Below are positions 1 through 64,000 of a DNA stretch of 64,000 nucleotides, in pieces (the first letter of the stretch is position 1; each line of letters begins with the position of its first letter). The notes under the pieces are model-generated. The model was not told where the DNA came from, did not search any database, and was given only the letters and a program-made list of their open reading frames with translations. The DNA lies in assembly GCA_040390725.1 (NCBI GenBank), contig JAZJXT010000001.1, positions 85,070-149,069 on the forward strand. Reading direction: 5' to 3'. Source of the DNA: Patescibacteria group bacterium (GTDB lineage: Bacteria; Patescibacteriota; Minisyncoccia; Phycocordibacterales; UBA9973). A program made the translations under genes and the position numbers.

Positions 1-2409
<2,409 letters not shown>

Positions 2410-2461
2410 CTTTTGCTTTATTTTGTGGTATTATTTCTATAGAAACTTTTAGCCAAAATAT

Positions 2462-3379
2462 ATGTATTACTTTTTGTTCTTTAAAATTGTCCAGATGGTC
2501 GAGAGCGTTTATAATGCTTTCCCATTATTTCATCCTTCATTGGGTGAAGAAATTATACTTGTAGCAACAATGTGTTTTATAACAATTATTTCTACAAGTA
2601 TTTACCTGCACAGGTGCAAAACTCACAAGGCCGTTATTTTAGACTGGAAAGCAGAATTTTATTTTCTACTCATTATCTGGCTGAATAATGGAATAAAAGC
2701 TATTGAGTGGGTGGTATTTCATGTTTACCATCATGCGAATTCAGACAAAAAAGGTGACCCTCATAGTCCAAAAATTCCAATTAAAATTTTTGGCTGGGAA
2801 GTGAAAGGACCGCTAGTTCCGTTGTTAGAGTATTTTTATTTGTACGGAAATGTACCACCTGAAATAAAAAAAAGAGTGGATGCTATGGTAAAAAAGGAAA
2901 ATTGGATATTTAGAAACTTATTTCATAGACTAAGTATCATAGGTCCGATTGTCTTACTTACCGTTTATTTATTTTTATTCGGCCTTGATGGAATTTGGAT
3001 GTTCGCTATTCAGTTTTTTTACATGCCAATAGTTGCTGGAATGGGCATAAATGGTTTTGGGCATGGGAAAAATGTTGTAGATGAAAAAACAAGAGATTAT
3101 TCTGCTGATATTTTTGGATTTTTACAAAAACTTCCAAAATCAATTTATTGGACATTTTTTCCTGTTTGGGCTTTACTAAAAATTATACTTTCCACCATAA
3201 CTGGCGGTGAGTATTTGCATCATTTTCACCATTTGCACCAAGCATCTGCTAAGATAGCAGGGGGGAAATGGGAATTTGATATAAGCTGGTTGGTGATTTA
3301 TGTTCTTTGGGTTTTTGACTTGGCGAAAGAAGTTTATTATTTTAAAGACGGTAAGCGTGTTCATCTCGGGGGAGGTTAA
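2462..3379 (+). CDS. membrane fatty-acid desaturase family protein (acyl-CoA/acyl-lipid desaturase-like)
   Basis: Three His boxes typical of membrane desaturases: HRCKTH, HVYHHANSDKKGDPHSP and HHFHHLHQ; multiple TM segments. Confidence 0.7.
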   Translation: MYYFLFFKIVQMVESVYNAFPLFHPSLGEEIILVATMCFITIISTSIYLHRCKTHKAVILDWKAEFYFLLIIWLNNGIKAIEWVVFHVYHHANSDKKGDPHSPKIPIKIFGWEVKGPLVPLLEYFYLYGNVPPEIKKRVDAMVKKENWIFRNLFHRLSIIGPIVLLTVYLFLFGLDGIWMFAIQFFYMPIVAGMGINGFGHGKNVVDEKTRDYSADIFGFLQKLPKSIYWTFFPVWALLKIILSTITGGEYLHHFHHLHQASAKIAGGKWEFDISWLVIYVLWVFDLAKEVYYFKDGKRVHLGGG

Positions 3380-3395
3380 TGTCATTATCATATTT

Positions 3396-3428
3396 AAGAG
3401 CGTTGAAATATACGCTCTTTCTTTTTAT
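3396..3428 (+). terminator. rho-independent terminator after the desaturase gene
   Basis: aagagcg-ttgaaatata-cgctctt hairpin followed by a T-run. Confidence 0.6.
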
Positions 3429-3477
3429 CTATTTGCTTTTTTTCTGATTATGTGATATCATTGGGTATTCATTTATT

Positions 3478-4563
3478 ATGAAAAAACATTTTAAAAAAAT
3501 CATTCATACGCCCAAAATCGCGATAAGTATCGCTATTTTTATTGCCCTTATTTTAGGAGTTGTTAGTTTCGTTGCAAATAATAATATACAGAAGGCAAGG
3601 TTTGCAAAACTCGGGGAATTTTCAGATTTTACTGGAGCTAATAATATTAACGTACTATCTAAAGATCTAACCTTGGCTTTTCCTGTGGGTGGAAGAATTA
3701 AAGATGTATTTATAAAAGTCGGAGATAAAGTAAAAGCCGGAACAGTTTTGGCAAGTCTTGATTCCGAAAATGCCATTGGCTCGGTGAACCAGGCGAAAGC
3801 ATCTTATGATTCCGCACAGATATCTTATACGAAATTAGTAAATGGTGTTTCTACTCCAGAGGTAGATGTCGCCAAGGTCGCTTTGAATAATGCAAAAAAT
3901 AATTACAATAATACAGTTGCTCAGCAAAAAGTTTTAGTCGCTAATGCTTTTTCCGCAATGCTAAATTCAGGACTTGTGGCTTTGCCTACAATTAATACTG
4001 TGAGCTCTACAGATGTTGCACCACTTATTTCCGGTACGTATACCGGAGCTGAGGGGGCATATACAATTACAATATACACAACAGGAAATGGCGGATATTT
4101 TTCTTTTTCTGGACTTGAAGAGGGTACTGGCCAGGTCAGTGCTGTGCCCGTAAAGTTAGGAACTCGCGGTCTTTATATACAATTTCCTGATAACTTTATG
4201 CAAAACACAAATACTACTTGGGTAATTTCTATTCCAAATACAAAGTCTGTAGGTTATTTAGTACTTTATAATGCTTATCAGTCAGCTTTACAAAATCAGT
4301 CTCAAGCAGTTACTACTGCCCAGGGAATAGTGGATACCACGCAAGCGTTATTGGATCAAAAGTTATCCAGTGCTCGCTCTGAAGACTTGGAGATAGCTAG
4401 GGCTCAGGTTGAAAATACGAAAGGCGCTTTGCAGGTAGCACAAGGAGTGTACGATAATACTATTATTACAGCTCCTATTGATGGTGTTATTGCAAATGTT
4501 TCAATAACTGCCGGACAAATAGCTACAGCAAATACTTCCGCTATCGAATTATTAGCGCAATAA
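3478..4563 (+). CDS. HlyD/EmrA-family periplasmic adaptor (membrane fusion protein): N-terminal TM, lipoyl-like halves and long coiled coil
   Basis: N-terminal TM; biotin-lipoyl-like half (VGGRIKDVFIKVGDKVKAGTVLASLDS); long alpha-helical region; second lipoyl half (IITAPIDGVIANVSI); upstream of an MFS DHA2 pump. Confidence 0.7.
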   Translation: MKKHFKKIIHTPKIAISIAIFIALILGVVSFVANNNIQKARFAKLGEFSDFTGANNINVLSKDLTLAFPVGGRIKDVFIKVGDKVKAGTVLASLDSENAIGSVNQAKASYDSAQISYTKLVNGVSTPEVDVAKVALNNAKNNYNNTVAQQKVLVANAFSAMLNSGLVALPTINTVSSTDVAPLISGTYTGAEGAYTITIYTTGNGGYFSFSGLEEGTGQVSAVPVKLGTRGLYIQFPDNFMQNTNTTWVISIPNTKSVGYLVLYNAYQSALQNQSQAVTTAQGIVDTTQALLDQKLSSARSEDLEIARAQVENTKGALQVAQGVYDNTIITAPIDGVIANVSITAGQIATANTSAIELLAQ

Positions 4564-4577
4564 TTTTTAAAAAATAT

Positions 4578-5222
4578 ATGATTGAAGAAAAAAATACAAA
4601 AAAAGAAAATATATTTCAAAAACCTATAGTTCAAAGCTTGCTCGGTGTTGTTTGTGTATTTTTAATTTTAACAGGATTTCTTTTTTGGCAAGCAAATCAT
4701 GGCACAATATTTATTGAAAATTCTGAAATCAATGCTCCGATTGTAAATTTATCTGCTAGTACGCCGGGCACATTAAATACTCTTTACGTAAAAGAGGGGG
4801 ATGCTGTTTCTGCTAATACTCCTGTAGCCTTGGTAGGTACTTATACAATTTCTTCTAAGCAGAGTGGTGTAATAGTAAATGTTAAAAATAGTGTAGGTGA
4901 ATTTTTCGCTCCAGGAGAAACTGTTGTTTCGATGATACATCCCGAAGATTTACGTGTAGTAGGTTCTATTGAAGAAAACAAAGGACTGGAAAAAATTAAA
5001 ATAGGGCAAAAGGCTTCTTTCACTGTCGATGCATTTGGTGGAAAAGTTTATGTAGGAGTTGTGGATGATGTCAGCCAAACCTCAAATGACACAGGAGTAG
5101 TATTTTCTATTTCTGACAAGCGCCCGATAAAAAAGTTTGACGTAAAAGTTCGTTTCAGCGCCAGTGATTATCCAGAATTAAAAAATGGAATGTCTGCGAA
5201 GATTACTGTTTATTTGAAATAA
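4578..5222 (+). CDS. second HlyD-family adaptor-like protein (TM, lipoyl-like and beta-barrel domains)
   Basis: N-terminal TM; EINAPIVNLSASTPGTLNTLYVKEGDAVSANTPVALV lipoyl-like half; C-terminal beta-barrel-like region; possibly the complementary half of a split adaptor. Confidence 0.6.
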   Translation: MIEEKNTKKENIFQKPIVQSLLGVVCVFLILTGFLFWQANHGTIFIENSEINAPIVNLSASTPGTLNTLYVKEGDAVSANTPVALVGTYTISSKQSGVIVNVKNSVGEFFAPGETVVSMIHPEDLRVVGSIEENKGLEKIKIGQKASFTVDAFGGKVYVGVVDDVSQTSNDTGVVFSISDKRPIKKFDVKVRFSASDYPELKNGMSAKITVYLK

Positions 5223-5227
5223 AATTT

Positions 5228-6733
5228 ATGGATACTCCACCAAAAAACAATCTGCGATGGTGGATTTTATTTACCGTTATTATAGGCACATTTTTAGGTA
5301 GGCTTGATCAGAGTATTGTAAATTTGGCTTTGCCGAAAATAATAAGTGATTTCGGTATTACTATTTCTGCCGCTGGCTGGATAGCTACTGCATATATTTT
5401 AGCCAATGCAGTATTCGTGCCTATTTGGGGAAAACTAGGAGACACGATAGGTAGAAAAAAAGTTTATATTATTGGATTTTCTATTTTTATTTTAGGCTCT
5501 GTGTTGGCGGGTTTGGCCTGGAATCTGACATCTATGATTATTTTCCGCGTGATTCAAGCCATTGCCGGCTCAGCGGATTATCCGACGGCGATGGCAATAA
5601 TAGCTGTCACCTTTAAAGAGGGTAAAGAACGTGCGCAGGCGCTCGGTATTTGGTCTTCGTCTTTTGCGGCAGCCATTGTTTTCGGTCCATTACTCGGTGG
5701 TCCGCTTATTGATAATTTTGGTTGGAGGTCTGTGTTTTTAATAAATTTGCCTATAGGAATTTTGGGTATTTATATGGCATTACGATTTATAAATGAATCA
5801 CGGTCAGAAATAAAAACGAAATTTTTTGATTGGTGGGGAGCATTTAGTTTGGGTGGTGCGCTTTCTGCTTTGGTGTTGGTATTGGACAAGGGTGCTGATT
5901 GGGGATGGTTTTCAGTAGGAAGTTTAATATGTTATTTCTTAGCCATTATTCTTTTTGGATTATTTCTTAAGATCGAGCAAGAAGTACCTGAGCCTATTAT
6001 TGATCTTAAATTTTTTAAAATTCCGGCTTTTGTAAATGCGCTTTTAAATAACTTTGTAGTTTTTATGGGAATGATGGGTGGAATTTTTTTGATACCTATT
6101 TTTGCGCAAACATTTTTAGGTTACAATGCGACGGAATCCGGTTATCTTTTTATACCGATGGCGGCCGCCATGATGTTAGGTTCACCGATAGGTGGAGCAT
6201 TGACTGGAAAAGTAAATTCAAAATATGTGATATTTGCCAGTACGTTAGTGGCATCTGTAGGGATTTTCTTTTTTAGTTTTCTTGATCCAAAATCAACAGC
6301 GCTTGATATTATAATCCCTCTATCTATCATGGCATTTGGATTGGGTTTTGGTATGGCTCAGCGTACGAGTATCATTGCATCCCTCGTTCCGCAAAGTGAA
6401 ATAGGGGTTGCTTCATCAGTTCTTGCATTAGTACGAAATTTATCAGGAGCATTCGGCATAGCGATATTTGCGACAATATTAAACAATAGAACTACTTCAA
6501 ATATTTTGAAGATAAACAGTTTTAGTAAACTATACAGTCATGCATCAACAGATGTTCAAAATTATATTTCGCTTATTATTCTGAAAGCTCAAGTAGATGC
6601 TTATGATTATGTATTCTTGGTTGCTGCGATAATGATTTTTGTAGGAGCTTTTCTTGCGCTTTTGTTAAAAGTAAAAAAGGGGAGTGACAATATCTCAACT
6701 AATAAAGAATTTTTAAATACTATTGAGGCTTAG
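5228..6733 (+). CDS. MFS transporter, DHA2 (EmrB/QacA-like, about 14 TMS) drug:H+ antiporter
   Basis: MFS motif A (GKLGDTIGRKKVY); about 14 hydrophobic segments; 501 aa; directly follows the two adaptor genes. Confidence 0.85.
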   Translation: MDTPPKNNLRWWILFTVIIGTFLGRLDQSIVNLALPKIISDFGITISAAGWIATAYILANAVFVPIWGKLGDTIGRKKVYIIGFSIFILGSVLAGLAWNLTSMIIFRVIQAIAGSADYPTAMAIIAVTFKEGKERAQALGIWSSSFAAAIVFGPLLGGPLIDNFGWRSVFLINLPIGILGIYMALRFINESRSEIKTKFFDWWGAFSLGGALSALVLVLDKGADWGWFSVGSLICYFLAIILFGLFLKIEQEVPEPIIDLKFFKIPAFVNALLNNFVVFMGMMGGIFLIPIFAQTFLGYNATESGYLFIPMAAAMMLGSPIGGALTGKVNSKYVIFASTLVASVGIFFFSFLDPKSTALDIIIPLSIMAFGLGFGMAQRTSIIASLVPQSEIGVASSVLALVRNLSGAFGIAIFATILNNRTTSNILKINSFSKLYSHASTDVQNYISLIILKAQVDAYDYVFLVAAIMIFVGAFLALLLKVKKGSDNISTNKEFLNTIEA

Positions 6734-6772
6734 CTTTTCTTTTTTCTTAAAATAATGTAGATTAAAGTGTAC

Positions 6773-6857
6773 GGAGGCGTCGCATAGCGGTCTAGTGCGC
6801 AGACCTGGAAAGTCTGTGTGGGGAAACCCACCGAGAGTTCGAATCTCTCCGCCTCCG
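6773..6857 (+). tRNA. tRNA-Ser (anticodon GGA) with long variable arm
   Basis: Acceptor GGAGGCG/CGCCTCC; anticodon loop CTGGAAA; long extra arm; T-arm GAGAG-TTCGAAT-CTCTC; CCA not encoded. Confidence 0.85.
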
Positions 6858-6916
6858 CATTGACAAGTTATATATTCTGTGTTTACTATTTTAGTACTTT
6901 GATTACTAAGGATTAC

Positions 6917-8965
6917 TTATTCTGCTTCTTTAGCAAGTACAGAGTTTGCATAATCTTTAGACCATTTAGCGAAAATACCAGTAGGTCCTTTGAGTCCTTG
7001 TGGGGTGAGGATTTCACTGAAATGGTCTTGTTGTAATTTCATTAAAGCATTTTTAGTAGCTGCCTCGAAAGAGGTCGTCTCGTGGCCAATAGATCCGGCC
7101 CCTGTTGTTGCAACAATATATCCATGAGTATTCAAGAATTCCTGAAGTCTCTTTACTTCTTCTCCTTTACTTCCTACTTGCATTCTTAGTTTGAAAAAAA
7201 TAGGGGAAACCTTTTTTACGATGGAGGGCTGTAAAGTCGTTGTAACTGTTCTTGCTTCTGTTGGGGTGGTTGTCGCAGGCGGAGGGATAAGGCGGCCACC
7301 ATTTCCCCTAGGTGGAATGATTGGCTGTGATTCTTCACTACCACTACTGCATCCAGAAGTAGTAAATGTATTGTCTGTGCCCGTGGTTGCATTTCCAGAA
7401 GTATCTACAGAGTAAACTGCATAGTGATAAGTTGTACAAGGTAAAAGACCCGAAATAATAACTGTGTGGGAAGTGACTCCTGCTCCAGTATCAGATTCTG
7501 TCGTCATGCTTCCATAGCTGTCAGTTGTGCCATAAAGTATTTTTGAAGATGATGATGTATCTGTGGTCCATGTAATTGTAGCAGTCGTAGTGGATGGTGT
7601 TGCTGAAACATTTGAAATACTCGGTGCAGTTTTATCAAAAGTTACTGTTGATGCATCTGTTGTTGATGTGGTTGAAGTAGGATTGCTTGCAAGGTCTGTA
7701 GCATCAATAGTGAATGGCACTACTCCTTCTGTGTCGCCTGATATCATTGTGTATGTAGCGCTCCATGTATTTCCAGATGTATTTATAGGTGTAACAGAGT
7801 GTCCCGCGATAGTGACTGTCGGTGTATTGATTGTGTCGTCAGCTGTAAATGTTAAAGTTACATCATTTCCGACTTTTGCCATTGATGTAGAGTTTGTATT
7901 ATTTGAAGAAATAGAAATAGGTGAAAGCATAGGCGGGGTAATATCACTACCTACTACGTTTACAGTAGGAGATGTACCGATATCGGTAAGCCCTCCGGAA
8001 TCAACTGTCTTTGATTTTACTGTAAAGGTGCTTGTCTCTGGAGAAGAAGGCGCTACGGCTCCACTTGCGCCACCTCCGTCGCCGTAAGTTATAGTGATAG
8101 TTTGACCAGCAGTCAAAGAAAGAGCATCAATAATAATATTTTGCCCGGAAAATGTCGGCACAATGGTACCACCTGTTGAGCCCAGCATAATGTGATCCAC
8201 GTAAACTGTATTGTTGCCGATATTTGAAAGGTTGGAAATTTTGAAGCCGAAACTTCTAACGGCGGTGCGGGAAGATGGAATCGAAGCAAAATTAAAAGTT
8301 ACGTAAGTCCAAGTGTCGGCAGAAATTGCCGAACCCAAATTCAAATCTTCAAAAGCGGAGGATAAATCTGTATTGCCGCTGACGTCAAAAGTTAAATCGC
8401 CATTATTGATGGGGCCTGTTGTTCTGATCCAAAATCCAATTGAAGAAAAAGAAGACCAATCTTGAGGAGAAATAGTTTTATACCACAAGCCGTGATTGTC
8501 GTCACTGCTGTTTACGCACTTAATAGAACCTGTGCTCGAATGAAAAACAGAATTATCAACAGTCAGTCCGCCCGTGCAAGCCGTAGGGTGAGAAGTAGTA
8601 TTAGTCCAGTCGGTGGTACTTTCTGCCTCATCTAAAACTCTGCCTACTGTACCATTGGAAGAAATAGTCGTATAACCCGCAATACCGGGTGTGCCTTGAG
8701 GGGCGCTCCATGTTGCTGGCACTGTAAGGGTGATGCCTCCGCTGTTCATTGTTTCAGAGGCAGTAAAAGTAAACGTTAAAGTATTACCTGTTGAGTTTAC
8801 TGTGGTGACTCCTGGTGATGTAGATACAGCTGTCGCGCCTGAACCATCACTAGCATAAGTATTATTAATTTTATAAAAAGTAAACGCTAATAAAAAGACA
8901 CAAAAAAGCAAAAGACAAAATTCCTCTATTTTTAAAATTTTTTTCATAATGAGCTTATTATACAT
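6917..8965 (-). CDS. large secreted Thr/Ser-rich cell-surface protein with Ig/Fn3-like repeats and C-terminal peptidoglycan-binding domain
   Basis: N-terminal signal/TM; long T/S-rich beta-rich repeats; C-terminal LQEFLNTHGY..G..T..A...LQ pattern resembling a PG_binding_1 domain. Confidence 0.6.
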   Translation of the reverse strand: MYNKLIMKKILKIEEFCLLLFCVFLLAFTFYKINNTYASDGSGATAVSTSPGVTTVNSTGNTLTFTFTASETMNSGGITLTVPATWSAPQGTPGIAGYTTISSNGTVGRVLDEAESTTDWTNTTSHPTACTGGLTVDNSVFHSSTGSIKCVNSSDDNHGLWYKTISPQDWSSFSSIGFWIRTTGPINNGDLTFDVSGNTDLSSAFEDLNLGSAISADTWTYVTFNFASIPSSRTAVRSFGFKISNLSNIGNNTVYVDHIMLGSTGGTIVPTFSGQNIIIDALSLTAGQTITITYGDGGGASGAVAPSSPETSTFTVKSKTVDSGGLTDIGTSPTVNVVGSDITPPMLSPISISSNNTNSTSMAKVGNDVTLTFTADDTINTPTVTIAGHSVTPINTSGNTWSATYTMISGDTEGVVPFTIDATDLASNPTSTTSTTDASTVTFDKTAPSISNVSATPSTTTATITWTTDTSSSSKILYGTTDSYGSMTTESDTGAGVTSHTVIISGLLPCTTYHYAVYSVDTSGNATTGTDNTFTTSGCSSGSEESQPIIPPRGNGGRLIPPPATTTPTEARTVTTTLQPSIVKKVSPIFFKLRMQVGSKGEEVKRLQEFLNTHGYIVATTGAGSIGHETTSFEAATKNALMKLQQDHFSEILTPQGLKGPTGIFAKWSKDYANSVLAKEAE

Positions 8966-9052
8966 TATATTTTTTTTAAAAAATAGGGGATGTTGATAAG
9001 TTATAGATATAAAAATGCTTTCTTTTTTCTTTTAATAATGTAAATTAAGAAT

Positions 9053-9820
9053 ATGAAGGTAATTTTACTTAATAAGAAAGAAGGGCAGACTCCGCTGGAA
9101 GCACTAGAGCAATTCCGGAGGAAGAGCAAACAATATGCTCGTGCATCTATGACTTATGCAGGACGGCTCGACCCTATGGCCTCTGGGCTTTTGATAATCT
9201 TGGCGGGGGAGGAATGCAAGAAAAAAGAAAAGTATTTAAATTTGAACAAAGAATATGAATTTGAAGTTCTTTTTGGCTTTGCGACGGATACTTATGATAT
9301 CTTGGGTAAGATTGAAAAAATCGCTAGGCAAGACCTAGCGATGCAAGATTTAAAAGAAAAGATAAAAGAAAATTTAAAATTTTTTACTGGAAAATTTATA
9401 CAGAAATATCCGATGTATTCTTCGAAGCCAGTAAATGGCAAGCCGTTATTTATTCATGCCAGGGCGGGTAGTGTTGTAAAAAGTCCGGAACATGAGGTTG
9501 AAGTTAAAAGTCTAAAATTTATAAAAATGAGAAAAATCGGTAGGGAAAAACTTTTAAAAGATATTGAAAAAAGAATTGTGAAAGTTAAAGGAGATTTTCG
9601 GCAAAAGGAAATTTTGAAAATTTGGCGCAAGGAATTAGGGGGATTGAGCAGAAAAAAATTGTCTGAACAATTTTTTTCTGCGAGTTTCAAAATAAAGTGC
9701 GGCTCTGGCACATATGTGCGAGCTATTGCAAACGATCTTGGCGAAAAAATTAGTGTGCCATCGCTGGCCTTGACTATCAAGCGGACAAAGATTGGTAAAT
9801 ATAGTAGAATAAGCAAATGA
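9053..9820 (+). CDS. truB: tRNA pseudouridine(55) synthase TruB-like
   Basis: Catalytic Asp motif (YAGRLDPMASGLLII); downstream YSSKPVNGKPLFIHARAG matches the TruB YSAxKxxGxRLYExAR motif. Confidence 0.8.
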   Translation: MKVILLNKKEGQTPLEALEQFRRKSKQYARASMTYAGRLDPMASGLLIILAGEECKKKEKYLNLNKEYEFEVLFGFATDTYDILGKIEKIARQDLAMQDLKEKIKENLKFFTGKFIQKYPMYSSKPVNGKPLFIHARAGSVVKSPEHEVEVKSLKFIKMRKIGREKLLKDIEKRIVKVKGDFRQKEILKIWRKELGGLSRKKLSEQFFSASFKIKCGSGTYVRAIANDLGEKISVPSLALTIKRTKIGKYSRISK

Positions 9821-10653
9821 TAGATAGTTCAAGAAATGTTGTTATAGAAAATATTTTAAATAAAAGAGATAAAGTGTCGGGGTCTGAAAATATTCGACCT
9901 CTTCTTTTTATTTTAGGCGGAGGAATGCGTGGAGTTTATGGGGCAGGTTCTGTCGTAGCTTTTAGAAAAATCGGTTTGGGTGATGTTTTTAGTCATGTTG
10001 TAGGTATTTCAACTGGTGCTCCGATAGGAGCATACTTTCTCGCTGGTGATGAGCAAGTACTCTTGGGGGCTTCGATATATTATGAAGAATGTGTCGGCAA
10101 AGAATTTATAAATTTTTTTCGTTTGGGGAAAATAGTAAATATTGATCACATAGTAAAACATATGCGTCACGGCAAAAAAGCATTGGATTGCGAGGCTATT
10201 AAAAAATCTAAAACAGAATTTTATGTTGAGGTTACCCTGAATACAGGTGAGTGCGCTTTGATAAACACAAAGACTGCGAGTCCAGATATGATTTCCTCGA
10301 TACATGCCTCGATGGCTTTGCCTATTTTATATGGTAAAAAAATTATTGTTAATAAGGATGAAGTCAATGACGGGTCATTTTGTAAATATCCTGTTTGGGA
10401 TGCAATAGAAAATTTAAATCCCACTGATGTTTTAATTTTGCCAAATAAAACACTGAAAGACGGTAAAAGTGTTTTGGAAATAAAAAAAGAAATTGCTAAA
10501 TTTTGTAAAAATGTGGAAATTCTTTGGCCTGCAAATATAGAGGTTGGTCAGCTAAATACAGATAAGAAAAAATTAAAATCAGCAGTTGAAAAATCAGCTG
10601 AGGCCACTCTTTGCGCATTTGGTTGTCCGAATGAAAAAATAACTCTTTTATGA
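9817..10653 (+). CDS. patatin-like phospholipase
   Basis: GGGMRGVYGAG oxyanion motif and GISTGA (GxSxG) nucleophile elbow; start overlaps the truB stop (ATGA). Confidence 0.85.
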   Translation: MIDSSRNVVIENILNKRDKVSGSENIRPLLFILGGGMRGVYGAGSVVAFRKIGLGDVFSHVVGISTGAPIGAYFLAGDEQVLLGASIYYEECVGKEFINFFRLGKIVNIDHIVKHMRHGKKALDCEAIKKSKTEFYVEVTLNTGECALINTKTASPDMISSIHASMALPILYGKKIIVNKDEVNDGSFCKYPVWDAIENLNPTDVLILPNKTLKDGKSVLEIKKEIAKFCKNVEILWPANIEVGQLNTDKKKLKSAVEKSAEATLCAFGCPNEKITLL

Positions 10654-10683
10654 TGTTTTTAGGTTTTTTGCTATAATATAAAA

Positions 10684-11607
10684 ATGCTATTTTCCGCGAT
10701 ATTTACGATAGTCGGGCTTTCTCTTTTTGAGGCAATTTCGTCTTTGGATAATGCTGTTATCAACGCTGAGGCACTAGCCACGATGAGTCCCAAAGCAAAA
10801 CGCTGGTTTTTATTATGGGGTTTTTTATTTGCTGTTATTGTTGTGCGTGGTTTTTTACCATTCGTTATTGTCTGGGCTTTTAATCCGACTTTGAATGTGA
10901 TGCAAGTTTTGTCTGCAGCTTGGTCAAACAATCCTATTGTTCATGAATCAATTATGAAATCTTCTCCTATATTGCTCGTAGCCGGGGGAGTTTTTCTTTT
11001 GTTTTTATTTTTACATTGGTTATTTTTAGAGGATAAACATTTTGGCTTACCACAACCCGAGAAATTTTTTATGAAAAAGGGTGTTTGGTTCTATGCTGTT
11101 ATTTCAGTTATATTGTCTCTTGTCGCGTGGTTTGCTTTGAAACATAGTAACATGATGGGCTTTGGCGCAGTGATGGGTTCGACTTTATTTTTTATCACGC
11201 ACGGCTTCAAGCAAAATGCGGAAGAAGCTGAAAAAACTTTGACCAGTTCCGTAGGTTCTGATTTTAGCAAACTTTTATTTTTGGAAATAATTGATGCTAC
11301 TTTTTCTATCGATGGAGTATTGGGCGCGTTTGCATTTACTTTATCTGTGCCTTTAATTTTACTTGGTAATGGATTGGGTGCATATCTTGTGCGTAAATTT
11401 ACAGTAAGTAATATAGAAGTTATAAAAAAATATATTTACCTTAAAAATGGCGCGATGTATTCTATCTTAGCTTTGGGTGTCATTATGATTTTACAAAGTT
11501 TCGGTCACGAAATTCCGGAATATGTTTCTCCACTTATCACTATTATTATTATCGGTTTTTTCTTTTGGAAATCTAAAGTGATGATTAAAAATAATGCAAA
11601 AGTTTAA
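10684..11607 (+). CDS. TerC/DUF475-family integral membrane protein
   Basis: Two internal repeats, each with a (S/A)xDN/DG motif (SSLDNAV; IDATFSIDGVLGAF); about 7 TM segments. Confidence 0.55.
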   Translation: MLFSAIFTIVGLSLFEAISSLDNAVINAEALATMSPKAKRWFLLWGFLFAVIVVRGFLPFVIVWAFNPTLNVMQVLSAAWSNNPIVHESIMKSSPILLVAGGVFLLFLFLHWLFLEDKHFGLPQPEKFFMKKGVWFYAVISVILSLVAWFALKHSNMMGFGAVMGSTLFFITHGFKQNAEEAEKTLTSSVGSDFSKLLFLEIIDATFSIDGVLGAFAFTLSVPLILLGNGLGAYLVRKFTVSNIEVIKKYIYLKNGAMYSILALGVIMILQSFGHEIPEYVSPLITIIIIGFFFWKSKVMIKNNAKV

Positions 11608-14596
11608 CGAAGAATACAGAAAACTAAATAAAGCACAAAAGGAAGCTGTGGATAGTATCGACGGGCCGGTGATGGTGGTAGCGGGGCCGGGTACTGGGAA
11701 GACGCAGATTTTGGCTTTGAGGATAGCAAATATTTTAGAAAAAGCTGGTGCACAAGCAGATGAAATTTTGTGTCTGACTTTTACGAATTCCGGGGTGAAG
11801 GCGATGAAAAAAAGATTGGCGGAATACATAGGCAGTGATTCCGAAAAAGTTCGTATTTCGACATTTCACAGTTTTGGCATAAATTTAATCGAAAAAAATT
11901 ACGAGAATTTGGGTTTTAAAAAATTACCGACGCTCCTTTCCGACGATGAAGCAGTATTTCTCGTGGATGATATTTTGCAAAATAATGATTGGGAACATTT
12001 GCGTCCACGAGCAAATCCGGTAATGTATTTTTCTGATTTAAAACATTTAATTTCTATTTTAAAAAGAGAAGGCTTAAGTCCGGAAGAATTTTTGTCATTT
12101 GTCGAGGCGGACATAGAAAATTTGAAAAATGATCCGGAAAATATTTCTTCGAGAGGCGAGACAAAAGGACAATTAAAAAAAGAAATTAAAACAAAAATAG
12201 AATCCCTCGAACGCACGCGTGAAGTTGTGGAATTTTACAGAATTTATGAAGAGAAAAAACTCGAAAATGGATTGATGGATTATGACGACATTTTGGCTTA
12301 TACTGTCCGGCTCGCAGGTGAGTTTGAAGATATCAGCGCCGACATAAAAGAAAATTATCAATATATTTTGGTGGACGAACATCAAGACTCGAGCGGTGTG
12401 CAAAATAATTTCTTGAAAGCTGTCTGGAAAGGCGAAGAGAAGCCGAATATTTTCGTAGTAGGGGATGACAGACAATTGATTTACGGTTTTTCTGGCGCTT
12501 CGATGTCGTATTTTGAAGAATTTGCGCATATTTTCGGTAAAGCAAAACAAATTACTCTTACTGAGAATTATCGCTCTACTCAAAATATTTTAGACTTGGC
12601 GGATGATTTGTTAAAGAGTTCTATTACCAATGAAAACTTAAAAAGCAATACAAAAGGTAAAGAAAAAATAAATTTAAATGAATATGATTATCCGCGTGAT
12701 GAAATATTGGGCGCAGGTTTGTATTTCAAGAATAAAATTGAAAAAAAAGAATTAAAAATGGAAGACTGCGCAATACTCGTGCCGAAGAATTATCACGTGC
12801 GAAATGCCATAGAAATACTGCACAATATGGGTGTGCCTGTTTCTGCTGGCAAGAATTTGTCATTATTTGATGTGTCGGAAACACAAAGCTTGTTACGAGT
12901 TTTGAATATTACAGCAAAGCCATATGACAGTATTCCTCTTTCGGAATCATTGCTTGATAAATACAGCGGTATAGGCGCTTTTTCTGCGCATAAATTTTTA
13001 AAATCCCTGAAACCGGATAAATTAAATATTGAAAACTTGATATCAGAAGGCAAAGACGGTGGGCTTTTTGCCGGAGAAAATGCAATTTCAAAATGGGGAA
13101 GTAAATTAAAAAATTGGATTGATACTTTATCCAATGAAAAACTTTCGGTAGTAGTCAGCACTATCGGCAATGAATTTTTAATTGATCAATCAAAAACTCA
13201 CGAAGAGTTGATACGCAACGTCGAAGTTGTGCGCAGTTTTATACATATAGCAATGCTTTTTGAGCAGAAAAATAAAAATAAAGGTTTAGTAGAATTTTTG
13301 GAATATTTCAGAAGGTTGGAAAGCTATGGTAGTCACATTTCACTTGCGACTTTTGGCGCAGAGAGCGGTGTGCAAGTTATGACTTTGCATAAATCAAAAG
13401 GGCTCGAATATAAAGCTGTTTGGATAGCGCATATGAATGAAGAAGTGATAATGTCCGAAAAGAAAAATGGTTTTACTTTGCCGGAAGAAGTTAAGAAGCG
13501 ACTCGCCGAGAAGGATATTGAATCAGTAAAAAGGGAGCTGTATGTGGCTATTACTCGCGCGAAAGAGTTTTGTAATATATCGTATTCTGCGGAGAATTAT
13601 ACCGGTGGAGAGATGGAGCTCGCACATATCATCCGCGAATTGCCGGAAAATCATTTTATAAAAAAGACACAAGAAGAAACAGAAAAAGAAATTTTAGCAC
13701 ACGGTCCGCAAATATACACGAAAGTTGTAAAAAATAAGGAAGGAAATATCTTGGAAGATATAAAAACTTTTGTACGAGAAAATTATTCGGATAGTAAAGT
13801 TTCCGTGTCATTGCTGAATAATTTTTTCGAATGTCCTTGGAAATGGTATTTTAGAAATTTTTTGAAATTACCGGAAGTGAAAAGTTCGTCACTAGGACTC
13901 GGCTCCGCAGTGCACAGCACGATAGAATTTATTTTGAAATCTGCCGAAGCAAGGCTTCGGCAGAAAGTTTCGCAAAAAGAAATTTATGAAAAGATACTAT
14001 TTGAGTTGGAAAAAGAAGGAGTTAGTAATGAAACAGAATTAAAGAAATTAGCAAAAGATGCGGAGAATGCAGTATTGTATTGGGTGGAGAATTATTATAA
14101 AACTTTGGCGAAAGATTATATGTCGGAAAGGTCATTGCAATTCCGTGATGCAAAATTCCCGGAGCTTTTGATGTATGGAAAATTGGACTTAACGGAGAGA
14201 TTGGAAAATGGCGATGTGGTTATCACTGATTTTAAAACCGGCAGTGTGAAAACAAAAAATACAATAGAAAAAATCGACGAAGAGGGTAGGCTTTCGACAT
14301 TGATGCGCCAGCTTGCGATGTATTCATACCTCGTCGCGGGCGCAGAGCGGGGCAGAGATGTGTATGCCTCCAAACTTCTTTTCCTTGAGGCAAAAAAGGA
14401 CGACAAAAACGCTTTGTATTCTACGCACATAGATATAGAACAAATAGATTTGTTGATAAAAGATATAAGGGATTATGACAATCTTCTAAAAATAGGTGAT
14501 TGGGTAAATAGACCTTGCAACTATAATTCGTATGGCAAAAATACCAAATGTGAGTATTGCAAAAGAGCTGAAATATATATGCACCAAAGTATTTAA
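11594..14596 (+). CDS. UvrD/PcrA-family helicase fused to a C-terminal PD-(D/E)xK (RecB/Cas4-like) iron-sulfur nuclease (AddA-like)
   Basis: Walker A (AGPGTGKT), DEHQD, VGDDRQLIYGF, NYRST and TLHKSKGLEY helicase motifs; C-terminal GKLDL...ITDFKTG nuclease motif; 4-Cys cluster (FECPW ... CNY..C..C). Confidence 0.85.
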   Translation: MQKFNEEYRKLNKAQKEAVDSIDGPVMVVAGPGTGKTQILALRIANILEKAGAQADEILCLTFTNSGVKAMKKRLAEYIGSDSEKVRISTFHSFGINLIEKNYENLGFKKLPTLLSDDEAVFLVDDILQNNDWEHLRPRANPVMYFSDLKHLISILKREGLSPEEFLSFVEADIENLKNDPENISSRGETKGQLKKEIKTKIESLERTREVVEFYRIYEEKKLENGLMDYDDILAYTVRLAGEFEDISADIKENYQYILVDEHQDSSGVQNNFLKAVWKGEEKPNIFVVGDDRQLIYGFSGASMSYFEEFAHIFGKAKQITLTENYRSTQNILDLADDLLKSSITNENLKSNTKGKEKINLNEYDYPRDEILGAGLYFKNKIEKKELKMEDCAILVPKNYHVRNAIEILHNMGVPVSAGKNLSLFDVSETQSLLRVLNITAKPYDSIPLSESLLDKYSGIGAFSAHKFLKSLKPDKLNIENLISEGKDGGLFAGENAISKWGSKLKNWIDTLSNEKLSVVVSTIGNEFLIDQSKTHEELIRNVEVVRSFIHIAMLFEQKNKNKGLVEFLEYFRRLESYGSHISLATFGAESGVQVMTLHKSKGLEYKAVWIAHMNEEVIMSEKKNGFTLPEEVKKRLAEKDIESVKRELYVAITRAKEFCNISYSAENYTGGEMELAHIIRELPENHFIKKTQEETEKEILAHGPQIYTKVVKNKEGNILEDIKTFVRENYSDSKVSVSLLNNFFECPWKWYFRNFLKLPEVKSSSLGLGSAVHSTIEFILKSAEARLRQKVSQKEIYEKILFELEKEGVSNETELKKLAKDAENAVLYWVENYYKTLAKDYMSERSLQFRDAKFPELLMYGKLDLTERLENGDVVITDFKTGSVKTKNTIEKIDEEGRLSTLMRQLAMYSYLVAGAERGRDVYASKLLFLEAKKDDKNALYSTHIDIEQIDLLIKDIRDYDNLLKIGDWVNRPCNYNSYGKNTKCEYCKRAEIYMHQSI

Positions 14597-14626
14597 TTGC
14601 GCGTATAATATGTTACGATTACTAAA

Positions 14627-15835
14627 ATGAATACAGCAGACATATTACATGAAACATATTCATCACTTTCCGCAAACAAAGCGCGGTCGGGCTTGACGAT
14701 GCTCGGCATTGTTATAGGCATTGCTTCAGTTATCGCGATGGTGTCTATTGGTAACGGCGCCAAGGAATCTATTCAGTCCAGTATCGAAGGACTCGGTTCG
14801 AATTTGCTGACTATTTTACCCGGCATTGTCCAGCCTGGACGAGGGATAGTTTCATCAGGGCGAGGCACGGCGCAAACTTTAAAAAATGAAGATATTGATG
14901 TTATAAAAAACCTTGATGGAGTGGCGGCAGTTTCACCGGAAGTTTCCCGTCGTTTCCAGGTAGTGGCTTCGGGCAACAATACAAACACAACCATCACTGG
15001 AGCAACAGCGGATTATGTAACAGTGCATAATATAAGTATAGAAAATGGGGATTTTATTTCTGAAGCGAATCAAAGAAGTCTCGGCAGGCAAGCAGTCTTG
15101 GGCGCTACTGTTGCTACTGACTTATTTCCAGATCAAGATCCGTTAGGGAAAACTGTCAGAATAAATAAAGTAAATTTTAATGTGATAGGAGTTTTGACTG
15201 CAAAGGGCGGGGCTGGATTTTCCGGGCCGGATGATATGATTTTTGTTCCGCTTTCCACAATGCAGAAGATTTTATCCGGTGTTGATTATCTTTCTACTCT
15301 TTCTGTTTCAGTAGCTAATAAAGATCAAATGGCAGAAGTAAAAGACGCTGCTACGAATGCATTGCTCGATAAGCACAATGTTTCTGAGGCTGATTTTTCA
15401 ATAATTTCCCAAGAAGATATTTTAGGTACCTTATCCACTGTTATAAATACTTTTACAATTTTTCTTGCTTCGATTGCTTCTATTTCACTGCTCGTTGGTG
15501 GAATTGGAATTATGAATATGATGCTTACGACTGTGACTGAACGTACAAAAGAAATTGGCTTACGTAAAGCTATTGGTGCAAAAAGGCAAGACATCAGTAC
15601 TCAGTTTTTATCAGAAGCTGTAGCTTTAACATTTGTAGGTGGAGCTGTGGGCGTAGCATTGGGTTGGCTTATATCATTTGCTGTGACGTCGGCTGGTATT
15701 TTACAGACGCAAGTTTCTTTTTCTTCCGTGCTTTTGGCTTTCGGAGTTTCAGCAGGTATCGGTATTATTTTTGGATATTATCCCGCGCGTCGAGCGGCAA
15801 TGTTAAATCCGATTGATGCTTTGAGGTATGAATAA
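14627..15835 (+). CDS. ABC transporter permease, MacB/FtsX family (no ATPase adjacent)
   Basis: N-terminal TM; large periplasmic MacB-type domain; C-terminal FtsX-like 3-TM bundle; 402 aa. Confidence 0.75.
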   Translation: MNTADILHETYSSLSANKARSGLTMLGIVIGIASVIAMVSIGNGAKESIQSSIEGLGSNLLTILPGIVQPGRGIVSSGRGTAQTLKNEDIDVIKNLDGVAAVSPEVSRRFQVVASGNNTNTTITGATADYVTVHNISIENGDFISEANQRSLGRQAVLGATVATDLFPDQDPLGKTVRINKVNFNVIGVLTAKGGAGFSGPDDMIFVPLSTMQKILSGVDYLSTLSVSVANKDQMAEVKDAATNALLDKHNVSEADFSIISQEDILGTLSTVINTFTIFLASIASISLLVGGIGIMNMMLTTVTERTKEIGLRKAIGAKRQDISTQFLSEAVALTFVGGAVGVALGWLISFAVTSAGILQTQVSFSSVLLAFGVSAGIGIIFGYYPARRAAMLNPIDALRYE

Positions 15836-15855
15836 ATTATAAATAAAAAAAATAT

Positions 15856-16302
15856 ATGAATAAAGAAAATAAAAATAAAAAAATAGTTGGCTTGGTTTTG
15901 TGTGCTGTGATTTTAGCAGTTGTTTCTTTTTATGCAGGCATGAGATATGGTGGAAATAATGTTCAGGCTGCTATAAATAGCAGGGGTCAAAATTTTGGAC
16001 AATATGGAGGGATGAACGGTGGAATGAATGGGGGAATGCGAGGCATGCGCAGTGGCGGTGGCTTTGTAAATGGTGAAATTCTCTCGAAAGATGCGCAAAG
16101 TATTACTGTAAAAACTCAAGATGGCGGTTCTAAAATAGTTTTTTATACAGACAAAACTACAGTCATGAAGACAGTAGAAGGGGCGGTTTCTGATTTGGTT
16201 GTAGGTGTTAAAGTTGCTATAATAGGTGTAGCGAACTCTGACGGTAGTGTAAATGCAAATTCAGTGCAGATTCGAAACAGCCAGCAGGCAAGCAGTCAAT
16301 AA
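15856..16302 (+). CDS. secreted/anchored protein with Gly-Met repeat (GGMNGGMNGGMRGMRSGGG) and a DUF5666-like beta domain
   Basis: N-terminal TM/signal, low-complexity GGMNGG repeat, then a beta-rich domain resembling the repeats in the 17805-18740 protein. Confidence 0.5.
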   Translation: MNKENKNKKIVGLVLCAVILAVVSFYAGMRYGGNNVQAAINSRGQNFGQYGGMNGGMNGGMRGMRSGGGFVNGEILSKDAQSITVKTQDGGSKIVFYTDKTTVMKTVEGAVSDLVVGVKVAIIGVANSDGSVNANSVQIRNSQQASSQ

Positions 16303-16305
16303 TAA

Positions 16306-16701
16306 ATGGAAGAAAAAGAACAAAAAAAATGGCGAGAAGCAAAAGCACATAAGCGACTTTTAAATGCATTTAGGGGCTTGTATGTTTTTGTTGCCAGGGA
16401 GGAGCATTGGTTTTTGCCGGCATCTATTTTTTTACTTATTTTAGTTATTATTGGGTCAGGTATTTATTTTAGAATTTCAGAGTTTGAATGGATTTCTCTT
16501 GTTATTGTTATTGGTTTTCTTATTGTTACTGAAGTATTTAATACTGCTATTGAAATAGATATAGATTTAACTTCTCCTGAGTATCATCCATACGCACGCG
16601 ACACCAAAGATGTAGCTGCCGGAGCAGTGGCGTTCGCTGGAATAGTTGCTTTAATTGTTGTATTTATTATCTTCTTGCCGAAGATTTTAAGTTTGCTTTA
16701 A
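16306..16701 (+). CDS. dgkA: diacylglycerol kinase / undecaprenol kinase (DgkA family)
   Basis: 3 TM; conserved EVFNTAIE...SPEYHPYARDTKDVAAGAV matches the DgkA signature (EILNSAIE...SEYHELSGRAKDMGSAAV in E. coli). Confidence 0.85.
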   Translation: MEEKEQKKWREAKAHKRLLNAFRGLYVFVAREEHWFLPASIFLLILVIIGSGIYFRISEFEWISLVIVIGFLIVTEVFNTAIEIDIDLTSPEYHPYARDTKDVAAGAVAFAGIVALIVVFIIFLPKILSLL

Positions 16702-16726
16702 AATTATAAATTGTTAGTATTAAATT

Positions 16727-17110
16727 ATGAAACAAACAACAATATTTTTTAGTGTGATAATAGTTTTGATTTTAGGCAGTATTATGACCTTTTTGGTAAA
16801 TAATAAGCAGGATAATACACTCAGTAGGTATGATACTTTTGCTCAATGTTTAAAGGATAAAGGTGCCACTTTTTATGGAGCTTTTTGGTGTCCGCATTGT
16901 AAGGCTGAGAAAAAACTTTTTGGAACTTCTGTACATCTTTTGCCTTATGTTGAATGTTCCACTTCAAATGGCAGTGCTCAGACTCAAATTTGCATAGATA
17001 AAAAAATAACAGGTTATCCGACTTGGGAATTTATTGATGGATCACGTCTGACGGGAGAAGTAGCCCTCGACAAGCTTGCTGACAAAACGCAATGCATTTT
17101 ACCTCAGTAA
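16727..17110 (+). CDS. secreted thioredoxin-fold thiol:disulfide oxidoreductase (DsbA/BdbD-like)
   Basis: Signal/TM followed by FWCPHCKAEKKLF (CxxC); adjacent to a DsbB-like gene. Confidence 0.65.
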   Translation: MKQTTIFFSVIIVLILGSIMTFLVNNKQDNTLSRYDTFAQCLKDKGATFYGAFWCPHCKAEKKLFGTSVHLLPYVECSTSNGSAQTQICIDKKITGYPTWEFIDGSRLTGEVALDKLADKTQCILPQ

Positions 17111-17116
17111 AAAATT

Positions 17117-17662
17117 ATGAATCTCGACAATGTGCATTACTTGAATATGTTTCTAGGAATGGGCGCAATTGTCTTGCAAATTTTTGCAGTTGTTTCTTTA
17201 CTTATTTTATTTTTTGGTCCAAAGAAAAATTCTTTTTTTGATTATCTTGAGAAACATTTTTTAGCTATTTGTTTTTTAATTTCTCTGATAGCTACATTTT
17301 TTTCTTTGGTTTATTCTGAGATAGTGCATTTTGCGCCTTGTTATTTGTGTTGGTATCAAAGGATTTTTCTTTTCCCACAAGTTATTCTTTTTGGCATAGC
17401 ATTCTGGGATAAAGATAAAAAAGTCATTAGATATTCTTTGCCTCTTTTGTGTATTGGTTTTGTTTTTTCTATTTATCAAAATTTAATGTATTATTTCGGA
17501 GAAACTGGCTCTGTGCCTTGTGATTCTTCGGGTGTATCTTGTTACCAACAATTAATTTCTGAATTTGGCGGATACATTTCATTCCCAATGCTTTCTTTGA
17601 CTGCATATTTTACTATTCTTGTTTTGATTCTAATAGTGCATTTTAGACAGAAAAGTAGATAA
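17117..17662 (+). CDS. disulfide bond formation protein B (DsbB/BdbC family)
   Basis: 4 TM; first loop CYLCWYQR (DsbB CxxC-QR signature); second Cys pair CDSSGVSC. Confidence 0.75.
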   Translation: MNLDNVHYLNMFLGMGAIVLQIFAVVSLLILFFGPKKNSFFDYLEKHFLAICFLISLIATFFSLVYSEIVHFAPCYLCWYQRIFLFPQVILFGIAFWDKDKKVIRYSLPLLCIGFVFSIYQNLMYYFGETGSVPCDSSGVSCYQQLISEFGGYISFPMLSLTAYFTILVLILIVHFRQKSR

Positions 17663-17804
17663 TATTTTCCAATATTTAAGGGACTTTATGTAGTTTTCCA
17701 CTTTTTTTCCACTTAGGGTCTTTTGTGTTTTTTAATATAGTGATAAAATTATTATATGGGGTCGAAACCTATATTAAAAATTATTATTAATTATTAAAAA
17801 TATT

Positions 17805-18740
17805 ATGAATTTTAAAAAGTTATCTTATGTTCTTGCGTTTGTTTTGATGTTTTCATGCTTGGCTTTTGTCGGTTCAGTAAAAGCTGATAATGAAAATAAT
17901 AATGGTAATGAGGATAGTATGAAGCATGCCAAAGAAGCCCATGATAACGGTTCTACTTTGGAGGTGCATATTTATGACAATGGCAAAGTTTTGGTTCGTG
18001 GAGCAAAAGTCACTGGTGTTTCTGGTACTGTTGTTTCTGCGTACACGACTTGGGGTTCTGTCACTTTGAATTGGGCGGTGAATGCTGGCACTGGTTCAAA
18101 AGTTATCAGAAAATACGGGGGAGTTTCTTCAGTATCTGAAGTATCTGTAGGAGACTTTATCAGTTTTCATGGAGATTTGGTAACGACAGCAGGAACACCT
18201 TTGACAGTGAATGCTGACACGATGAAGGACTGGTCTATTCAAAAGAAGGGCGCTTCTTTGAATGGTATGGTTAAGAGTGTTGATGCTGTAGGTATGAAAT
18301 TTGTTTTATCTAATGAAGATAGGGCTGATGTAACTGTGATGGTGACATCTTCTACTAAGATCATGAAGGGTGATATGGTAGGAACTTTTGCTGATATTGT
18401 TGTGGGTGCGAAAGTTTCCGCTCGAGGAGTGTTAAATACTTTGACCAATACTCTTACAGCAGATTTGGTAAAAGTAAATGTGCCAAAAATGGAACGCACT
18501 GTAATGGGAGGGACCATAAAATCTCTTTCTGTAACTGCTTCTCCAATGACTTTGGTGATGACATCAGGAGATAAAGATTACACAGTTAATTTTGCATCTG
18601 ATACTTCTGTCTTGAATGCTCTTTGGCTTCGTGTAGGTCTTTCTACTTTGCGAGTCGGGGATTCTGTTCAAGTTTACGGTATGTTCAATATAAACATGAC
18701 TGTTGACGCGACAGTAGTCAGAGATACAAGTCTTAAGTAA
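17805..18740 (+). CDS. secreted protein with three DUF5666-like beta-domain repeats
   Basis: Signal peptide; three units of about 70 aa with a recurring G.V.S....V......V.V....T.I......L.DL.VGD.V pattern. Confidence 0.5.
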   Translation: MNFKKLSYVLAFVLMFSCLAFVGSVKADNENNNGNEDSMKHAKEAHDNGSTLEVHIYDNGKVLVRGAKVTGVSGTVVSAYTTWGSVTLNWAVNAGTGSKVIRKYGGVSSVSEVSVGDFISFHGDLVTTAGTPLTVNADTMKDWSIQKKGASLNGMVKSVDAVGMKFVLSNEDRADVTVMVTSSTKIMKGDMVGTFADIVVGAKVSARGVLNTLTNTLTADLVKVNVPKMERTVMGGTIKSLSVTASPMTLVMTSGDKDYTVNFASDTSVLNALWLRVGLSTLRVGDSVQVYGMFNINMTVDATVVRDTSLK

Positions 18741-18761
18741 AATGATTTAAGCATTTTATAA

Positions 18762-18792
18762 AAACAGCCTCCACTTGGGGGCTGTTTTTATT
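18762..18792 (+). terminator. rho-independent terminator
   Basis: acagcctcc-acttg-ggggctgt hairpin followed by tttttatttg. Confidence 0.7.
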
Positions 18793-18809
18793 TGTGTTAT
18801 AATTAACTT

Positions 18810-19343
18810 ATGGAATCAGAACCATTAGACAGTTTATTGCTTTCAAGCAATCTCCAAATGGAGGAAGGTAGTAAAAATAAATCGACAGAATATTACCTTG
18901 AACAATACAGGGTCTATCTTCATATTTTTAATGATACTAATGACCGCAGACAAAAAGCAAATGAATTTTTTCTAGGATTAAATACAGCTATCATGGGTGT
19001 ATTGGGATATTTGGAGGCAAAAGAAGCGCCACATAACTCAATAATTTTTGCCCTAGTTCCATTTGTCGGTGCTGGCATTTGTTCTTGTTGGTACAGTATT
19101 ATTCATTCTTTTAAGCAATTAAATCGAGCGAAATTTAAAGTTATTCACATGCTTGAGAGTAAATTACCTGCTCAGCCATTTGCAAAAGAGTGGGAAATTC
19201 TTGGTCAAGAAAAAAATAGAAAGAAATATCATCCGATATCAAAACTTGAAAAACACATTCCAATTATTTTCACTTTATTGTATGTTATTTTTATTCTTTC
19301 CGGCGTGCCTTGGAAAGAAATCTACCATTTATTGCTGAAATAG
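18810..19343 (+). CDS. hypothetical 3-TM membrane protein, possibly SLATT/DUF4231-like
   Basis: Soluble N-terminus (YYLEQYRVYLHIF..RRQKANEFF), two close TM helices, a soluble segment, then a C-terminal TM; no catalytic motif. Confidence 0.4.
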   Translation: MESEPLDSLLLSSNLQMEEGSKNKSTEYYLEQYRVYLHIFNDTNDRRQKANEFFLGLNTAIMGVLGYLEAKEAPHNSIIFALVPFVGAGICSCWYSIIHSFKQLNRAKFKVIHMLESKLPAQPFAKEWEILGQEKNRKKYHPISKLEKHIPIIFTLLYVIFILSGVPWKEIYHLLLK

Positions 19344-19364
19344 TTTTTATGCTATAATGTCCGG

Positions 19365-20897
19365 ATGGAAACAGGTAGAACTAAAATACTTATCTTAGAC
19401 CTTGGTTCGCAATATACCCAAGTAATACGACGTTCTTTGCGTTATTTAGGCTTTCATTCGACTGTTATTGCACCTGAAAAAGCATTGGAATGGGCGCAAA
19501 TGAATAAACCAAAGGGGATAATCCTTTCGGGTGGTAGTGCTAGTGTTTATGATAATGATGCGCCGAAAATACCAAAAGAATTGCTTGATTTAGGTGTGCC
19601 GGTTTTGGGTATTTGTTTTGGTATGCAGTGGATGGCTTATGTGAATGATGGTACTGCAGTGCAGAAAGTCTTGGAAGGAAAGTCATATGGACCAGTAGAA
19701 GTTGCTTTAGGGAAAAGTAAACTTTTTTCAGGATTAAAAGAAAATTTAAATGCATGGTCTAGTCATGGTGATTCTGTAAAGCATGCACCGGAAGGCTGGG
19801 TGATAACTGCGACTTCAAAAAATGGTACCGTGAATGAAGCGATGGAAAATGTCGCAAAGAATTATTATGCAGTGCAATTTCATCCGGAAGTAGAACAAAC
19901 AGAAGATGAAAATATTATTTTAAATAATTTTATGCAAGTTTGTAATTGTGTTCAAGATTATTCCAAAAAAGACGCTATCGAAGAAATTAGAGAAAATACT
20001 AAAAAAGTTTTAGGTGACGGCACAGCTATCATCGGTGTATCCGGCGGAGTGGATTCTACCGCATTGGCTGCGATACTTGCGCCGGCTCTCGGTGATAAGT
20101 TAAAAGCATTTTTAATAGATACTGGTGGGATGCGCAAAGGAGAAATAGAGAAAGTAAAAGAAATGACTAAAAAAGCCGGTATAACTTTGGAAGTTATAGA
20201 AAAATATAAAGAAAAATTTGTACAAAAAATAAGCGAGACTATAGACGCCGAAGAGAAACGAGCGCGTTTCAGGGAAGTGTATGGAGAAGTTTTCAAAGAT
20301 GTTGCGCATTCATACGGAGCGACGCATATGATACAAGGGACCCTCGCTACGGATTTGATAGAGTCAGGTAGTATGGGGAATTCCGCTTTGATAAAAACTC
20401 ATCACAATGTTAATCTGGATTTGGGGCTTACTGAAATAATGCCCTTGTCGGATTATTTTAAATTTGAAATTCGCGCATTTGCGCACGAGTTCGGCCTTGA
20501 TGAACTAGTATCAAAACGTCAGCCATTTCCAGGACCCGGTTTATATTTGCGTGTTGTGGGTGTGCCCGTCACGGAAGAACTCTTGGAAGTTGTCCGCGAA
20601 GCGGATTATGCTGTGGCGGAAATTTTGAAAAAACACGGAGTGTATGAAAAAATAGCACAGACTATTGTTGCTCTACTCGGTGTGAAAACTGTTGGTGTGA
20701 AAGGGGATGGCAGAGTTTATGGATATTCATTAGTTATTCGTACTGTAGAAACTACAGACTTTATGACAGTCAAAGGTTATTATTTATCACCTGAAGTTTG
20801 TGAAGAAATAACCAGCGCCCTCATCAAGCATCCGCAAATAGTCCGCGTCCTTTACGATTGGACTTCTAAACCTCCAGCTACGACAGAATTTGAGTAA
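19365..20897 (+). CDS. guaA: GMP synthase (glutamine-hydrolysing)
   Basis: Class I GATase domain (GICFGMQ, HPE); PP-loop SGGVDSTA; C-terminal dimerisation domain; 510 aa. Confidence 0.95.
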   Translation: METGRTKILILDLGSQYTQVIRRSLRYLGFHSTVIAPEKALEWAQMNKPKGIILSGGSASVYDNDAPKIPKELLDLGVPVLGICFGMQWMAYVNDGTAVQKVLEGKSYGPVEVALGKSKLFSGLKENLNAWSSHGDSVKHAPEGWVITATSKNGTVNEAMENVAKNYYAVQFHPEVEQTEDENIILNNFMQVCNCVQDYSKKDAIEEIRENTKKVLGDGTAIIGVSGGVDSTALAAILAPALGDKLKAFLIDTGGMRKGEIEKVKEMTKKAGITLEVIEKYKEKFVQKISETIDAEEKRARFREVYGEVFKDVAHSYGATHMIQGTLATDLIESGSMGNSALIKTHHNVNLDLGLTEIMPLSDYFKFEIRAFAHEFGLDELVSKRQPFPGPGLYLRVVGVPVTEELLEVVREADYAVAEILKKHGVYEKIAQTIVALLGVKTVGVKGDGRVYGYSLVIRTVETTDFMTVKGYYLSPEVCEEITSALIKHPQIVRVLYDWTSKPPATTEFE

Positions 20898-21029
20898 CTG
20901 AAAGGTAATGCTTGATTTTTGTGCTTTTTATGCTATTCTATTTTAGAAGGTAAGAAACCGCCCCTTTTTTACTTAATGTAGAAAAAATCGGCTCAATAGT
21001 TCGTTTAAATTTTTAAAGGAAAACAAATC

Positions 21030-21785
21030 ATGAGTAATGAAACAGATTCCGAAAAACTGAGCTTGCAGGAAAGAATGCAACAGCTCGGGTCACTCACAGG
21101 CTTTATCGTTGATTTTTTAGCAACATTGTTGTCTGTACAAGAAGTTAGTTATTGGCTTGGCCACAAAAAAGAGTTAAAGAAAAAAATCCGTGAGGTTTTT
21201 GTACTTGATGAATATTTTGATATTCGACAAGAATGGCAAAAATTTTATAAAGATTTTTTAGGATGGGATGTAGATTTTAGCCGAGTAATAATTCCTGTGT
21301 TGCCTATTAATAAAAAGTTCAAGTATCGTTTGATTTTTATTGCAAATGGTCTTAGACTTAATGAGGTTTTCGATGCTTGGGATTTTACAAAGCATAAAGA
21401 TCAATATTTTGGTGATCTTGATAAGGAAATATCAAAAAATGCTCGTAATGCAGATAAAAATTATGCTATATGGGTGGTAGCTAGCGTAACTCCTACGCAT
21501 AAATTTTTAGGCGGTGATTCTTACAAGGTTGGTAAGATTATGCATGATTGTATTACTCTTTTAGAAATGATGGTTTTTGCAGCTAAGTATTTCTCTGAAA
21601 CAGGCAAGCACCTTGAAGGTGTTACCGACTGCAGTGGCTCGCGTCGTGGTAATTTTGAAGATGATGGCGATGTTCCTTCTATTTTTACGATGACTTCCGT
21701 ATTTAAAAATGCGTTAGCGGTACATTATTCACGCTTAAACAAACTACCCAGTAAAGTTAATATTCTTCGTTATGTAGTTGCCTAA
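21030..21785 (+). CDS. hypothetical protein (251 aa, no recognisable motif)
   Basis: Good SD (aaaggaaaa) upstream; followed by a hairpin terminator; no TM. Confidence 0.5.
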   Translation: MSNETDSEKLSLQERMQQLGSLTGFIVDFLATLLSVQEVSYWLGHKKELKKKIREVFVLDEYFDIRQEWQKFYKDFLGWDVDFSRVIIPVLPINKKFKYRLIFIANGLRLNEVFDAWDFTKHKDQYFGDLDKEISKNARNADKNYAIWVVASVTPTHKFLGGDSYKVGKIMHDCITLLEMMVFAAKYFSETGKHLEGVTDCSGSRRGNFEDDGDVPSIFTMTSVFKNALAVHYSRLNKLPSKVNILRYVVA

Positions 21786-21790
21786 TTTTT

Positions 21791-21826
21791 TTACAACACG
21801 TACTTCTTTGATTTACGTGTTTTCTT
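21791..21826 (+). terminator. rho-independent terminator
   Basis: aacacgta-cttctttgatt-tacgtgtt hairpin followed by ttctttttg. Confidence 0.65.
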
Positions 21827-21864
21827 TTTGCCGATTTTGTTTGTGGGTGTGTTAAAATTAGTTA

Positions 21865-22503
21865 ATGCAAGATCTTACAAAAAAAGAAATAGCGTTAATG
21901 AAGAAATTAAAAACACCGGCTTTGGTGCAGGATTTTTTGAATAGTTTGAAGTTTAATTTTGAAATAGATGCAAAGGGTAATAATACTGGGGATGTTGTAA
22001 AGTCTCCTTTGTTGGTTTTGCGCGAGGGGAATGCGCATTGTTTGGAAGGCGCTATATTGGGAGCTTATATACTGTCCTTGCATGGCTATAAGCCTTTATT
22101 ATTGCATTTAAAAACTACTAAAGGGGATTTTGATCATATCGTGGCGCCTTTTAAGGAGGATGGTCTTTGGGGCGCATTGTCGAAAACTAATCACGCAGTG
22201 CTTCGGTATCGTGAGCCAATTTATAAAAATATCCGTGAATTGGTGATGTCATATTTTCATGAATATTTTTTAGATGACGGCAGGAAAACTTTGCGACAAT
22301 ATTCCGCCTTGCTTGATTTAAATATTTTTGAAAAAGGTTGGGAAACAGAAAATGAAAATCTTTGGGGCATAGATGAAGAATTGGATAAAATAAAACATTA
22401 CGACATTGCACATAAAAAAGTTTTTAAAAAACTGCGTAAGGCTGATAAAGTGGAAATAGAAGCGGGGAAGGTGGTGGAATACAAAAAAGATGCAAAAAGG
22501 TAA
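21865..22503 (+). CDS. papain-fold cysteine peptidase-like protein (C39-like / transglutaminase-like)
   Basis: GNAHCLEGAILGAYILSLHGY resembles the C39 catalytic Cys region (CGxAxL...yG); downstream DHIVAP His (C39 HFVV-like). Confidence 0.45.
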   Translation: MQDLTKKEIALMKKLKTPALVQDFLNSLKFNFEIDAKGNNTGDVVKSPLLVLREGNAHCLEGAILGAYILSLHGYKPLLLHLKTTKGDFDHIVAPFKEDGLWGALSKTNHAVLRYREPIYKNIRELVMSYFHEYFLDDGRKTLRQYSALLDLNIFEKGWETENENLWGIDEELDKIKHYDIAHKKVFKKLRKADKVEIEAGKVVEYKKDAKR

Positions 22504-22549
22504 TTTTTATGTATAATTAAAGTATTATAAATTATTAATTTCCCGTTAA

Positions 22550-22957
22550 ATGGGACACAAAAATATGTTATATTTATTCGTTATTGGTAGGATTTTATTA
22601 GGAGGTTTTTTCTTATTGAATGGCTATAATCATATGAAAAATATGAAAATGATGGCCGGCTACGCAGGGTCAAAAGGTGTGCCGATGCCGACATTGGCAG
22701 TATTTGTCACAGGGCTAATGCTCCTTTTGGGTGGAGCAGGAATTTTGCTAGGAGTTTACGTAAGGGTTGCAATACTTTTACTTTCAATATTCTTAGTCGG
22801 CGTAAGTTTCAAAATGCATGATTATTGGAATCTTGAAGACCCAATGCAAAAAATGGTTCAGGAAATTAACTTCAAAAAGAATATGGCAATTTTAGGTGCA
22901 TTACTAATGATTTCCCTAATTCCATTATCCACATGGGCAATGTTGGCTTTGTTTTAA
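22550..22957 (+). CDS. DoxX family membrane protein
   Basis: 135 aa, 4 TM; DoxX-like N-terminus GRILLGGFFLLNGYNHM. Confidence 0.7.
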   Translation: MGHKNMLYLFVIGRILLGGFFLLNGYNHMKNMKMMAGYAGSKGVPMPTLAVFVTGLMLLLGGAGILLGVYVRVAILLLSIFLVGVSFKMHDYWNLEDPMQKMVQEINFKKNMAILGALLMISLIPLSTWAMLALF

Positions 22958-23020
22958 AAGTTTGACATTAGTTTTGATTTTGTTACTATTAAATTTATGA
23001 GATATATAAAACAAGCAAGC

Positions 23021-23077
23021 ATGTTTATGATGATGAAAAACCCAAATTTCGGGGTTGCTTGTTGTGTTGCATCATAA
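23021..23077 (+). other. candidate Met-rich leader micro-ORF (MFMMMKNPNFGVACCVAS), speculative
   Basis: 18-codon ORF with 4 Met in the first 5 codons and a CC pair; embedded in nested inverted repeats; followed by terminator hairpin 23108-23136, upstream of the DUF62 gene. Confidence 0.25.
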
Positions 23078-23107
23078 TCACTTAAATGTAAAAATGAAAC
23101 ACAAAAA

Positions 23108-23136
23108 ACAGCCTCGAAAGGGGCTGTTTTTTGTTC
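23108..23136 (+). terminator. rho-independent terminator / possible attenuator
   Basis: aacagcc-tcgaaag-ggctgtt followed by ttttgtt. Confidence 0.65.
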
Positions 23137-23176
23137 CTTTAGTTTTATTTTTGTTCTTTTTTAAACCCCAATACAT

Positions 23177-23935
23177 ATGTTGTTAGTTTACATTTCAGAT
23201 TGCCATGACCCTAACGCAAGGGGTCGGCTAGAAATTCGTTGTCGTGCATTGCTCGGTGGCTTGAGTTTCGTTTTTATCGGTGTTTCCAGTGAATTGGAAG
23301 CTTCGGGATGTTTGATTGATGCAATTGATGCATTGAAAGGTATTCCATGCATAATAATTGTAAATGTCGCTCCCAGGGGTGACAAAAAAAAGCATCCAAA
23401 TGGTATTCCGTTTTGCTTTAGTAAAGTCGGAGATATTACTATCATTGGTACACCGAATTGTTTTTCTTTAGCAAAGAAAATTGGCATATTATCAACTACA
23501 TCTGAAACCGATGTTTTGAGGGTATGTAAAATGTTTCTTGAGGAAAATGAAGCAAGACGAATTGCTAATTCTCAATTCAGGAGTTACGAATATCTTCCTT
23601 ATTTAGCTAAATGGCTTTCAGAAGGTAAAGATATTCCTGCGACGAAATTAAAGATTGCTGATTTTGGAAAAAAAGATTTTATTTGGTATGTTGATTGTTT
23701 TGGCAATTGCAAGACAACTATTTTTTCTAAAAAAGGTTTTTCACGCTGGAGTAATCGGGGATTTCGCCCTAAGTTCTATGAAAAATTGGCGGATATTCCA
23801 AGTGATGATCCTAGATCTTTTGTTGTTAAGGGAAGCTCCGGGTATGGCAATAAACGTTTTTTTGAAATTGTTTGTAAGGGTCGTTCTGCTAGTGAAACCC
23901 TTGGTTATTGTGTTGGTAAAGAGCTTCTTTATTGA
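23177..23935 (+). CDS. DUF62 family protein (SAM hydroxide adenosyltransferase / fluorinase-chlorinase fold), divergent
   Basis: By-eye match to archaeal DUF62: IVNVAPRGDKKK~VIDPGVGTERR; TPNCFSLA~PDNGLATL; YVDCFGNCKTTI~YIDDFGNVILNL; FEIVCKGRSASETLGYCVGKEL~[22 protein letters not shown]. N-terminal TDFG...MK motif replaced by SDCHDPNARGRLE. Confidence 0.6.
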   Translation: MLLVYISDCHDPNARGRLEIRCRALLGGLSFVFIGVSSELEASGCLIDAIDALKGIPCIIIVNVAPRGDKKKHPNGIPFCFSKVGDITIIGTPNCFSLAKKIGILSTTSETDVLRVCKMFLEENEARRIANSQFRSYEYLPYLAKWLSEGKDIPATKLKIADFGKKDFIWYVDCFGNCKTTIFSKKGFSRWSNRGFRPKFYEKLADIPSDDPRSFVVKGSSGYGNKRFFEIVCKGRSASETLGYCVGKELLY

Positions 23936-23960
23936 TTTTAGAGGGTAAGTTTTTATTCAA

Positions 23961-23991
23961 ATCACCTTGATTATGTCAGGGTGATTTTTTT
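23961..23991. terminator. bidirectional terminator region between convergent genes
   Basis: atcacc...ggtgat hairpin plus ttttttt on the + strand; adjacent gttagg...cctaac hairpin. Confidence 0.6.
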
Positions 23992-24017
23992 ATACGTTAG
24001 GCAAGACCTAACGCAAA

Positions 24018-24704
24018 CTATTTAATGCAACTATAAGCTTCAGCGGTGCCGGTGCCGTTGTAGTAATTGGGAGCGACTTTAGCTATGAGCGGGTCGCTCT
24101 TTAGTTTTTGCCAACCGAGAAATATCGAAAAGAAAATTACAAGAGTTGCGAGCGCCATATATGGGGCATCTTTTCCATGGTCATATGAAGTATTTTTTGG
24201 TTTGGGGCAAATCGCAGATACTGAGCTTGTCGAATGTATTTTTCCACAATCAAAATTCCTAATTTCACGTAGAGTTAAAAATATTGGCACCATCATAAAA
24301 ATAAATGCTAAAGTTTTTAATTCTAAGCCTTTGAATGGCAGGGCGGTGAGTCCGCCTGTCACGCCTATTAAAGAAAATAATGTTGATCCGCAGACAGGGC
24401 AAGCTGAAGCAAAAATTCCTAAAATAGCGCCCACTCCTGCACCACCTTGATTTTTAAAATTCAAACCATATTTACGAAAACGATAAGTTAAAAGTGAAAT
24501 GTTTATGCCGAAAAGTATAGACGTACCCAAAGCAAGAGCAATATAAAAGAAAGAATAGGTGGCTGACACGCCGGTGTGATCAATTAAAAATCCCGCATTT
24601 GAATCTATGCGTAAAATTAAATAGAAAACTAAAAGTAAAGCTAATGCCGAAGCAAGCCCAGTAAGTCCGTAAAATAAAGCATTTAAAGCCTTTTTATTTT
24701 GCAT
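24018..24704 (-). CDS. hypothetical polytopic membrane protein with conserved Cys motifs (ACPVCG in a TM region; Cys-containing C-terminal tail)
   Basis: About 5 TM; GIFASACPVCGSTLFSLIG; no confident family assignment. Confidence 0.45.
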   Translation of the reverse strand: MQNKKALNALFYGLTGLASALALLLVFYLILRIDSNAGFLIDHTGVSATYSFFYIALALGTSILFGINISLLTYRFRKYGLNFKNQGGAGVGAILGIFASACPVCGSTLFSLIGVTGGLTALPFKGLELKTLAFIFMMVPIFLTLREIRNFDCGKIHSTSSVSAICPKPKNTSYDHGKDAPYMALATLVIFFSIFLGWQKLKSDPLIAKVAPNYYNGTGTAEAYSCIK

Positions 24705-24818
24705 TTTTATACTATAACATAAAATATCTAAAAAATAATTAGATTGCTCAACTTAGTCAAGTGTGCTAGCCTGAACATAGGCTAGTGAACAAATGATCTA
24801 GTTCTTTAAAAATCAATT

Positions 24819-26411
24819 ATGTCAGTAAAAAATCATAATAAGGCTGTTGAGACATCAATTGTTTCCGGCCTAAAAAATGCTATTATAGTACTTTTTGCAA
24901 AATGCGTTTCTTGGGTGATTTATTGGCGTCACAGTATGCCCATAAAAAGACAGGAAAAAATGCTCAGGTATCTTGTTAAAAAAGCTAAGGACACAGATTT
25001 TGGAAAAGATCATTTTTTTTCTGAAATAAAAGGTGATACTTTTGATGAGTTTTACGAGAACTTTAAGAAAAATGTTCCTGTTACTGATTACGAGGGGTTT
25101 AAAGGTTACATTGAAAAAATTATAACCGGAAAGCCTAACGTATCGTGGCCAGGAATGCTACTTCATCTTGCAACTACTTCTGGTACAACATCAGGAGAAA
25201 AGCGTATCCCGATAAGCAAAGAATCTATTTGGACACATATTCGTTGCGCCTTTTATGCATTAATGTTTTATATTGCGAGAAGTGGAAATGCTTCCTTTAT
25301 GAGTGGTAAAATGATTTTCCTTTCAGGAAGTCCTGAACTGGAAAGTATAAATGGTATTCTTCTCGGAAGACTTTCAGGGATTGTGAATCTGTATGTTCCA
25401 GCTTTTTTTAAGAGAAAGCAAATGCCTTCTCTTCATGTAAATAGGATTAGAGAGTGGAAAGTTAAGATAGATGGAATTGTTGCTGAAACAAAAGATGAAG
25501 ATATGAGACTGGTAAGTGGAATCTCACCCTGGATACAAAATTATTTCGACAGGCTCCTGGAGGTGACTAGAAAGAAAACTGTTAAGGAAGTTTTTCCTAA
25601 TCTTTCTGTGGTTGTTCATGGGGGAGTAAATTTTGATTTGTATGAGCAACACATGCGCAGTACGATAGGAGGTCCGGTAGATTTTATTGAAACTGGTCCT
25701 GCGTCCGAAGGGTTTATGGGTGTACAGGATTCAAATAGTGAAGGGTTATTTTTGTTTTTAAATCAAGGAGTATTTTATGAATTTATTCCTGTTGGTGTAA
25801 ACGAGAATGAAAATTACCTTGACCTTAATGATTCATCAAAACGTATTTTTTTGAAAGATGTTAAGATGGGTGTTGAGTACGCTATAATTTTAACTACAAG
25901 CGCAGGTCTGTTTAGCTACTTGATTGGTGATACAGTAAAGCTGGTATCAAACAAACCACATCGGTTTGTTTTTACAGGTCGTACTGCGCACTTTATCTCT
26001 GCTTTTGGGGAGCATGTGATATCTAGACAGGTTGAAGAAGCAGTTAAGTCTGCAATGCAGGCAACGGATTCTAATTGTGTTGAATTTACTGTTGCTCCAT
26101 ATGTGGCTCCAAAAACAGGTGACTCATCATACTACGAATGGTTTATAGAATTTAGTAAACTTCCAAATGATATGGAAATGTTTAGCAAGGTTCTTGATGA
26201 TGTTTTGTGTAAACAAAATAATTATTACAGCCATAACATAGAAGGAGGTATTCTTCAGTCTTCTCAAATAAGGGTTATGCCAAAAGGTATATTTTTTAAA
26301 CATGCGGAACTTTGCGGTAAAGTAGGTTCTCAGTTTAAGCCTATTCGTCTTTCCAATAATCGAAAGATGGCAAATGAGATTAATGAGGTAAGTTTAGTCT
26401 ATTTTAGTTGA
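24819..26411 (+). CDS. GH3 family acyl-acid amido synthetase-like adenylating enzyme
   Basis: 530 aa; ATP/AMP motif TSGTTSGEKRIP (GH3 SSGTTxGxxKxxP); overall length and C-terminal organisation as in the GH3 auxin-responsive promoter family. Confidence 0.7.
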   Translation: MSVKNHNKAVETSIVSGLKNAIIVLFAKCVSWVIYWRHSMPIKRQEKMLRYLVKKAKDTDFGKDHFFSEIKGDTFDEFYENFKKNVPVTDYEGFKGYIEKIITGKPNVSWPGMLLHLATTSGTTSGEKRIPISKESIWTHIRCAFYALMFYIARSGNASFMSGKMIFLSGSPELESINGILLGRLSGIVNLYVPAFFKRKQMPSLHVNRIREWKVKIDGIVAETKDEDMRLVSGISPWIQNYFDRLLEVTRKKTVKEVFPNLSVVVHGGVNFDLYEQHMRSTIGGPVDFIETGPASEGFMGVQDSNSEGLFLFLNQGVFYEFIPVGVNENENYLDLNDSSKRIFLKDVKMGVEYAIILTTSAGLFSYLIGDTVKLVSNKPHRFVFTGRTAHFISAFGEHVISRQVEEAVKSAMQATDSNCVEFTVAPYVAPKTGDSSYYEWFIEFSKLPNDMEMFSKVLDDVLCKQNNYYSHNIEGGILQSSQIRVMPKGIFFKHAELCGKVGSQFKPIRLSNNRKMANEINEVSLVYFS

Positions 26412-26416
26412 TTTAA

Positions 26417-26446
26417 ATACCCGACATTGTGCGGGTATTTTTTTTA
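26417..26446. terminator. bidirectional terminator between GH3 (+) and nrdB (-)
   Basis: atacccg-acattgtg-cgggtat flanked by A/T runs. Confidence 0.65.
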
Positions 26447-27445
26447 TTCTTCTTTCTTCTTTTCGTTGTTGTGGCCGTGAGCGTCGACTTCGTAAGAAGT
26501 GTTTTGCTGTTCAAAGAAGTTCACAAGTTCGAAAACGTCAGTAGCTGTGGACATCCATTTTGCAGGGTTGGTGACTTTGAAATACGCCTCAAAGCCGAGC
26601 TCTTCGAGTCTGCGGTCGGCGACGTATTGCACGTATTGATTTACATAGTCGGCATTTAGACCCAAGATTCCTTTTGGGAATAAGTCTTTATTATAAGCGA
26701 CTTCCAAGCTGACTCCCTCGATGACTATGTCTCTGATTTCATTTGCGAATTCTTCTGTTAGGAGTTCTGCATTTTCTTCCAAGACTGTGTGAATTAAATT
26801 GATACCAAATTTTAAGTGCAAAGATTCATCACGTAGAACCCAGTTGATCATAGAGCCTAAATTTCGGAGTTGGTTTCTTTGACGGAAGGAAAGAGCCACC
26901 ATAAATCCAGAGTAAAACCAAATTCCTTCCATCACTATGTTTGTAGCGACGAGGTTGCGCAAGAAATCTTTCTTGCCTTCAGGTGTGTCGATGTCCAAAG
27001 TATTTTCCGTCATTCTTAGAAGATATTTTTTAATGAAAGCCTCTTTCTTTTCCATTGAGTCAGTATCAAGGTGCACATTGTAAACCTTGTCGCGGTCGAG
27101 TGGGAAAGTTTCGAGAACGTATTCAAAAGATACGCAGTGGTTTGCTTCTTCGAACATTTGTTTTGCGAGATAGAGGTGGCATTCAGGGGATTTGAGGTAA
27201 GGGTAAACTCCCAATGCTAGTGAACGATTCACGATAAGTTCTGCAGGGTTAAAGAATGCCATTAAGAATTCTACGGCATGGCGCTCATCCTCAGTCATTG
27301 CTTTCCAGTCGGCTAAATCTTCACCTAGAGGTATCTCGTGAGGGAACCAACTGTTTCTGACTGCTTGGTTGTACAAGTCATAAGCCCATTTATAATGCAT
27401 GGGATGTAAATTCATGTCTTCTGGTGAAGCTTTTCCTAAAATCAT
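26444..27445 (-). CDS. nrdB: ribonucleoside-diphosphate reductase beta subunit (class I R2)
   Basis: Ferritin-like di-iron protein, 333 aa; R2-type helices (EAVEFLMAF, EEANHCVSFEY); directly downstream of nrdA on the same strand. Confidence 0.9.
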   Translation of the reverse strand: MILGKASPEDMNLHPMHYKWAYDLYNQAVRNSWFPHEIPLGEDLADWKAMTEDERHAVEFLMAFFNPAELIVNRSLALGVYPYLKSPECHLYLAKQMFEEANHCVSFEYVLETFPLDRDKVYNVHLDTDSMEKKEAFIKKYLLRMTENTLDIDTPEGKKDFLRNLVATNIVMEGIWFYSGFMVALSFRQRNQLRNLGSMINWVLRDESLHLKFGINLIHTVLEENAELLTEEFANEIRDIVIEGVSLEVAYNKDLFPKGILGLNADYVNQYVQYVADRRLEELGFEAYFKVTNPAKWMSTATDVFELVNFFEQQNTSYEVDAHGHNNEKKKEE

Positions 27446-27472
27446 AAATATTTTAAATTAATTTTTTAATTA

Positions 27473-27526
27473 CCCCCTCCGCCTTCGGCACCTCCCCCTT
27501 AATCAAGGGGGAGGAAGGGTGGGGGT
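27473..27526. repeat. GC-rich palindromic element (variant D) in the nrdA-nrdB intergenic spacer
   Basis: cctccccctt-aatc-aagggggagg perfect 10-bp palindrome, then aagggtgggggt, preceded by ccccctccgccttcggca; same C-stem/G-stem/GGGTG architecture as copies A-C. Confidence 0.6.
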
Positions 27527-30202
27527 CTACTGACAACTCTCGCACATCAATCTTTCTTGCGGATCAATAGGACAAGTGTTCGCGACTTTTTCTACTTTTT
27601 TAACCATTAAATCAACTTCACTGTCAGATGGGAGGTTTGGAGCAACAATAGATTCTTCTACTTTTATTTCTTCAATTTTTATTTCTTCTGGTTTTTTTTC
27701 TCTCAAAGCTGCAAAACCTTTTCTGCCTTGAGCTTCAGATTTGTTCACATGCGTCGTTGATTGCTCAGCGGAGTGGCGAGGTTTCATATGCAAATAATAA
27801 GTAGTCTTCAAGCCTTTGTCCCAAGCAGTAGTATAGATGTTCATAATCTCATCTATGTCACGGATATCTAAATACATATTGCGGGAAATTCCCATGTCTA
27901 CCCATTTTTGGGCACGAGCTGCGACTTCGATATATGCATAAGCTGAAACAGAGAAAGATGTTTTGTAAATTCTTTTTATGTGATCAGGAATTTCAGAAAT
28001 ATTTTCCAAGTCTCCGTGATTTTCAAGAATTTTCTCGCGAGTTTTTTCCCAAAGATTTTCTTTTTGCAAAGCTTCGACGAGGTTTGGATTGATTTCTAAA
28101 TATTTTCCGGAAATTTTATTACGAGAGAACATTTGTGCAAAGCGAGGATCAATACCAGGGGAAGTGCCGGCGACGAGTCCGATATTTGCATTTGGAGCGA
28201 TAGCGAGGAGGGTAGCATTACGCATTCCTTTTTTAACTTTTGCTCGCAAGGTGTCCCAATCAAGCGCTGGCAATAATTTTGCAGATTCTTTGCGCACTGT
28301 CAGCTCGCGGTCGCGCATTTTTTCAAGTTTCGCCAAAGTATCTACCGGGACATTGCCTTTGGACCATTCAGAACCTTTAAAGTTTTTATATGAACCTCTT
28401 TCTTCTGCCATGTTCGCGCTTTCATCTATGGACATATACGAAATAAATTCAAAAACTTGATCAGCGAAATCATAAGCTTCGTTGTCTTCATAAGAATAGC
28501 CTAATTTCTCGATAGAGTCTGCAAATCCCATCAATCCTAGGCCTACAGCTCTGTTTTCAGAGTCCGCACGGCGAGCCTCTGGGATAGGAAGTTCATTAAT
28601 ATCTACGAGGTTGTCGAGCTGGCGAGTTGCTAGGCGAGTGCTTTGTTCTAACCTGTGCCAATCAATTTGTCCGTTTATAATGTGCCTAGACATATTGATA
28701 GAGACTAAATTACAAACTGCAACGTTGTCGCGATTGGTAGGCAAAGTGACTTCAGTGCAAAGGTTTGAACAGTGTATAGTGCCAGTATTATTATTTAAAG
28801 CGCGAACATTTATGGAGTCTTTCCATGTGAGCCATGGGTGGGAAGTAGTCTCAAGAGAAACCAAAATGTTTTTGTATTGCTGGCGAGCAGGCATAACGTG
28901 GAAAATTTTCATTTTCTTTTGTTTTGCCATTTCTACATATTCTTTGTAGCGTTTGGAAAAATCTTCTCCATAAAGTTCATTCAAATCAGGAACTTCTTTC
29001 GGATCAAATAAATACCATTCATCACCAGCTATGACGCGTTTCATAAATTCATCAGAAATATAAACTGCGGTGTTGGCTGTGCGAGCTCGACGATAATCAT
29101 CACCGTTGTTTTGTTTAAGGTCTAGGAAATCTTGGAAATTTAAATGCCAATTTTCCATGTAGAAACATAGTGCACCTTTTTTCTTGCCACCTCTTTGGAC
29201 TGCGCGAACAGCAGAGTCGATAATGTGCATAAATGGAATTGGTCCAGAAGAAACTGTGTTGTTGGATTTTAATAGGGAACCTTCAGCGCGGAGCTTGGTA
29301 ACGGAAAGACCGATGCCTCCTGTAGCCTTGGAAAGCAACAAAACATCTGAAACAGTTTTCCCGATGTGTTCCATGTCGTCATGAATTTCCATCAAGAAGC
29401 AGTTTGAAAGTTTTGGGTGTGGAGTACCGGCGCCGATATTTGTAGAACCAGCAGAAAGATATTCGAGTGATGACATTTTTTCATAAAACTTTTTTGCCCA
29501 GACATTCGGCTCGCTTTCATTTAAAGACATACCCATAGCCACACGCATCCAAAAATATTGAGGAGTTTCGAGTGGGGATTGTTTCTCGTCTTTCATTAAG
29601 TATCTGTTTTGCATTGTAGAAAGACCGGAGTACTTGTATAGGTCGTCTCTGTCGATATTTAAAGCATTAGCAAGTTCGTCTAAATTAAACATTGTTGCGA
29701 GTCTTTTATCGAGCAAATTCTTCTCAACTGCGTTTAAAATGTATTCTTTGAAATGGCTAGCGTGAAGTTTACCAAATTCTTCCTTGGAAATAGGCTTGGC
29801 CTCATTGTCTGGGTCATAATCACCCATAACTTTTTTGTAAATAACCTTCAAAAGTAGGCGAGTAGCTATTTTATCGAACTCTAAATCGTATTGAGTGTTT
29901 TGAAGAGCGGCATTTATGGTGGCGAGGTCGAGTTCTTCAGTAGTGATGCCATCATATAGAGTGATGCGAGTCTCAGTCGCTATCTGAATAACCTTGCTGA
30001 TAGGGTCATTGATGCCATAGCAAGCGCGTTCGATAGATTTGTTGATTCTATCGGCGTTAAATTGAACTTTTGAGCCGTCTTTTTTTGTAACTGTTGTTGT
30101 CATAGGGTATTTATTATACTCCTCCATTAAACTGTTATGCAAGGTGGATAACTCAAAAAATATCACAAGGAAAAGAGGGCCTAACTTCGTCAATATGTGC
30201 AC
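27527..30202 (-). CDS. nrdA: ribonucleoside-diphosphate reductase alpha subunit (class I) with ATP-cone
   Basis: ATP-cone (VTKKDGSKVQFNADRINKSIERAC); RNR catalytic core; C-terminal CESCQ tail. Likely true start at an internal Met (MEEYNKYP or MTTTV) about 25-33 codons downstream of the listed GTG. Confidence 0.9.
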   Translation of the reverse strand: MHILTKLGPLFLVIFFELSTLHNSLMEEYNKYPMTTTVTKKDGSKVQFNADRINKSIERACYGINDPISKVIQIATETRITLYDGITTEELDLATINAALQNTQYDLEFDKIATRLLLKVIYKKVMGDYDPDNEAKPISKEEFGKLHASHFKEYILNAVEKNLLDKRLATMFNLDELANALNIDRDDLYKYSGLSTMQNRYLMKDEKQSPLETPQYFWMRVAMGMSLNESEPNVWAKKFYEKMSSLEYLSAGSTNIGAGTPHPKLSNCFLMEIHDDMEHIGKTVSDVLLLSKATGGIGLSVTKLRAEGSLLKSNNTVSSGPIPFMHIIDSAVRAVQRGGKKKGALCFYMENWHLNFQDFLDLKQNNGDDYRRARTANTAVYISDEFMKRVIAGDEWYLFDPKEVPDLNELYGEDFSKRYKEYVEMAKQKKMKIFHVMPARQQYKNILVSLETTSHPWLTWKDSINVRALNNNTGTIHCSNLCTEVTLPTNRDNVAVCNLVSINMSRHIINGQIDWHRLEQSTRLATRQLDNLVDINELPIPEARRADSENRAVGLGLMGFADSIEKLGYSYEDNEAYDFADQVFEFISYMSIDESANMAEERGSYKNFKGSEWSKGNVPVDTLAKLEKMRDRELTVRKESAKLLPALDWDTLRAKVKKGMRNATLLAIAPNANIGLVAGTSPGIDPRFAQMFSRNKISGKYLEINPNLVEALQKENLWEKTREKILENHGDLENISEIPDHIKRIYKTSFSVSAYAYIEVAARAQKWVDMGISRNMYLDIRDIDEIMNIYTTAWDKGLKTTYYLHMKPRHSAEQSTTHVNKSEAQGRKGFAALREKKPEEIKIEEIKVEESIVAPNLPSDSEVDLMVKKVEKVANTCPIDPQERLMCESCQ

Positions 30203-30279
30203 TAAAAAAACCTTTGAAACTCTGCTATAATAGACCTATGTTTGAGAGAAAAAATAAAAATAAAAAAAAGATAAAAATT

Positions 30280-30726
30280 ATGGTCTTTGGTACCTTTGAT
30301 GGTGTGCATAAAGGGCATTTAAATTTTTTTAAACAGGCTAAAAATGTTGTAAAAAGTAAATTAAAAAATGCTGAGCCTTTTTTAATAGTTTCAATAGCGC
30401 GTGATAAGAATGTTTTTAAAATAAAAAATAGAATACCAACTTTTTCTGAAAAAGAACGTGTGAAGTTAGTAAAAAAATACAAAAATAATTCAGAGAATAA
30501 AGATAAAAGTTTAGTAGATAAAGTTGTACTAGGTGGCACCAAAAATTATATTCCGCACGTAATCAAAGAAAGACCGGATATAATAGCACTCGGTTATGAC
30601 CAAAAAGCCTATGTGAAAAACTTAAAAAAAGACTTAAAAAATAAAGGTCTTTTGGTAAAAGTTGTCAGACTAAAGTCACACAAGCCATACATATACAAAA
30701 ATGTCTTGCTAAAGAAAAAAAGATAG
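30280..30726 (+). CDS. cytidylyltransferase-fold nucleotidyltransferase (FAD synthetase/FMN adenylyltransferase-like, HxGH motif)
   Basis: GTFDGVHKGH (GxFDxxHxGH). The ORF-track start at 30214 lies upstream of a TATAAT box (30224-30229) and encodes a poly-Lys stretch, so the ATG at 30280 is preferred. Confidence 0.55.
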   Translation: MVFGTFDGVHKGHLNFFKQAKNVVKSKLKNAEPFLIVSIARDKNVFKIKNRIPTFSEKERVKLVKKYKNNSENKDKSLVDKVVLGGTKNYIPHVIKERPDIIALGYDQKAYVKNLKKDLKNKGLLVKVVRLKSHKPYIYKNVLLKKKR

Positions 30727-30828
30727 TTTTTAATTCCAAATATCTACTATATTAAACATATGTATAAGTTAGTAGAACATATTTGCATCTTAAAAAAACA
30801 CGATTTTTTTAAAAAAGAAGTTTACAAA

Positions 30829-31989
30829 TTAAATATCACTCCTGCTTATCGTCGATGCAATATAAACTCCAGAGAGCATTATTGCTCCTAGGATTATATA
30901 AAGAAAATTAAATGATGGAATAAATGCAAATGCTATTAAAGCAGAAAGTGGCCCTACTATATATGCGATGGGAAGGGTGTTGCGATACACACTGATATAT
31001 TCTTCATTTTCAGGTTTTATGTGTTTGAAAAAATAAACATCGCTCATCGTTTCTATCGTTGCGCCACCTACTCGAGTCATAAATAATGCTAATGCCCAGA
31101 TCCAGATCGCGTGTTGATGGATAAAAAATATAGACATTGTAGCGATGGATGCAATAAAAAAGCCTATCATTAGCATTTTTCTTTCACCTATTTTGTCTGC
31201 ATACTCACCGAGCCTAAAAGGCAAAATTGAAAAAGGGATAAGCATAATTGCGAATATTATGCCGATTTGTTGCCAGGTAAACCCTAAATGCACTGATAAA
31301 TATATCGGCGTATAAATGATCATCCAAGAAATAAAAAATTGTAAGAGAAAATTTATTTTATAACTACGAGATAAATGTGAGTCTTTAAAAAAAGTTTCCA
31401 CATATTTTATTATTTTCATTTTATCATAATTAGGATTTGGAATATTTTTTAGACCAAATAAAACAGTCAAAAAGAAAAGGAGCATTATTGTAAATCCTAT
31501 AAAATATATTGTTTGAAAGTGGAATGCACCCAATATTTTACTTGAAGCCAGCTGAGCTATTATCCAAGCCAGGTTCATCACGGCAATATACAATCCTCGT
31601 ACTTTGCCTGTTGCGGAATTTTTAGAAAATATTTTTAAAAGTTCATCTATTGAAAAAATAATTAAAATATTTGTTACAAAGTATAAGATAAATATTATTG
31701 CCGCAATACAAGAATTGTTTATAGAAGAAAATGTTAGTAAGGATAAAGCATCAATAAAGGCTAGAGAAAGTAAAAATTTACGTATACCTATTTTCTGCAG
31801 TATTTCCGGCGCTACTAAGAGTACTAATATTGAGGCTATTGCTCCTAGGGCATAAATAAGATTTATCAATTTTTCACCGACAAAGGAGGTGAGGAAGCTC
31901 GAGTTGATATAAGCCGTAAATGCCAAATGCAAAGAAAGTAAAAATCCTGCCAAGAAAATATTTTTTAATTTTGGAGCATCTTTGAACAT
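30829..31989 (-). CDS. MFS transporter (12 TMS)
   Basis: 386 aa; about 12 hydrophobic helices; MFS-like loop motifs. Confidence 0.75.
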   Translation of the reverse strand: MFKDAPKLKNIFLAGFLLSLHLAFTAYINSSFLTSFVGEKLINLIYALGAIASILVLLVAPEILQKIGIRKFLLSLAFIDALSLLTFSSINNSCIAAIIFILYFVTNILIIFSIDELLKIFSKNSATGKVRGLYIAVMNLAWIIAQLASSKILGAFHFQTIYFIGFTIMLLFFLTVLFGLKNIPNPNYDKMKIIKYVETFFKDSHLSRSYKINFLLQFFISWMIIYTPIYLSVHLGFTWQQIGIIFAIMLIPFSILPFRLGEYADKIGERKMLMIGFFIASIATMSIFFIHQHAIWIWALALFMTRVGGATIETMSDVYFFKHIKPENEEYISVYRNTLPIAYIVGPLSALIAFAFIPSFNFLYIILGAIMLSGVYIASTISRSDI

Positions 31990-31999
31990 TTTTTATTTT

Positions 32000-34030
32000 T
32001 TAAACAGCGATAATGACAGGAATAACCAAAGGTCTTTTTGCTGTTTTTTGGTAGAGATATTTTGATACAGTTTCTCCTAAGCTATTTTTAATATAGTCAA
32101 AGTCCATAGAGCTGGCATTGGGATGATTGTCTACTTCGAGTCGCGCAGGCATTTTGGCTGTAGCATCTTCGACTGATTTTTTAATAATTATTCGTACTTG
32201 ACGCAAGAGTTCTTGGTTTTCTTTTAGGTAAACAAAACCTCGTGAAATAAGGTCAGGGGACTTTTTAAGTCTACCTGTTTTTTGATCAATCAAAACCATA
32301 ATAACGAACATACCGTCTTGGGCTAGCATGACTCGGTCGCGGATAACTACGTCCTGTACATCACCGACAGATATGCCGTCTACCATCATCAGGCTCGAAG
32401 GGGCTTTTTCTTTTCGTACGGATAGTTTCTCGCCGTCGGGTGATATTTCAATAATAGATCCGTTGTCAGGAACTACGATGTGGTCTTCTCGCATGCCGAG
32501 TTCCATCGCGAGTTCTTTGTGAAGTTCCAAATGGTAGTGATTGCCGTGAATAGGAATAAAGAATTTCGGATGAGTTTTCCTGTGCAACCATTTTACATCT
32601 TCTTTATTACCGTGACCTGTCGCATGCACAAAGTCTTCACCGGGGGTGCGATAACTTATTATTTTTACACCTTGTCTGGAAAGTGCGTCTTTCATTTTTT
32701 GAACTTGTCGTTCATTGCCCGGCACAATAGAAGCGGAAAGAATAATAGTGTCGCCTTGGCGGATAGTAAATTTTTTGTCAGTTTTATTTGCTGCGCGATT
32801 TAATCCAGAGAATTCTTCACCTTGTCCGCCAGTTGTTAAAATAATTATTTTGTTTGGCGGATATTCATCTATTTCTTCCATGGAAATAATCGTGCCTTTT
32901 TTAGGAGTGTATAGTCCAGCTTCGAAAGCGACTTCCATGTTGGACTTCATTGAACGTCCGTTCAAAACAATTTTTTTATTTAAGTTTTCGGCGATTTGAA
33001 TAACTTTCACAAGGCGGGTAATGTGCGAAGCAAAAGCTGCGATAATCATCCTGCCGTTTACTTTTTTTATTAAATTCTCCAATCCTTGATGCACTTTTAT
33101 TTCCGGTAATGCAAAACCTTCGTTTTCAATATTTGTAGAGTCAGTCAATAACATAAGCACATTCATCTTATCGAAAATAGAATATTCTTTTTCTTCTTCG
33201 TCGGATACTATGCCGTCGACTTGGTCGAGTTTATAATCTCCGGGTGTTACGATATTTCCATGTGGAGTTTCAATAATTATTCCCATTGAGTCGGGGATAG
33301 TGTGAGTGACGCCGAAGAATCGGACTTTTATTTTTCCGCACATTATGACTTCGTCTTTTTCCACGACTTCTGTTTTCATCGCTGGCAAGTGGGGGAATTC
33401 TGCTTGTCTTTTTTTCATCATTAAGATGGAAAGATTTCTAGAATACACAGTAGGATTACCAATACGAGAAAGCACTAAAGGCACTCCACCGATATGGTCG
33501 AGGTGTCCGTGAGTTATGAGCATTGCGCGGATTTTGTCTTTGCGCTCTTCGAGGTAAGTAGTGTTTGGGATGACATAGTCTACTCCAGGAGTTTCTTCAT
33601 TTGAGAAGAACATCCCGGCGTCAATGACGATAATATCATCACCGATTTCTATTGCGGTCATGTTTTTACCGATTTCTTCGACTCCGCCGAGGGGAATTAT
33701 TCTGATTACGCCTTCTCCTGGAGGGGGAATCTTGCTATCCATTGTACTTCTGAAAGGTCTAGTGTTGCCACCTGGACGTCCTGCGGCACTCTGGCGACTT
33801 TTCCCAAATTTGGAATATTGGAAAGTTTTTTTTACCATTTGTTGTCTCTTGTCACCTGAAGTGTGACTAGGTGAATGATAAGGCGCGCGTGCATGCAGGG
33901 GGTGTGCTGGTGCCTGTGCCGACGTTGTCACATTTTTATTCTCTTCTTTTTTACCGTCAACACTGATTGCGCTGAAAGGCAGTCTGTTTTTTTTCTTCAT
34001 CATTTTATTTCTTTTTCTTTTTATTCTCAC
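32000..34030 (-). CDS. rnj: ribonuclease J (metallo-beta-lactamase/beta-CASP) with a basic N-terminal extension of about 110 aa
   Basis: HxHxDH motif (LITHGHLDHIGG); beta-CASP and C-terminal domain; canonical RNase J start would be near MDSKIPPPGEGVIRIIPLGG, but the frame stays open for a further 100 codons of Lys/Arg/Pro-rich sequence. Confidence 0.85.
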   Translation of the reverse strand: MRIKRKRNKMMKKKNRLPFSAISVDGKKEENKNVTTSAQAPAHPLHARAPYHSPSHTSGDKRQQMVKKTFQYSKFGKSRQSAAGRPGGNTRPFRSTMDSKIPPPGEGVIRIIPLGGVEEIGKNMTAIEIGDDIIVIDAGMFFSNEETPGVDYVIPNTTYLEERKDKIRAMLITHGHLDHIGGVPLVLSRIGNPTVYSRNLSILMMKKRQAEFPHLPAMKTEVVEKDEVIMCGKIKVRFFGVTHTIPDSMGIIIETPHGNIVTPGDYKLDQVDGIVSDEEEKEYSIFDKMNVLMLLTDSTNIENEGFALPEIKVHQGLENLIKKVNGRMIIAAFASHITRLVKVIQIAENLNKKIVLNGRSMKSNMEVAFEAGLYTPKKGTIISMEEIDEYPPNKIIILTTGGQGEEFSGLNRAANKTDKKFTIRQGDTIILSASIVPGNERQVQKMKDALSRQGVKIISYRTPGEDFVHATGHGNKEDVKWLHRKTHPKFFIPIHGNHYHLELHKELAMELGMREDHIVVPDNGSIIEISPDGEKLSVRKEKAPSSLMMVDGISVGDVQDVVIRDRVMLAQDGMFVIMVLIDQKTGRLKKSPDLISRGFVYLKENQELLRQVRIIIKKSVEDATAKMPARLEVDNHPNASSMDFDYIKNSLGETVSKYLYQKTAKRPLVIPVIIAV

Positions 34031-34076
34031 AACATTTAAGTGTAGAGATATAAGTTAATAATTTTTAATAATTTTT

Positions 34077-35864
34077 TTAGTTAAATTTGGAAAACATTTT
34101 CCAAACATTAGTTTTTTCTGTGTACCAAGAATATGAATTTGCAAATCTATCAGCAGGGGAGATCAAATGATCTATCGCAAGGCCGTTTAGATTTTTTGAA
34201 ACTGCGTAAATAAAATCAGGGCTGTAAATAAATACTGCCGGGCTGTCTTTTTTAATTTCATTTTCAAATTGAGCGTATTTTTTTACTCGGTTATTTTCAT
34301 CGAGCGTGACGAGCGCATCTTCTAAAATCTTATCCACTTTTGCATTGGTGTACATCGCTATGTTTAGCCCCGGGTCTTTCCTCTGTGAGGAATGCCAAAA
34401 TGCAAAAAGGTCGGATTCGTGGTTTATAATTTGTCCAAAAAGCAATGCGTCATATTTTCTAGGGCGTATAACGGATTGATTTAAATTTCCGACTTCAAAA
34501 GTTTTTACATCTACTTTCATTCCGATAGCTCGCAAATCTTCTGCTACTAGCTCTGCAGTCTTTGTGAGTTCTGGGGCATTGCCTGTAGAGATAGTGAATT
34601 CTATTGTATTTATTTTTGAAGCGGTGACGACTTTTGCCACAACCTTGCTTTTAGTCTTGCTTGTTTTTGCTTTTGTTTTGGGGACTGCTGTTTTTTCCAA
34701 GAATCCATCGGCATTTTTCTTCCATCCGTCTTTTGTCAAAATGTCTTGCGCTTTTTGTAAGTTTTCTTCACGAGAAGATTTATCTTCCTCAGTTAGCTTT
34801 TGATAAGCAATCATATTTGGCGGTATCGGGTCATCAATAGCTACACCATATCCGGATAAAACTTCACGCACAATTCTGTCTTTATCTACGGCTTGGTTTA
34901 TCGCTTCGATGACATGCTTGTCGGTGAAAATCTGCGCTTGGTTTTGATTAAAGAAAAGTCCAAAAACTCTCGGTAATACTGATGACTCTATTCTGTATCC
35001 TTTATTTTTTAATTTTTCTGCATTTTCCGGAGTGATGGAGCTGGCCTGGTTTATGTTTCCACCTTGCAATGCAGTTATTAAATCACCTTCATTTGGGTAA
35101 AATTTTAAAGTAATATTTTTTACATAAGGTTTACTCAAAATAAATTTACTAAAATATGAAAGTTCATATGAATCAATAATACCGGAAGATTGCTTGCTGA
35201 CATTTGAAACTTCATAAGGTCCGGAGCCTACAGGATTCATATTTGTTTCATTTAGTTCTATTGGGGAATTACTCCACAAGCTTTTCGGCATTATTCCCAA
35301 TGTAGCATTTTCTAAAAATGAAGCGTATGGCTGTTTCAAAGTAAATTTTATAGTTTTGTCATCTACTTTTTCAACATTTATGCCATCCCAATTTCCTTTT
35401 ATTGGGCTTTTTATTATAGGATCCTTGGCTTCACTAACTGTGAATATAATATCATCCGCTGTGACTGGCTTGCTGTCGTGGAAATATATTTTATCTTTTA
35501 AAGTGAAAGTGTATGTTAGGCCATCAGGTGATACATCATATTTTTCTGCTAGGTCCGGAGCCAGTGTTCCGTCTGGGTTTTTTCTCATAAGTCCTGAGTA
35601 AATGAGAGAGACTAAATCTTTGTCTGCGTCAGACAAAGCTAGTACTGGGTTTACAAAACGAGGAGCGCCGATTATTCCTTCAGAAATTGTTCCTCCACGC
35701 GCTGGCACCGAGACCATAAAAGATTTATTTACGCTTTCTAAGATAGCGATAGTACTAATAAATAGAATTGCCAAAAGTACAAAAAAAATCATCCATTCTT
35801 TTTTGGAAAAATAGGCGAGAGCTGAACGTATTTCGTTTTTATTTGGGAAAGACAAATTACTCAT
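34077..35864 (-). CDS. ABC transporter substrate-binding protein, family 5 (Opp/Dpp/Nik-like), membrane-anchored, orphan
   Basis: 595 aa; N-terminal TM anchor; SBP_bac_5-like core; no permease or ATPase genes adjacent. Confidence 0.75.
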   Translation of the reverse strand: MSNLSFPNKNEIRSALAYFSKKEWMIFFVLLAILFISTIAILESVNKSFMVSVPARGGTISEGIIGAPRFVNPVLALSDADKDLVSLIYSGLMRKNPDGTLAPDLAEKYDVSPDGLTYTFTLKDKIYFHDSKPVTADDIIFTVSEAKDPIIKSPIKGNWDGINVEKVDDKTIKFTLKQPYASFLENATLGIMPKSLWSNSPIELNETNMNPVGSGPYEVSNVSKQSSGIIDSYELSYFSKFILSKPYVKNITLKFYPNEGDLITALQGGNINQASSITPENAEKLKNKGYRIESSVLPRVFGLFFNQNQAQIFTDKHVIEAINQAVDKDRIVREVLSGYGVAIDDPIPPNMIAYQKLTEEDKSSREENLQKAQDILTKDGWKKNADGFLEKTAVPKTKAKTSKTKSKVVAKVVTASKINTIEFTISTGNAPELTKTAELVAEDLRAIGMKVDVKTFEVGNLNQSVIRPRKYDALLFGQIINHESDLFAFWHSSQRKDPGLNIAMYTNAKVDKILEDALVTLDENNRVKKYAQFENEIKKDSPAVFIYSPDFIYAVSKNLNGLAIDHLISPADRFANSYSWYTEKTNVWKMFSKFN

Positions 35865-35948
35865 AGTGATATAACATATTTTTTAAAAATCAAAATTAAA
35901 AAAATTCGCGTGAAAGGGGACAGGAAAGTTATTAGCTTTAGCTGGTAA

Positions 35949-36182
35949 CTATTTTATAATTATAGCAAGGAAAGCTGACAATGCAAAAAGGATTCCGCAA
36001 ACTATGGACAAAATAAAAAGAAACTTCTCGAAACCTCGGCGTGTATGATGGAAAGATCCGCTGTCGCCCCCGCCTAAAGCTCCGCCTACACCGGCGCCTG
36101 ATTGCTGGAGCATAATGGCTAGTATCAATACTACTGAAAAGATTATCTGCGCATATGGCAGTAATTTGGCTATTAATTGCAT
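35949..36182 (-). CDS. secG: preprotein translocase subunit SecG
   Basis: 77 aa, two TM; conserved LLQQSGAGVGGALGGG motif. Confidence 0.8.
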   Translation of the reverse strand: MQLIAKLLPYAQIIFSVVLILAIMLQQSGAGVGGALGGGDSGSFHHTRRGFEKFLFILSIVCGILFALSAFLAIIIK

Positions 36183-36243
36183 TTGGCTATTATTGCATAT
36201 TGTTGGTTAAAAAACAAGTTTTTTAGGGAATAACCCTAAACTA

Positions 36244-36273
36244 TTGCATTTTTTTACTAAATTCCTGTATAAT
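36244..36273 (+). promoter_or_regulatory. sigma70-like promoter (TTGCAT, 18 nt spacer, TATAAT) for the DHS-like gene
   Basis: TTGCAT at 36244-36249 and TATAAT at 36268-36273, 8 nt upstream of the ATG at 36281; ttaggg-aataa-ccctaa hairpin just upstream. Confidence 0.45.
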
Positions 36274-36280
36274 TGAGCCT

Positions 36281-37276
36281 ATGAAAAAAGAAATCACAAC
36301 GTTAGGCTTGTTTCAAAAATTATTCCATAATTTTAACGCGCGTCAGATGAAAGACGCTACTTTGGCTTATAAGAAACATTTGGACGAGGGCGGGAAAATG
36401 ATGCTAGCAATGGGGGGCGCGATGTCTTCTGCGCAGATGGGCGTGACTCTTGCGCCGATGATAAAAGAGGGGAAAATTCATGCAGTGTCTTGTACGGGAG
36501 CGAATTTGGAAGAATCTGTTTTTCGATTAGTTGCGCATGATAGTTATAAAGATTATCCAGACTATAGATATTTTACCAAAGAAGATGATCAGGCAATTCT
36601 AGAGAGAGGCGAGCGTCGTGTTACAGATACGAGTATCCCGGAAGAAGAAGCTTTTCGTGTGATGGAGCCGATTATTTTGAAATATTGGAAGGAGGCGGAA
36701 AAAAACGGTGAGCGTTTTTTTCCGCACGAATATTTTTACAAAATTTTATTGTCTGATGATTTGAAAGGAAAATACGAAGGTGACCCTGAAGCTTGCTGGC
36801 TCCTAGAAGCGGCAAAGAAAAATTTGCCGATGGTTGTGCCGGGCTGGGAAGATTCAACGCTCGGAAATATTTTTGCCGGATATTGCAAAGCAGGTGAGGT
36901 GAGCCCGACAGTAATGAAAGGTGGTATTGAATATATGATGTATCTATATGATAGATATCAAGAACTTTCAAAGGATGGTCCGGGTATTGGATTTTTCCAA
37001 ATCGGTGGAGGAATATCCGGAGACTTCCCGATATGCGTCGTGCCAAGTATTAAGTATGATTTAAAAAAAGAAGTTCGCCCTTGGGGATATTTCTGTCAGA
37101 TTTCAGATTCCACGACTTCTTATGGTTCATACTCTGGAGCGACTCCAAATGAAAAAATAACTTGGGATAAGCTCACAGTGGATACTCCGATGTTCGTCAT
37201 TGAGTCTGATGCCACTATCGTAGCTCCGCTTATTTTCGAAGCCATTCTCGACCGCTACAATATCGTAGAAAAGTGA
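36281..37276 (+). CDS. deoxyhypusine synthase family protein (homospermidine synthase-like)
   Basis: C-terminal QIGGGISGDF...SGATPNEKITWDKL...IVAPLIFEAIL aligns by eye with DHS ILGGGVVKHH...SGARPDEAVSWGKI...LVFPLLVAETF; NAD-binding GG motif (SCTGANLEE). Confidence 0.75.
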   Translation: MKKEITTLGLFQKLFHNFNARQMKDATLAYKKHLDEGGKMMLAMGGAMSSAQMGVTLAPMIKEGKIHAVSCTGANLEESVFRLVAHDSYKDYPDYRYFTKEDDQAILERGERRVTDTSIPEEEAFRVMEPIILKYWKEAEKNGERFFPHEYFYKILLSDDLKGKYEGDPEACWLLEAAKKNLPMVVPGWEDSTLGNIFAGYCKAGEVSPTVMKGGIEYMMYLYDRYQELSKDGPGIGFFQIGGGISGDFPICVVPSIKYDLKKEVRPWGYFCQISDSTTSYGSYSGATPNEKITWDKLTVDTPMFVIESDATIVAPLIFEAILDRYNIVEK

Positions 37277-37289
37277 TATAATAGCCAGT

Positions 37290-38768
37290 ATGCCGAAACC
37301 TAATAGAGTTCAAATAATCAAATATGGTCCACCGCCACCGGAACTGCCTGTTTTTGGAAAGGTCAAGCCCGAGGAGGTTTCTTTTATTGGGCGTACTAAT
37401 TACGTGGCATCTTTAGAGGAAAAGAAATTTATTTTCGGAATGAAGCGTGTTGACCGTCGAAGACATTTGTATATTATAGGAAAGTCCGGAGTGGGCAAGA
37501 CAAAACTACTCGAGCTTTTTTTACGTCAGGATGTCAGCTATGGCCACGGGCTTTGCTTAATTGACCCGCACGGCGATGTCATCGACGCGATGTTGGACTA
37601 TATTCCAAAAGAACGTATCGATGATGTGTGTCTTATTGATCCTCCTGATTTGGAATTCCCGGCATCTTTTAATCCTTTGGCAAATGTCGACCCACTTTTT
37701 AAATTTCAATTGACTCAAGGTTTGATTGAAGTTTTCCAAAAGCAATTCGGCGCGAATTGGACGCCTCGTCTCGAACACGTTTTCCGTTTTACTTGTTTGG
37801 CGCTTTTGGATTATCCGCATGCTACGATGCGCGGAATGATTTCGATGTTGACGGACAGAAATTACAGACAGAAAGTCGTTGAGTATATCACTGACGATAT
37901 GGTGAAAAGATTCTTCGCTATCGAATTCGCGGATTGGTCGGAGAAATTCGACACTGACGCCATCATCCCGCTCGTGAACAAGCTCGGTCAATTTCTTTCC
38001 GATCCTTTGCTTCGAAATATTTTCGGACAGAAGCAAAACAAAATAGATATCAGCGACCTGATGAACAATAGGAAAATTATTTTGATTAATCTTTCAAAAG
38101 GACGACTCGGTGAAGAAAATTCTTCTTTTTTGGGTTCCATATTTTTGACTAAAATAAAACAAGCGGGTATGGAGCGTGCTTCTATGCCGGAGAGTGCCCG
38201 TAAGGATTTTTATATTTATGTGGACGAGTTCCAAAACGTCGTCACTCAGACTTTCGAAAACATTCTCTCTGAGGCTAGGAAATACGGTTTGAATTTAACA
38301 ATGGCACATCAATACGTCGGGCAGATTATTCCTCAAGTTCACAAAGCTGTGCTCGGTAACTGCGGAAGTATTATTACTTTTCGTATTTCCGGTGAAGACG
38401 CGGTAAAAATGAAGCCGGAATTCGCGCCCTTGTTTGATGTCAAAGACATGATCAACCTCGCCGTCGGGGAATTTTATATTAAAATGACAATTGACGGGGA
38501 ATCTTATGATCCATTTTCTGCTGAGACTTTGCGAGTATTGCCTCCAAATCATCCATCTTACAGACAAGAAATCGTGGATGCTTCACATAGAAAATATTCT
38601 ATCTCCAGAGATGACGCGGCAAAATTAATTGCTGCCGAAGAAGCGACTATTATCCGAAGCGCCGAAGAAAAAGCTATTATTGAAGGCAAGGGCAAAGTTA
38701 ATGTGTCCGAAGATACTGCGAAGGAAGAGCTACCAAAAGCTTCCCAAGAAGCTGAGCCTATGATATAA
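37290..38768 (+). CDS. orphan P-loop ATPase of the TraG/VirD4/HerA-FtsK type (type IV secretion DNA-binding-domain-like), no TM
   Basis: Walker A (IIGKSGVGKTKLL); Walker B (FYIYVDEFQNV); 492 aa; all-soluble; no adjacent T4SS genes. Confidence 0.5.
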   Translation: MPKPNRVQIIKYGPPPPELPVFGKVKPEEVSFIGRTNYVASLEEKKFIFGMKRVDRRRHLYIIGKSGVGKTKLLELFLRQDVSYGHGLCLIDPHGDVIDAMLDYIPKERIDDVCLIDPPDLEFPASFNPLANVDPLFKFQLTQGLIEVFQKQFGANWTPRLEHVFRFTCLALLDYPHATMRGMISMLTDRNYRQKVVEYITDDMVKRFFAIEFADWSEKFDTDAIIPLVNKLGQFLSDPLLRNIFGQKQNKIDISDLMNNRKIILINLSKGRLGEENSSFLGSIFLTKIKQAGMERASMPESARKDFYIYVDEFQNVVTQTFENILSEARKYGLNLTMAHQYVGQIIPQVHKAVLGNCGSIITFRISGEDAVKMKPEFAPLFDVKDMINLAVGEFYIKMTIDGESYDPFSAETLRVLPPNHPSYRQEIVDASHRKYSISRDDAAKLIAAEEATIIRSAEEKAIIEGKGKVNVSEDTAKEELPKASQEAEPMI

Positions 38769-38778
38769 ATAAAAATAT

Positions 38779-39882
38779 ATGAAAAAAGATTATTATGAAA
38801 TTTTAGGAGTAAATAAAGGCGCCTCAAAAGACGAGCTGAAAAAAGCTTTTCATAAGATGGCGCACAAATACCATCCTGATAAAAAAGAAGGAGATGAGAA
38901 GAAATTCAAAGAGGTAAATGAAGCCTACCAGACTCTTTCTGATGACCAAAAACGAGCAAAATACGACCAATTTGGGGCAAATTATGAGAATGCGGGCTTT
39001 GGTGGTCAAAGTCAGGGTGGATATCAACAAGGCGGTTTTGGCGGCTTTGATTTTTCTGGTTTTCAACAAGGTGGTGGACAGGATTTTGACTTTGGAAATT
39101 TAAATGATATTTTTTCTGATTTTTTTACAGGAGGAATGGGTGGAGGCAGAGCGCAAGCACGCAGAGGGCGAGACATTTCTACTGAAATACAAATTACTTT
39201 TGCTGATGCTATTTTCGGCGTAGAGAGGAAAATTTTAATTACTAAAACTTCAAATTGCAATACTTGCAATGCAACAGGCGCAAAACCCGGCACGAAAATG
39301 GAAACTTGCAAGAAATGCAATGGTCAAGGAAAAATCCACGAAGCGAAAAGGACAATCTTGGGAACTATTTCCAGCACAAAACTTTGCGAGGAATGCTTGG
39401 GCGCGGGTGAAGTGCCAAAAGAAAAATGTGATAAATGTCACGGTAAAGGGGTTTTGAGAAAAGAGGAAGAAATTTCCCTCGCCGTGCCTGCGGGTATTCG
39501 CGATGGCGAGATGGTGCGCATGACTGGTATGGGAGAGGCAATTTCAAAAGGCACGCCTGGCGACCTTTACATAAAAATAAATGTCGCATCGCATAATATT
39601 TTCAAACGCGAAGGCAATGACTTGGCAATGAATTTAAATTTGAGACTTTCTGATGCATTACTAGGTACTGAATATGCTATTCAAACTCTCGACGGGGAAG
39701 TCAAAGTGCAAATCCCAGAAGGCATTTCTATCAACGAAATTCTACGCGTAAAGGGCAAAGGTGTGCCTTATACCAAGGGTAAACGTGGCGACCTTTTAAT
39801 AAAACTAAATATAAAACTTCCATCCAAAATCTCTCGCAAATCCCGCGAGCTCATAGAGGAACTCAAAAAAGAGGGGATTTAA
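38779..39882 (+). CDS. dnaJ: molecular chaperone DnaJ
   Basis: J domain (DYYEILGV...HPDK); G/F-rich linker; four CxxCxGxG zinc-finger repeats; C-terminal domains. Confidence 0.92.
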   Translation: MKKDYYEILGVNKGASKDELKKAFHKMAHKYHPDKKEGDEKKFKEVNEAYQTLSDDQKRAKYDQFGANYENAGFGGQSQGGYQQGGFGGFDFSGFQQGGGQDFDFGNLNDIFSDFFTGGMGGGRAQARRGRDISTEIQITFADAIFGVERKILITKTSNCNTCNATGAKPGTKMETCKKCNGQGKIHEAKRTILGTISSTKLCEECLGAGEVPKEKCDKCHGKGVLRKEEEISLAVPAGIRDGEMVRMTGMGEAISKGTPGDLYIKINVASHNIFKREGNDLAMNLNLRLSDALLGTEYAIQTLDGEVKVQIPEGISINEILRVKGKGVPYTKGKRGDLLIKLNIKLPSKISRKSRELIEELKKEGI

Positions 39883-39928
39883 AATTATGCTTTCTGAGTA
39901 ATTTATTTAAATGTGATATAATATAAAT

Positions 39929-40192
39929 ATGAGTACAATTTTGCAATCCCAAATATTCTTTTTTATTTCTTCAGTCGGCTTTGTTTTATTGTGGAGCTTA
40001 GTCGCGGTTTTTTTGTATTACCTCATACGTGCTACGGATACATTTTCTAGAATCATGAGCAAGATAGAAAAAAATATAGATGATATAGGTGACACCACTA
40101 AAGATTTATTGGAAGACTTGCGAGATAATCCAGTATTTCGTTTTCTGGTTGGGAAAAAGAAACAGAGCCCAAAAAAGCATCATAAGAAGTAA
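39929..40192 (+). CDS. small membrane-anchored hypothetical protein
   Basis: N-terminal TM, acidic coiled segment, basic C-terminal tail; terminator immediately downstream. Confidence 0.4.
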   Translation: MSTILQSQIFFFISSVGFVLLWSLVAVFLYYLIRATDTFSRIMSKIEKNIDDIGDTTKDLLEDLRDNPVFRFLVGKKKQSPKKHHKK

Positions 40193-40210
40193 AAATTTAT
40201 TAGTAACTTG

Positions 40211-40230
40211 CCCCGCGGTGGCGGGGTTTT
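40211..40230 (+). terminator. rho-independent terminator
   Basis: ccccgc-ggtg-gcgggg followed by tttt. Confidence 0.7.
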
Positions 40231-40238
40231 AAAAAAAT

Positions 40239-40517
40239 ATGAAAAAAAATACAAATAAAAAAAGTGCAAAAGGGGGGATGTCGGGCGGTAAGATGTTAGC
40301 AGTGAGTGCGGGGGTAGCAGCCCTAGGCGCAGGAGCGTATTATTTATTGGGTCCAAAATCAAAAGTTCATCAAAAGAAAGCCTCAGCTTTGGTGTCTAAG
40401 GTTAAAAAAGATATAGTAAGTGAGATTAAAAGAGATATTAAAAAAGCAAGACCTCTTGTGAAGAAAGTTATTAAAAAAGTCACTAATACAAAAAAGGCTA
40501 AAGTTTCAAAGAAATAA
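40239..40517 (+). CDS. YtxH-like small Lys-rich protein
   Basis: GKMLAVSAGVAALGAGAYYLLGPKS resembles the YtxH/general stress protein N-terminus; Lys-rich helical tail. Confidence 0.45.
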   Translation: MKKNTNKKSAKGGMSGGKMLAVSAGVAALGAGAYYLLGPKSKVHQKKASALVSKVKKDIVSEIKRDIKKARPLVKKVIKKVTNTKKAKVSKK

Positions 40518-40537
40518 TAATTTATTTCAATATCTTG

Positions 40538-40610
40538 AGCCGGCAGGGGGATTCGAACCCGCGACCTTCGCTTTACAAAAGCGTTGCTCTACCAACTGAG
40601 CTATGCCGGC
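40538..40610 (-). tRNA. tRNA-Thr (anticodon TGT)
   Basis: Reverse complement GCCGGCATAGCTCAGTTGGTAGAGCAACGCTTTTGTAAAGCGAAGGTCGCGGGTTCGAATCCCCCTGCCGGCT: 7-bp acceptor, D-arm, anticodon loop TTTGTAA, T-loop TTCGAAT; one T-stem mismatch by my reading. Confidence 0.8.
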
Positions 40611-40666
40611 GATTATTATAACGTTTTACCGGTATGGTTATTTTGGTGATTATTTGTTGTATATCT

Positions 40667-40762
40667 ACCAAGACAGCTATGCCGGCGATTTGTTTATTCA
40701 ATTTTCAATACTGCCACATTATGATTTCTTTTGCATCCTACCAAGACAGCTATACCGGCTTG
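40667..40762 (-). repeat. two degenerate partial copies of the tRNA-Thr 5' half (acceptor plus D-arm) at about 75-bp periodicity
   Basis: ctaccaagacagctatgccggcgatt (40667-40692) and ctaccaagacagctataccggctt (40739-40762), versus the tRNA's ctaccaactgagctatgccggcgatt (40589-40614). Confidence 0.6.
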
Positions 40763-40807
40763 TGTTTACATTCTACTTAAAATAAAATAAAAAGCAATTC
40801 TTAATTT

Positions 40808-41233
40808 TTATTTTATACCTTCCTCTTCTTTTATCCTATGTTTTATCTTTTGTATTTTTTGTTTGTACTCTGATATTGTTTTCAAGAATCCGGAAATTTC
40901 TTTTTGTTTTATTGCTTTTTCTTTTTGTGGAATATATCTATTGATAGTATTTTTTGCTTTTATTGTTAACTCTTGATGTTTCTTTTTAAGAAAATTATGA
41001 GTCAGTATATATGAACGAAGAGTGATCACCAGTGCAATAAATCCATATCTTTTTGCGTGCTTCATTACTACGTATTTTGCATCTTCTAAGTTCGGTATTT
41101 CAAATAAAAATTTCTCTGCATCTATTACTTGTATGTCTACAGCAAAATTTTGCCTTAATTTTAATACTTTTCGTCCTATCATTAGGATTATCCCTGCAAG
41201 CGATGCGAAAAATAAAATTAATTCTATTTGCAT
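40808..41233 (-). CDS. hypothetical membrane-anchored Lys-rich coiled-coil protein
   Basis: N-terminal TM, second hydrophobic segment, Lys-rich helical C-terminus; upstream of tsf. Confidence 0.4.
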   Translation of the reverse strand: MQIELILFFASLAGIILMIGRKVLKLRQNFAVDIQVIDAEKFLFEIPNLEDAKYVVMKHAKRYGFIALVITLRSYILTHNFLKKKHQELTIKAKNTINRYIPQKEKAIKQKEISGFLKTISEYKQKIQKIKHRIKEEEGIK

Positions 41234-41245
41234 ATTTTTATATAT

Positions 41246-42025
41246 TTAGATTGAATAACGCTTTACTTCTTTGATTGTCGCTTTGTTTTTTTCTAAAAGT
41301 TTACCAATAGTTTCATCAGGATTCTTTATAAATGGCTGGTCCATCAATGTTTTTTCTTTGAAGTATGTCGCTATCTTACCATCGAGTATTTTCTTTTTTA
41401 TTTCTTCAGGCTTGTCGGAGCTTGCAACTTCTTTTTCAAAAATTTCCATCATCATTTTCTTTGCGTTTTCATCTATCTCAGATGCAGAAATGTACTCTGG
41501 TCTCATGGCTGCTACGTGCATAGCTATATCTTTTGCAAGGTCAGCGTTGCCACCTTCGAGAGACACAACCACAGCCATTTTGCTGTTGTGCACATAATTT
41601 CCTAAAACATTTCCTTCTATCATGAAAGAATCACCGAGCTGGATATTTTCACCAGTTTTTTGGATGATTTGATCGATCATTTCTTTTGAATTTGCTTTCA
41701 TTACTTCGATTCCTTCTGAAAGCGCCTTGTTTGCAAGGTTATTTAAAAGGGAAGTGAAGTCATCATTCCTAGAAACGAAGTCAGTTTCGCAGTGTAAAGC
41801 CACAAGCACAGCTTTGTTGCCTTCAGATTTTACAGCTACCGCGCCGTCTTTGGCTTCACGGTCAGCCTTTTTTAGAGCGATATCAGAGCTAGTCTTTTTT
41901 AAGATAGCTAGAGCTTTGGTCATGTCGCCTTCGGCTTCTTCTAGTGCGCGCTTGCATTGCATAACAGAGATGCCAGTAGCGTCTCTCAATTCTTTTATGA
42001 GTTCTGTGGTTATTGCGATAGACAT
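41246..42025 (-). CDS. tsf: translation elongation factor Ts
   Basis: N-terminal UBA-like (LIKELRDATGISVMQCKRALEEAEGDMTKA); dimerisation core; downstream of rpsB. Confidence 0.9.
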   Translation of the reverse strand: MSIAITTELIKELRDATGISVMQCKRALEEAEGDMTKALAILKKTSSDIALKKADREAKDGAVAVKSEGNKAVLVALHCETDFVSRNDDFTSLLNNLANKALSEGIEVMKANSKEMIDQIIQKTGENIQLGDSFMIEGNVLGNYVHNSKMAVVVSLEGGNADLAKDIAMHVAAMRPEYISASEIDENAKKMMMEIFEKEVASSDKPEEIKKKILDGKIATYFKEKTLMDQPFIKNPDETIGKLLEKNKATIKEVKRYSI

Positions 42026-42030
42026 AATTT

Positions 42031-42780
42031 TTATTCTTTTGTTGGTACTGATAATTGACCGGCTTTGTAGGCTTTTACAACTTTGTCAGTAAAGAATTTG
42101 ATAGACGGAATAGATGCGTCATTGCCGACGATAGGGTAGTCGAGAGTTTTTATGTTAGTATCAGAATTAACCAATGATATTACAGGTACGCCTGTCTTGC
42201 GAGCTTCAGTAGCAGCGATGTGTTCTGCTTTTGCATCCACTACATATACAGCATCAGGGATTTTCTTCAAATCAACTAGACCTGAATAGTATTTTGAAAG
42301 TCTTTCCATTTTCTTTGCCATTACAACTCTTTCTTTCTTTGTGTATTTTTCAAGATTACCCTCGGCACTGTCCTTGCGGTAATTTACGAGTTCCATAATT
42401 CTTTTTTTAATTTCTACGAAGTTACTGAATGTTCCACCAATCCATCGTTCTACGACATAAGGCATATTCAGAGCTTCAGCTGCATTTTTTACAACTTCAC
42501 GAGCTTCAGGCTTTGTGCCGACAAAAAGAATAGTTTTATTTCGAGAACCCAAGCCTTTTACGAACTCTTCTGTAGTGCCGAGCATTACACTTGTCTTTTC
42601 AAGGTCGATAATATCTGTTTTGTTTTTTGTAGCGTAAATATATGAAGCCACAGAAGGGTGCCTGCGGGTTTTTGAATAACCATAATGTGCTCCTGCTTGG
42701 AACATATCCTCCACTAAACTATCTTTATTTTCTATTTTTTGCATAGGTTTTATATTAGCAGAAAGCCATATATTTTGCAA
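42031..42780 (-). CDS. rpsB: 30S ribosomal protein S2
   Basis: FQAGAHYGYSKTRRHPSVASYIY (S2 signature region); 249 aa; rpsB-tsf order. Confidence 0.92.
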   Translation of the reverse strand: MQNIWLSANIKPMQKIENKDSLVEDMFQAGAHYGYSKTRRHPSVASYIYATKNKTDIIDLEKTSVMLGTTEEFVKGLGSRNKTILFVGTKPEAREVVKNAAEALNMPYVVERWIGGTFSNFVEIKKRIMELVNYRKDSAEGNLEKYTKKERVVMAKKMERLSKYYSGLVDLKKIPDAVYVVDAKAEHIAATEARKTGVPVISLVNSDTNIKTLDYPIVGNDASIPSIKFFTDKVVKAYKAGQLSVPTKE

Positions 42781-42835
42781 ATTTAAAAATTGGGTAAAAA
42801 TTAAGGGACCCTATTGGATCCCTTTGTTCGATGTC

Positions 42836-43342
42836 CTACTGTTTGGTCCAGTAGATTATTTTTTTCTTGTTTTCTGTGAATTCTATTTCGGGCATCCCGT
42901 CACAGTTTTCACAGTTCAACAAGGAGTTAAGTTCCTTGTCTCTTGAAAATATAAAATTTATTGCGTGGAAATCGTATCCATAGTAGCTAAACAGCCAAAC
43001 TACGAAAACGGTATCTCCATAATTTTCAATTTCGAGAACTTTTTTCCCCGCGGAATCTTTTTTTCTCCAGACATTGGTGAACCCTGGGGCTGGAGTTTTT
43101 ATTACTGGTAGAAATGAATCTTCCAGGCTGTAGAGGCCTATGTCATCATATTCAGCATCGTTATAATACTCGGCAAGCATCACCGAGTCTATTATTTCTT
43201 GCTGGACCTCGGTTTTGGCTTGTGTATTTAGAGCCAATGTCATCATGGAATCCATGTCTGGGTTCAAATGGTTTTGTGCCGATGAAGTAGACGTCAATGA
43301 CAAAGTCATTGTAAGGCAGATTAAGAACAAATTTTTTTTCAT
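42836..43342 (-). CDS. hypothetical secreted protein
   Basis: Signal peptide (MKKNLFLICLTMTLSLTSTSSA); acidic region; C-terminal CENCDG. Confidence 0.45.
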   Translation of the reverse strand: MKKNLFLICLTMTLSLTSTSSAQNHLNPDMDSMMTLALNTQAKTEVQQEIIDSVMLAEYYNDAEYDDIGLYSLEDSFLPVIKTPAPGFTNVWRKKDSAGKKVLEIENYGDTVFVVWLFSYYGYDFHAINFIFSRDKELNSLLNCENCDGMPEIEFTENKKKIIYWTKQ

Positions 43343-43458
43343 TGTGTTTTACTTTTATGTGTGAAAAATGTGTGAAAATAATTTAATCTGTATTGGAGAA
43401 TATCATATTTTTATAATAAAACAAGGGCTTTGCCAAAAAATGTTTTTTCGGTTAAGAT

Positions 43459-44736
43459 GTGAGGATGACTAAAGGAACGCGACAATCACAACTTTTTACT
43501 AAAACGAGGAAAGATGCCCCGGCGGACGAGGTATCCAAGAACGCCGAGCTTTTGACTCGCGGTGGATTTATCCACAAGGAAATGGCGGGTGTTTATACAT
43601 ATTTGCCGTTAGGTTTACGCGTATTAAAAAAGATTGAAAATATAATTCGTGACGAAGTGAATTCTGTCGGAGCGCAAGAAGTCTCGATGACGGCGTTACA
43701 GAATCCTGAACTTTGGAAAAAGACGGACAGATGGAATGATGAAGTCGTGGATAATTGGTTCAAGACAAAATTAAAAAATGATACCGAGCTCGGCCTCGCA
43801 TTTTCACACGAAGAGCCGTTGGTAAATATGCTGACGAATTTTATTTCTTCTTATAAAGATTTACCTTTGTCTGTTTATCAATTCCAAACAAAATTTCGAA
43901 ATGAACTTCGTGCCAAGTCAGGCATTTTGCGTGGGCGAGAATTCTTGATGAAGGATATGTATTCTTTTAACACGACACAAGAAGACTTCGATTCTTTTTA
44001 TGAAAAGATGAAAATTGTTTATAAGAATATTTTTCAAAAAGTCGGTATCGGACACATTACATATTTAACATTTGCATCGGGCGGAATTTTTTCAAAGTAC
44101 TCACACGAATTTCAGACCTTGACTTCTGCTGGAGAGGATACTATTTATGTAGACGAAGCTACTTCGATAGCAGTAAATCAAGAAGTTTTTAATGACGAAG
44201 TTTTGGCTAATTTAAATTTGGAAAAAGAAAAATTAGTGGAGCACAAGGCCATAGAGGTTGGTAATATTTTTGAATTGAAAACCAAGTTTTCCAAGCCTTT
44301 TGATTTATCTTATGTTGATGAAAAAGGTGAGAAGCATGAGGTTTTAATGGGTTGTTATGGCATAGGTGTCGGGCGACTTATGGGTACTGTTGTAGAAGCT
44401 CTTGCAGATGATAAAGGTATTATTTGGCCGGAATCTATTGCTCCGTTTAAAGTTCATTTGCTTATGTTGGGTGATGACGAAGAAGTAAAAAAACGAGCAG
44501 ATGAAGTATTTGAAACTTTACAGAAAAATAATATTGAAGTTTTGTTTGATGATAGAGTTGGGCTTTCTGCCGGAGAGAAATTTGCTGATGCTGATTTACT
44601 AGGTATGCCTTATCGCGCGGTGATTTCTGCGCGAAGTATTAAGGAGGATGGAGTTGAAATAAAAAAGAGAAATGAAGAAAAAGGAAAAGTTATTAACATG
44701 GAAGAACTTTTAAAATTACTAGCACCTAATCACTAG
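43459..44736 (+). CDS. proS: prolyl-tRNA synthetase (class II, short form without editing insertion)
   Basis: Motif 2 (FQTKFRNELRAKSGILRGREFLMKDMYSF) matches the ProRS FRDE..GLMRGREF.MKD.YSF; motif 3 and C-terminal anticodon-binding domain. Confidence 0.8.
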   Translation: MRMTKGTRQSQLFTKTRKDAPADEVSKNAELLTRGGFIHKEMAGVYTYLPLGLRVLKKIENIIRDEVNSVGAQEVSMTALQNPELWKKTDRWNDEVVDNWFKTKLKNDTELGLAFSHEEPLVNMLTNFISSYKDLPLSVYQFQTKFRNELRAKSGILRGREFLMKDMYSFNTTQEDFDSFYEKMKIVYKNIFQKVGIGHITYLTFASGGIFSKYSHEFQTLTSAGEDTIYVDEATSIAVNQEVFNDEVLANLNLEKEKLVEHKAIEVGNIFELKTKFSKPFDLSYVDEKGEKHEVLMGCYGIGVGRLMGTVVEALADDKGIIWPESIAPFKVHLLMLGDDEEVKKRADEVFETLQKNNIEVLFDDRVGLSAGEKFADADLLGMPYRAVISARSIKEDGVEIKKRNEEKGKVINMEELLKLLAPNH

Positions 44737-44757
44737 ATACTAGAACCTAATTATTTT

Positions 44758-45804
44758 ATGTTTGATAAAATTTACAAATTAATTTCAAATGACATCGGGA
44801 TAGACTTGGGTACTGCAAATACTTTGGTGTATTTGAAAGGGCACGGTATCGTGATTAACGAACCTTCTGTTGTAGCTGTGAATCAAAAGACAAATCAAAT
44901 CCTCGCTGTCGGCGCAAGCGCAAAAGAAATGCTGGGCAGAACCCCGGGACACATCAAGGCTATTCGTCCACTTGTGGATGGAGTTATTTCTGATTTTGAA
45001 GTGACAGAAGAAATGCTTTCATATTTGATAAATAAAGCAGATAAAATGTCTAAAAAAATGGCTCGCCCGCGCGTGGTCATCGGCGTGCCTTCTGGTACTA
45101 CTAATGTCGAGACTCGCGCTGTGTATGATGCAGCTAGGAATGCCGGAGCAAGGGAAGTGTATTTAGTAGAAGAGCCGATGGCTGCGGCTATTGGAATTCG
45201 TTTGCCCATCAAAGAACCTGTCGGCTCGATGATTATAGATATCGGCGGAGGCACTACGGACATTGCAGTTATTTCTCTTGGTGGAATTGTAAAATCTAAA
45301 AATTTAAAAATCGCCGGAGATAAATTAAACAATGACATCATTTCATATATGCGTGATGAATTTAAAATTTTAATCGGTGAGAAAACTGCCGAAGCTGTAA
45401 AGATGGCTATCGCTTCAGCTATTCCTGGTGAATATATGGAGACGGGTGTCCGTGGCAGGGATTTATTGACCGGTCTTCCGCGTGAAGTTGTCGTCACTGA
45501 TTCTGATATTCGTGAGGCTATTGCATTGTCAGTTAAAGAATTGGTAGAGGGGGTAAAGGATGTACTTGAAAATACGCCTCCGGAAATACTTTCAGATATT
45601 ATGCATCAAGGCATTACTCTTTCTGGAGGTGGGGCTTTGCTTTTAGGCTTGGATCAACTCTTGCAAAGTCATCTCAAAATCCCTGTTTACGTTGTAGATG
45701 ATCCTCTTTCTGCTGTCGCGCGAGGCACAGGAATTATTTTGGATGACATAGAATCTTATCGTGAAGTTTTGATCGGACATCAAAATGAGTTACCACCTAG
45801 ATAA
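44758..45804 (+). CDS. mreB: rod shape-determining protein MreB
   Basis: Actin-fold phosphate motifs (DIGIDLGTANTLVY; DIGGGTTDIAV); 348 aa. Confidence 0.93.
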   Translation: MFDKIYKLISNDIGIDLGTANTLVYLKGHGIVINEPSVVAVNQKTNQILAVGASAKEMLGRTPGHIKAIRPLVDGVISDFEVTEEMLSYLINKADKMSKKMARPRVVIGVPSGTTNVETRAVYDAARNAGAREVYLVEEPMAAAIGIRLPIKEPVGSMIIDIGGGTTDIAVISLGGIVKSKNLKIAGDKLNNDIISYMRDEFKILIGEKTAEAVKMAIASAIPGEYMETGVRGRDLLTGLPREVVVTDSDIREAIALSVKELVEGVKDVLENTPPEILSDIMHQGITLSGGGALLLGLDQLLQSHLKIPVYVVDDPLSAVARGTGIILDDIESYREVLIGHQNELPPR

Positions 45805-46576
45805 AAAAGCTAAACAGAAAAAACTTAAAAATATCGCTATCGGCGTAATTGTTTTATTGTTTCTAATTTATTTCCGAGCCGGGATTTTTGGCGGGCTTTC
45901 GACTGCTTCTCATTTTGTTTTTCGACCTGTGATTATTTTAGGCAATAATATAGGTGAAAAGTTTTCAAATACTCGAGCGTATTTTCTTTCAAAACATTCT
46001 CTACTTTTAGAAAATGAAAATTTAAAAACACAAATATCAGAAAGCGAAGCGTACAGAGCGAATTATGCTTTGGTTGTCGATGAAAATAATAAATTGAAAG
46101 AAACTTTAGGCAGGAAAAATGAAAAAATGAATTTTGTTCTTTCTGCGATTTTATCCAAGCCAAATCAATCACCGTATGATACTCTAATAATAGACGCAGG
46201 TAAAAATCAAAATATAAATATTGGCAATGTGGTTTTTGCATTAGGTGATGTACCTATCGGTAAAGTTGCCGAAGTTTATGCAAATTCTTCAAAAGTTATT
46301 TTATTTTCAAATCCGGGAGAAAAGACAGAAGTTGTTGTGGGAGCTAAAGATAGTTTTATGGAAATTGTCGGCCGAGGAGGAGGGAATTTTGAACTTATTT
46401 TACCGAGGGACTTTGTGTTAGATGCTGGCGCTGAAGTTCGTTTGCCGGGCATTAATCCATACATTTTGGCTGTGATGCAAACTATCGTATCCGACCCCCG
46501 CGACTCGTTCCAAAAAGCTCTTTTCACGAGTCCTGTAAACGTGCAAGAACTAAATTTTGTGGAGGTGGAAAAATAA
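45785..46576 (+). CDS. mreC: rod shape-determining protein MreC
   Basis: N-terminal TM, coiled coil, C-terminal beta domains; immediately downstream of and overlapping mreB. Confidence 0.8.
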   Translation: MSYHLDKKAKQKKLKNIAIGVIVLLFLIYFRAGIFGGLSTASHFVFRPVIILGNNIGEKFSNTRAYFLSKHSLLLENENLKTQISESEAYRANYALVVDENNKLKETLGRKNEKMNFVLSAILSKPNQSPYDTLIIDAGKNQNINIGNVVFALGDVPIGKVAEVYANSSKVILFSNPGEKTEVVVGAKDSFMEIVGRGGGNFELILPRDFVLDAGAEVRLPGINPYILAVMQTIVSDPRDSFQKALFTSPVNVQELNFVEVEK

Positions 46577-47868
46577 TGCATTTTAAAATACAAAAAAAGT
46601 TGGAAAATAGTTTGGGGCGGGCGGGGGTTTTGGAAACTCCTCACGGGGAGATTTTGACGCCGGCATTTGTGGCTGTGGGCACCAAGGCTACGGTGAAATC
46701 TTTAACTCCGGAACAAGTCCGTGATGCTGGCACACAAGTCGTGCTCGGTAATACTTACCACTTATTTTTACAACCCGGGGATGAAATAGTCCGCGATGCG
46801 GGAGGTATTGGGAAATTTATGAATTGGCATGGTCCCACAATGACGGACTCTGGGGGGTTCCAAGTTTTTTCTTTGGGTGTTGCTTATGGAAAAGATATTT
46901 CAAAAGTTGTTAAAATTACTGACCCGTCGCTAATGATTCCTGAAAGGTTTGATGACAGTGATGCGCCACGGCTCGCAAAAATAGGGCAGGATGGAGTTTC
47001 TTTTAAGTCGCACCTCGATGGCAGTATTCATTATATAACTCCGGAGAAATCAATTCAGATTCAGCACAACCTCGGCGCGGATATTATTTTTGCTTTTGAT
47101 GAATGCACCAGTCCGGCGGAAGATGCAAAATATCAAGAAGAGGCTTTGGAGCGGACGCATATTTGGGCAAAGAGGTGCTTGGAGGAGCACAAAAGATTAG
47201 CTGGCGAAAAAGATTCTTTCTTTACAGGGTCGCTGTCTGTGCCTGCTGGCACAGCGCTGCCTCTCGGCTCGTCAGCCTGCGAGACACCCCGCAAAGAAAA
47301 ATCTTTTTCACCAGCTCTCTTTGGGATCGTGCAAGGCGGGCGAGATGAAAGTTTGCGAAAGAAATCAGCGGAATTTATTTCCAGTTTGGATTTTGATGGG
47401 TTTGGTATCGGTGGGAGTTTTGCCAAAGAAGATATGTCCACAGCAGTAAAATGGGTGAATGAAATTTTGCCGGAAGAAAAGCCTAGGCACTTGCTTGGCA
47501 TCGGTGAGCCGGAAGATTTATTTATGGGCATAGAAAACGGCGTGGATCTTTTTGATTGCGTCTTGCCGACGCGCCTAGGCAGGAATGGCACTATATATAC
47601 AAAGAATGGAAAAATAAGTATTACGAATACAAAATTTAGAAATGATTTTACGCCGATTGAAAATGACTGCGAATGTTATTCTTGTAAGAACTATACAAAA
47701 TCTTACATCGCGCATTTGTTTCACGGTAAAGAAATGCTCGCGGGAACTTTAGCTTCTACTCACAATTTGTATTTTATTGTAAATCTGGTAAAAAAAATCC
47801 GCCAAAGTATTTTGGACGGTAACTTTCACGAATTTAAAAAAGAGTTTTTGAGTAATTATTTAAAATAA
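46576..47868 (+). CDS. tgt: queuine tRNA-ribosyltransferase with a GC-rich in-frame insertion of about 30 aa
   Basis: VLETPHGEILTPAFVAVGT; catalytic Asp regions; Zn site CECYSCKNY...H; 430 aa, about 40 aa longer than typical Tgt. Confidence 0.9.
   Translation: MHFKIQKKLENSLGRAGVLETPHGEILTPAFVAVGTKATVKSLTPEQVRDAGTQVVLGNTYHLFLQPGDEIVRDAGGIGKFMNWHGPTMTDSGGFQVFSLGVAYGKDISKVVKITDPSLMIPERFDDSDAPRLAKIGQDGVSFKSHLDGSIHYITPEKSIQIQHNLGADIIFAFDECTSPAEDAKYQEEALERTHIWAKRCLEEHKRLAGEKDSFFTGSLSVPAGTALPLGSSACETPRKEKSFSPALFGIVQGGRDESLRKKSAEFISSLDFDGFGIGGSFAKEDMSTAVKWVNEILPEEKPRHLLGIGEPEDLFMGIENGVDLFDCVLPTRLGRNGTIYTKNGKISITNTKFRNDFTPIENDCECYSCKNYTKSYIAHLFHGKEMLAGTLASTHNLYFIVNLVKKIRQSILDGNFHEFKKEFLSNYLK
47226..47318 (+). 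other. GC-rich hairpin-containing in-frame insertion inside tgt
   Basis: gtgcctgctggcac and tctcg...cgaga palindromes; GC far above the local average; encodes FTGSLSVPAGTALPLGSSACETPRKEKSF between WAKRC... and ALFGIVQGG, where E. coli and Z. mobilis Tgt have about 14 residues. Confidence 0.55.
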
Positions 47869-47881
47869 TTTTGGGTAAAAA

Positions 47882-47912
47882 ACACCCCCTGTAAAAACAG
47901 AGGGGGAAGGTT
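47882..47912. terminator. bidirectional terminator (tgt + strand; small ORF - strand)
   Basis: ccccct-gtaaaaacag-aggggg; on the - strand followed by tttttt. Confidence 0.55.
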
Positions 47913-47927
47913 CAAAACCTACAATTC

Positions 47928-48161
47928 TTAGACCTGCATTTGCAGGAGGTTGATTGTCGGCTGTTTTTGCCGTAACAACCTTTTTTTCTCCCGAGCTATA
48001 CGCGCGGAACTTTTTCTTATTACCAGTCTTTTTTTTTCATCAGGGGGGGCTGGCGGTCCCTTTTTTGTTGGTTTTTTCCTCACTATGAGGTAAACCACAT
48101 ACACTAATAAGCATATGCCCAGGGTCACTGTTCCTGGAAAAATAAATGTTTCTAAATTCAT
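47928..48161 (-). CDS. small hypothetical membrane protein with Pro/Lys-rich basic tail
   Basis: One TM (GTVTLGICLLVYVVYLIV), then KKPTKKGPPAPPDEKKR...; coding status uncertain. Confidence 0.3.
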   Translation of the reverse strand: MNLETFIFPGTVTLGICLLVYVVYLIVRKKPTKKGPPAPPDEKKRLVIRKSSARIAREKKRLLRQKQPTINLLQMQV

Positions 48162-48247
48162 AATACTTTACTAATTTATATAAAGCATATACCTACCATA
48201 AATAAACGCAAGCGACAAAGTGGATTACTTTTGATATACTGCAAAAT

Positions 48248-50344
48248 ATGCAAGGAAAATTCAAATTAAAACTTCCTTTTGAGCCGGCCGGGGATCAACC
48301 CAAGGCTATTTCGGCTTTGGTAAACGGCTTGAAAAAAGGGATGAGGAAGCAGACGTTGCTGGGGGTGACGGGTAGTGGCAAGACTTTTACCGTAGCGAAT
48401 GTTATTCAGCAAATGCAGAAGTCTACGTTGATAATAGCTCATAATAAAACTTTGGCAGCGCAACTTGCCCAAGAATACAAAAGTTTTTTTCCGGAAAATG
48501 CCGTACATTATTTTGTTTCATATTATGATTATTATCAGCCGGAAGCCTACATGCCGATGACGGACACATATATAGAAAAGGATGCACAGATAAATAAAGA
48601 GATAGACAGGTTGCGACATGCGAGTACGCAAGCCCTTTTGACGCGCAAAGATGTGATAATAGTGGCTTCGGTTTCTTGTATTTACGGTTTGGGAAGTCCG
48701 GAGGAATACAGGGAAGAGAATTTGGAAATAAATGTGGGTGATAAAATTTCTCGTACGGATTTGATGTCGCGTTTAATTGCGATGCATTTCGAAAGGACAA
48801 ATGCGGACTTGACTCCGGGAACTTTCCGCGCGCTTGCGAATAAAATAGAAATAATGCCGGTGTCTGAGAATTTTTTATATAGCATTTCTTTGGAAAAAGA
48901 TAAAATAGAAAATATAATTAGAATTGATCCGGTAAGCTCAAAAGTTTTAAGTGAAGAAAAAAGTATTTTTATTTTTCCGGCAAAACATTTTATAACAAAT
49001 AAATCAAAATTAGAGCTTGCCATAAAAAATATAAAATCTGAGCTGAAAGAGCAGTTAAAAAAGTTCGATAAAGAAGGGAAAATTTTGGAAGCGGAAAGAA
49101 TAAAAAGAAGAACGAATTATGATGTGGCGATGCTTCGCGAGGTGGGGTATTGTTCCGGTATTGAAAATTACTCTCGACATTTATCTGGTAAAAAAGCCGG
49201 TGAAGCACCGGAGACTTTGCTATCTTATTTTCCAAAAAAAGAAAGTCAGGAAAGTACTCTTCGTCGCTCGCACTCTGTCCTGGAAGGGCAAGGTTCATAT
49301 GTTCGTAGCGAAGGCTTCTCCAAGTACTTTCCTGACTTTCTTACTATTATTGATGAATCGCATGTGACTGTGCCACAAATCGGTGGTATGTATGCGGGTG
49401 ATGCTTCGAGAAAAGGTACATTGGTTGATCATGGTTTTCGTTTACCTTCAGCGAAAGACAATCGCCCTCTGAAATATGATGAATTTGAAAAAAGAGTCGG
49501 GCAAGTTATTTATACTTCGGCGACGCCATCAGAATTGGAAAGAAAAGAAAGTGCGCAAATCGTGGAGCAGATTATTCGTCCTACAGGGCTTGTTGATCCG
49601 GAGATAGAGGTGAAGCCGGTAATTGCTTCTAAGAAATATCCCGGTCAAGTGCAAGATTTTATCAAAGAAGCGGAAAAGGAAATAAAAAAAGGCGGGCGTG
49701 TGATAGCCACGACCTTGACCAAAAAAATGGCGGAAGATTTATCGGCATATTTGAAAGATAAAAAAATAAAATCAGAATATGTACACAGTGATATAAAAAC
49801 AATTGAACGCATAAAAATTTTAACGGAATTCCGAAAAGGGAAATTTGATATTTTAGTCGGGGTGAATTTGCTCCGTGAAGGATTGGATTTGCCGGAGGTG
49901 ACATTGATAGGAATTTTAGACGCGGACAAGGAAGGTTTTTTGCGCAGTGAAGTTTCTCTCATTCAGACTATCGGTCGCGCAGCTAGGAATGTCGAAGGGC
50001 GAGTGATTCTTTATGCGGATCATATTACCGGATCGATGAAGCGCGCGATGGATGAGACGAATCGCAGACGGGTGATACAAGTGGCTTATAATAAAAAACA
50101 CAACATAACTCCGAAAACCATTATCAAAAAAATTCAAGACATTACCGAAGGTATGGATACTATTCACGACAAAGCCGTGCGTTCCGAACTCGATTTAGAT
50201 ACAAAACTTTTCGCTAAAAATCCATCAAAACTTGTGAAATTAAAAGAGCGTCAAATGTCTGAAGCTGTAAAAGCTCTCGACTTTGAAACAGCAGCTATTT
50301 TGCGTGATGAATTAAAGATCCTAAGGGAGAGATTAGTGAAATAG
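48248..50344 (+). CDS. uvrB: excinuclease ABC subunit B with an in-frame insertion of about 30 aa
   Basis: Walker A (GVTGSGKTFT); helicase motifs; DESHVTVPQIGGMY; C-terminal UVR domain; 698 aa. Confidence 0.95.
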   Translation: MQGKFKLKLPFEPAGDQPKAISALVNGLKKGMRKQTLLGVTGSGKTFTVANVIQQMQKSTLIIAHNKTLAAQLAQEYKSFFPENAVHYFVSYYDYYQPEAYMPMTDTYIEKDAQINKEIDRLRHASTQALLTRKDVIIVASVSCIYGLGSPEEYREENLEINVGDKISRTDLMSRLIAMHFERTNADLTPGTFRALANKIEIMPVSENFLYSISLEKDKIENIIRIDPVSSKVLSEEKSIFIFPAKHFITNKSKLELAIKNIKSELKEQLKKFDKEGKILEAERIKRRTNYDVAMLREVGYCSGIENYSRHLSGKKAGEAPETLLSYFPKKESQESTLRRSHSVLEGQGSYVRSEGFSKYFPDFLTIIDESHVTVPQIGGMYAGDASRKGTLVDHGFRLPSAKDNRPLKYDEFEKRVGQVIYTSATPSELERKESAQIVEQIIRPTGLVDPEIEVKPVIASKKYPGQVQDFIKEAEKEIKKGGRVIATTLTKKMAEDLSAYLKDKKIKSEYVHSDIKTIERIKILTEFRKGKFDILVGVNLLREGLDLPEVTLIGILDADKEGFLRSEVSLIQTIGRAARNVEGRVILYADHITGSMKRAMDETNRRRVIQVAYNKKHNITPKTIIKKIQDITEGMDTIHDKAVRSELDLDTKLFAKNPSKLVKLKERQMSEAVKALDFETAAILRDELKILRERLVK
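49234..49331 (+). other. inserted segment of about 90 nt inside uvrB with terminal inverted repeats (gaaagtactcttcg ... cgaag..agtactttc), flanked by tattttcc / tactttcc
   Basis: Encodes KKESQESTLRRSHSVLEGQGSYVRSEGFSK between LSYFP and YFPDFLTIIDESH; E. coli UvrB has FDYLPADGLLVVDESH here with no such segment. Confidence 0.5.
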
Positions 50345-50455
50345 ATTTGCCTACTATCCTTACATATGTAGACATAGTAGACATTTTTAAAAACTGTGGA
50401 TAACTATTAAAAAACCCTTTACATTTGGTGTGAGCTTGCTATACTTTTTTTCATT

Positions 50456-51868
50456 ATGATAATGGTGCAGAAAAAAACAAAAAAAGCTAAAAAGCAGGGC
50501 AAGAATTGGAGGAAGTTCTGGAAGCTCGGGATTGATGAATTCAATACCCAGTTTTATGGCGTGTCCAAGGATGGCGAGCTGACTGTTTCAGAGGGGCATC
50601 ATTCCTATAATCTGTCTGACATTGCAAAAAAGTATGGGACACCACTTCAGGTAGTTTTTCCGTTTGTTATCGAAGACCGCTTAAAAGACCTTATTGGTTA
50701 TTTTCAAGCGTACATGAAAATTTATGGTTATAGAGGAAAATTCTTTTATCATTATCCAATGAAAGTAAATCAAAATAAAGAATTTATTTTACCGCTTCTT
50801 TCCGAGGGTGCGAATTTGGAAGTAACTTCCGCAAATGAACTTTGGATCGTAAAGAAACTTTGGGAGCGTGAAAAATTTAGCGAAAAGATTCGTGTTCTTT
50901 GCAATGGTCCAAAGACTGACCAATACCTCGATCTTATCGAAGAACTTCGCGCGAAGGGGATGAACATTGTTCCTATCATTGAAGGTCCGGAAGAAATTGA
51001 AAGAATTTCTAAACATAAAGGTGATATTGGTTTGCGTGTTGATTTGTCTATAAAAGCAGATACTCATTGGGATAAAAAATTTGATCGCTTTGGTCTTTCA
51101 GAAAAAGACGCGCTTGATTTGAGTAAAATGAAGAATTTAAAAGTAATGCACTATCATCTTGGTTCTCAAATCAAAACTCAAAAAAGTATTCTCGATGGAG
51201 TAAAGCATGGATTTTCTATTTATACGCAATTACAAAAAATACATCCGAATTTGGATACATTAGATATAGGAGGAGGATTTAGCATACCTTATGAAAAGAA
51301 AAAGTTTTATGTTGCAAAAGGTGTGACAAGTAAGATCGTAAGATTATTAAAAAACTTGTCAGACAAGGCTGGTATCAGGCATCCCAATTTGGCTGTAGAA
51401 TGGGGTCAGTATATCGTGGCTCCCGCACAAGTGACTATTTATAAAGTTATTTCTGAAAAAGATATTCCAAAAGCAAATGCAAAATCTTGGTATATTATTG
51501 ATGGGTCATTTATGAATGACTTGAAAGATACTTGGGCTATACACCAAAAATGGCATGTGATTCCTGCCAATAATATGCAGGAAAATTTAAAGACTGTATG
51601 GCTCGCGGGTAGTACTTGTGATTCTGATGATAAATATACTGCCGGCGGGAATTATATTTTGATGCCGAAAAATTCTGAAAATAGAGATCAACAGCTAATA
51701 GCAGTGCTAGACACCGGTGCATATCAAGAGGGTTTGGCATCGCACCATTGTCTGTTGTCTGCTCCGATGAAAATCGCCTTACAGGATGGAATGATAAAAA
51801 TAATTCGCAAGCGTGAGACTGCAGATGCTATCGGTAAAATGTTTGGCTGGAATGGTGATCATAAATAA
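50456..51868 (+). CDS. PLP-dependent decarboxylase of the Orn/DAP/Arg decarboxylase family (alanine-racemase fold); arginine/ornithine decarboxylase-like
   Basis: PLP-Lys motif (YPMKVNQN; y-a-x-K-x-N); DIGGGFSIPY Gly-rich motif; 470 aa. Confidence 0.65.
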   Translation: MIMVQKKTKKAKKQGKNWRKFWKLGIDEFNTQFYGVSKDGELTVSEGHHSYNLSDIAKKYGTPLQVVFPFVIEDRLKDLIGYFQAYMKIYGYRGKFFYHYPMKVNQNKEFILPLLSEGANLEVTSANELWIVKKLWEREKFSEKIRVLCNGPKTDQYLDLIEELRAKGMNIVPIIEGPEEIERISKHKGDIGLRVDLSIKADTHWDKKFDRFGLSEKDALDLSKMKNLKVMHYHLGSQIKTQKSILDGVKHGFSIYTQLQKIHPNLDTLDIGGGFSIPYEKKKFYVAKGVTSKIVRLLKNLSDKAGIRHPNLAVEWGQYIVAPAQVTIYKVISEKDIPKANAKSWYIIDGSFMNDLKDTWAIHQKWHVIPANNMQENLKTVWLAGSTCDSDDKYTAGGNYILMPKNSENRDQQLIAVLDTGAYQEGLASHHCLLSAPMKIALQDGMIKIIRKRETADAIGKMFGWNGDHK

Positions 51869-51869
51869 T

Positions 51870-52310
51870 ATGAAAAAAAGTTTTTACTGGTTGATAGTGG
51901 TAATTGTTATTTTTTTGGGTTTTTTGTTTTTGCAAAATAAACATGCTCCCGATTTTCACTATGTGAAAATCGGGAGCCAAACACTCAAAGTAGATTTGGC
52001 TTTGACTAATGCAGAACAGGAACAGGGACTTTCTGGCAGGTCAATTTTAGCAGAAGATGAAGGAATGCTTTTTGTTTTTAAGCAACCATCAAAAAATCTT
52101 TTCTGGATGAAAGATATGAATTTCTCGATAGACATGATTTGGTTTGATCAAAATATGAAAGTAATTTATATGCAGAAAAATGCGACACCGGAATCATATC
52201 CAGGAACCTTTGGACCGGATGGAAATTCTAAATATGTTTTAGAAGTAGTTTCTGGTTTTTCAGATAAGAATCATCTCCAGGTAGGGGATAAAATTGAGAT
52301 TATTAGATAG
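51870..52310 (+). CDS. DUF192 (COG1430) domain protein, membrane-anchored
   Basis: N-terminal TM; FSIDMIWFD...VIYM matches the DUF192 core. The ORF-track start at 51813 overlaps the previous gene; the ATG at 51870 (MKKSFYW) is preferred. Confidence 0.6.
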   Translation: MKKSFYWLIVVIVIFLGFLFLQNKHAPDFHYVKIGSQTLKVDLALTNAEQEQGLSGRSILAEDEGMLFVFKQPSKNLFWMKDMNFSIDMIWFDQNMKVIYMQKNATPESYPGTFGPDGNSKYVLEVVSGFSDKNHLQVGDKIEIIR

Positions 52311-52368
52311 GGAGTAAAGAAAATGTTTTTGATTTTTAGGTCGGGGGTATTTTGTAGTAAGTATTAAT

Positions 52369-55300
52369 TTAAGCTTTACTATTTACATAAACCTTCCTTC
52401 CAACATACACAAGACCTGCCGCTACTAATATCAATATCAAGATATTTATAGGAGTGGATTTGATATGCGTAACACTAGAGATGGCATTCGCTGTTAATCC
52501 AAGCATACTGTTGTCTGTTGTTGTGGGCGCAGGAGCAACCGTGCTTGTGTCTACTGTAGTTGTTAAATCTGCTCCAGCTGTTGTTCCTGTGTCTGTTGTA
52601 GTGCCAGATCCAGAAGTAGATACTGATGTTGTGCTTGTTGTTGTATTTTTTGTACTTGTCTTTGTAGAAGTTTTTGTTGCTGTTGCTGTGTCTGTAGATT
52701 TGGTCGTAGTGGTTGTATTAGTTGTAGTATCAGCAGGTTTTATTGTCGTTGTATCTTTTGTGGCTGTATCTGTAATTATATTTTGTGTTCCTTGATTAGG
52801 GTTAGTAGTTGTATCTGTATTTGTTCCCGTGTCTCCTGTAAAATTTCCGCCACTATTTCTCCTTATTGTATATGCAAAAGATCCAACAGCTGACATATTT
52901 AATGCATCATCACAGCCAACTGCTTGAATAGTTTGAGTTGAAGATACAGAAATTGCTCCTGAGTACAGAGTACCCACTGTGCATGACGGAGCTGTTGTTC
53001 CATCAGTTGTATAATAAATTTTTGTAGAACCAGTAGAAGAAAGAGTTACTGATTGAGTACCAGTGAATGTTCCAGCAGCTGGGGTCGCAGTAGGAGTTAA
53101 TGGGTTGCATGCAGTTGTATTGAAATTAGATTCATTACCTACGCTTGTTCCATTTGTGTTTGTAGCATATGCTCGGAAATAATATTTAGTACCGCAAGTT
53201 AGGCTTGAAAGGTCAGAAGAGAAGGAACCTATATTAAAAGGAGCGTTAGTATTGTCCACAGTTACATTTGGATTATAGTCAGCAATGTCAGTTGAAGTTG
53301 GATGTGAGGTTGTGTCGTAACCGAAGCCTCGTATTGTGACACTTGAACCTCCGGTATCGTAAATAGTGCCATTGACTGTAGAGGTATTGGCAGTAGGAGG
53401 GGTGACGTATAAATTTAGGAAACCAATATTGCTTGTACCGTGGGTTTGGATAGGAGTAAGACTATTCGTGGTAGTATTGTTGCCCAGTTGACCAACGCTA
53501 CTATCCCCCCACGCCCAGACTGTGCCGTCAGATTTAAGGGCGAGGGAAAAGTCAGCTCCATTAGTAATAGAAGTAATATCAGTTAAGCCAGAAAATTGAA
53601 TAGGGGTATGCCTATCGGTAATTGTGCCGTCGCCTAATTCACCATCGCCATTATAACCCCACTCCCAGACTGTACCGTCATTTTTTACAGCAAAAGAATG
53701 ATATTCACCTGTAGGAATATTAGTAATACCCGTAAGTCCAGAAACTTGAACGGGAGTATGTCTGTCAGTAGTTGTACCGTCACCTAGCTGACCAAAATCA
53801 TTTCTTCCCCATGCCCAGACTGTGCCGTCGGATTCTAGAGCGAGGGAACGGAAAGCACCAGTAGAAATCTTAGTAATACCCGTAAGCCCGGAAACTTGAA
53901 CAGGAGAAAGTCTATTGGTTATTGTGCCGTTGCCTAATTCACCAAAACCATTATAACCCCAAGCCCATACTGTACCGTCGGATTCTAGGGCGAGGGAGTG
54001 ATCTGTCCCAATGGAAGCAGAGATAGCAACAACTCCATTAAGACTAGAAACTTGAACTGGTGTAAGTCTGTCGGTTGTTGTGTTATCACCCAACTGACCA
54101 ACCCTGTTGCTTCCCCATGCCCAGACTGTGCCGTCGGATTTGAGGACTATAGAAAAGTCAGATCCACCAGTAATAGAAACAATATCAGTTAAGCCGGAAA
54201 CTTGAATAGGAGTGAGTCTATCAGTTGTTGTACCATCACCGAGTTGACCTTGTCCATTACCTCCCCATGCCCAGACGGTACCGTCGGATTTTAGAGCTAG
54301 GGAATGATCATGCCCTCCGGCAATATTAGTAATACCTGAAAGTCCGGAAACTTGAACAGGAGTAAGTCTATTAGTTGTTGTACCGTCACCTAATTTACCA
54401 AAATCATTTTGTCCCCACGCCCAGACGGTACCGTCGGATTTTAGAGCTAGGGAATGATCTACGCCTGCAGAAATTGTAGCAGTAAAAGTCGTAAGGCTCG
54501 GCTTAGCACATATGCTAGTTGTAAAGTTTAATATATTTCCATCTCCTTCACCATCATTAGATTTTGCATATGCTTGGTAGTCGTATTGTGTATTACAAGC
54601 AAGAGTTGTCACTATTGCGGAAAATCCTCCCACGCCTAAGCCTGTACTTAAAGTTAAAGACTGAGAAAGAACTTGACCATGAACACCATAATGAAATCCT
54701 TTCTCTGTTAAGCTAGATGATCCTTGTGAAATAATATTTCCTTGAAGTTGCCCAGAACTTCTTGTGATACTTGTCGCAACGTTAGTTGTAACATTAGGGA
54801 CAGAAGTAATAGCAGATGCACTAGGTCCAGCATTTGAGAAAGTAGAAGTTGCTTGCAGTGTCGGTGCATCTGCTCCGGTAACACCAGTACAACTTGTAGA
54901 GAGAGTACCACAACCATCGGTTGGTTGGTTGGAAGTAGTTGTATTCCAATAAGATCCGCTGATTGTTCCTTGATTAGTTCCTATAAATCCTCCAAACTCA
55001 ACAGTTCCTCCGCTTACATTACCAGAAGCGTACGAGTTTGTAATTGTTGCTCCACTTGAACTGCTTCCTACAAGTCCTCCAACATGCATTACACCACTTA
55101 CATTTCCTGTGGCATAAGAGTTAGAAATGGTAGCATTACTATTTCCGTCATTAAAACCAACCAAGCCTCCTGCGTTAGAATCAGTACATGTAACTGTTGC
55201 CGTAGAATAAGAATTCGTTATTGTTGCAGTATTGGACCCAACTAATCCTCCCACAGCACTGCTCCCAGTAACTGATCCGGTAGAATAAGAATTCGTTATT

Positions 55301-55734
55301 GTTTTAAAGTTAACTCCAGCTAAAATACCGACACCGCTATTGCCTGAAATATTCGCATTTATTATTCCAATATTGCTTATAGTTCCAGCTTGTATACCGA
55401 ATAGGCCTACAAAGTTAGTACTAGACATATTGATAGTTAGTCCGGAAACTTTAAATCCATTTCCATTTAGTGCTCCAGAAAAGGCAACATCATTATCTCC
55501 CACAGGAGTGAATGTAGTAGTGCTACAATCAATGTCATTAGCCAATTGATAACTTCCAGAAAGGTTAAGATTCATGTTTTGCAAGTCCTGGCAAGTGGTG
55601 ATGATAGTCGTAGGGGATGATGCAAAAGCAACACTAAAACCAGCACTAAATCCTGTGCTAATAAAAGCGACCAAAGTGAAAACTGATGTGATTTTTTTTA
55701 TAATATTTTTCATAATTTTTTTGTCTCCACGCAA
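52369..55734 (-). CDS. giant secreted cell-surface protein: GLUG-motif repeats, about 7 RCC1-type beta-propeller repeats, Fn3/chitobiase-like domain, Thr-rich stalk, C-terminal TM anchor
   Basis: Signal peptide; repeated GGLVG (GLUG) units; seven [28 protein letters not shown] repeats; [12 protein letters not shown] domain; T-rich linker; C-terminal hydrophobic anchor; 1121 aa. Confidence 0.7.
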
Positions 55735-55899
55735 AACATGGAAGACTTAATTTATAATATTTTTAATAAGTTATAGGTGCATTGTATCATAGTGAGCTTT
55801 AAAAGTCAAGCGAAATTGGTAATATGCACACACATATGGCGGTCTTATGAATCCGCCCTTATTTTACTTGCTATTTTTAGGCTTATATATTATAATTAG

Positions 55900-56265
55900 A
55901 AAGTCTTGAGCTGGATAATCGCGTCCTGAGCTTGTCGAAGGATGAGGAAAGTCCGAACATGGCGAATCCAATTTATTGGAAGGGAATGGTAATGGGTAAT
56001 TCCCATACAGGGCAACCTGCGAGGTGCGAGCAGAGACGCCGATGCCGAAAGGCTAGGGCTCCGACGTAACGTCGGAGCAGTCCAGTGGAAACACTGGGGT
56101 GAAACGGCTAAATCCTTACCCCCATGCAAGATCGTGTCCGCCCACAGCTACACAGTTGCTGGCGGAAGAATCGCTCGACTCCGACGGTAACGTCGGAGCT
56201 AGATAAATGATTATCGTTCCGACCTCGTGTCGGGATACAGAATTCGGCTTATAGGCTTAAGACAA
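55900..56265 (+). ncRNA. rnpB: RNase P RNA (bacterial type A)
   Basis: P4 hallmark GAGGAAAGTCCG near the 5' end and ACAGAATTCGGCTTA near the 3' end; P1 pairing gtcttgag/cttaagac; TATAAT at 55892-55897 about 6 nt upstream; terminator immediately downstream. Confidence 0.85.
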
Positions 56266-56271
56266 AACATG

Positions 56272-56300
56272 AAAAATCCCCTTGCAAGAGGGGATTTTTC
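56272..56300 (+). terminator. rho-independent terminator of rnpB
   Basis: atcccct-tgcaag-aggggat followed by ttttt. Confidence 0.75.
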
Positions 56301-56335
56301 TATTGCTTTTATTTTAAAAATGATATAATAGAAGT

Positions 56336-56734
56336 ATGAATATAAATTTACAAGCAAAAAATATGGAGCTCACTCCTGCCATAGGTGATTATGTTGAGAA
56401 GAGGGTGACCAATTTAGGTAAATTTCTCTCTGGCATAGAGGAAAAAGGCGGTGAGGTAAAAGTTTTTTTTGATGTTGCTAAAACCACTAATCATCACAAG
56501 GGGGGAGAATTTTTTCAAGCAGATTGCTCTATAATAATAGATGGTGATAAATTTTATTCTAAATCAGACAAGGAAGATTTATATGAAGCAGTTGATGATG
56601 TAAAAGAAAATCTTTTCCACGAAATTACCCGTTTTAAGAATCGCCGTGAGAATCTTTTCCGCCGTGGCGCTCGCAGTGTCAAGAAAATGTTGAAAGGTAT
56701 TTCAAAACGTAATCCTCTTACTTCAAAATATTAA
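56336..56734 (+). CDS. hpf: ribosome hibernation promoting factor / ribosome-associated inhibitor (HPF/RaiA, short form)
   Basis: MNINLQAKNMELTPAIGDYVEKRV... typical HPF N-terminus; 132 aa. Confidence 0.85.
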   Translation: MNINLQAKNMELTPAIGDYVEKRVTNLGKFLSGIEEKGGEVKVFFDVAKTTNHHKGGEFFQADCSIIIDGDKFYSKSDKEDLYEAVDDVKENLFHEITRFKNRRENLFRRGARSVKKMLKGISKRNPLTSKY

Positions 56735-57560
56735 ATATCTCCCAAGCTATTTCTTTTTTCCCCTCAGGCAGTACCTTTTTTATTTTAAATTCATTATCTT
56801 CCAAGATAGCTTCCGTTATTATTACTCTTTTATTGTCTTTGAAAAAGAAAATTCTTGGCCAGTTGGCATATGCACGAAATTTGTTGTACAAAATTTTTGG
56901 AGGCTCAACCTCCAAATTTACTAGGCCGTCTTCTTTTTTAATTTTTTTACATTGGGTGGCGATATTTTCATCTTGTGGAATTGGTATGATTTTTCCATTT
57001 ATAAAATCCGGTAAAGTTTTTACTAAAAGTTCTGCGCCGATTTTTATCAAGCGTTTGCGCAGGTCAGGAGCTTTTTCATCAGGCAAAATAGCAGTTTTTT
57101 CTTGCGCTATTATGGGTCCGGCATCCATTTTTAGAATCATTTTTTGAATGCTTATACCTGTTTCAGTATCGCCATTTAATATTGCAGATTCTACCGGGGA
57201 CGCTCCGCGATATTTTGGCAGTAAAGAGTAGTGAACATTTATTGCACCTAATTTAGGCATAGCTAAAACTTCTTCAGGTAATTTTTTCCCATATGCTATG
57301 ACTATTAAAATTTGGAAATCAAAAGTTGAAAGTTTAAATGCAAATTCATTGTCAAAAATTTCCGGTTTTAAGCAAGGTATATTATTTGCTTGAGCAAAAA
57401 TAGCAACGGGGGATTCTTGCACTTGTAAGCCACGACCTTTTCTCGCATCAGGGGAAGTTATTATTAAAGATGGAGTGTAGCCATTTTGTTTTAGTATTTC
57501 CAATGTTTCACTCGCTACATCTGGCGTGCCAAAAAATGCAAAATTTATTTTTTCATTCAT
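56718..57560 (-). CDS. fmt: methionyl-tRNA formyltransferase
   Basis: FAFFGTPDVASETLEIL; formyltransferase core (N, H, D); C-terminal domain; fmt-def arrangement. Confidence 0.88.
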   Translation of the reverse strand: MNEKINFAFFGTPDVASETLEILKQNGYTPSLIITSPDARKGRGLQVQESPVAIFAQANNIPCLKPEIFDNEFAFKLSTFDFQILIVIAYGKKLPEEVLAMPKLGAINVHYSLLPKYRGASPVESAILNGDTETGISIQKMILKMDAGPIIAQEKTAILPDEKAPDLRKRLIKIGAELLVKTLPDFINGKIIPIPQDENIATQCKKIKKEDGLVNLEVEPPKILYNKFRAYANWPRIFFFKDNKRVIITEAILEDNEFKIKKVLPEGKKEIAWEIFNILK

Positions 57561-57561
57561 A

Positions 57562-58113
57562 TTATTTTTGAGGTTTTTCTTCTTTTACTTCTTTTGCATG
57601 GTCGATAAAAAGAATACCATTCAGATGGTCAGTTTCATGTTGAAAAATTTGCGCCAATAGACCGCTTGCGCCACGAGTAAACTTTTTTCCATTTTCATCG
57701 TATGCCTCGGCTGTGGCTTTGATTGAACGATATGTTTTACCATAGAGCCAGCGCACGGACAGGCATCCTTCAGGTAGCCATTTTTTCTCACGGGATAATT
57801 TTGATATTTTTGGATTTATGAAAACAAGATGTTTTATTTCTTTCGGCTCCCTCTCCTTATTAAGGAGAGGGTTGGGGTGAGGTTCTTCTTTTTTCATAAA
57901 ATCATCTTCAAATATTTTTCCGGAAACTAGAAAAATACGCAATGAGTAGCCTATTTGCGGGGCAGCTATGGCCACACCATCACTTTGGCTCTTGAGAGCT
58001 TCTTCCATTTCTTTTAAGATTTTTTTTATTTTTGGAGTGCAAATATCTTTTATAGGCACCTCTTTGGCGACTTCTCTGAGCACTTTTTCTTCTTTTTGAA
58101 CAATATCCTTCAT
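57562..58113 (-). CDS. def: peptide deformylase
   Basis: Motifs G.aA.QIG, EGCLSV and HETDHLNG; 183 aa. Confidence 0.9.
   Translation of the reverse strand: MKDIVQKEEKVLREVAKEVPIKDICTPKIKKILKEMEEALKSQSDGVAIAAPQIGYSLRIFLVSGKIFEDDFMKKEEPHPNPLLNKEREPKEIKHLVFINPKISKLSREKKWLPEGCLSVRWLYGKTYRSIKATAEAYDENGKKFTRGASGLLAQIFQHETDHLNGILFIDHAKEVKEEKPQK
57849..57884 (+). repeat. GC-rich palindromic mini-element (copy B) inside the def ORF, antisense to the gene, translated in frame
   Basis: ccctctcc-ttatta-aggagaggg + ttggggtgaggtt; read on the minus strand as EPHPNPLLNKEREPKE within the def insertion loop. Confidence 0.7.
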
Positions 58114-58145
58114 TGTTTTTAATGGCTATATTCAGCCTAGAATTA

Positions 58146-59444
58146 TTATTTAATTTCTTTTAAATACTCTACTAGTTTGTCGATTTTTATTGTTTCTTGT
58201 GATCTGTTTGACATGTCGCGTACGATGACAGAATTCTCTAATGCTTCTTTTTGTCCAAAAATAAGCGCGTAGGGAACTTGTACTTTTTCAGCGATGGCGA
58301 GCTGGGCGCCAAGATTATCTTTGGATAGCGATTGAGCCATAGGTATGTGTGCCTTTCGTAAAATTTCTATGACATTTAAGCTTTTTAATTTTGCATCTGC
58401 ACCGAGTTGAATAAAATAAACTTTTGGTTTTTTTAGTATGCGAGGGGAGAGTTTTTTGTACCAAGGTGAAGCCACGATACGGTCGACACCGATAGAAAAT
58501 CCAACTGCGGGTACGTCCTTTTTACTGCCGAGTTGTTTACCTAAATAATCGTATCTGCCTCCGGCAGCGAGAGTGAGGGGTGAGCCATCTTCAGATCCAC
58601 CTTGCTGGATAACTTCAAAAACAGTACGTGTATAGTATGAAAGTCCGCGTACTAGATTTTTATTCATATTATATTGTATTCCCATTTCTTCTAAATACTC
58701 TAAAACTTCTGAAAAATGTTTCTTGCAAGAAGGGCAGAGGAAAGACACAGAGTCCGGAGCATTTTCATTTATTTCTTTTGTTTTTTCTTCTTTTGAGTCC
58801 AGTATTCGAAGAGGATTATTTTTTAATCTCTCACGATCCACAGCAGGCAATTGATTGATATGTTTTCTGTAATAATTTGTCAATTCTTTTATGTAGCCAT
58901 TTCGACATTCTTTGTCGCCGATAGAATTTATGTCTATAGAAAGGTTTTGTGCGCCGGCTTCTTCCAATATAGTCATACCGGTTTTTATGACCAATGCATC
59001 CATGATGCTTTTTTCACTACCGAGAGAGTCAACATCGAATTGGTAAAATTGTCTGTAGCGTCCGCGTTGCGGTTTGTCATGTCTAAATGACGGACCGTAT
59101 TGATAAAACATTACAGGCTGAGGAGTGGCCTGCATGCCGTGTTCTATGTATGCGCGCATGAGTGGGGCAGTGTGTTCCGGACGTAAAGCTAAATGATCTC
59201 CACCTTTTGTCTTTAGGGAATATATTTCCTTATCTATAATGTCAGTACCTTCGCCTATGCCGGAAGTAAAAATTTCTTCATATTCCATGATTGGAGTTTC
59301 AATAGGTTTGAAGCCGTAATACACAGCCACTTCTTGAGCTTTTTCAAAAAATCCTTGAAAGCTGTAGTAATCCTCATTCATTATATCTCTCATTCCTTTT
59401 GGTGATGCGAGATCTTTTGTCATTTTTGTTTTTTTAGGATTCAT
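58146..59444 (-). CDS. hisS: histidyl-tRNA synthetase
   Basis: Class II motifs; FRHDKPQRGRYRQFYQFD (motif 2); AAGGRYDYL (HisRS signature); anticodon-binding domain. Confidence 0.92.
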   Translation of the reverse strand: MNPKKTKMTKDLASPKGMRDIMNEDYYSFQGFFEKAQEVAVYYGFKPIETPIMEYEEIFTSGIGEGTDIIDKEIYSLKTKGGDHLALRPEHTAPLMRAYIEHGMQATPQPVMFYQYGPSFRHDKPQRGRYRQFYQFDVDSLGSEKSIMDALVIKTGMTILEEAGAQNLSIDINSIGDKECRNGYIKELTNYYRKHINQLPAVDRERLKNNPLRILDSKEEKTKEINENAPDSVSFLCPSCKKHFSEVLEYLEEMGIQYNMNKNLVRGLSYYTRTVFEVIQQGGSEDGSPLTLAAGGRYDYLGKQLGSKKDVPAVGFSIGVDRIVASPWYKKLSPRILKKPKVYFIQLGADAKLKSLNVIEILRKAHIPMAQSLSKDNLGAQLAIAEKVQVPYALIFGQKEALENSVIVRDMSNRSQETIKIDKLVEYLKEIK

Positions 59445-59448
59445 ATAT

Positions 59449-60057
59449 TTATTCTACTTGTTTGTAATTACCGGGGAGGAATCCGATTTTATTTATTGGT
59501 AAAAGACGTATCAAGGCTCTGCCTACCATCAGATGTTTTGGTACTGGGCCCCAAAACCTGGAATCAGAACTCGCAACTCTGTTGTCGCCCATTACAAAGT
59601 ATTCGTCATTTTTTAATTCGAAATGCACAGTGTCGCTCGCAGGATGTTCTATAAAAGGTTGGTCGAGCTTGAAACCTTGAGGATGTTCTTTGTTGGTAAT
59701 TGTAATTTCGTTTCCTTTTATGTCGACTGTTTCATTGGGTAATCCGATGACTCTTTTTATAAAAAATAATTTTGTGTTATTTGGATATCGAAATATTACT
59801 ACGTCGTCTCTTTTCGGGTTGCCTAGATAGTAAGATATTTCATCCACTATTAAGTATTGTCCGTTTTGAAATGTTGGAACCATTGAAGACCCGGAGACGA
59901 TAAATGGTTGAGCCACAAATATTCGGATAGGGATGACTATGAGTATTGCGATCAAGGCAAAACGAGCTAGTTCCCAAAAAGCTTGCCAGCCACTCTCTTT
60001 TTGTTCTGGGATATTTACATTTTTTAAATTTAAATTATTTATATTTTGTTCTTGCAT
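59449..60057 (-). CDS. lepB: signal peptidase I
   Basis: N-terminal TM; SGSSMVPTF (catalytic Ser); KRVIGLP; GDNRVASSDSRFWG. Confidence 0.88.
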   Translation of the reverse strand: MQEQNINNLNLKNVNIPEQKESGWQAFWELARFALIAILIVIPIRIFVAQPFIVSGSSMVPTFQNGQYLIVDEISYYLGNPKRDDVVIFRYPNNTKLFFIKRVIGLPNETVDIKGNEITITNKEHPQGFKLDQPFIEHPASDTVHFELKNDEYFVMGDNRVASSDSRFWGPVPKHLMVGRALIRLLPINKIGFLPGNYKQVE

Positions 60058-60153
60058 TGCAACATTGTATCATAAAAAGTTCTTGACAGTGTATATAAAT
60101 TTGTTCTCTAATGCTATTTACCTTTTATGTTTTAACTGATATAATTTGTATAT

Positions 60154-60690
60154 ATGAAAATTGTTGTTGGCTTGGGGAATCCTGGAAAAGAATACGAAAA
60201 TACACGGCACAATGCCGGGCGTATTATTGTTAGCATGATTGAAAAAAAATTACAGCAAAATAGTAAACATAAAATTAAATTTATTTTGCCTGATACTTTT
60301 ATGAATAATTCCGGCAAGGTTGTCGCGCCTTTTGTGAAATCACAAAAAGACCTAAAAGATTTGGTAGTTATTTATGATGATATAGATTTACCTTTGGGGA
60401 AAATTAAAATCTCTTTTAATCGTTCTTCTGGCGGGCATAATGGTTTGGGTTCTATTATCAAATCTTTAAAGACCGAAGAATTTTTGCGAATAAGAATAGG
60501 GTTGTGTCCGACTACGCCGACAGGCAAATTAAAAAAGCCAAAAGGAGAGAAGGCTATTTTAAATTTTCTATTAGGAGAATTCAAGAAATCAGAATTAGAC
60601 GAACTCAAAAAACTTTCCAAAAAAGTGGCAGAAGCCGTAGAAATTATTTTTTCCGAAGGCAAAGATAAAGCAATGAGTTTATTTAATTAG
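60154..60690 (+). CDS. pth: peptidyl-tRNA hydrolase
   Basis: MKIVVGLGNPGKEYENTRHNAG (Pth signature 1); DDIDLPLGKIKI...GGHNGL. Confidence 0.92.
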   Translation: MKIVVGLGNPGKEYENTRHNAGRIIVSMIEKKLQQNSKHKIKFILPDTFMNNSGKVVAPFVKSQKDLKDLVVIYDDIDLPLGKIKISFNRSSGGHNGLGSIIKSLKTEEFLRIRIGLCPTTPTGKLKKPKGEKAILNFLLGEFKKSELDELKKLSKKVAEAVEIIFSEGKDKAMSLFN

Positions 60691-60691
60691 T

Positions 60692-61789
60692 TTACTCCAA
60701 GTGCAAAAGAGTCATTTTGTGATCTTTCGGTTCGAATAGAGTAATTTGGAAATTATAAGTCTTTCCTAATGCTAACTTTTCTCGAAGTTTCGCTTCAGAT
60801 CCAAATGTGGAATTGTGTACAAGTCCAGCAACACCTTCTTTGATAGAAATCAAAGCGCCGTGTTTGTTGTACTTGATAACTACACCTTTTATGATGTCAC
60901 CCTTTTTCAATTTACCTTCATATTCTTTCCAAGGATTTTCCTTCAAAGCTTTGATAGAAAGGGAAATCTTGCCATCTTTTATTTCAATAACCTTTGCGCG
61001 GATAGGGTCGCCAACTTTAAACAATGTGCGTGGGTCTTCCACTAGGCCCCAGTCGAGTTCAGAAATGTGCACGAGCCCTTCCAGTTTATCTTCAAGTTTC
61101 AAGAATACTCCGAAGTCTACGATGCCGGCAATGGTGCAATCAAGCTCGTCGCCTACATTGTATTTGTTGAGAATTTCTTTCTTTTCTTCAGGATTATTGT
61201 CTTTTTCAGAGAAAATAAGTTTGCCTTCTTTTGGTAAAGTCGAAATCATCATTACAGAGATTTTCTGACCGACTAATTTCTTCAATTCTTTTAAGATTTT
61301 ATCTTTATCGGAATCAAGCACGCGCGGATAGTGTTCGGCTTTTAATTGTGAAGCAGGCAAGAAACCTTGGATGCCTTGCCATTCCAAAATAAGCCCGCCT
61401 TTGTTTGCGTCTTTAATTTCCAAATCCATCACTGTTTTTGCCTTGATAGCTTTTTCAGCTTCAGACCAAGTGAGGGCTTGTTTTGCTTCTTTCAATGAAA
61501 GCTCTGCATAACCGTCTTCATTTTCCACTTCGACGACTTTTGCTTTTATGATATCACCAGGATTTATTTTCTTGATGATATCTTTCGCATTAATAAACTC
61601 TCGTCCGTAAATGATACCTGTTCCAAAAGGGGAAAGGTCCACATACACTGACGACTTTTTAATCAAAATAACCGGACCTTCAACCAAGGCATCTACCTCG
61701 AGTTTTGTGGCACTTCGGTCTACTATTGATTTCAAGACTAAATTTTCATTTAAGTCTACGACTTCTTCTACTACTTTTGTTTTTTTCAT
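60692..61789 (-). CDS. rpsA: 30S ribosomal protein S1 (short, 4 S1 domains)
   Basis: Four tandem S1 (OB) repeats with the G..v.G.V pattern; 365 aa. Confidence 0.8.
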   Translation of the reverse strand: MKKTKVVEEVVDLNENLVLKSIVDRSATKLEVDALVEGPVILIKKSSVYVDLSPFGTGIIYGREFINAKDIIKKINPGDIIKAKVVEVENEDGYAELSLKEAKQALTWSEAEKAIKAKTVMDLEIKDANKGGLILEWQGIQGFLPASQLKAEHYPRVLDSDKDKILKELKKLVGQKISVMMISTLPKEGKLIFSEKDNNPEEKKEILNKYNVGDELDCTIAGIVDFGVFLKLEDKLEGLVHISELDWGLVEDPRTLFKVGDPIRAKVIEIKDGKISLSIKALKENPWKEYEGKLKKGDIIKGVVIKYNKHGALISIKEGVAGLVHNSTFGSEAKLREKLALGKTYNFQITLFEPKDHKMTLLHLE

Positions 61790-61961
61790 GTTAATTAAAA
61801 AATCCGCATTAAAGCGGATATAAGATTAGGTTCTTTGACCGGAGCCAAAGGGTTATCCCAAATCCATGCTTTTAATAAATATATCAGCCCTAGTTAGGCT
61901 TTGTGCCCATACTACTATATTCATATAAAAATGCAACCTCATCACGTCTGCTTCGCATCCG

Positions 61962-62006
61962 CCCCTCTCTATTTTTACTAAAATGTAGAGGGGTAGGGGT
62001 GAGGTG
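61962..62006 (+). repeat. GC-rich palindromic mini-element (copy C, longer loop), intergenic
   Basis: cccctctcta-tttttactaaaatg-tagagggg + taggggtgaggtg. Confidence 0.65.
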
Positions 62007-62044
62007 ATTTTGTATTGCTTCTTTTTTCTGCTATACTAAATGTC

Positions 62045-62166
62045 ATGATTCCCGTTAGAAGCCGCGGTCGCAGGGAATTTAAATAATATGAAAAAATATA
62101 ACATTATTTATTATAAATATAATTATGCTTGTCGTGGTGTTTTGACCGCGACCTGCTTCTAACGGG
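62045..62166 (+). promoter_or_regulatory. long-range inverted repeat (about 19 bp with a bulge) bracketing an AT-rich spacer of about 65 nt and overlapping the start codon of the downstream MBL-hydrolase gene; candidate 5' leader structure
   Basis: cccgttagaagc..cgcggtc (62048-62067) pairs with gaccgcg..gcttctaacggg (62143-62164); TATACT box at about 62031 upstream; spacer contains a 24-codon micro-ORF (MKKYNIIYYKYNYACRGVLTATCF). Confidence 0.4.
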
Positions 62167-62796
62167 ATGATAATTACATATTTCGGCAAGCAATTTTTTA
62201 AGATAAGCCAAGGCGAGATGGTCGTGGCTTTTAATCCCGTTTCTAAAAGTTCCAAGTCCGGTGTCTCGGCAAAGTTTGGCGCGGATATTGCATTGGTTAC
62301 TACCAATCATCCTGACTACAACGGCCTCGAACAACTCTCGCACGGCGAGCGTGTTCCTTTTGCCATCACTGGCCCGGGGGATTACGAAGTGAAAGAAATT
62401 TTCGTAAAAGGCCTCATGTCTGATTCCGAACTTTCCGGCAAAAAATATATTAACACTATTTACTCATTGGCTGTGGATAATATAAACATTGTTTTCCTTG
62501 GTGCTCTTTCTAATCCGGAAATTTCCAAAGAAGCTCGCGAGGCGATAAATGAACCCGATATTTTATTTGTGCCTGTCGGAGGTAACGGCTTGCTTGACGC
62601 AAAACAATCCGCAAAACTTGCTTCTTCACTCGAGCCGAAGCTTGTCATACCGATGGATTACGATACTGCATCTTTAAAATCTTTTTTGAAAGAAATGGGT
62701 GATGAAAAAGCCGAAGTAATGGATAAATTAACTCTAAAAAGAAAAGACCTAGAAGGTAAAGAGGGGGAAGTGATGGTTCTATCAGCGCAAGGATAA
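62167..62796 (+). CDS. MBL-fold metal-dependent hydrolase (UPF0173-like)
   Basis: N-terminus IITYFGKQFFKI..GEMVVAFNP resembles UPF0173 KITWLGHSAF.I...ILIDPF; C-terminal LFVPVGGNGLLDAKQSAKLASSLEPKLVIPMDYDT. Start may be the later Met at 62218. Confidence 0.6.
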   Translation: MIITYFGKQFFKISQGEMVVAFNPVSKSSKSGVSAKFGADIALVTTNHPDYNGLEQLSHGERVPFAITGPGDYEVKEIFVKGLMSDSELSGKKYINTIYSLAVDNINIVFLGALSNPEISKEAREAINEPDILFVPVGGNGLLDAKQSAKLASSLEPKLVIPMDYDTASLKSFLKEMGDEKAEVMDKLTLKRKDLEGKEGEVMVLSAQG

Positions 62797-62834
62797 AGAT
62801 AATTTAAATATTTTTTAAAAATAAATAATATATT

Positions 62835-63179
62835 ATGAAAGTAAAAATAAAAAAAATAGTTTATCATTTGCGACAACAACCTGTCGAAGACAAGAAGAAA
62901 ATTTTACATTTACTTACTATTGTATGCGTTGTTGTTATGATTATTCTTTGGAGTTATAGTTTGAGCTCAAATTTTAACAATCCTGATACTATAGTGCAAA
63001 TAAAAAATGATATAAAGCCTCTTTCAGCGATAAAGGATAATATGGTTGATGGGTACAAGAGTATTTCTGTGCCGGTACCATATACTACTTCAGATACTAA
63101 TCAAGACACATCAGCAGGCGCAACATCAAATTCTTCCCAGGATCAGGATATAAATTCATACCCAGGTATGATACAATAG
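62835..63179 (+). CDS. hypothetical small membrane-anchored secreted protein
   Basis: Basic N-terminus, one TM, Ser/Thr/Asp-rich tail. Confidence 0.4.
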
Positions 63180-63184
63180 AGTTC

Positions 63185-64000
63185 ATGGCAAAGAAAATTA
63201 CACAACCAATTGAAGAAGAAGCTCCTCGCACAGACGGAATAATTCCTGTGGATGTCGTGGTGGAAATGAAAGAGTCGTATCTCGCTTATGCGATGTCGGT
63301 TATTACTGCGCGCGCATTGCCGGATGTCAGGGATGGTTTAAAGCCTGTGCACCGCAGAATTTTATTTGCAATGAATGAAATGGGTCTGACATCTTCTGCA
63401 AGATTTCGAAAGTCCGCGGCGGTAGTGGGAGATGTGCTTGGAAAATATCATCCGCATGGCGACACAGCAGTATATGACACTATGGTGGGTATGGCGCAAG
63501 AATTTTCTTATCGTTATCCGCTTATTTTAGGGCAAGGAAACTTCGGTTCGATAGATGGCGACAATGCCGCGGCGATGCGTTATACCGAAGCAAAAATGTC
63601 TAAAATTTCTAACGAACTTTTGCGCGACTTGGAAAAAGAAACCGTTGATTTCAGACCAAACTACGACCAAACAAGAAAAGAGCCGATAGTTTTGCCTTCA
63701 GCTGTGCCTGCGCTTTTATTGAATGGCACGCTCGGTATCGCCGTCGGTATGGCTACAAACATTCCTTCGCACAATTTGGCGGAAGTTTTAGACGCGACGA
63801 ATCATTTAATTGAAAATGAAGATGCCACTACAGAAGACCTTATGCAATTTATCAAAGGCCCAGACTTTCCGACAGGAGGCATTGCTTATGGCAACAAAGA
63901 TATGCTTCACGCATATTCTTCCGGACGAGGCGGGGTAGTCTGCCGAGGTGAAGCTGAAATAGTGGAATTAAAAAATGGAAGTTTCCAGATTATTATCACT
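63185..64000 (+). CDS. gyrA: DNA gyrase subunit A, N-terminal part (continues beyond window end)
   Basis: [12 protein letters not shown]...[25 protein letters not shown]; active-site region ([10 protein letters not shown]); QRDR-like GKYHPHGD; no stop before position 64000. Confidence 0.92.

Follow-up and report, generated by a model that had tools for sequence, protein, structure and literature searches.

A probable degenerate BoxC/PIT/TM triplex-motif element in the divergent rpsA/MBL spacer of a Candidatus Nomurabacteria genome, with in-frame copies in ligA and def

Results

The sequence studied here lies at positions 61962-62006 (+ strand) of the window, by which we mean the whole 64-kb stretch of DNA analysed. 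It is placed between an S1-domain gene labelled rpsA (60692-61789, - strand, 365 aa, with three S1 domain stretches) and a gene for an MBL-fold protein (62167-62796, + strand, 209 aa, Lactamase_B_3), and the 377-bp length given for this rpsA/MBL-hydrolase spacer in the preliminary description was confirmed. A search with the S1-domain protein retrieved 80 species-level relatives, all of them Candidatus Nomurabacteria / Paceibacterota MAGs with 84-91% amino-acid identity, and the host is a Candidatus Nomurabacteria (CPR) genome. The divergent arrangement of rpsA and the MBL gene is kept in 75 of the 80 relatives, whose spacers measure 112-1656 nt (median about 230 nt).

As a whole, the unit fits a three-block pattern with at most one mismatch per block. 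It begins with cccctctcta (CCCCTCTCTA, 61962-61971), continues through a 14-nt AT stretch (tttttactaaaatg) to tagagggg (TAGAGGGG, 61986-61993), and ends with taggggtgaggtg (TAGGGGTGAGGTG, 61994-62006). These letters agree exactly with the first reading of the locus, but the 10-nt and 8-nt arms proposed there are not fully complementary and the real stem has 7 bp: folded as ssDNA, the copy forms a GC stem, CCCCTCT/AGAGGGG, followed by a 5-bp AT inner helix and a 4-nt apical loop. Sequence and fold together delimit, on the + strand, the pyrimidine block CCCCTCT, or C-stem (61962-61968), an AT-rich stem extension with its apical loop (61969-61986; inner helix ATTTT/AAAAT), for which the near-identical TATTTTATTAAAATG is found in the related locus L140, and the first purine block AGAGGGG, or G-stem (61987-61993). 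Loop 2, of only 2 nt (TA, 61994-61995), leads to the second purine block GGGGTGAGGT, the 'tail' (61996-62005), a mirror repeat of the G-stem and a potential third strand, as indicated by 8 of 10 triad-compatible positions and by mirror covariation. This copy has two substitutions, a C>T at 61970 relative to the canonical 9-mer CCCCTCTCC and a G>T at 61986 relative to the canonical GGAGAGGGG. The 'expanded loop' of the preliminary description is mostly a degenerate AT-rich stem extension closed by a 4-nt loop, in common with the orthologous L140 copy. With a fold energy of -8.3 kcal/mol (z = -2.7), the intergenic hairpin is weaker than those of the two coding copies described below (ligA, -12.3 kcal/mol, 11 bp; def, -10.8 kcal/mol, 10 bp). 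A doubtful reverse-oriented remnant of the tail, CCTCATCAC (61937-61945, + strand; 7/9 to CCTCACCCC), pairs with the tail in the fold and, together with a tgcttcgca mini-hairpin, would give a 'double-tailed' form like that of locus L192; however, the L122 spacer, which has no element, contains the neighbouring 'ttcgcat' as well.

The statement that the intergenic element is the same as copies in ligA and def was upheld, the same three blocks being found at 852-892 and 57846-57885, both on the + strand. The ligA copy is intact and lies in frame as (I) plus 14 residues, with 11/11 triads, and the def copy, also intact, is read as EEPHPNPLLNKEREP from a gene on the - strand, with 10/10 triads. 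In the 64-kb window, GGGGTGAGGT occurs exactly three times (881, 57874 and 61996) and, when one mismatch is allowed, six times against 1.14 expected, while CCTCTC-N3-24-GAGAGG occurs twice against 0.03 expected. Exactly three copies of a fuzzy three-block pattern are present in the window, all on the + strand, and there were none in 100 second-order Markov simulations of it. The observation is correct and well above chance.

Other repeats and trends in the window were recorded in passing. The G-rich strand of all three copies is the window's + strand, and GC skew is positive there throughout (0.03-0.21; n=3). A second palindromic repeat family of 26 nt, TCTGCCGAAG-(CCTTG/CAAGG)-CTTCGGCAGA, is present at 1104-1129 and 13940-13965, the two sites being 100% complementary; one copy is located within ligA, where it reads NSAEALLRQ, and the LigA of PDB 1b04 is 3 residues shorter at that point. 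Direct repeats with a 150-nt period and 66-74% identity (five 300-nt copies in register), at 53446-54501 and 55417-55454, presumably belong to a repetitive protein-coding region. The stretches 62062-62100 and 40213-40251, considered as a second copy pair, proved to be only a small hairpin upstream of a gene.

In a full-text literature search, the block sequences were traced to Holder et al. (2015), and the element is of an already described kind, its newness lying in the host lineage and in the variant register. BoxC is an E. coli repeat that was rediscovered as the 'potential intrastrand triplex' (PIT) and later named TM or TMECO (Bergler 1992; Hoyne and Maher 2000, 2002; Holder et al. 2015, PMC4666352). 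Each member of the family has a pyrimidine block, then the complement of that block, and lastly a purine block in mirror image that can fold back to serve as third strand; the published pattern, CCCTCNCCC-N3-6-GGGNGAGGG-N3-GGGNGAGGG, has 3610 occurrences in 262 proteobacterial genomes, E. coli carries 23 sequences of the form CCCTCTCCC-loop-GGGAGAGGG-(TTA or CCG)-GGGTGAGGG, and cyanobacteria have abundant G/C-rich relatives (Holder et al. 2015, PMC4666352). According to the same source, a purine-motif triplex is formed in vitro by the G-rich strand when isolated, none having been seen in duplex DNA or in vivo, and RNA does not form such triplexes. The motifs go together with local variability of the genome, have patchy copy numbers among close relatives, and in E. 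coli are found upstream of ORFs more often than downstream, with five inverted pairs, no reported link to transposons and no promoter, terminator or other function found for the PIT elements (Holder et al. 2015, PMC4666352).

The window copies share with BoxC/PIT/TMECO the three-block design with a mirror purine block containing one T·A:T position, the near-identical core CCCTCTCC / GGAGAGGG / GGGGTGAGG, and a multi-copy distribution in either orientation, sometimes as inverted pairs, with presence varying among relatives. The hairpin (7 bp plus the 5-bp AT helix in the intergenic copy, 11 bp in ligA, 10 bp in def) and the triad-compatible second purine block are found in all three, and the element behaves as a dispersed repeat with presence/absence variation, since there are three copies in 64 kb, 8 of 75 related spacers are filled and the ligA and def loops are filled in some homologues. 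Global identity to the E. coli sequences (Holder et al. 2015, Table 1) is 77% for ligA, 83% for def and 62% for the intergenic copy. A blastn search with the def copy matched 500 E. coli genomes with 84-86% identity over 37 nt, at E values of only 0.04-0.1 because the query is short. A 21-base pattern, CCCTCTC-N4-24-GAGGG-N1-6-GGGGTGAGG, was present in at least 120 viral-contig stretches, with 175 copies among the matches listed, in very different sequence backgrounds. These stretches, the 23 E. coli copies and the fact that relatives have this spacer both with the element and lacking it bear out the earlier proposal that it exists as an independent unit.

The window copies also differ from the E. 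coli form. The strict published TMECO regular expression matches none of the three, because the register of their blocks is 4+2 (CCCC-TCT-CC), where that of E. coli is 3+3 (CCC-TCT-CCC); the viral-contig sample commonly has the 4+2 register too. In the intergenic copy, loop 1 is long and AT-rich, with 18 nt against the published 3-6 nt, and loop 2 has 2 nt; the stem of the window type is extended by T:A pairs that are matched by T's after the tail, and the host is a CPR bacterium. Moreover, two of the three window copies are in frame within the essential genes ligA and def, whereas those of E. coli K-12 are reported to be exclusively intergenic. A G-quadruplex was also considered and discarded; the E. 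coli form has four G3 runs and the CPR form runs of 2-4-4-2, and therefore this feature is not conserved.

In the preliminary description, the tail was suspected to be a target or recognition sequence. This is not what the comparison supports: the tail corresponds to the third block of the family, mirroring the G-stem and co-varying with it in run lengths. Among 175 unique copies, the G-run of the G-stem next to loop 2 correlates with the first G-run of the tail (outer runs, r = 0.74) and the G-run next to loop 1 with the last one (inner runs, r = 0.63), in counts taken over copies that are not phylogenetically independent. These correlations show mirror symmetry and not direct-repeat symmetry, and they speak of architecture, not of function. 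When the tail is aligned antiparallel to the purine arm, the contacts are G·G, A·A or T·A. Of the copies whose hairpin is extended by a T:A pair, 29/31 have T or A as the base following the tail, compared with 22/40 of the others, and this association between T:A extension and a following T or A accounts for the T in the motif originally written as GGGTGAGGT.

The element is present in the rpsA/MBL spacer of only 8 of the 75 relatives, in either orientation, and therefore represents an insertion polymorphism. The element-free spacer of L122 aligns on both sides of the insertion, and in the L132, L147 and L140 spacers there is an inverted pair of elements with each tail abutting a -35-like hexamer. 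A C>T in the C block is common to the window copy, L140 and L132, and the AT-rich inner sequence is common to the window copy and L140 (TATTTTATTAAAATG against TATTTTTACTAAAATG); the window copy has an additional G>T in the G block. Judging from these letters, the window copy is orthologous to that of L140, both coming from a common ancestor, and has decayed further. Its C>T and inner sequence, held in common with L140, indicate that it was inherited and that the 'expanded loop' is an old stem extension. Three changes make up its decay: C>T in the C block, G>T in the G block, and a stem extension that is AT-rich and imperfect.

On both sides, the element is bordered by promoter-like sequences. 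The one facing rpsA, TTGCAT-N16-TAGTAT (61909-61936, - strand), is found in degenerate form in 40/76 spacers (relatives plus window), and the one facing the MBL gene, TTGTAT-N16-TATACT (62010-62037, + strand), ends 7 nt before an ATG at 62045. In 53/76 spacers (relatives from L122-L201 plus window), the MBL ATG is preceded by a TATAAT-like box that ends at a distance of exactly 7 nt from it, a distance that suggests a leaderless MBL mRNA in the lineage. We infer these flanking promoters from their conservation among spacers, and a sigma-70 scan called neither of the two sites. Given the positions of the hexamers, the element fills the 73-nt gap between the two divergent -35-like sequences.

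Two further features of the spacer deserve mention in their own right. The rpsA leader (61790-61890, - strand) is conserved in nearly all related spacers examined, with a motif GGGTTACCC..AAATCC and a hairpin, ATCCGC-TTTAAT-GCGGAT, immediately 5' of the start codon, which the scan labelled 'terminator-like'; it may be an S1 autoregulatory leader. On the other side, a 118-nt imperfect palindrome (62050-62167, within 62045-62171) has perfect 13-bp terminal inverted repeats, TCCCGTTAGAAGC, and a flanking direct (A)TGAT, and its sequence has the look of a MITE-type insertion placed precisely at the original MBL start codon. That original ATG (62045) stands 7 nt after the TATACT box, as in the relatives, and the new ATG (62167) is made of the last base of the palindrome plus the duplicated TG. 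No other copy of the palindrome or of its 13-bp inverted repeat was found in the window or in the 201 fetched loci.

The position of the element between two promoter-like sites raises the question of a functional cis-element, acting as a supercoil-driven switch or insulator (cruciform or H-DNA) or as a protein-binding site by the -35 hexamers. Its exact fit in the 73-nt gap, the way in which the inverted pairs of L132, L147 and L140 fill that gap up to the hexamers, the recurrence in the same spacer of 8 related species and the preference of E. coli motifs for upstream positions (PMC4666352) all agree with such a role, and the nucleotide-level conservation of the blocks in ligA, taken together with the recurrence in the spacer, could indicate function. 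However, 67 of the 75 relatives keep the gene pair without the element, spacers without the element, such as that of L122, have the promoter-like motif too, the window copy is a degenerate one, and PIT elements have neither promoter nor terminator activity, nor has their triplex been seen in vivo (PMC4666352). Furthermore, the placement is equally well explained if this is the only unconstrained stretch of the spacer, and we regard a regulatory role as unlikely. Instead, we infer that the intergenic element is a passenger, tolerated where a compact spacer has its only unconstrained part, and not a regulator.

An intrinsic terminator or a promoter within the element was likewise discarded, as terminator and sigma-70 scans gave neither signal there, the hairpin being followed by TAGGGGTGAGG and not by a T-run. 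As the flanking genes diverge, there is no upstream transcript that would need termination. The hairpin would also form in RNA, and the intergenic tail contains GAGGTGAT, which we take to be complementary to the 3' end of 16S rRNA, so that a transcribed element, such as a small RNA, a terminator or a leader structure, had to be considered. A Shine-Dalgarno reading of GAGGTGAT was rejected, for the sequence is confined to the intergenic copy and the nearest downstream start is the TTG of a 23-codon ORF. As to RNA in general, searches in Rfam gave nothing relevant for the whole window at gathering score and, for the spacer at E <= 10, only chance-level hairpin matches, of which MIR8643 reflects just the hairpin shape of the neighbouring 118-nt element. 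The element also lies upstream of both promoter-like sites, where neither gene transcribes, lacks a T-run after the hairpin, has no SD-like extension in its ligA and def copies, and is inserted in coding regions in both orientations. Purine-motif triplexes, moreover, do not form in RNA (PMC4666352), and a role as transcript is extremely improbable.

The copies in ligA and def are true in-frame insertions. Compared with solved LigA structures, the LigA of the window is longer by 11 residues, which follow immediately on the conserved IPLxL; in most close homologues the sequence is IPLxLxxP(F/Y/C)PEY, and the same 11-residue insert is found in P0122, P0149 and P0216. Because def is not syntenic with rpsA in the relatives, its insertion was examined by protein search and metagenome scan, and PHP(N/D)PLLxKER was found at the same variable loop in about 20 of the best 120 homologues and is absent from the rest. 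At the DNA level, the blocks of the carriers are identical while their loops and flanks differ. In four ligA genes, synonymous variation affects 0/8 block codons against 14/19 conserved flanking codons (Fisher p=0.0006), and the block sequences of ligA and def are maintained as nucleotide sequences, which could be due to selection, to gene conversion among copies or to repeated insertion. Among the results of the analysis, only this conservation of the in-frame copies came as a surprise, and it is more notable than the intergenic copy itself.

The same loops are also occupied by other repeats. In Nomurabacteria, both the def loop (57830-57900; L210, L231 and L243; P0008 and P0034) and the ligA loop (840-900; P0127-P0129, P0154, P0158, P0182 and P0187) are hot spots for different hairpin-plus-mirror families, and those of the def loop include CCTCCCCC/GGGGGAGG/GGAGGGGG (L210) and CTCCCCC/GGGGGAG/GAGGGGG (L243). 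Small hairpins nested within loop 2 (L231 and L199) and a tandem double insertion (P0008) were also observed.

Discussion

Taken as a whole, the intergenic sequence is very probably a degenerate member of the BoxC/PIT/TM family, an inherited insertion polymorphism that has since decayed and that would be a tolerated passenger and not a regulator. The anatomy of such an element comprises a pyrimidine block (canonical CCCCTCTCC in the lineage), its complement GGAGAGGGG, a loop of 2-3 nt and the mirror purine block GGGGTGAGG followed by a T. Where the G-rich strand becomes single-stranded, the first and second blocks would pair as a hairpin and the third block could lie antiparallel on the purine arm via G·G:C, A·A:T and T·A:T triads, as the E. 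coli version does in vitro. Any effect would presumably operate through non-B DNA, formed under negative supercoiling or while the G-rich strand is unpaired. In being homopurine-homopyrimidine, with mirror symmetry and purine-motif triads, the element resembles H-DNA and other mirror-repeat tracts, but its triplex would be intrastrand, formed by three consecutive blocks on one strand, and it is a discrete repeated unit as opposed to a long tract.

How these elements spread is a separate matter, for which the preliminary description had offered an analogy with REP/BIME sequences that mark operon boundaries. As short, GC-rich palindromes that are dispersed, sometimes arranged as inverted doublets and variable among strains, they do look like REP, BIME or REPIN elements, and a REP/REPIN- or MITE-like non-autonomous element could be mobilised in trans by, e.g., an HUH Y1 enzyme (RAYT) acting on the ssDNA hairpin. 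The dispersal and presence/absence polymorphism of the copies, the inverted pairs reminiscent of REPIN doublets (with five pairs in E. coli), the insertion into the ligA and def coding loops in both orientations and the patchy copy numbers among close relatives (PMC4666352) are compatible with mobility of this kind. Nevertheless, there are no terminal inverted repeats or target-site duplications at 61962-62006, 852-892 or 57846-57885, although both are present in the neighbouring 62050-62167 element, and the GTAG-type 5' tetranucleotide of REPs was not found, the upstream flank being rich in pyrimidines, with T in 76% of copies at -1 and C in 58% at -2 (..catccg in the window copy). The location is also at odds with the analogy, both as family membership and as boundary marker: REP/BIME copies sit at 3' gene ends or between convergent or co-directional genes, whereas here two of the three copies are within ORFs, the third lies between divergent genes and their promoter-like sites, and none is at an operon 3' end. 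REPs lack a mirror third block, and their sequences are species-specific, co-varying with RAYT in each species, while the same BoxC-type sequence is found across phyla, in E. coli, CPR bacteria and many viral contigs. We know of no RAYT associated with the BoxC/PIT/TM element.

The variable loci of E. coli point in the same direction. At fabI-ycjD (L286/L287), MG1655 lacks 12-13 nt within two motif copies in comparison with strain 118UI, and one of these deletions lies between GAGGGT repeats of the G-stem and the tail. At adk-hemH (L289/L291), the motif lies in a 157-nt block that about half of the E. coli genomes have, the others having about 53 unrelated nt in its place. Neither locus has a target-site duplication or precise boundaries, and the two correspond to internal slippage deletions and block replacement and not to clean insertion. 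No transposon link has been reported for the E. coli copies either (PMC4666352), and mobilisation of the REP or MITE type is very unlikely.

Insertion of palindromes into genes has a parallel in the Rickettsia palindromic elements (RPE), which were reportedly described by Ogata et al. in 2000. Like the ligA and def copies, RPEs are palindromic repeats placed in frame in protein-coding genes of a reduced genome and tolerated in surface loops, but they are of about 100-150 bp, restricted to Rickettsia, unrelated in sequence and devoid of mirror or triplex architecture.

By itself, the intergenic copy is nothing unusual, a decaying representative of a repeat family known in the literature since 1992, in which the same sequence of roughly 35 nt occurs in enterobacteria, cyanobacteria (as reported), CPR bacteria and many viral contigs. 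To this, the window adds that the family reaches Patescibacteria, in a register-shifted and AT-extended form, and that it includes in-frame insertions into loops of essential genes, where the blocks resist synonymous change. These additions make selection, homogenisation and re-insertion testable against each other with comparative data. A speculative and rather doubtful extension of these results is that the triplex-motif repeats of the CPR are not inert debris, their blocks being actively maintained even in ligA and def while unrelated families target the same loops. If that were true, there would be a conserved trans-acting process that recognises DNA folded as a hairpin plus third strand, either a dedicated mechanism of mobilisation or gene conversion or one with a structural part in replication or in the handling of supercoils, and the small genomes of the CPR would be tractable for finding such a process.
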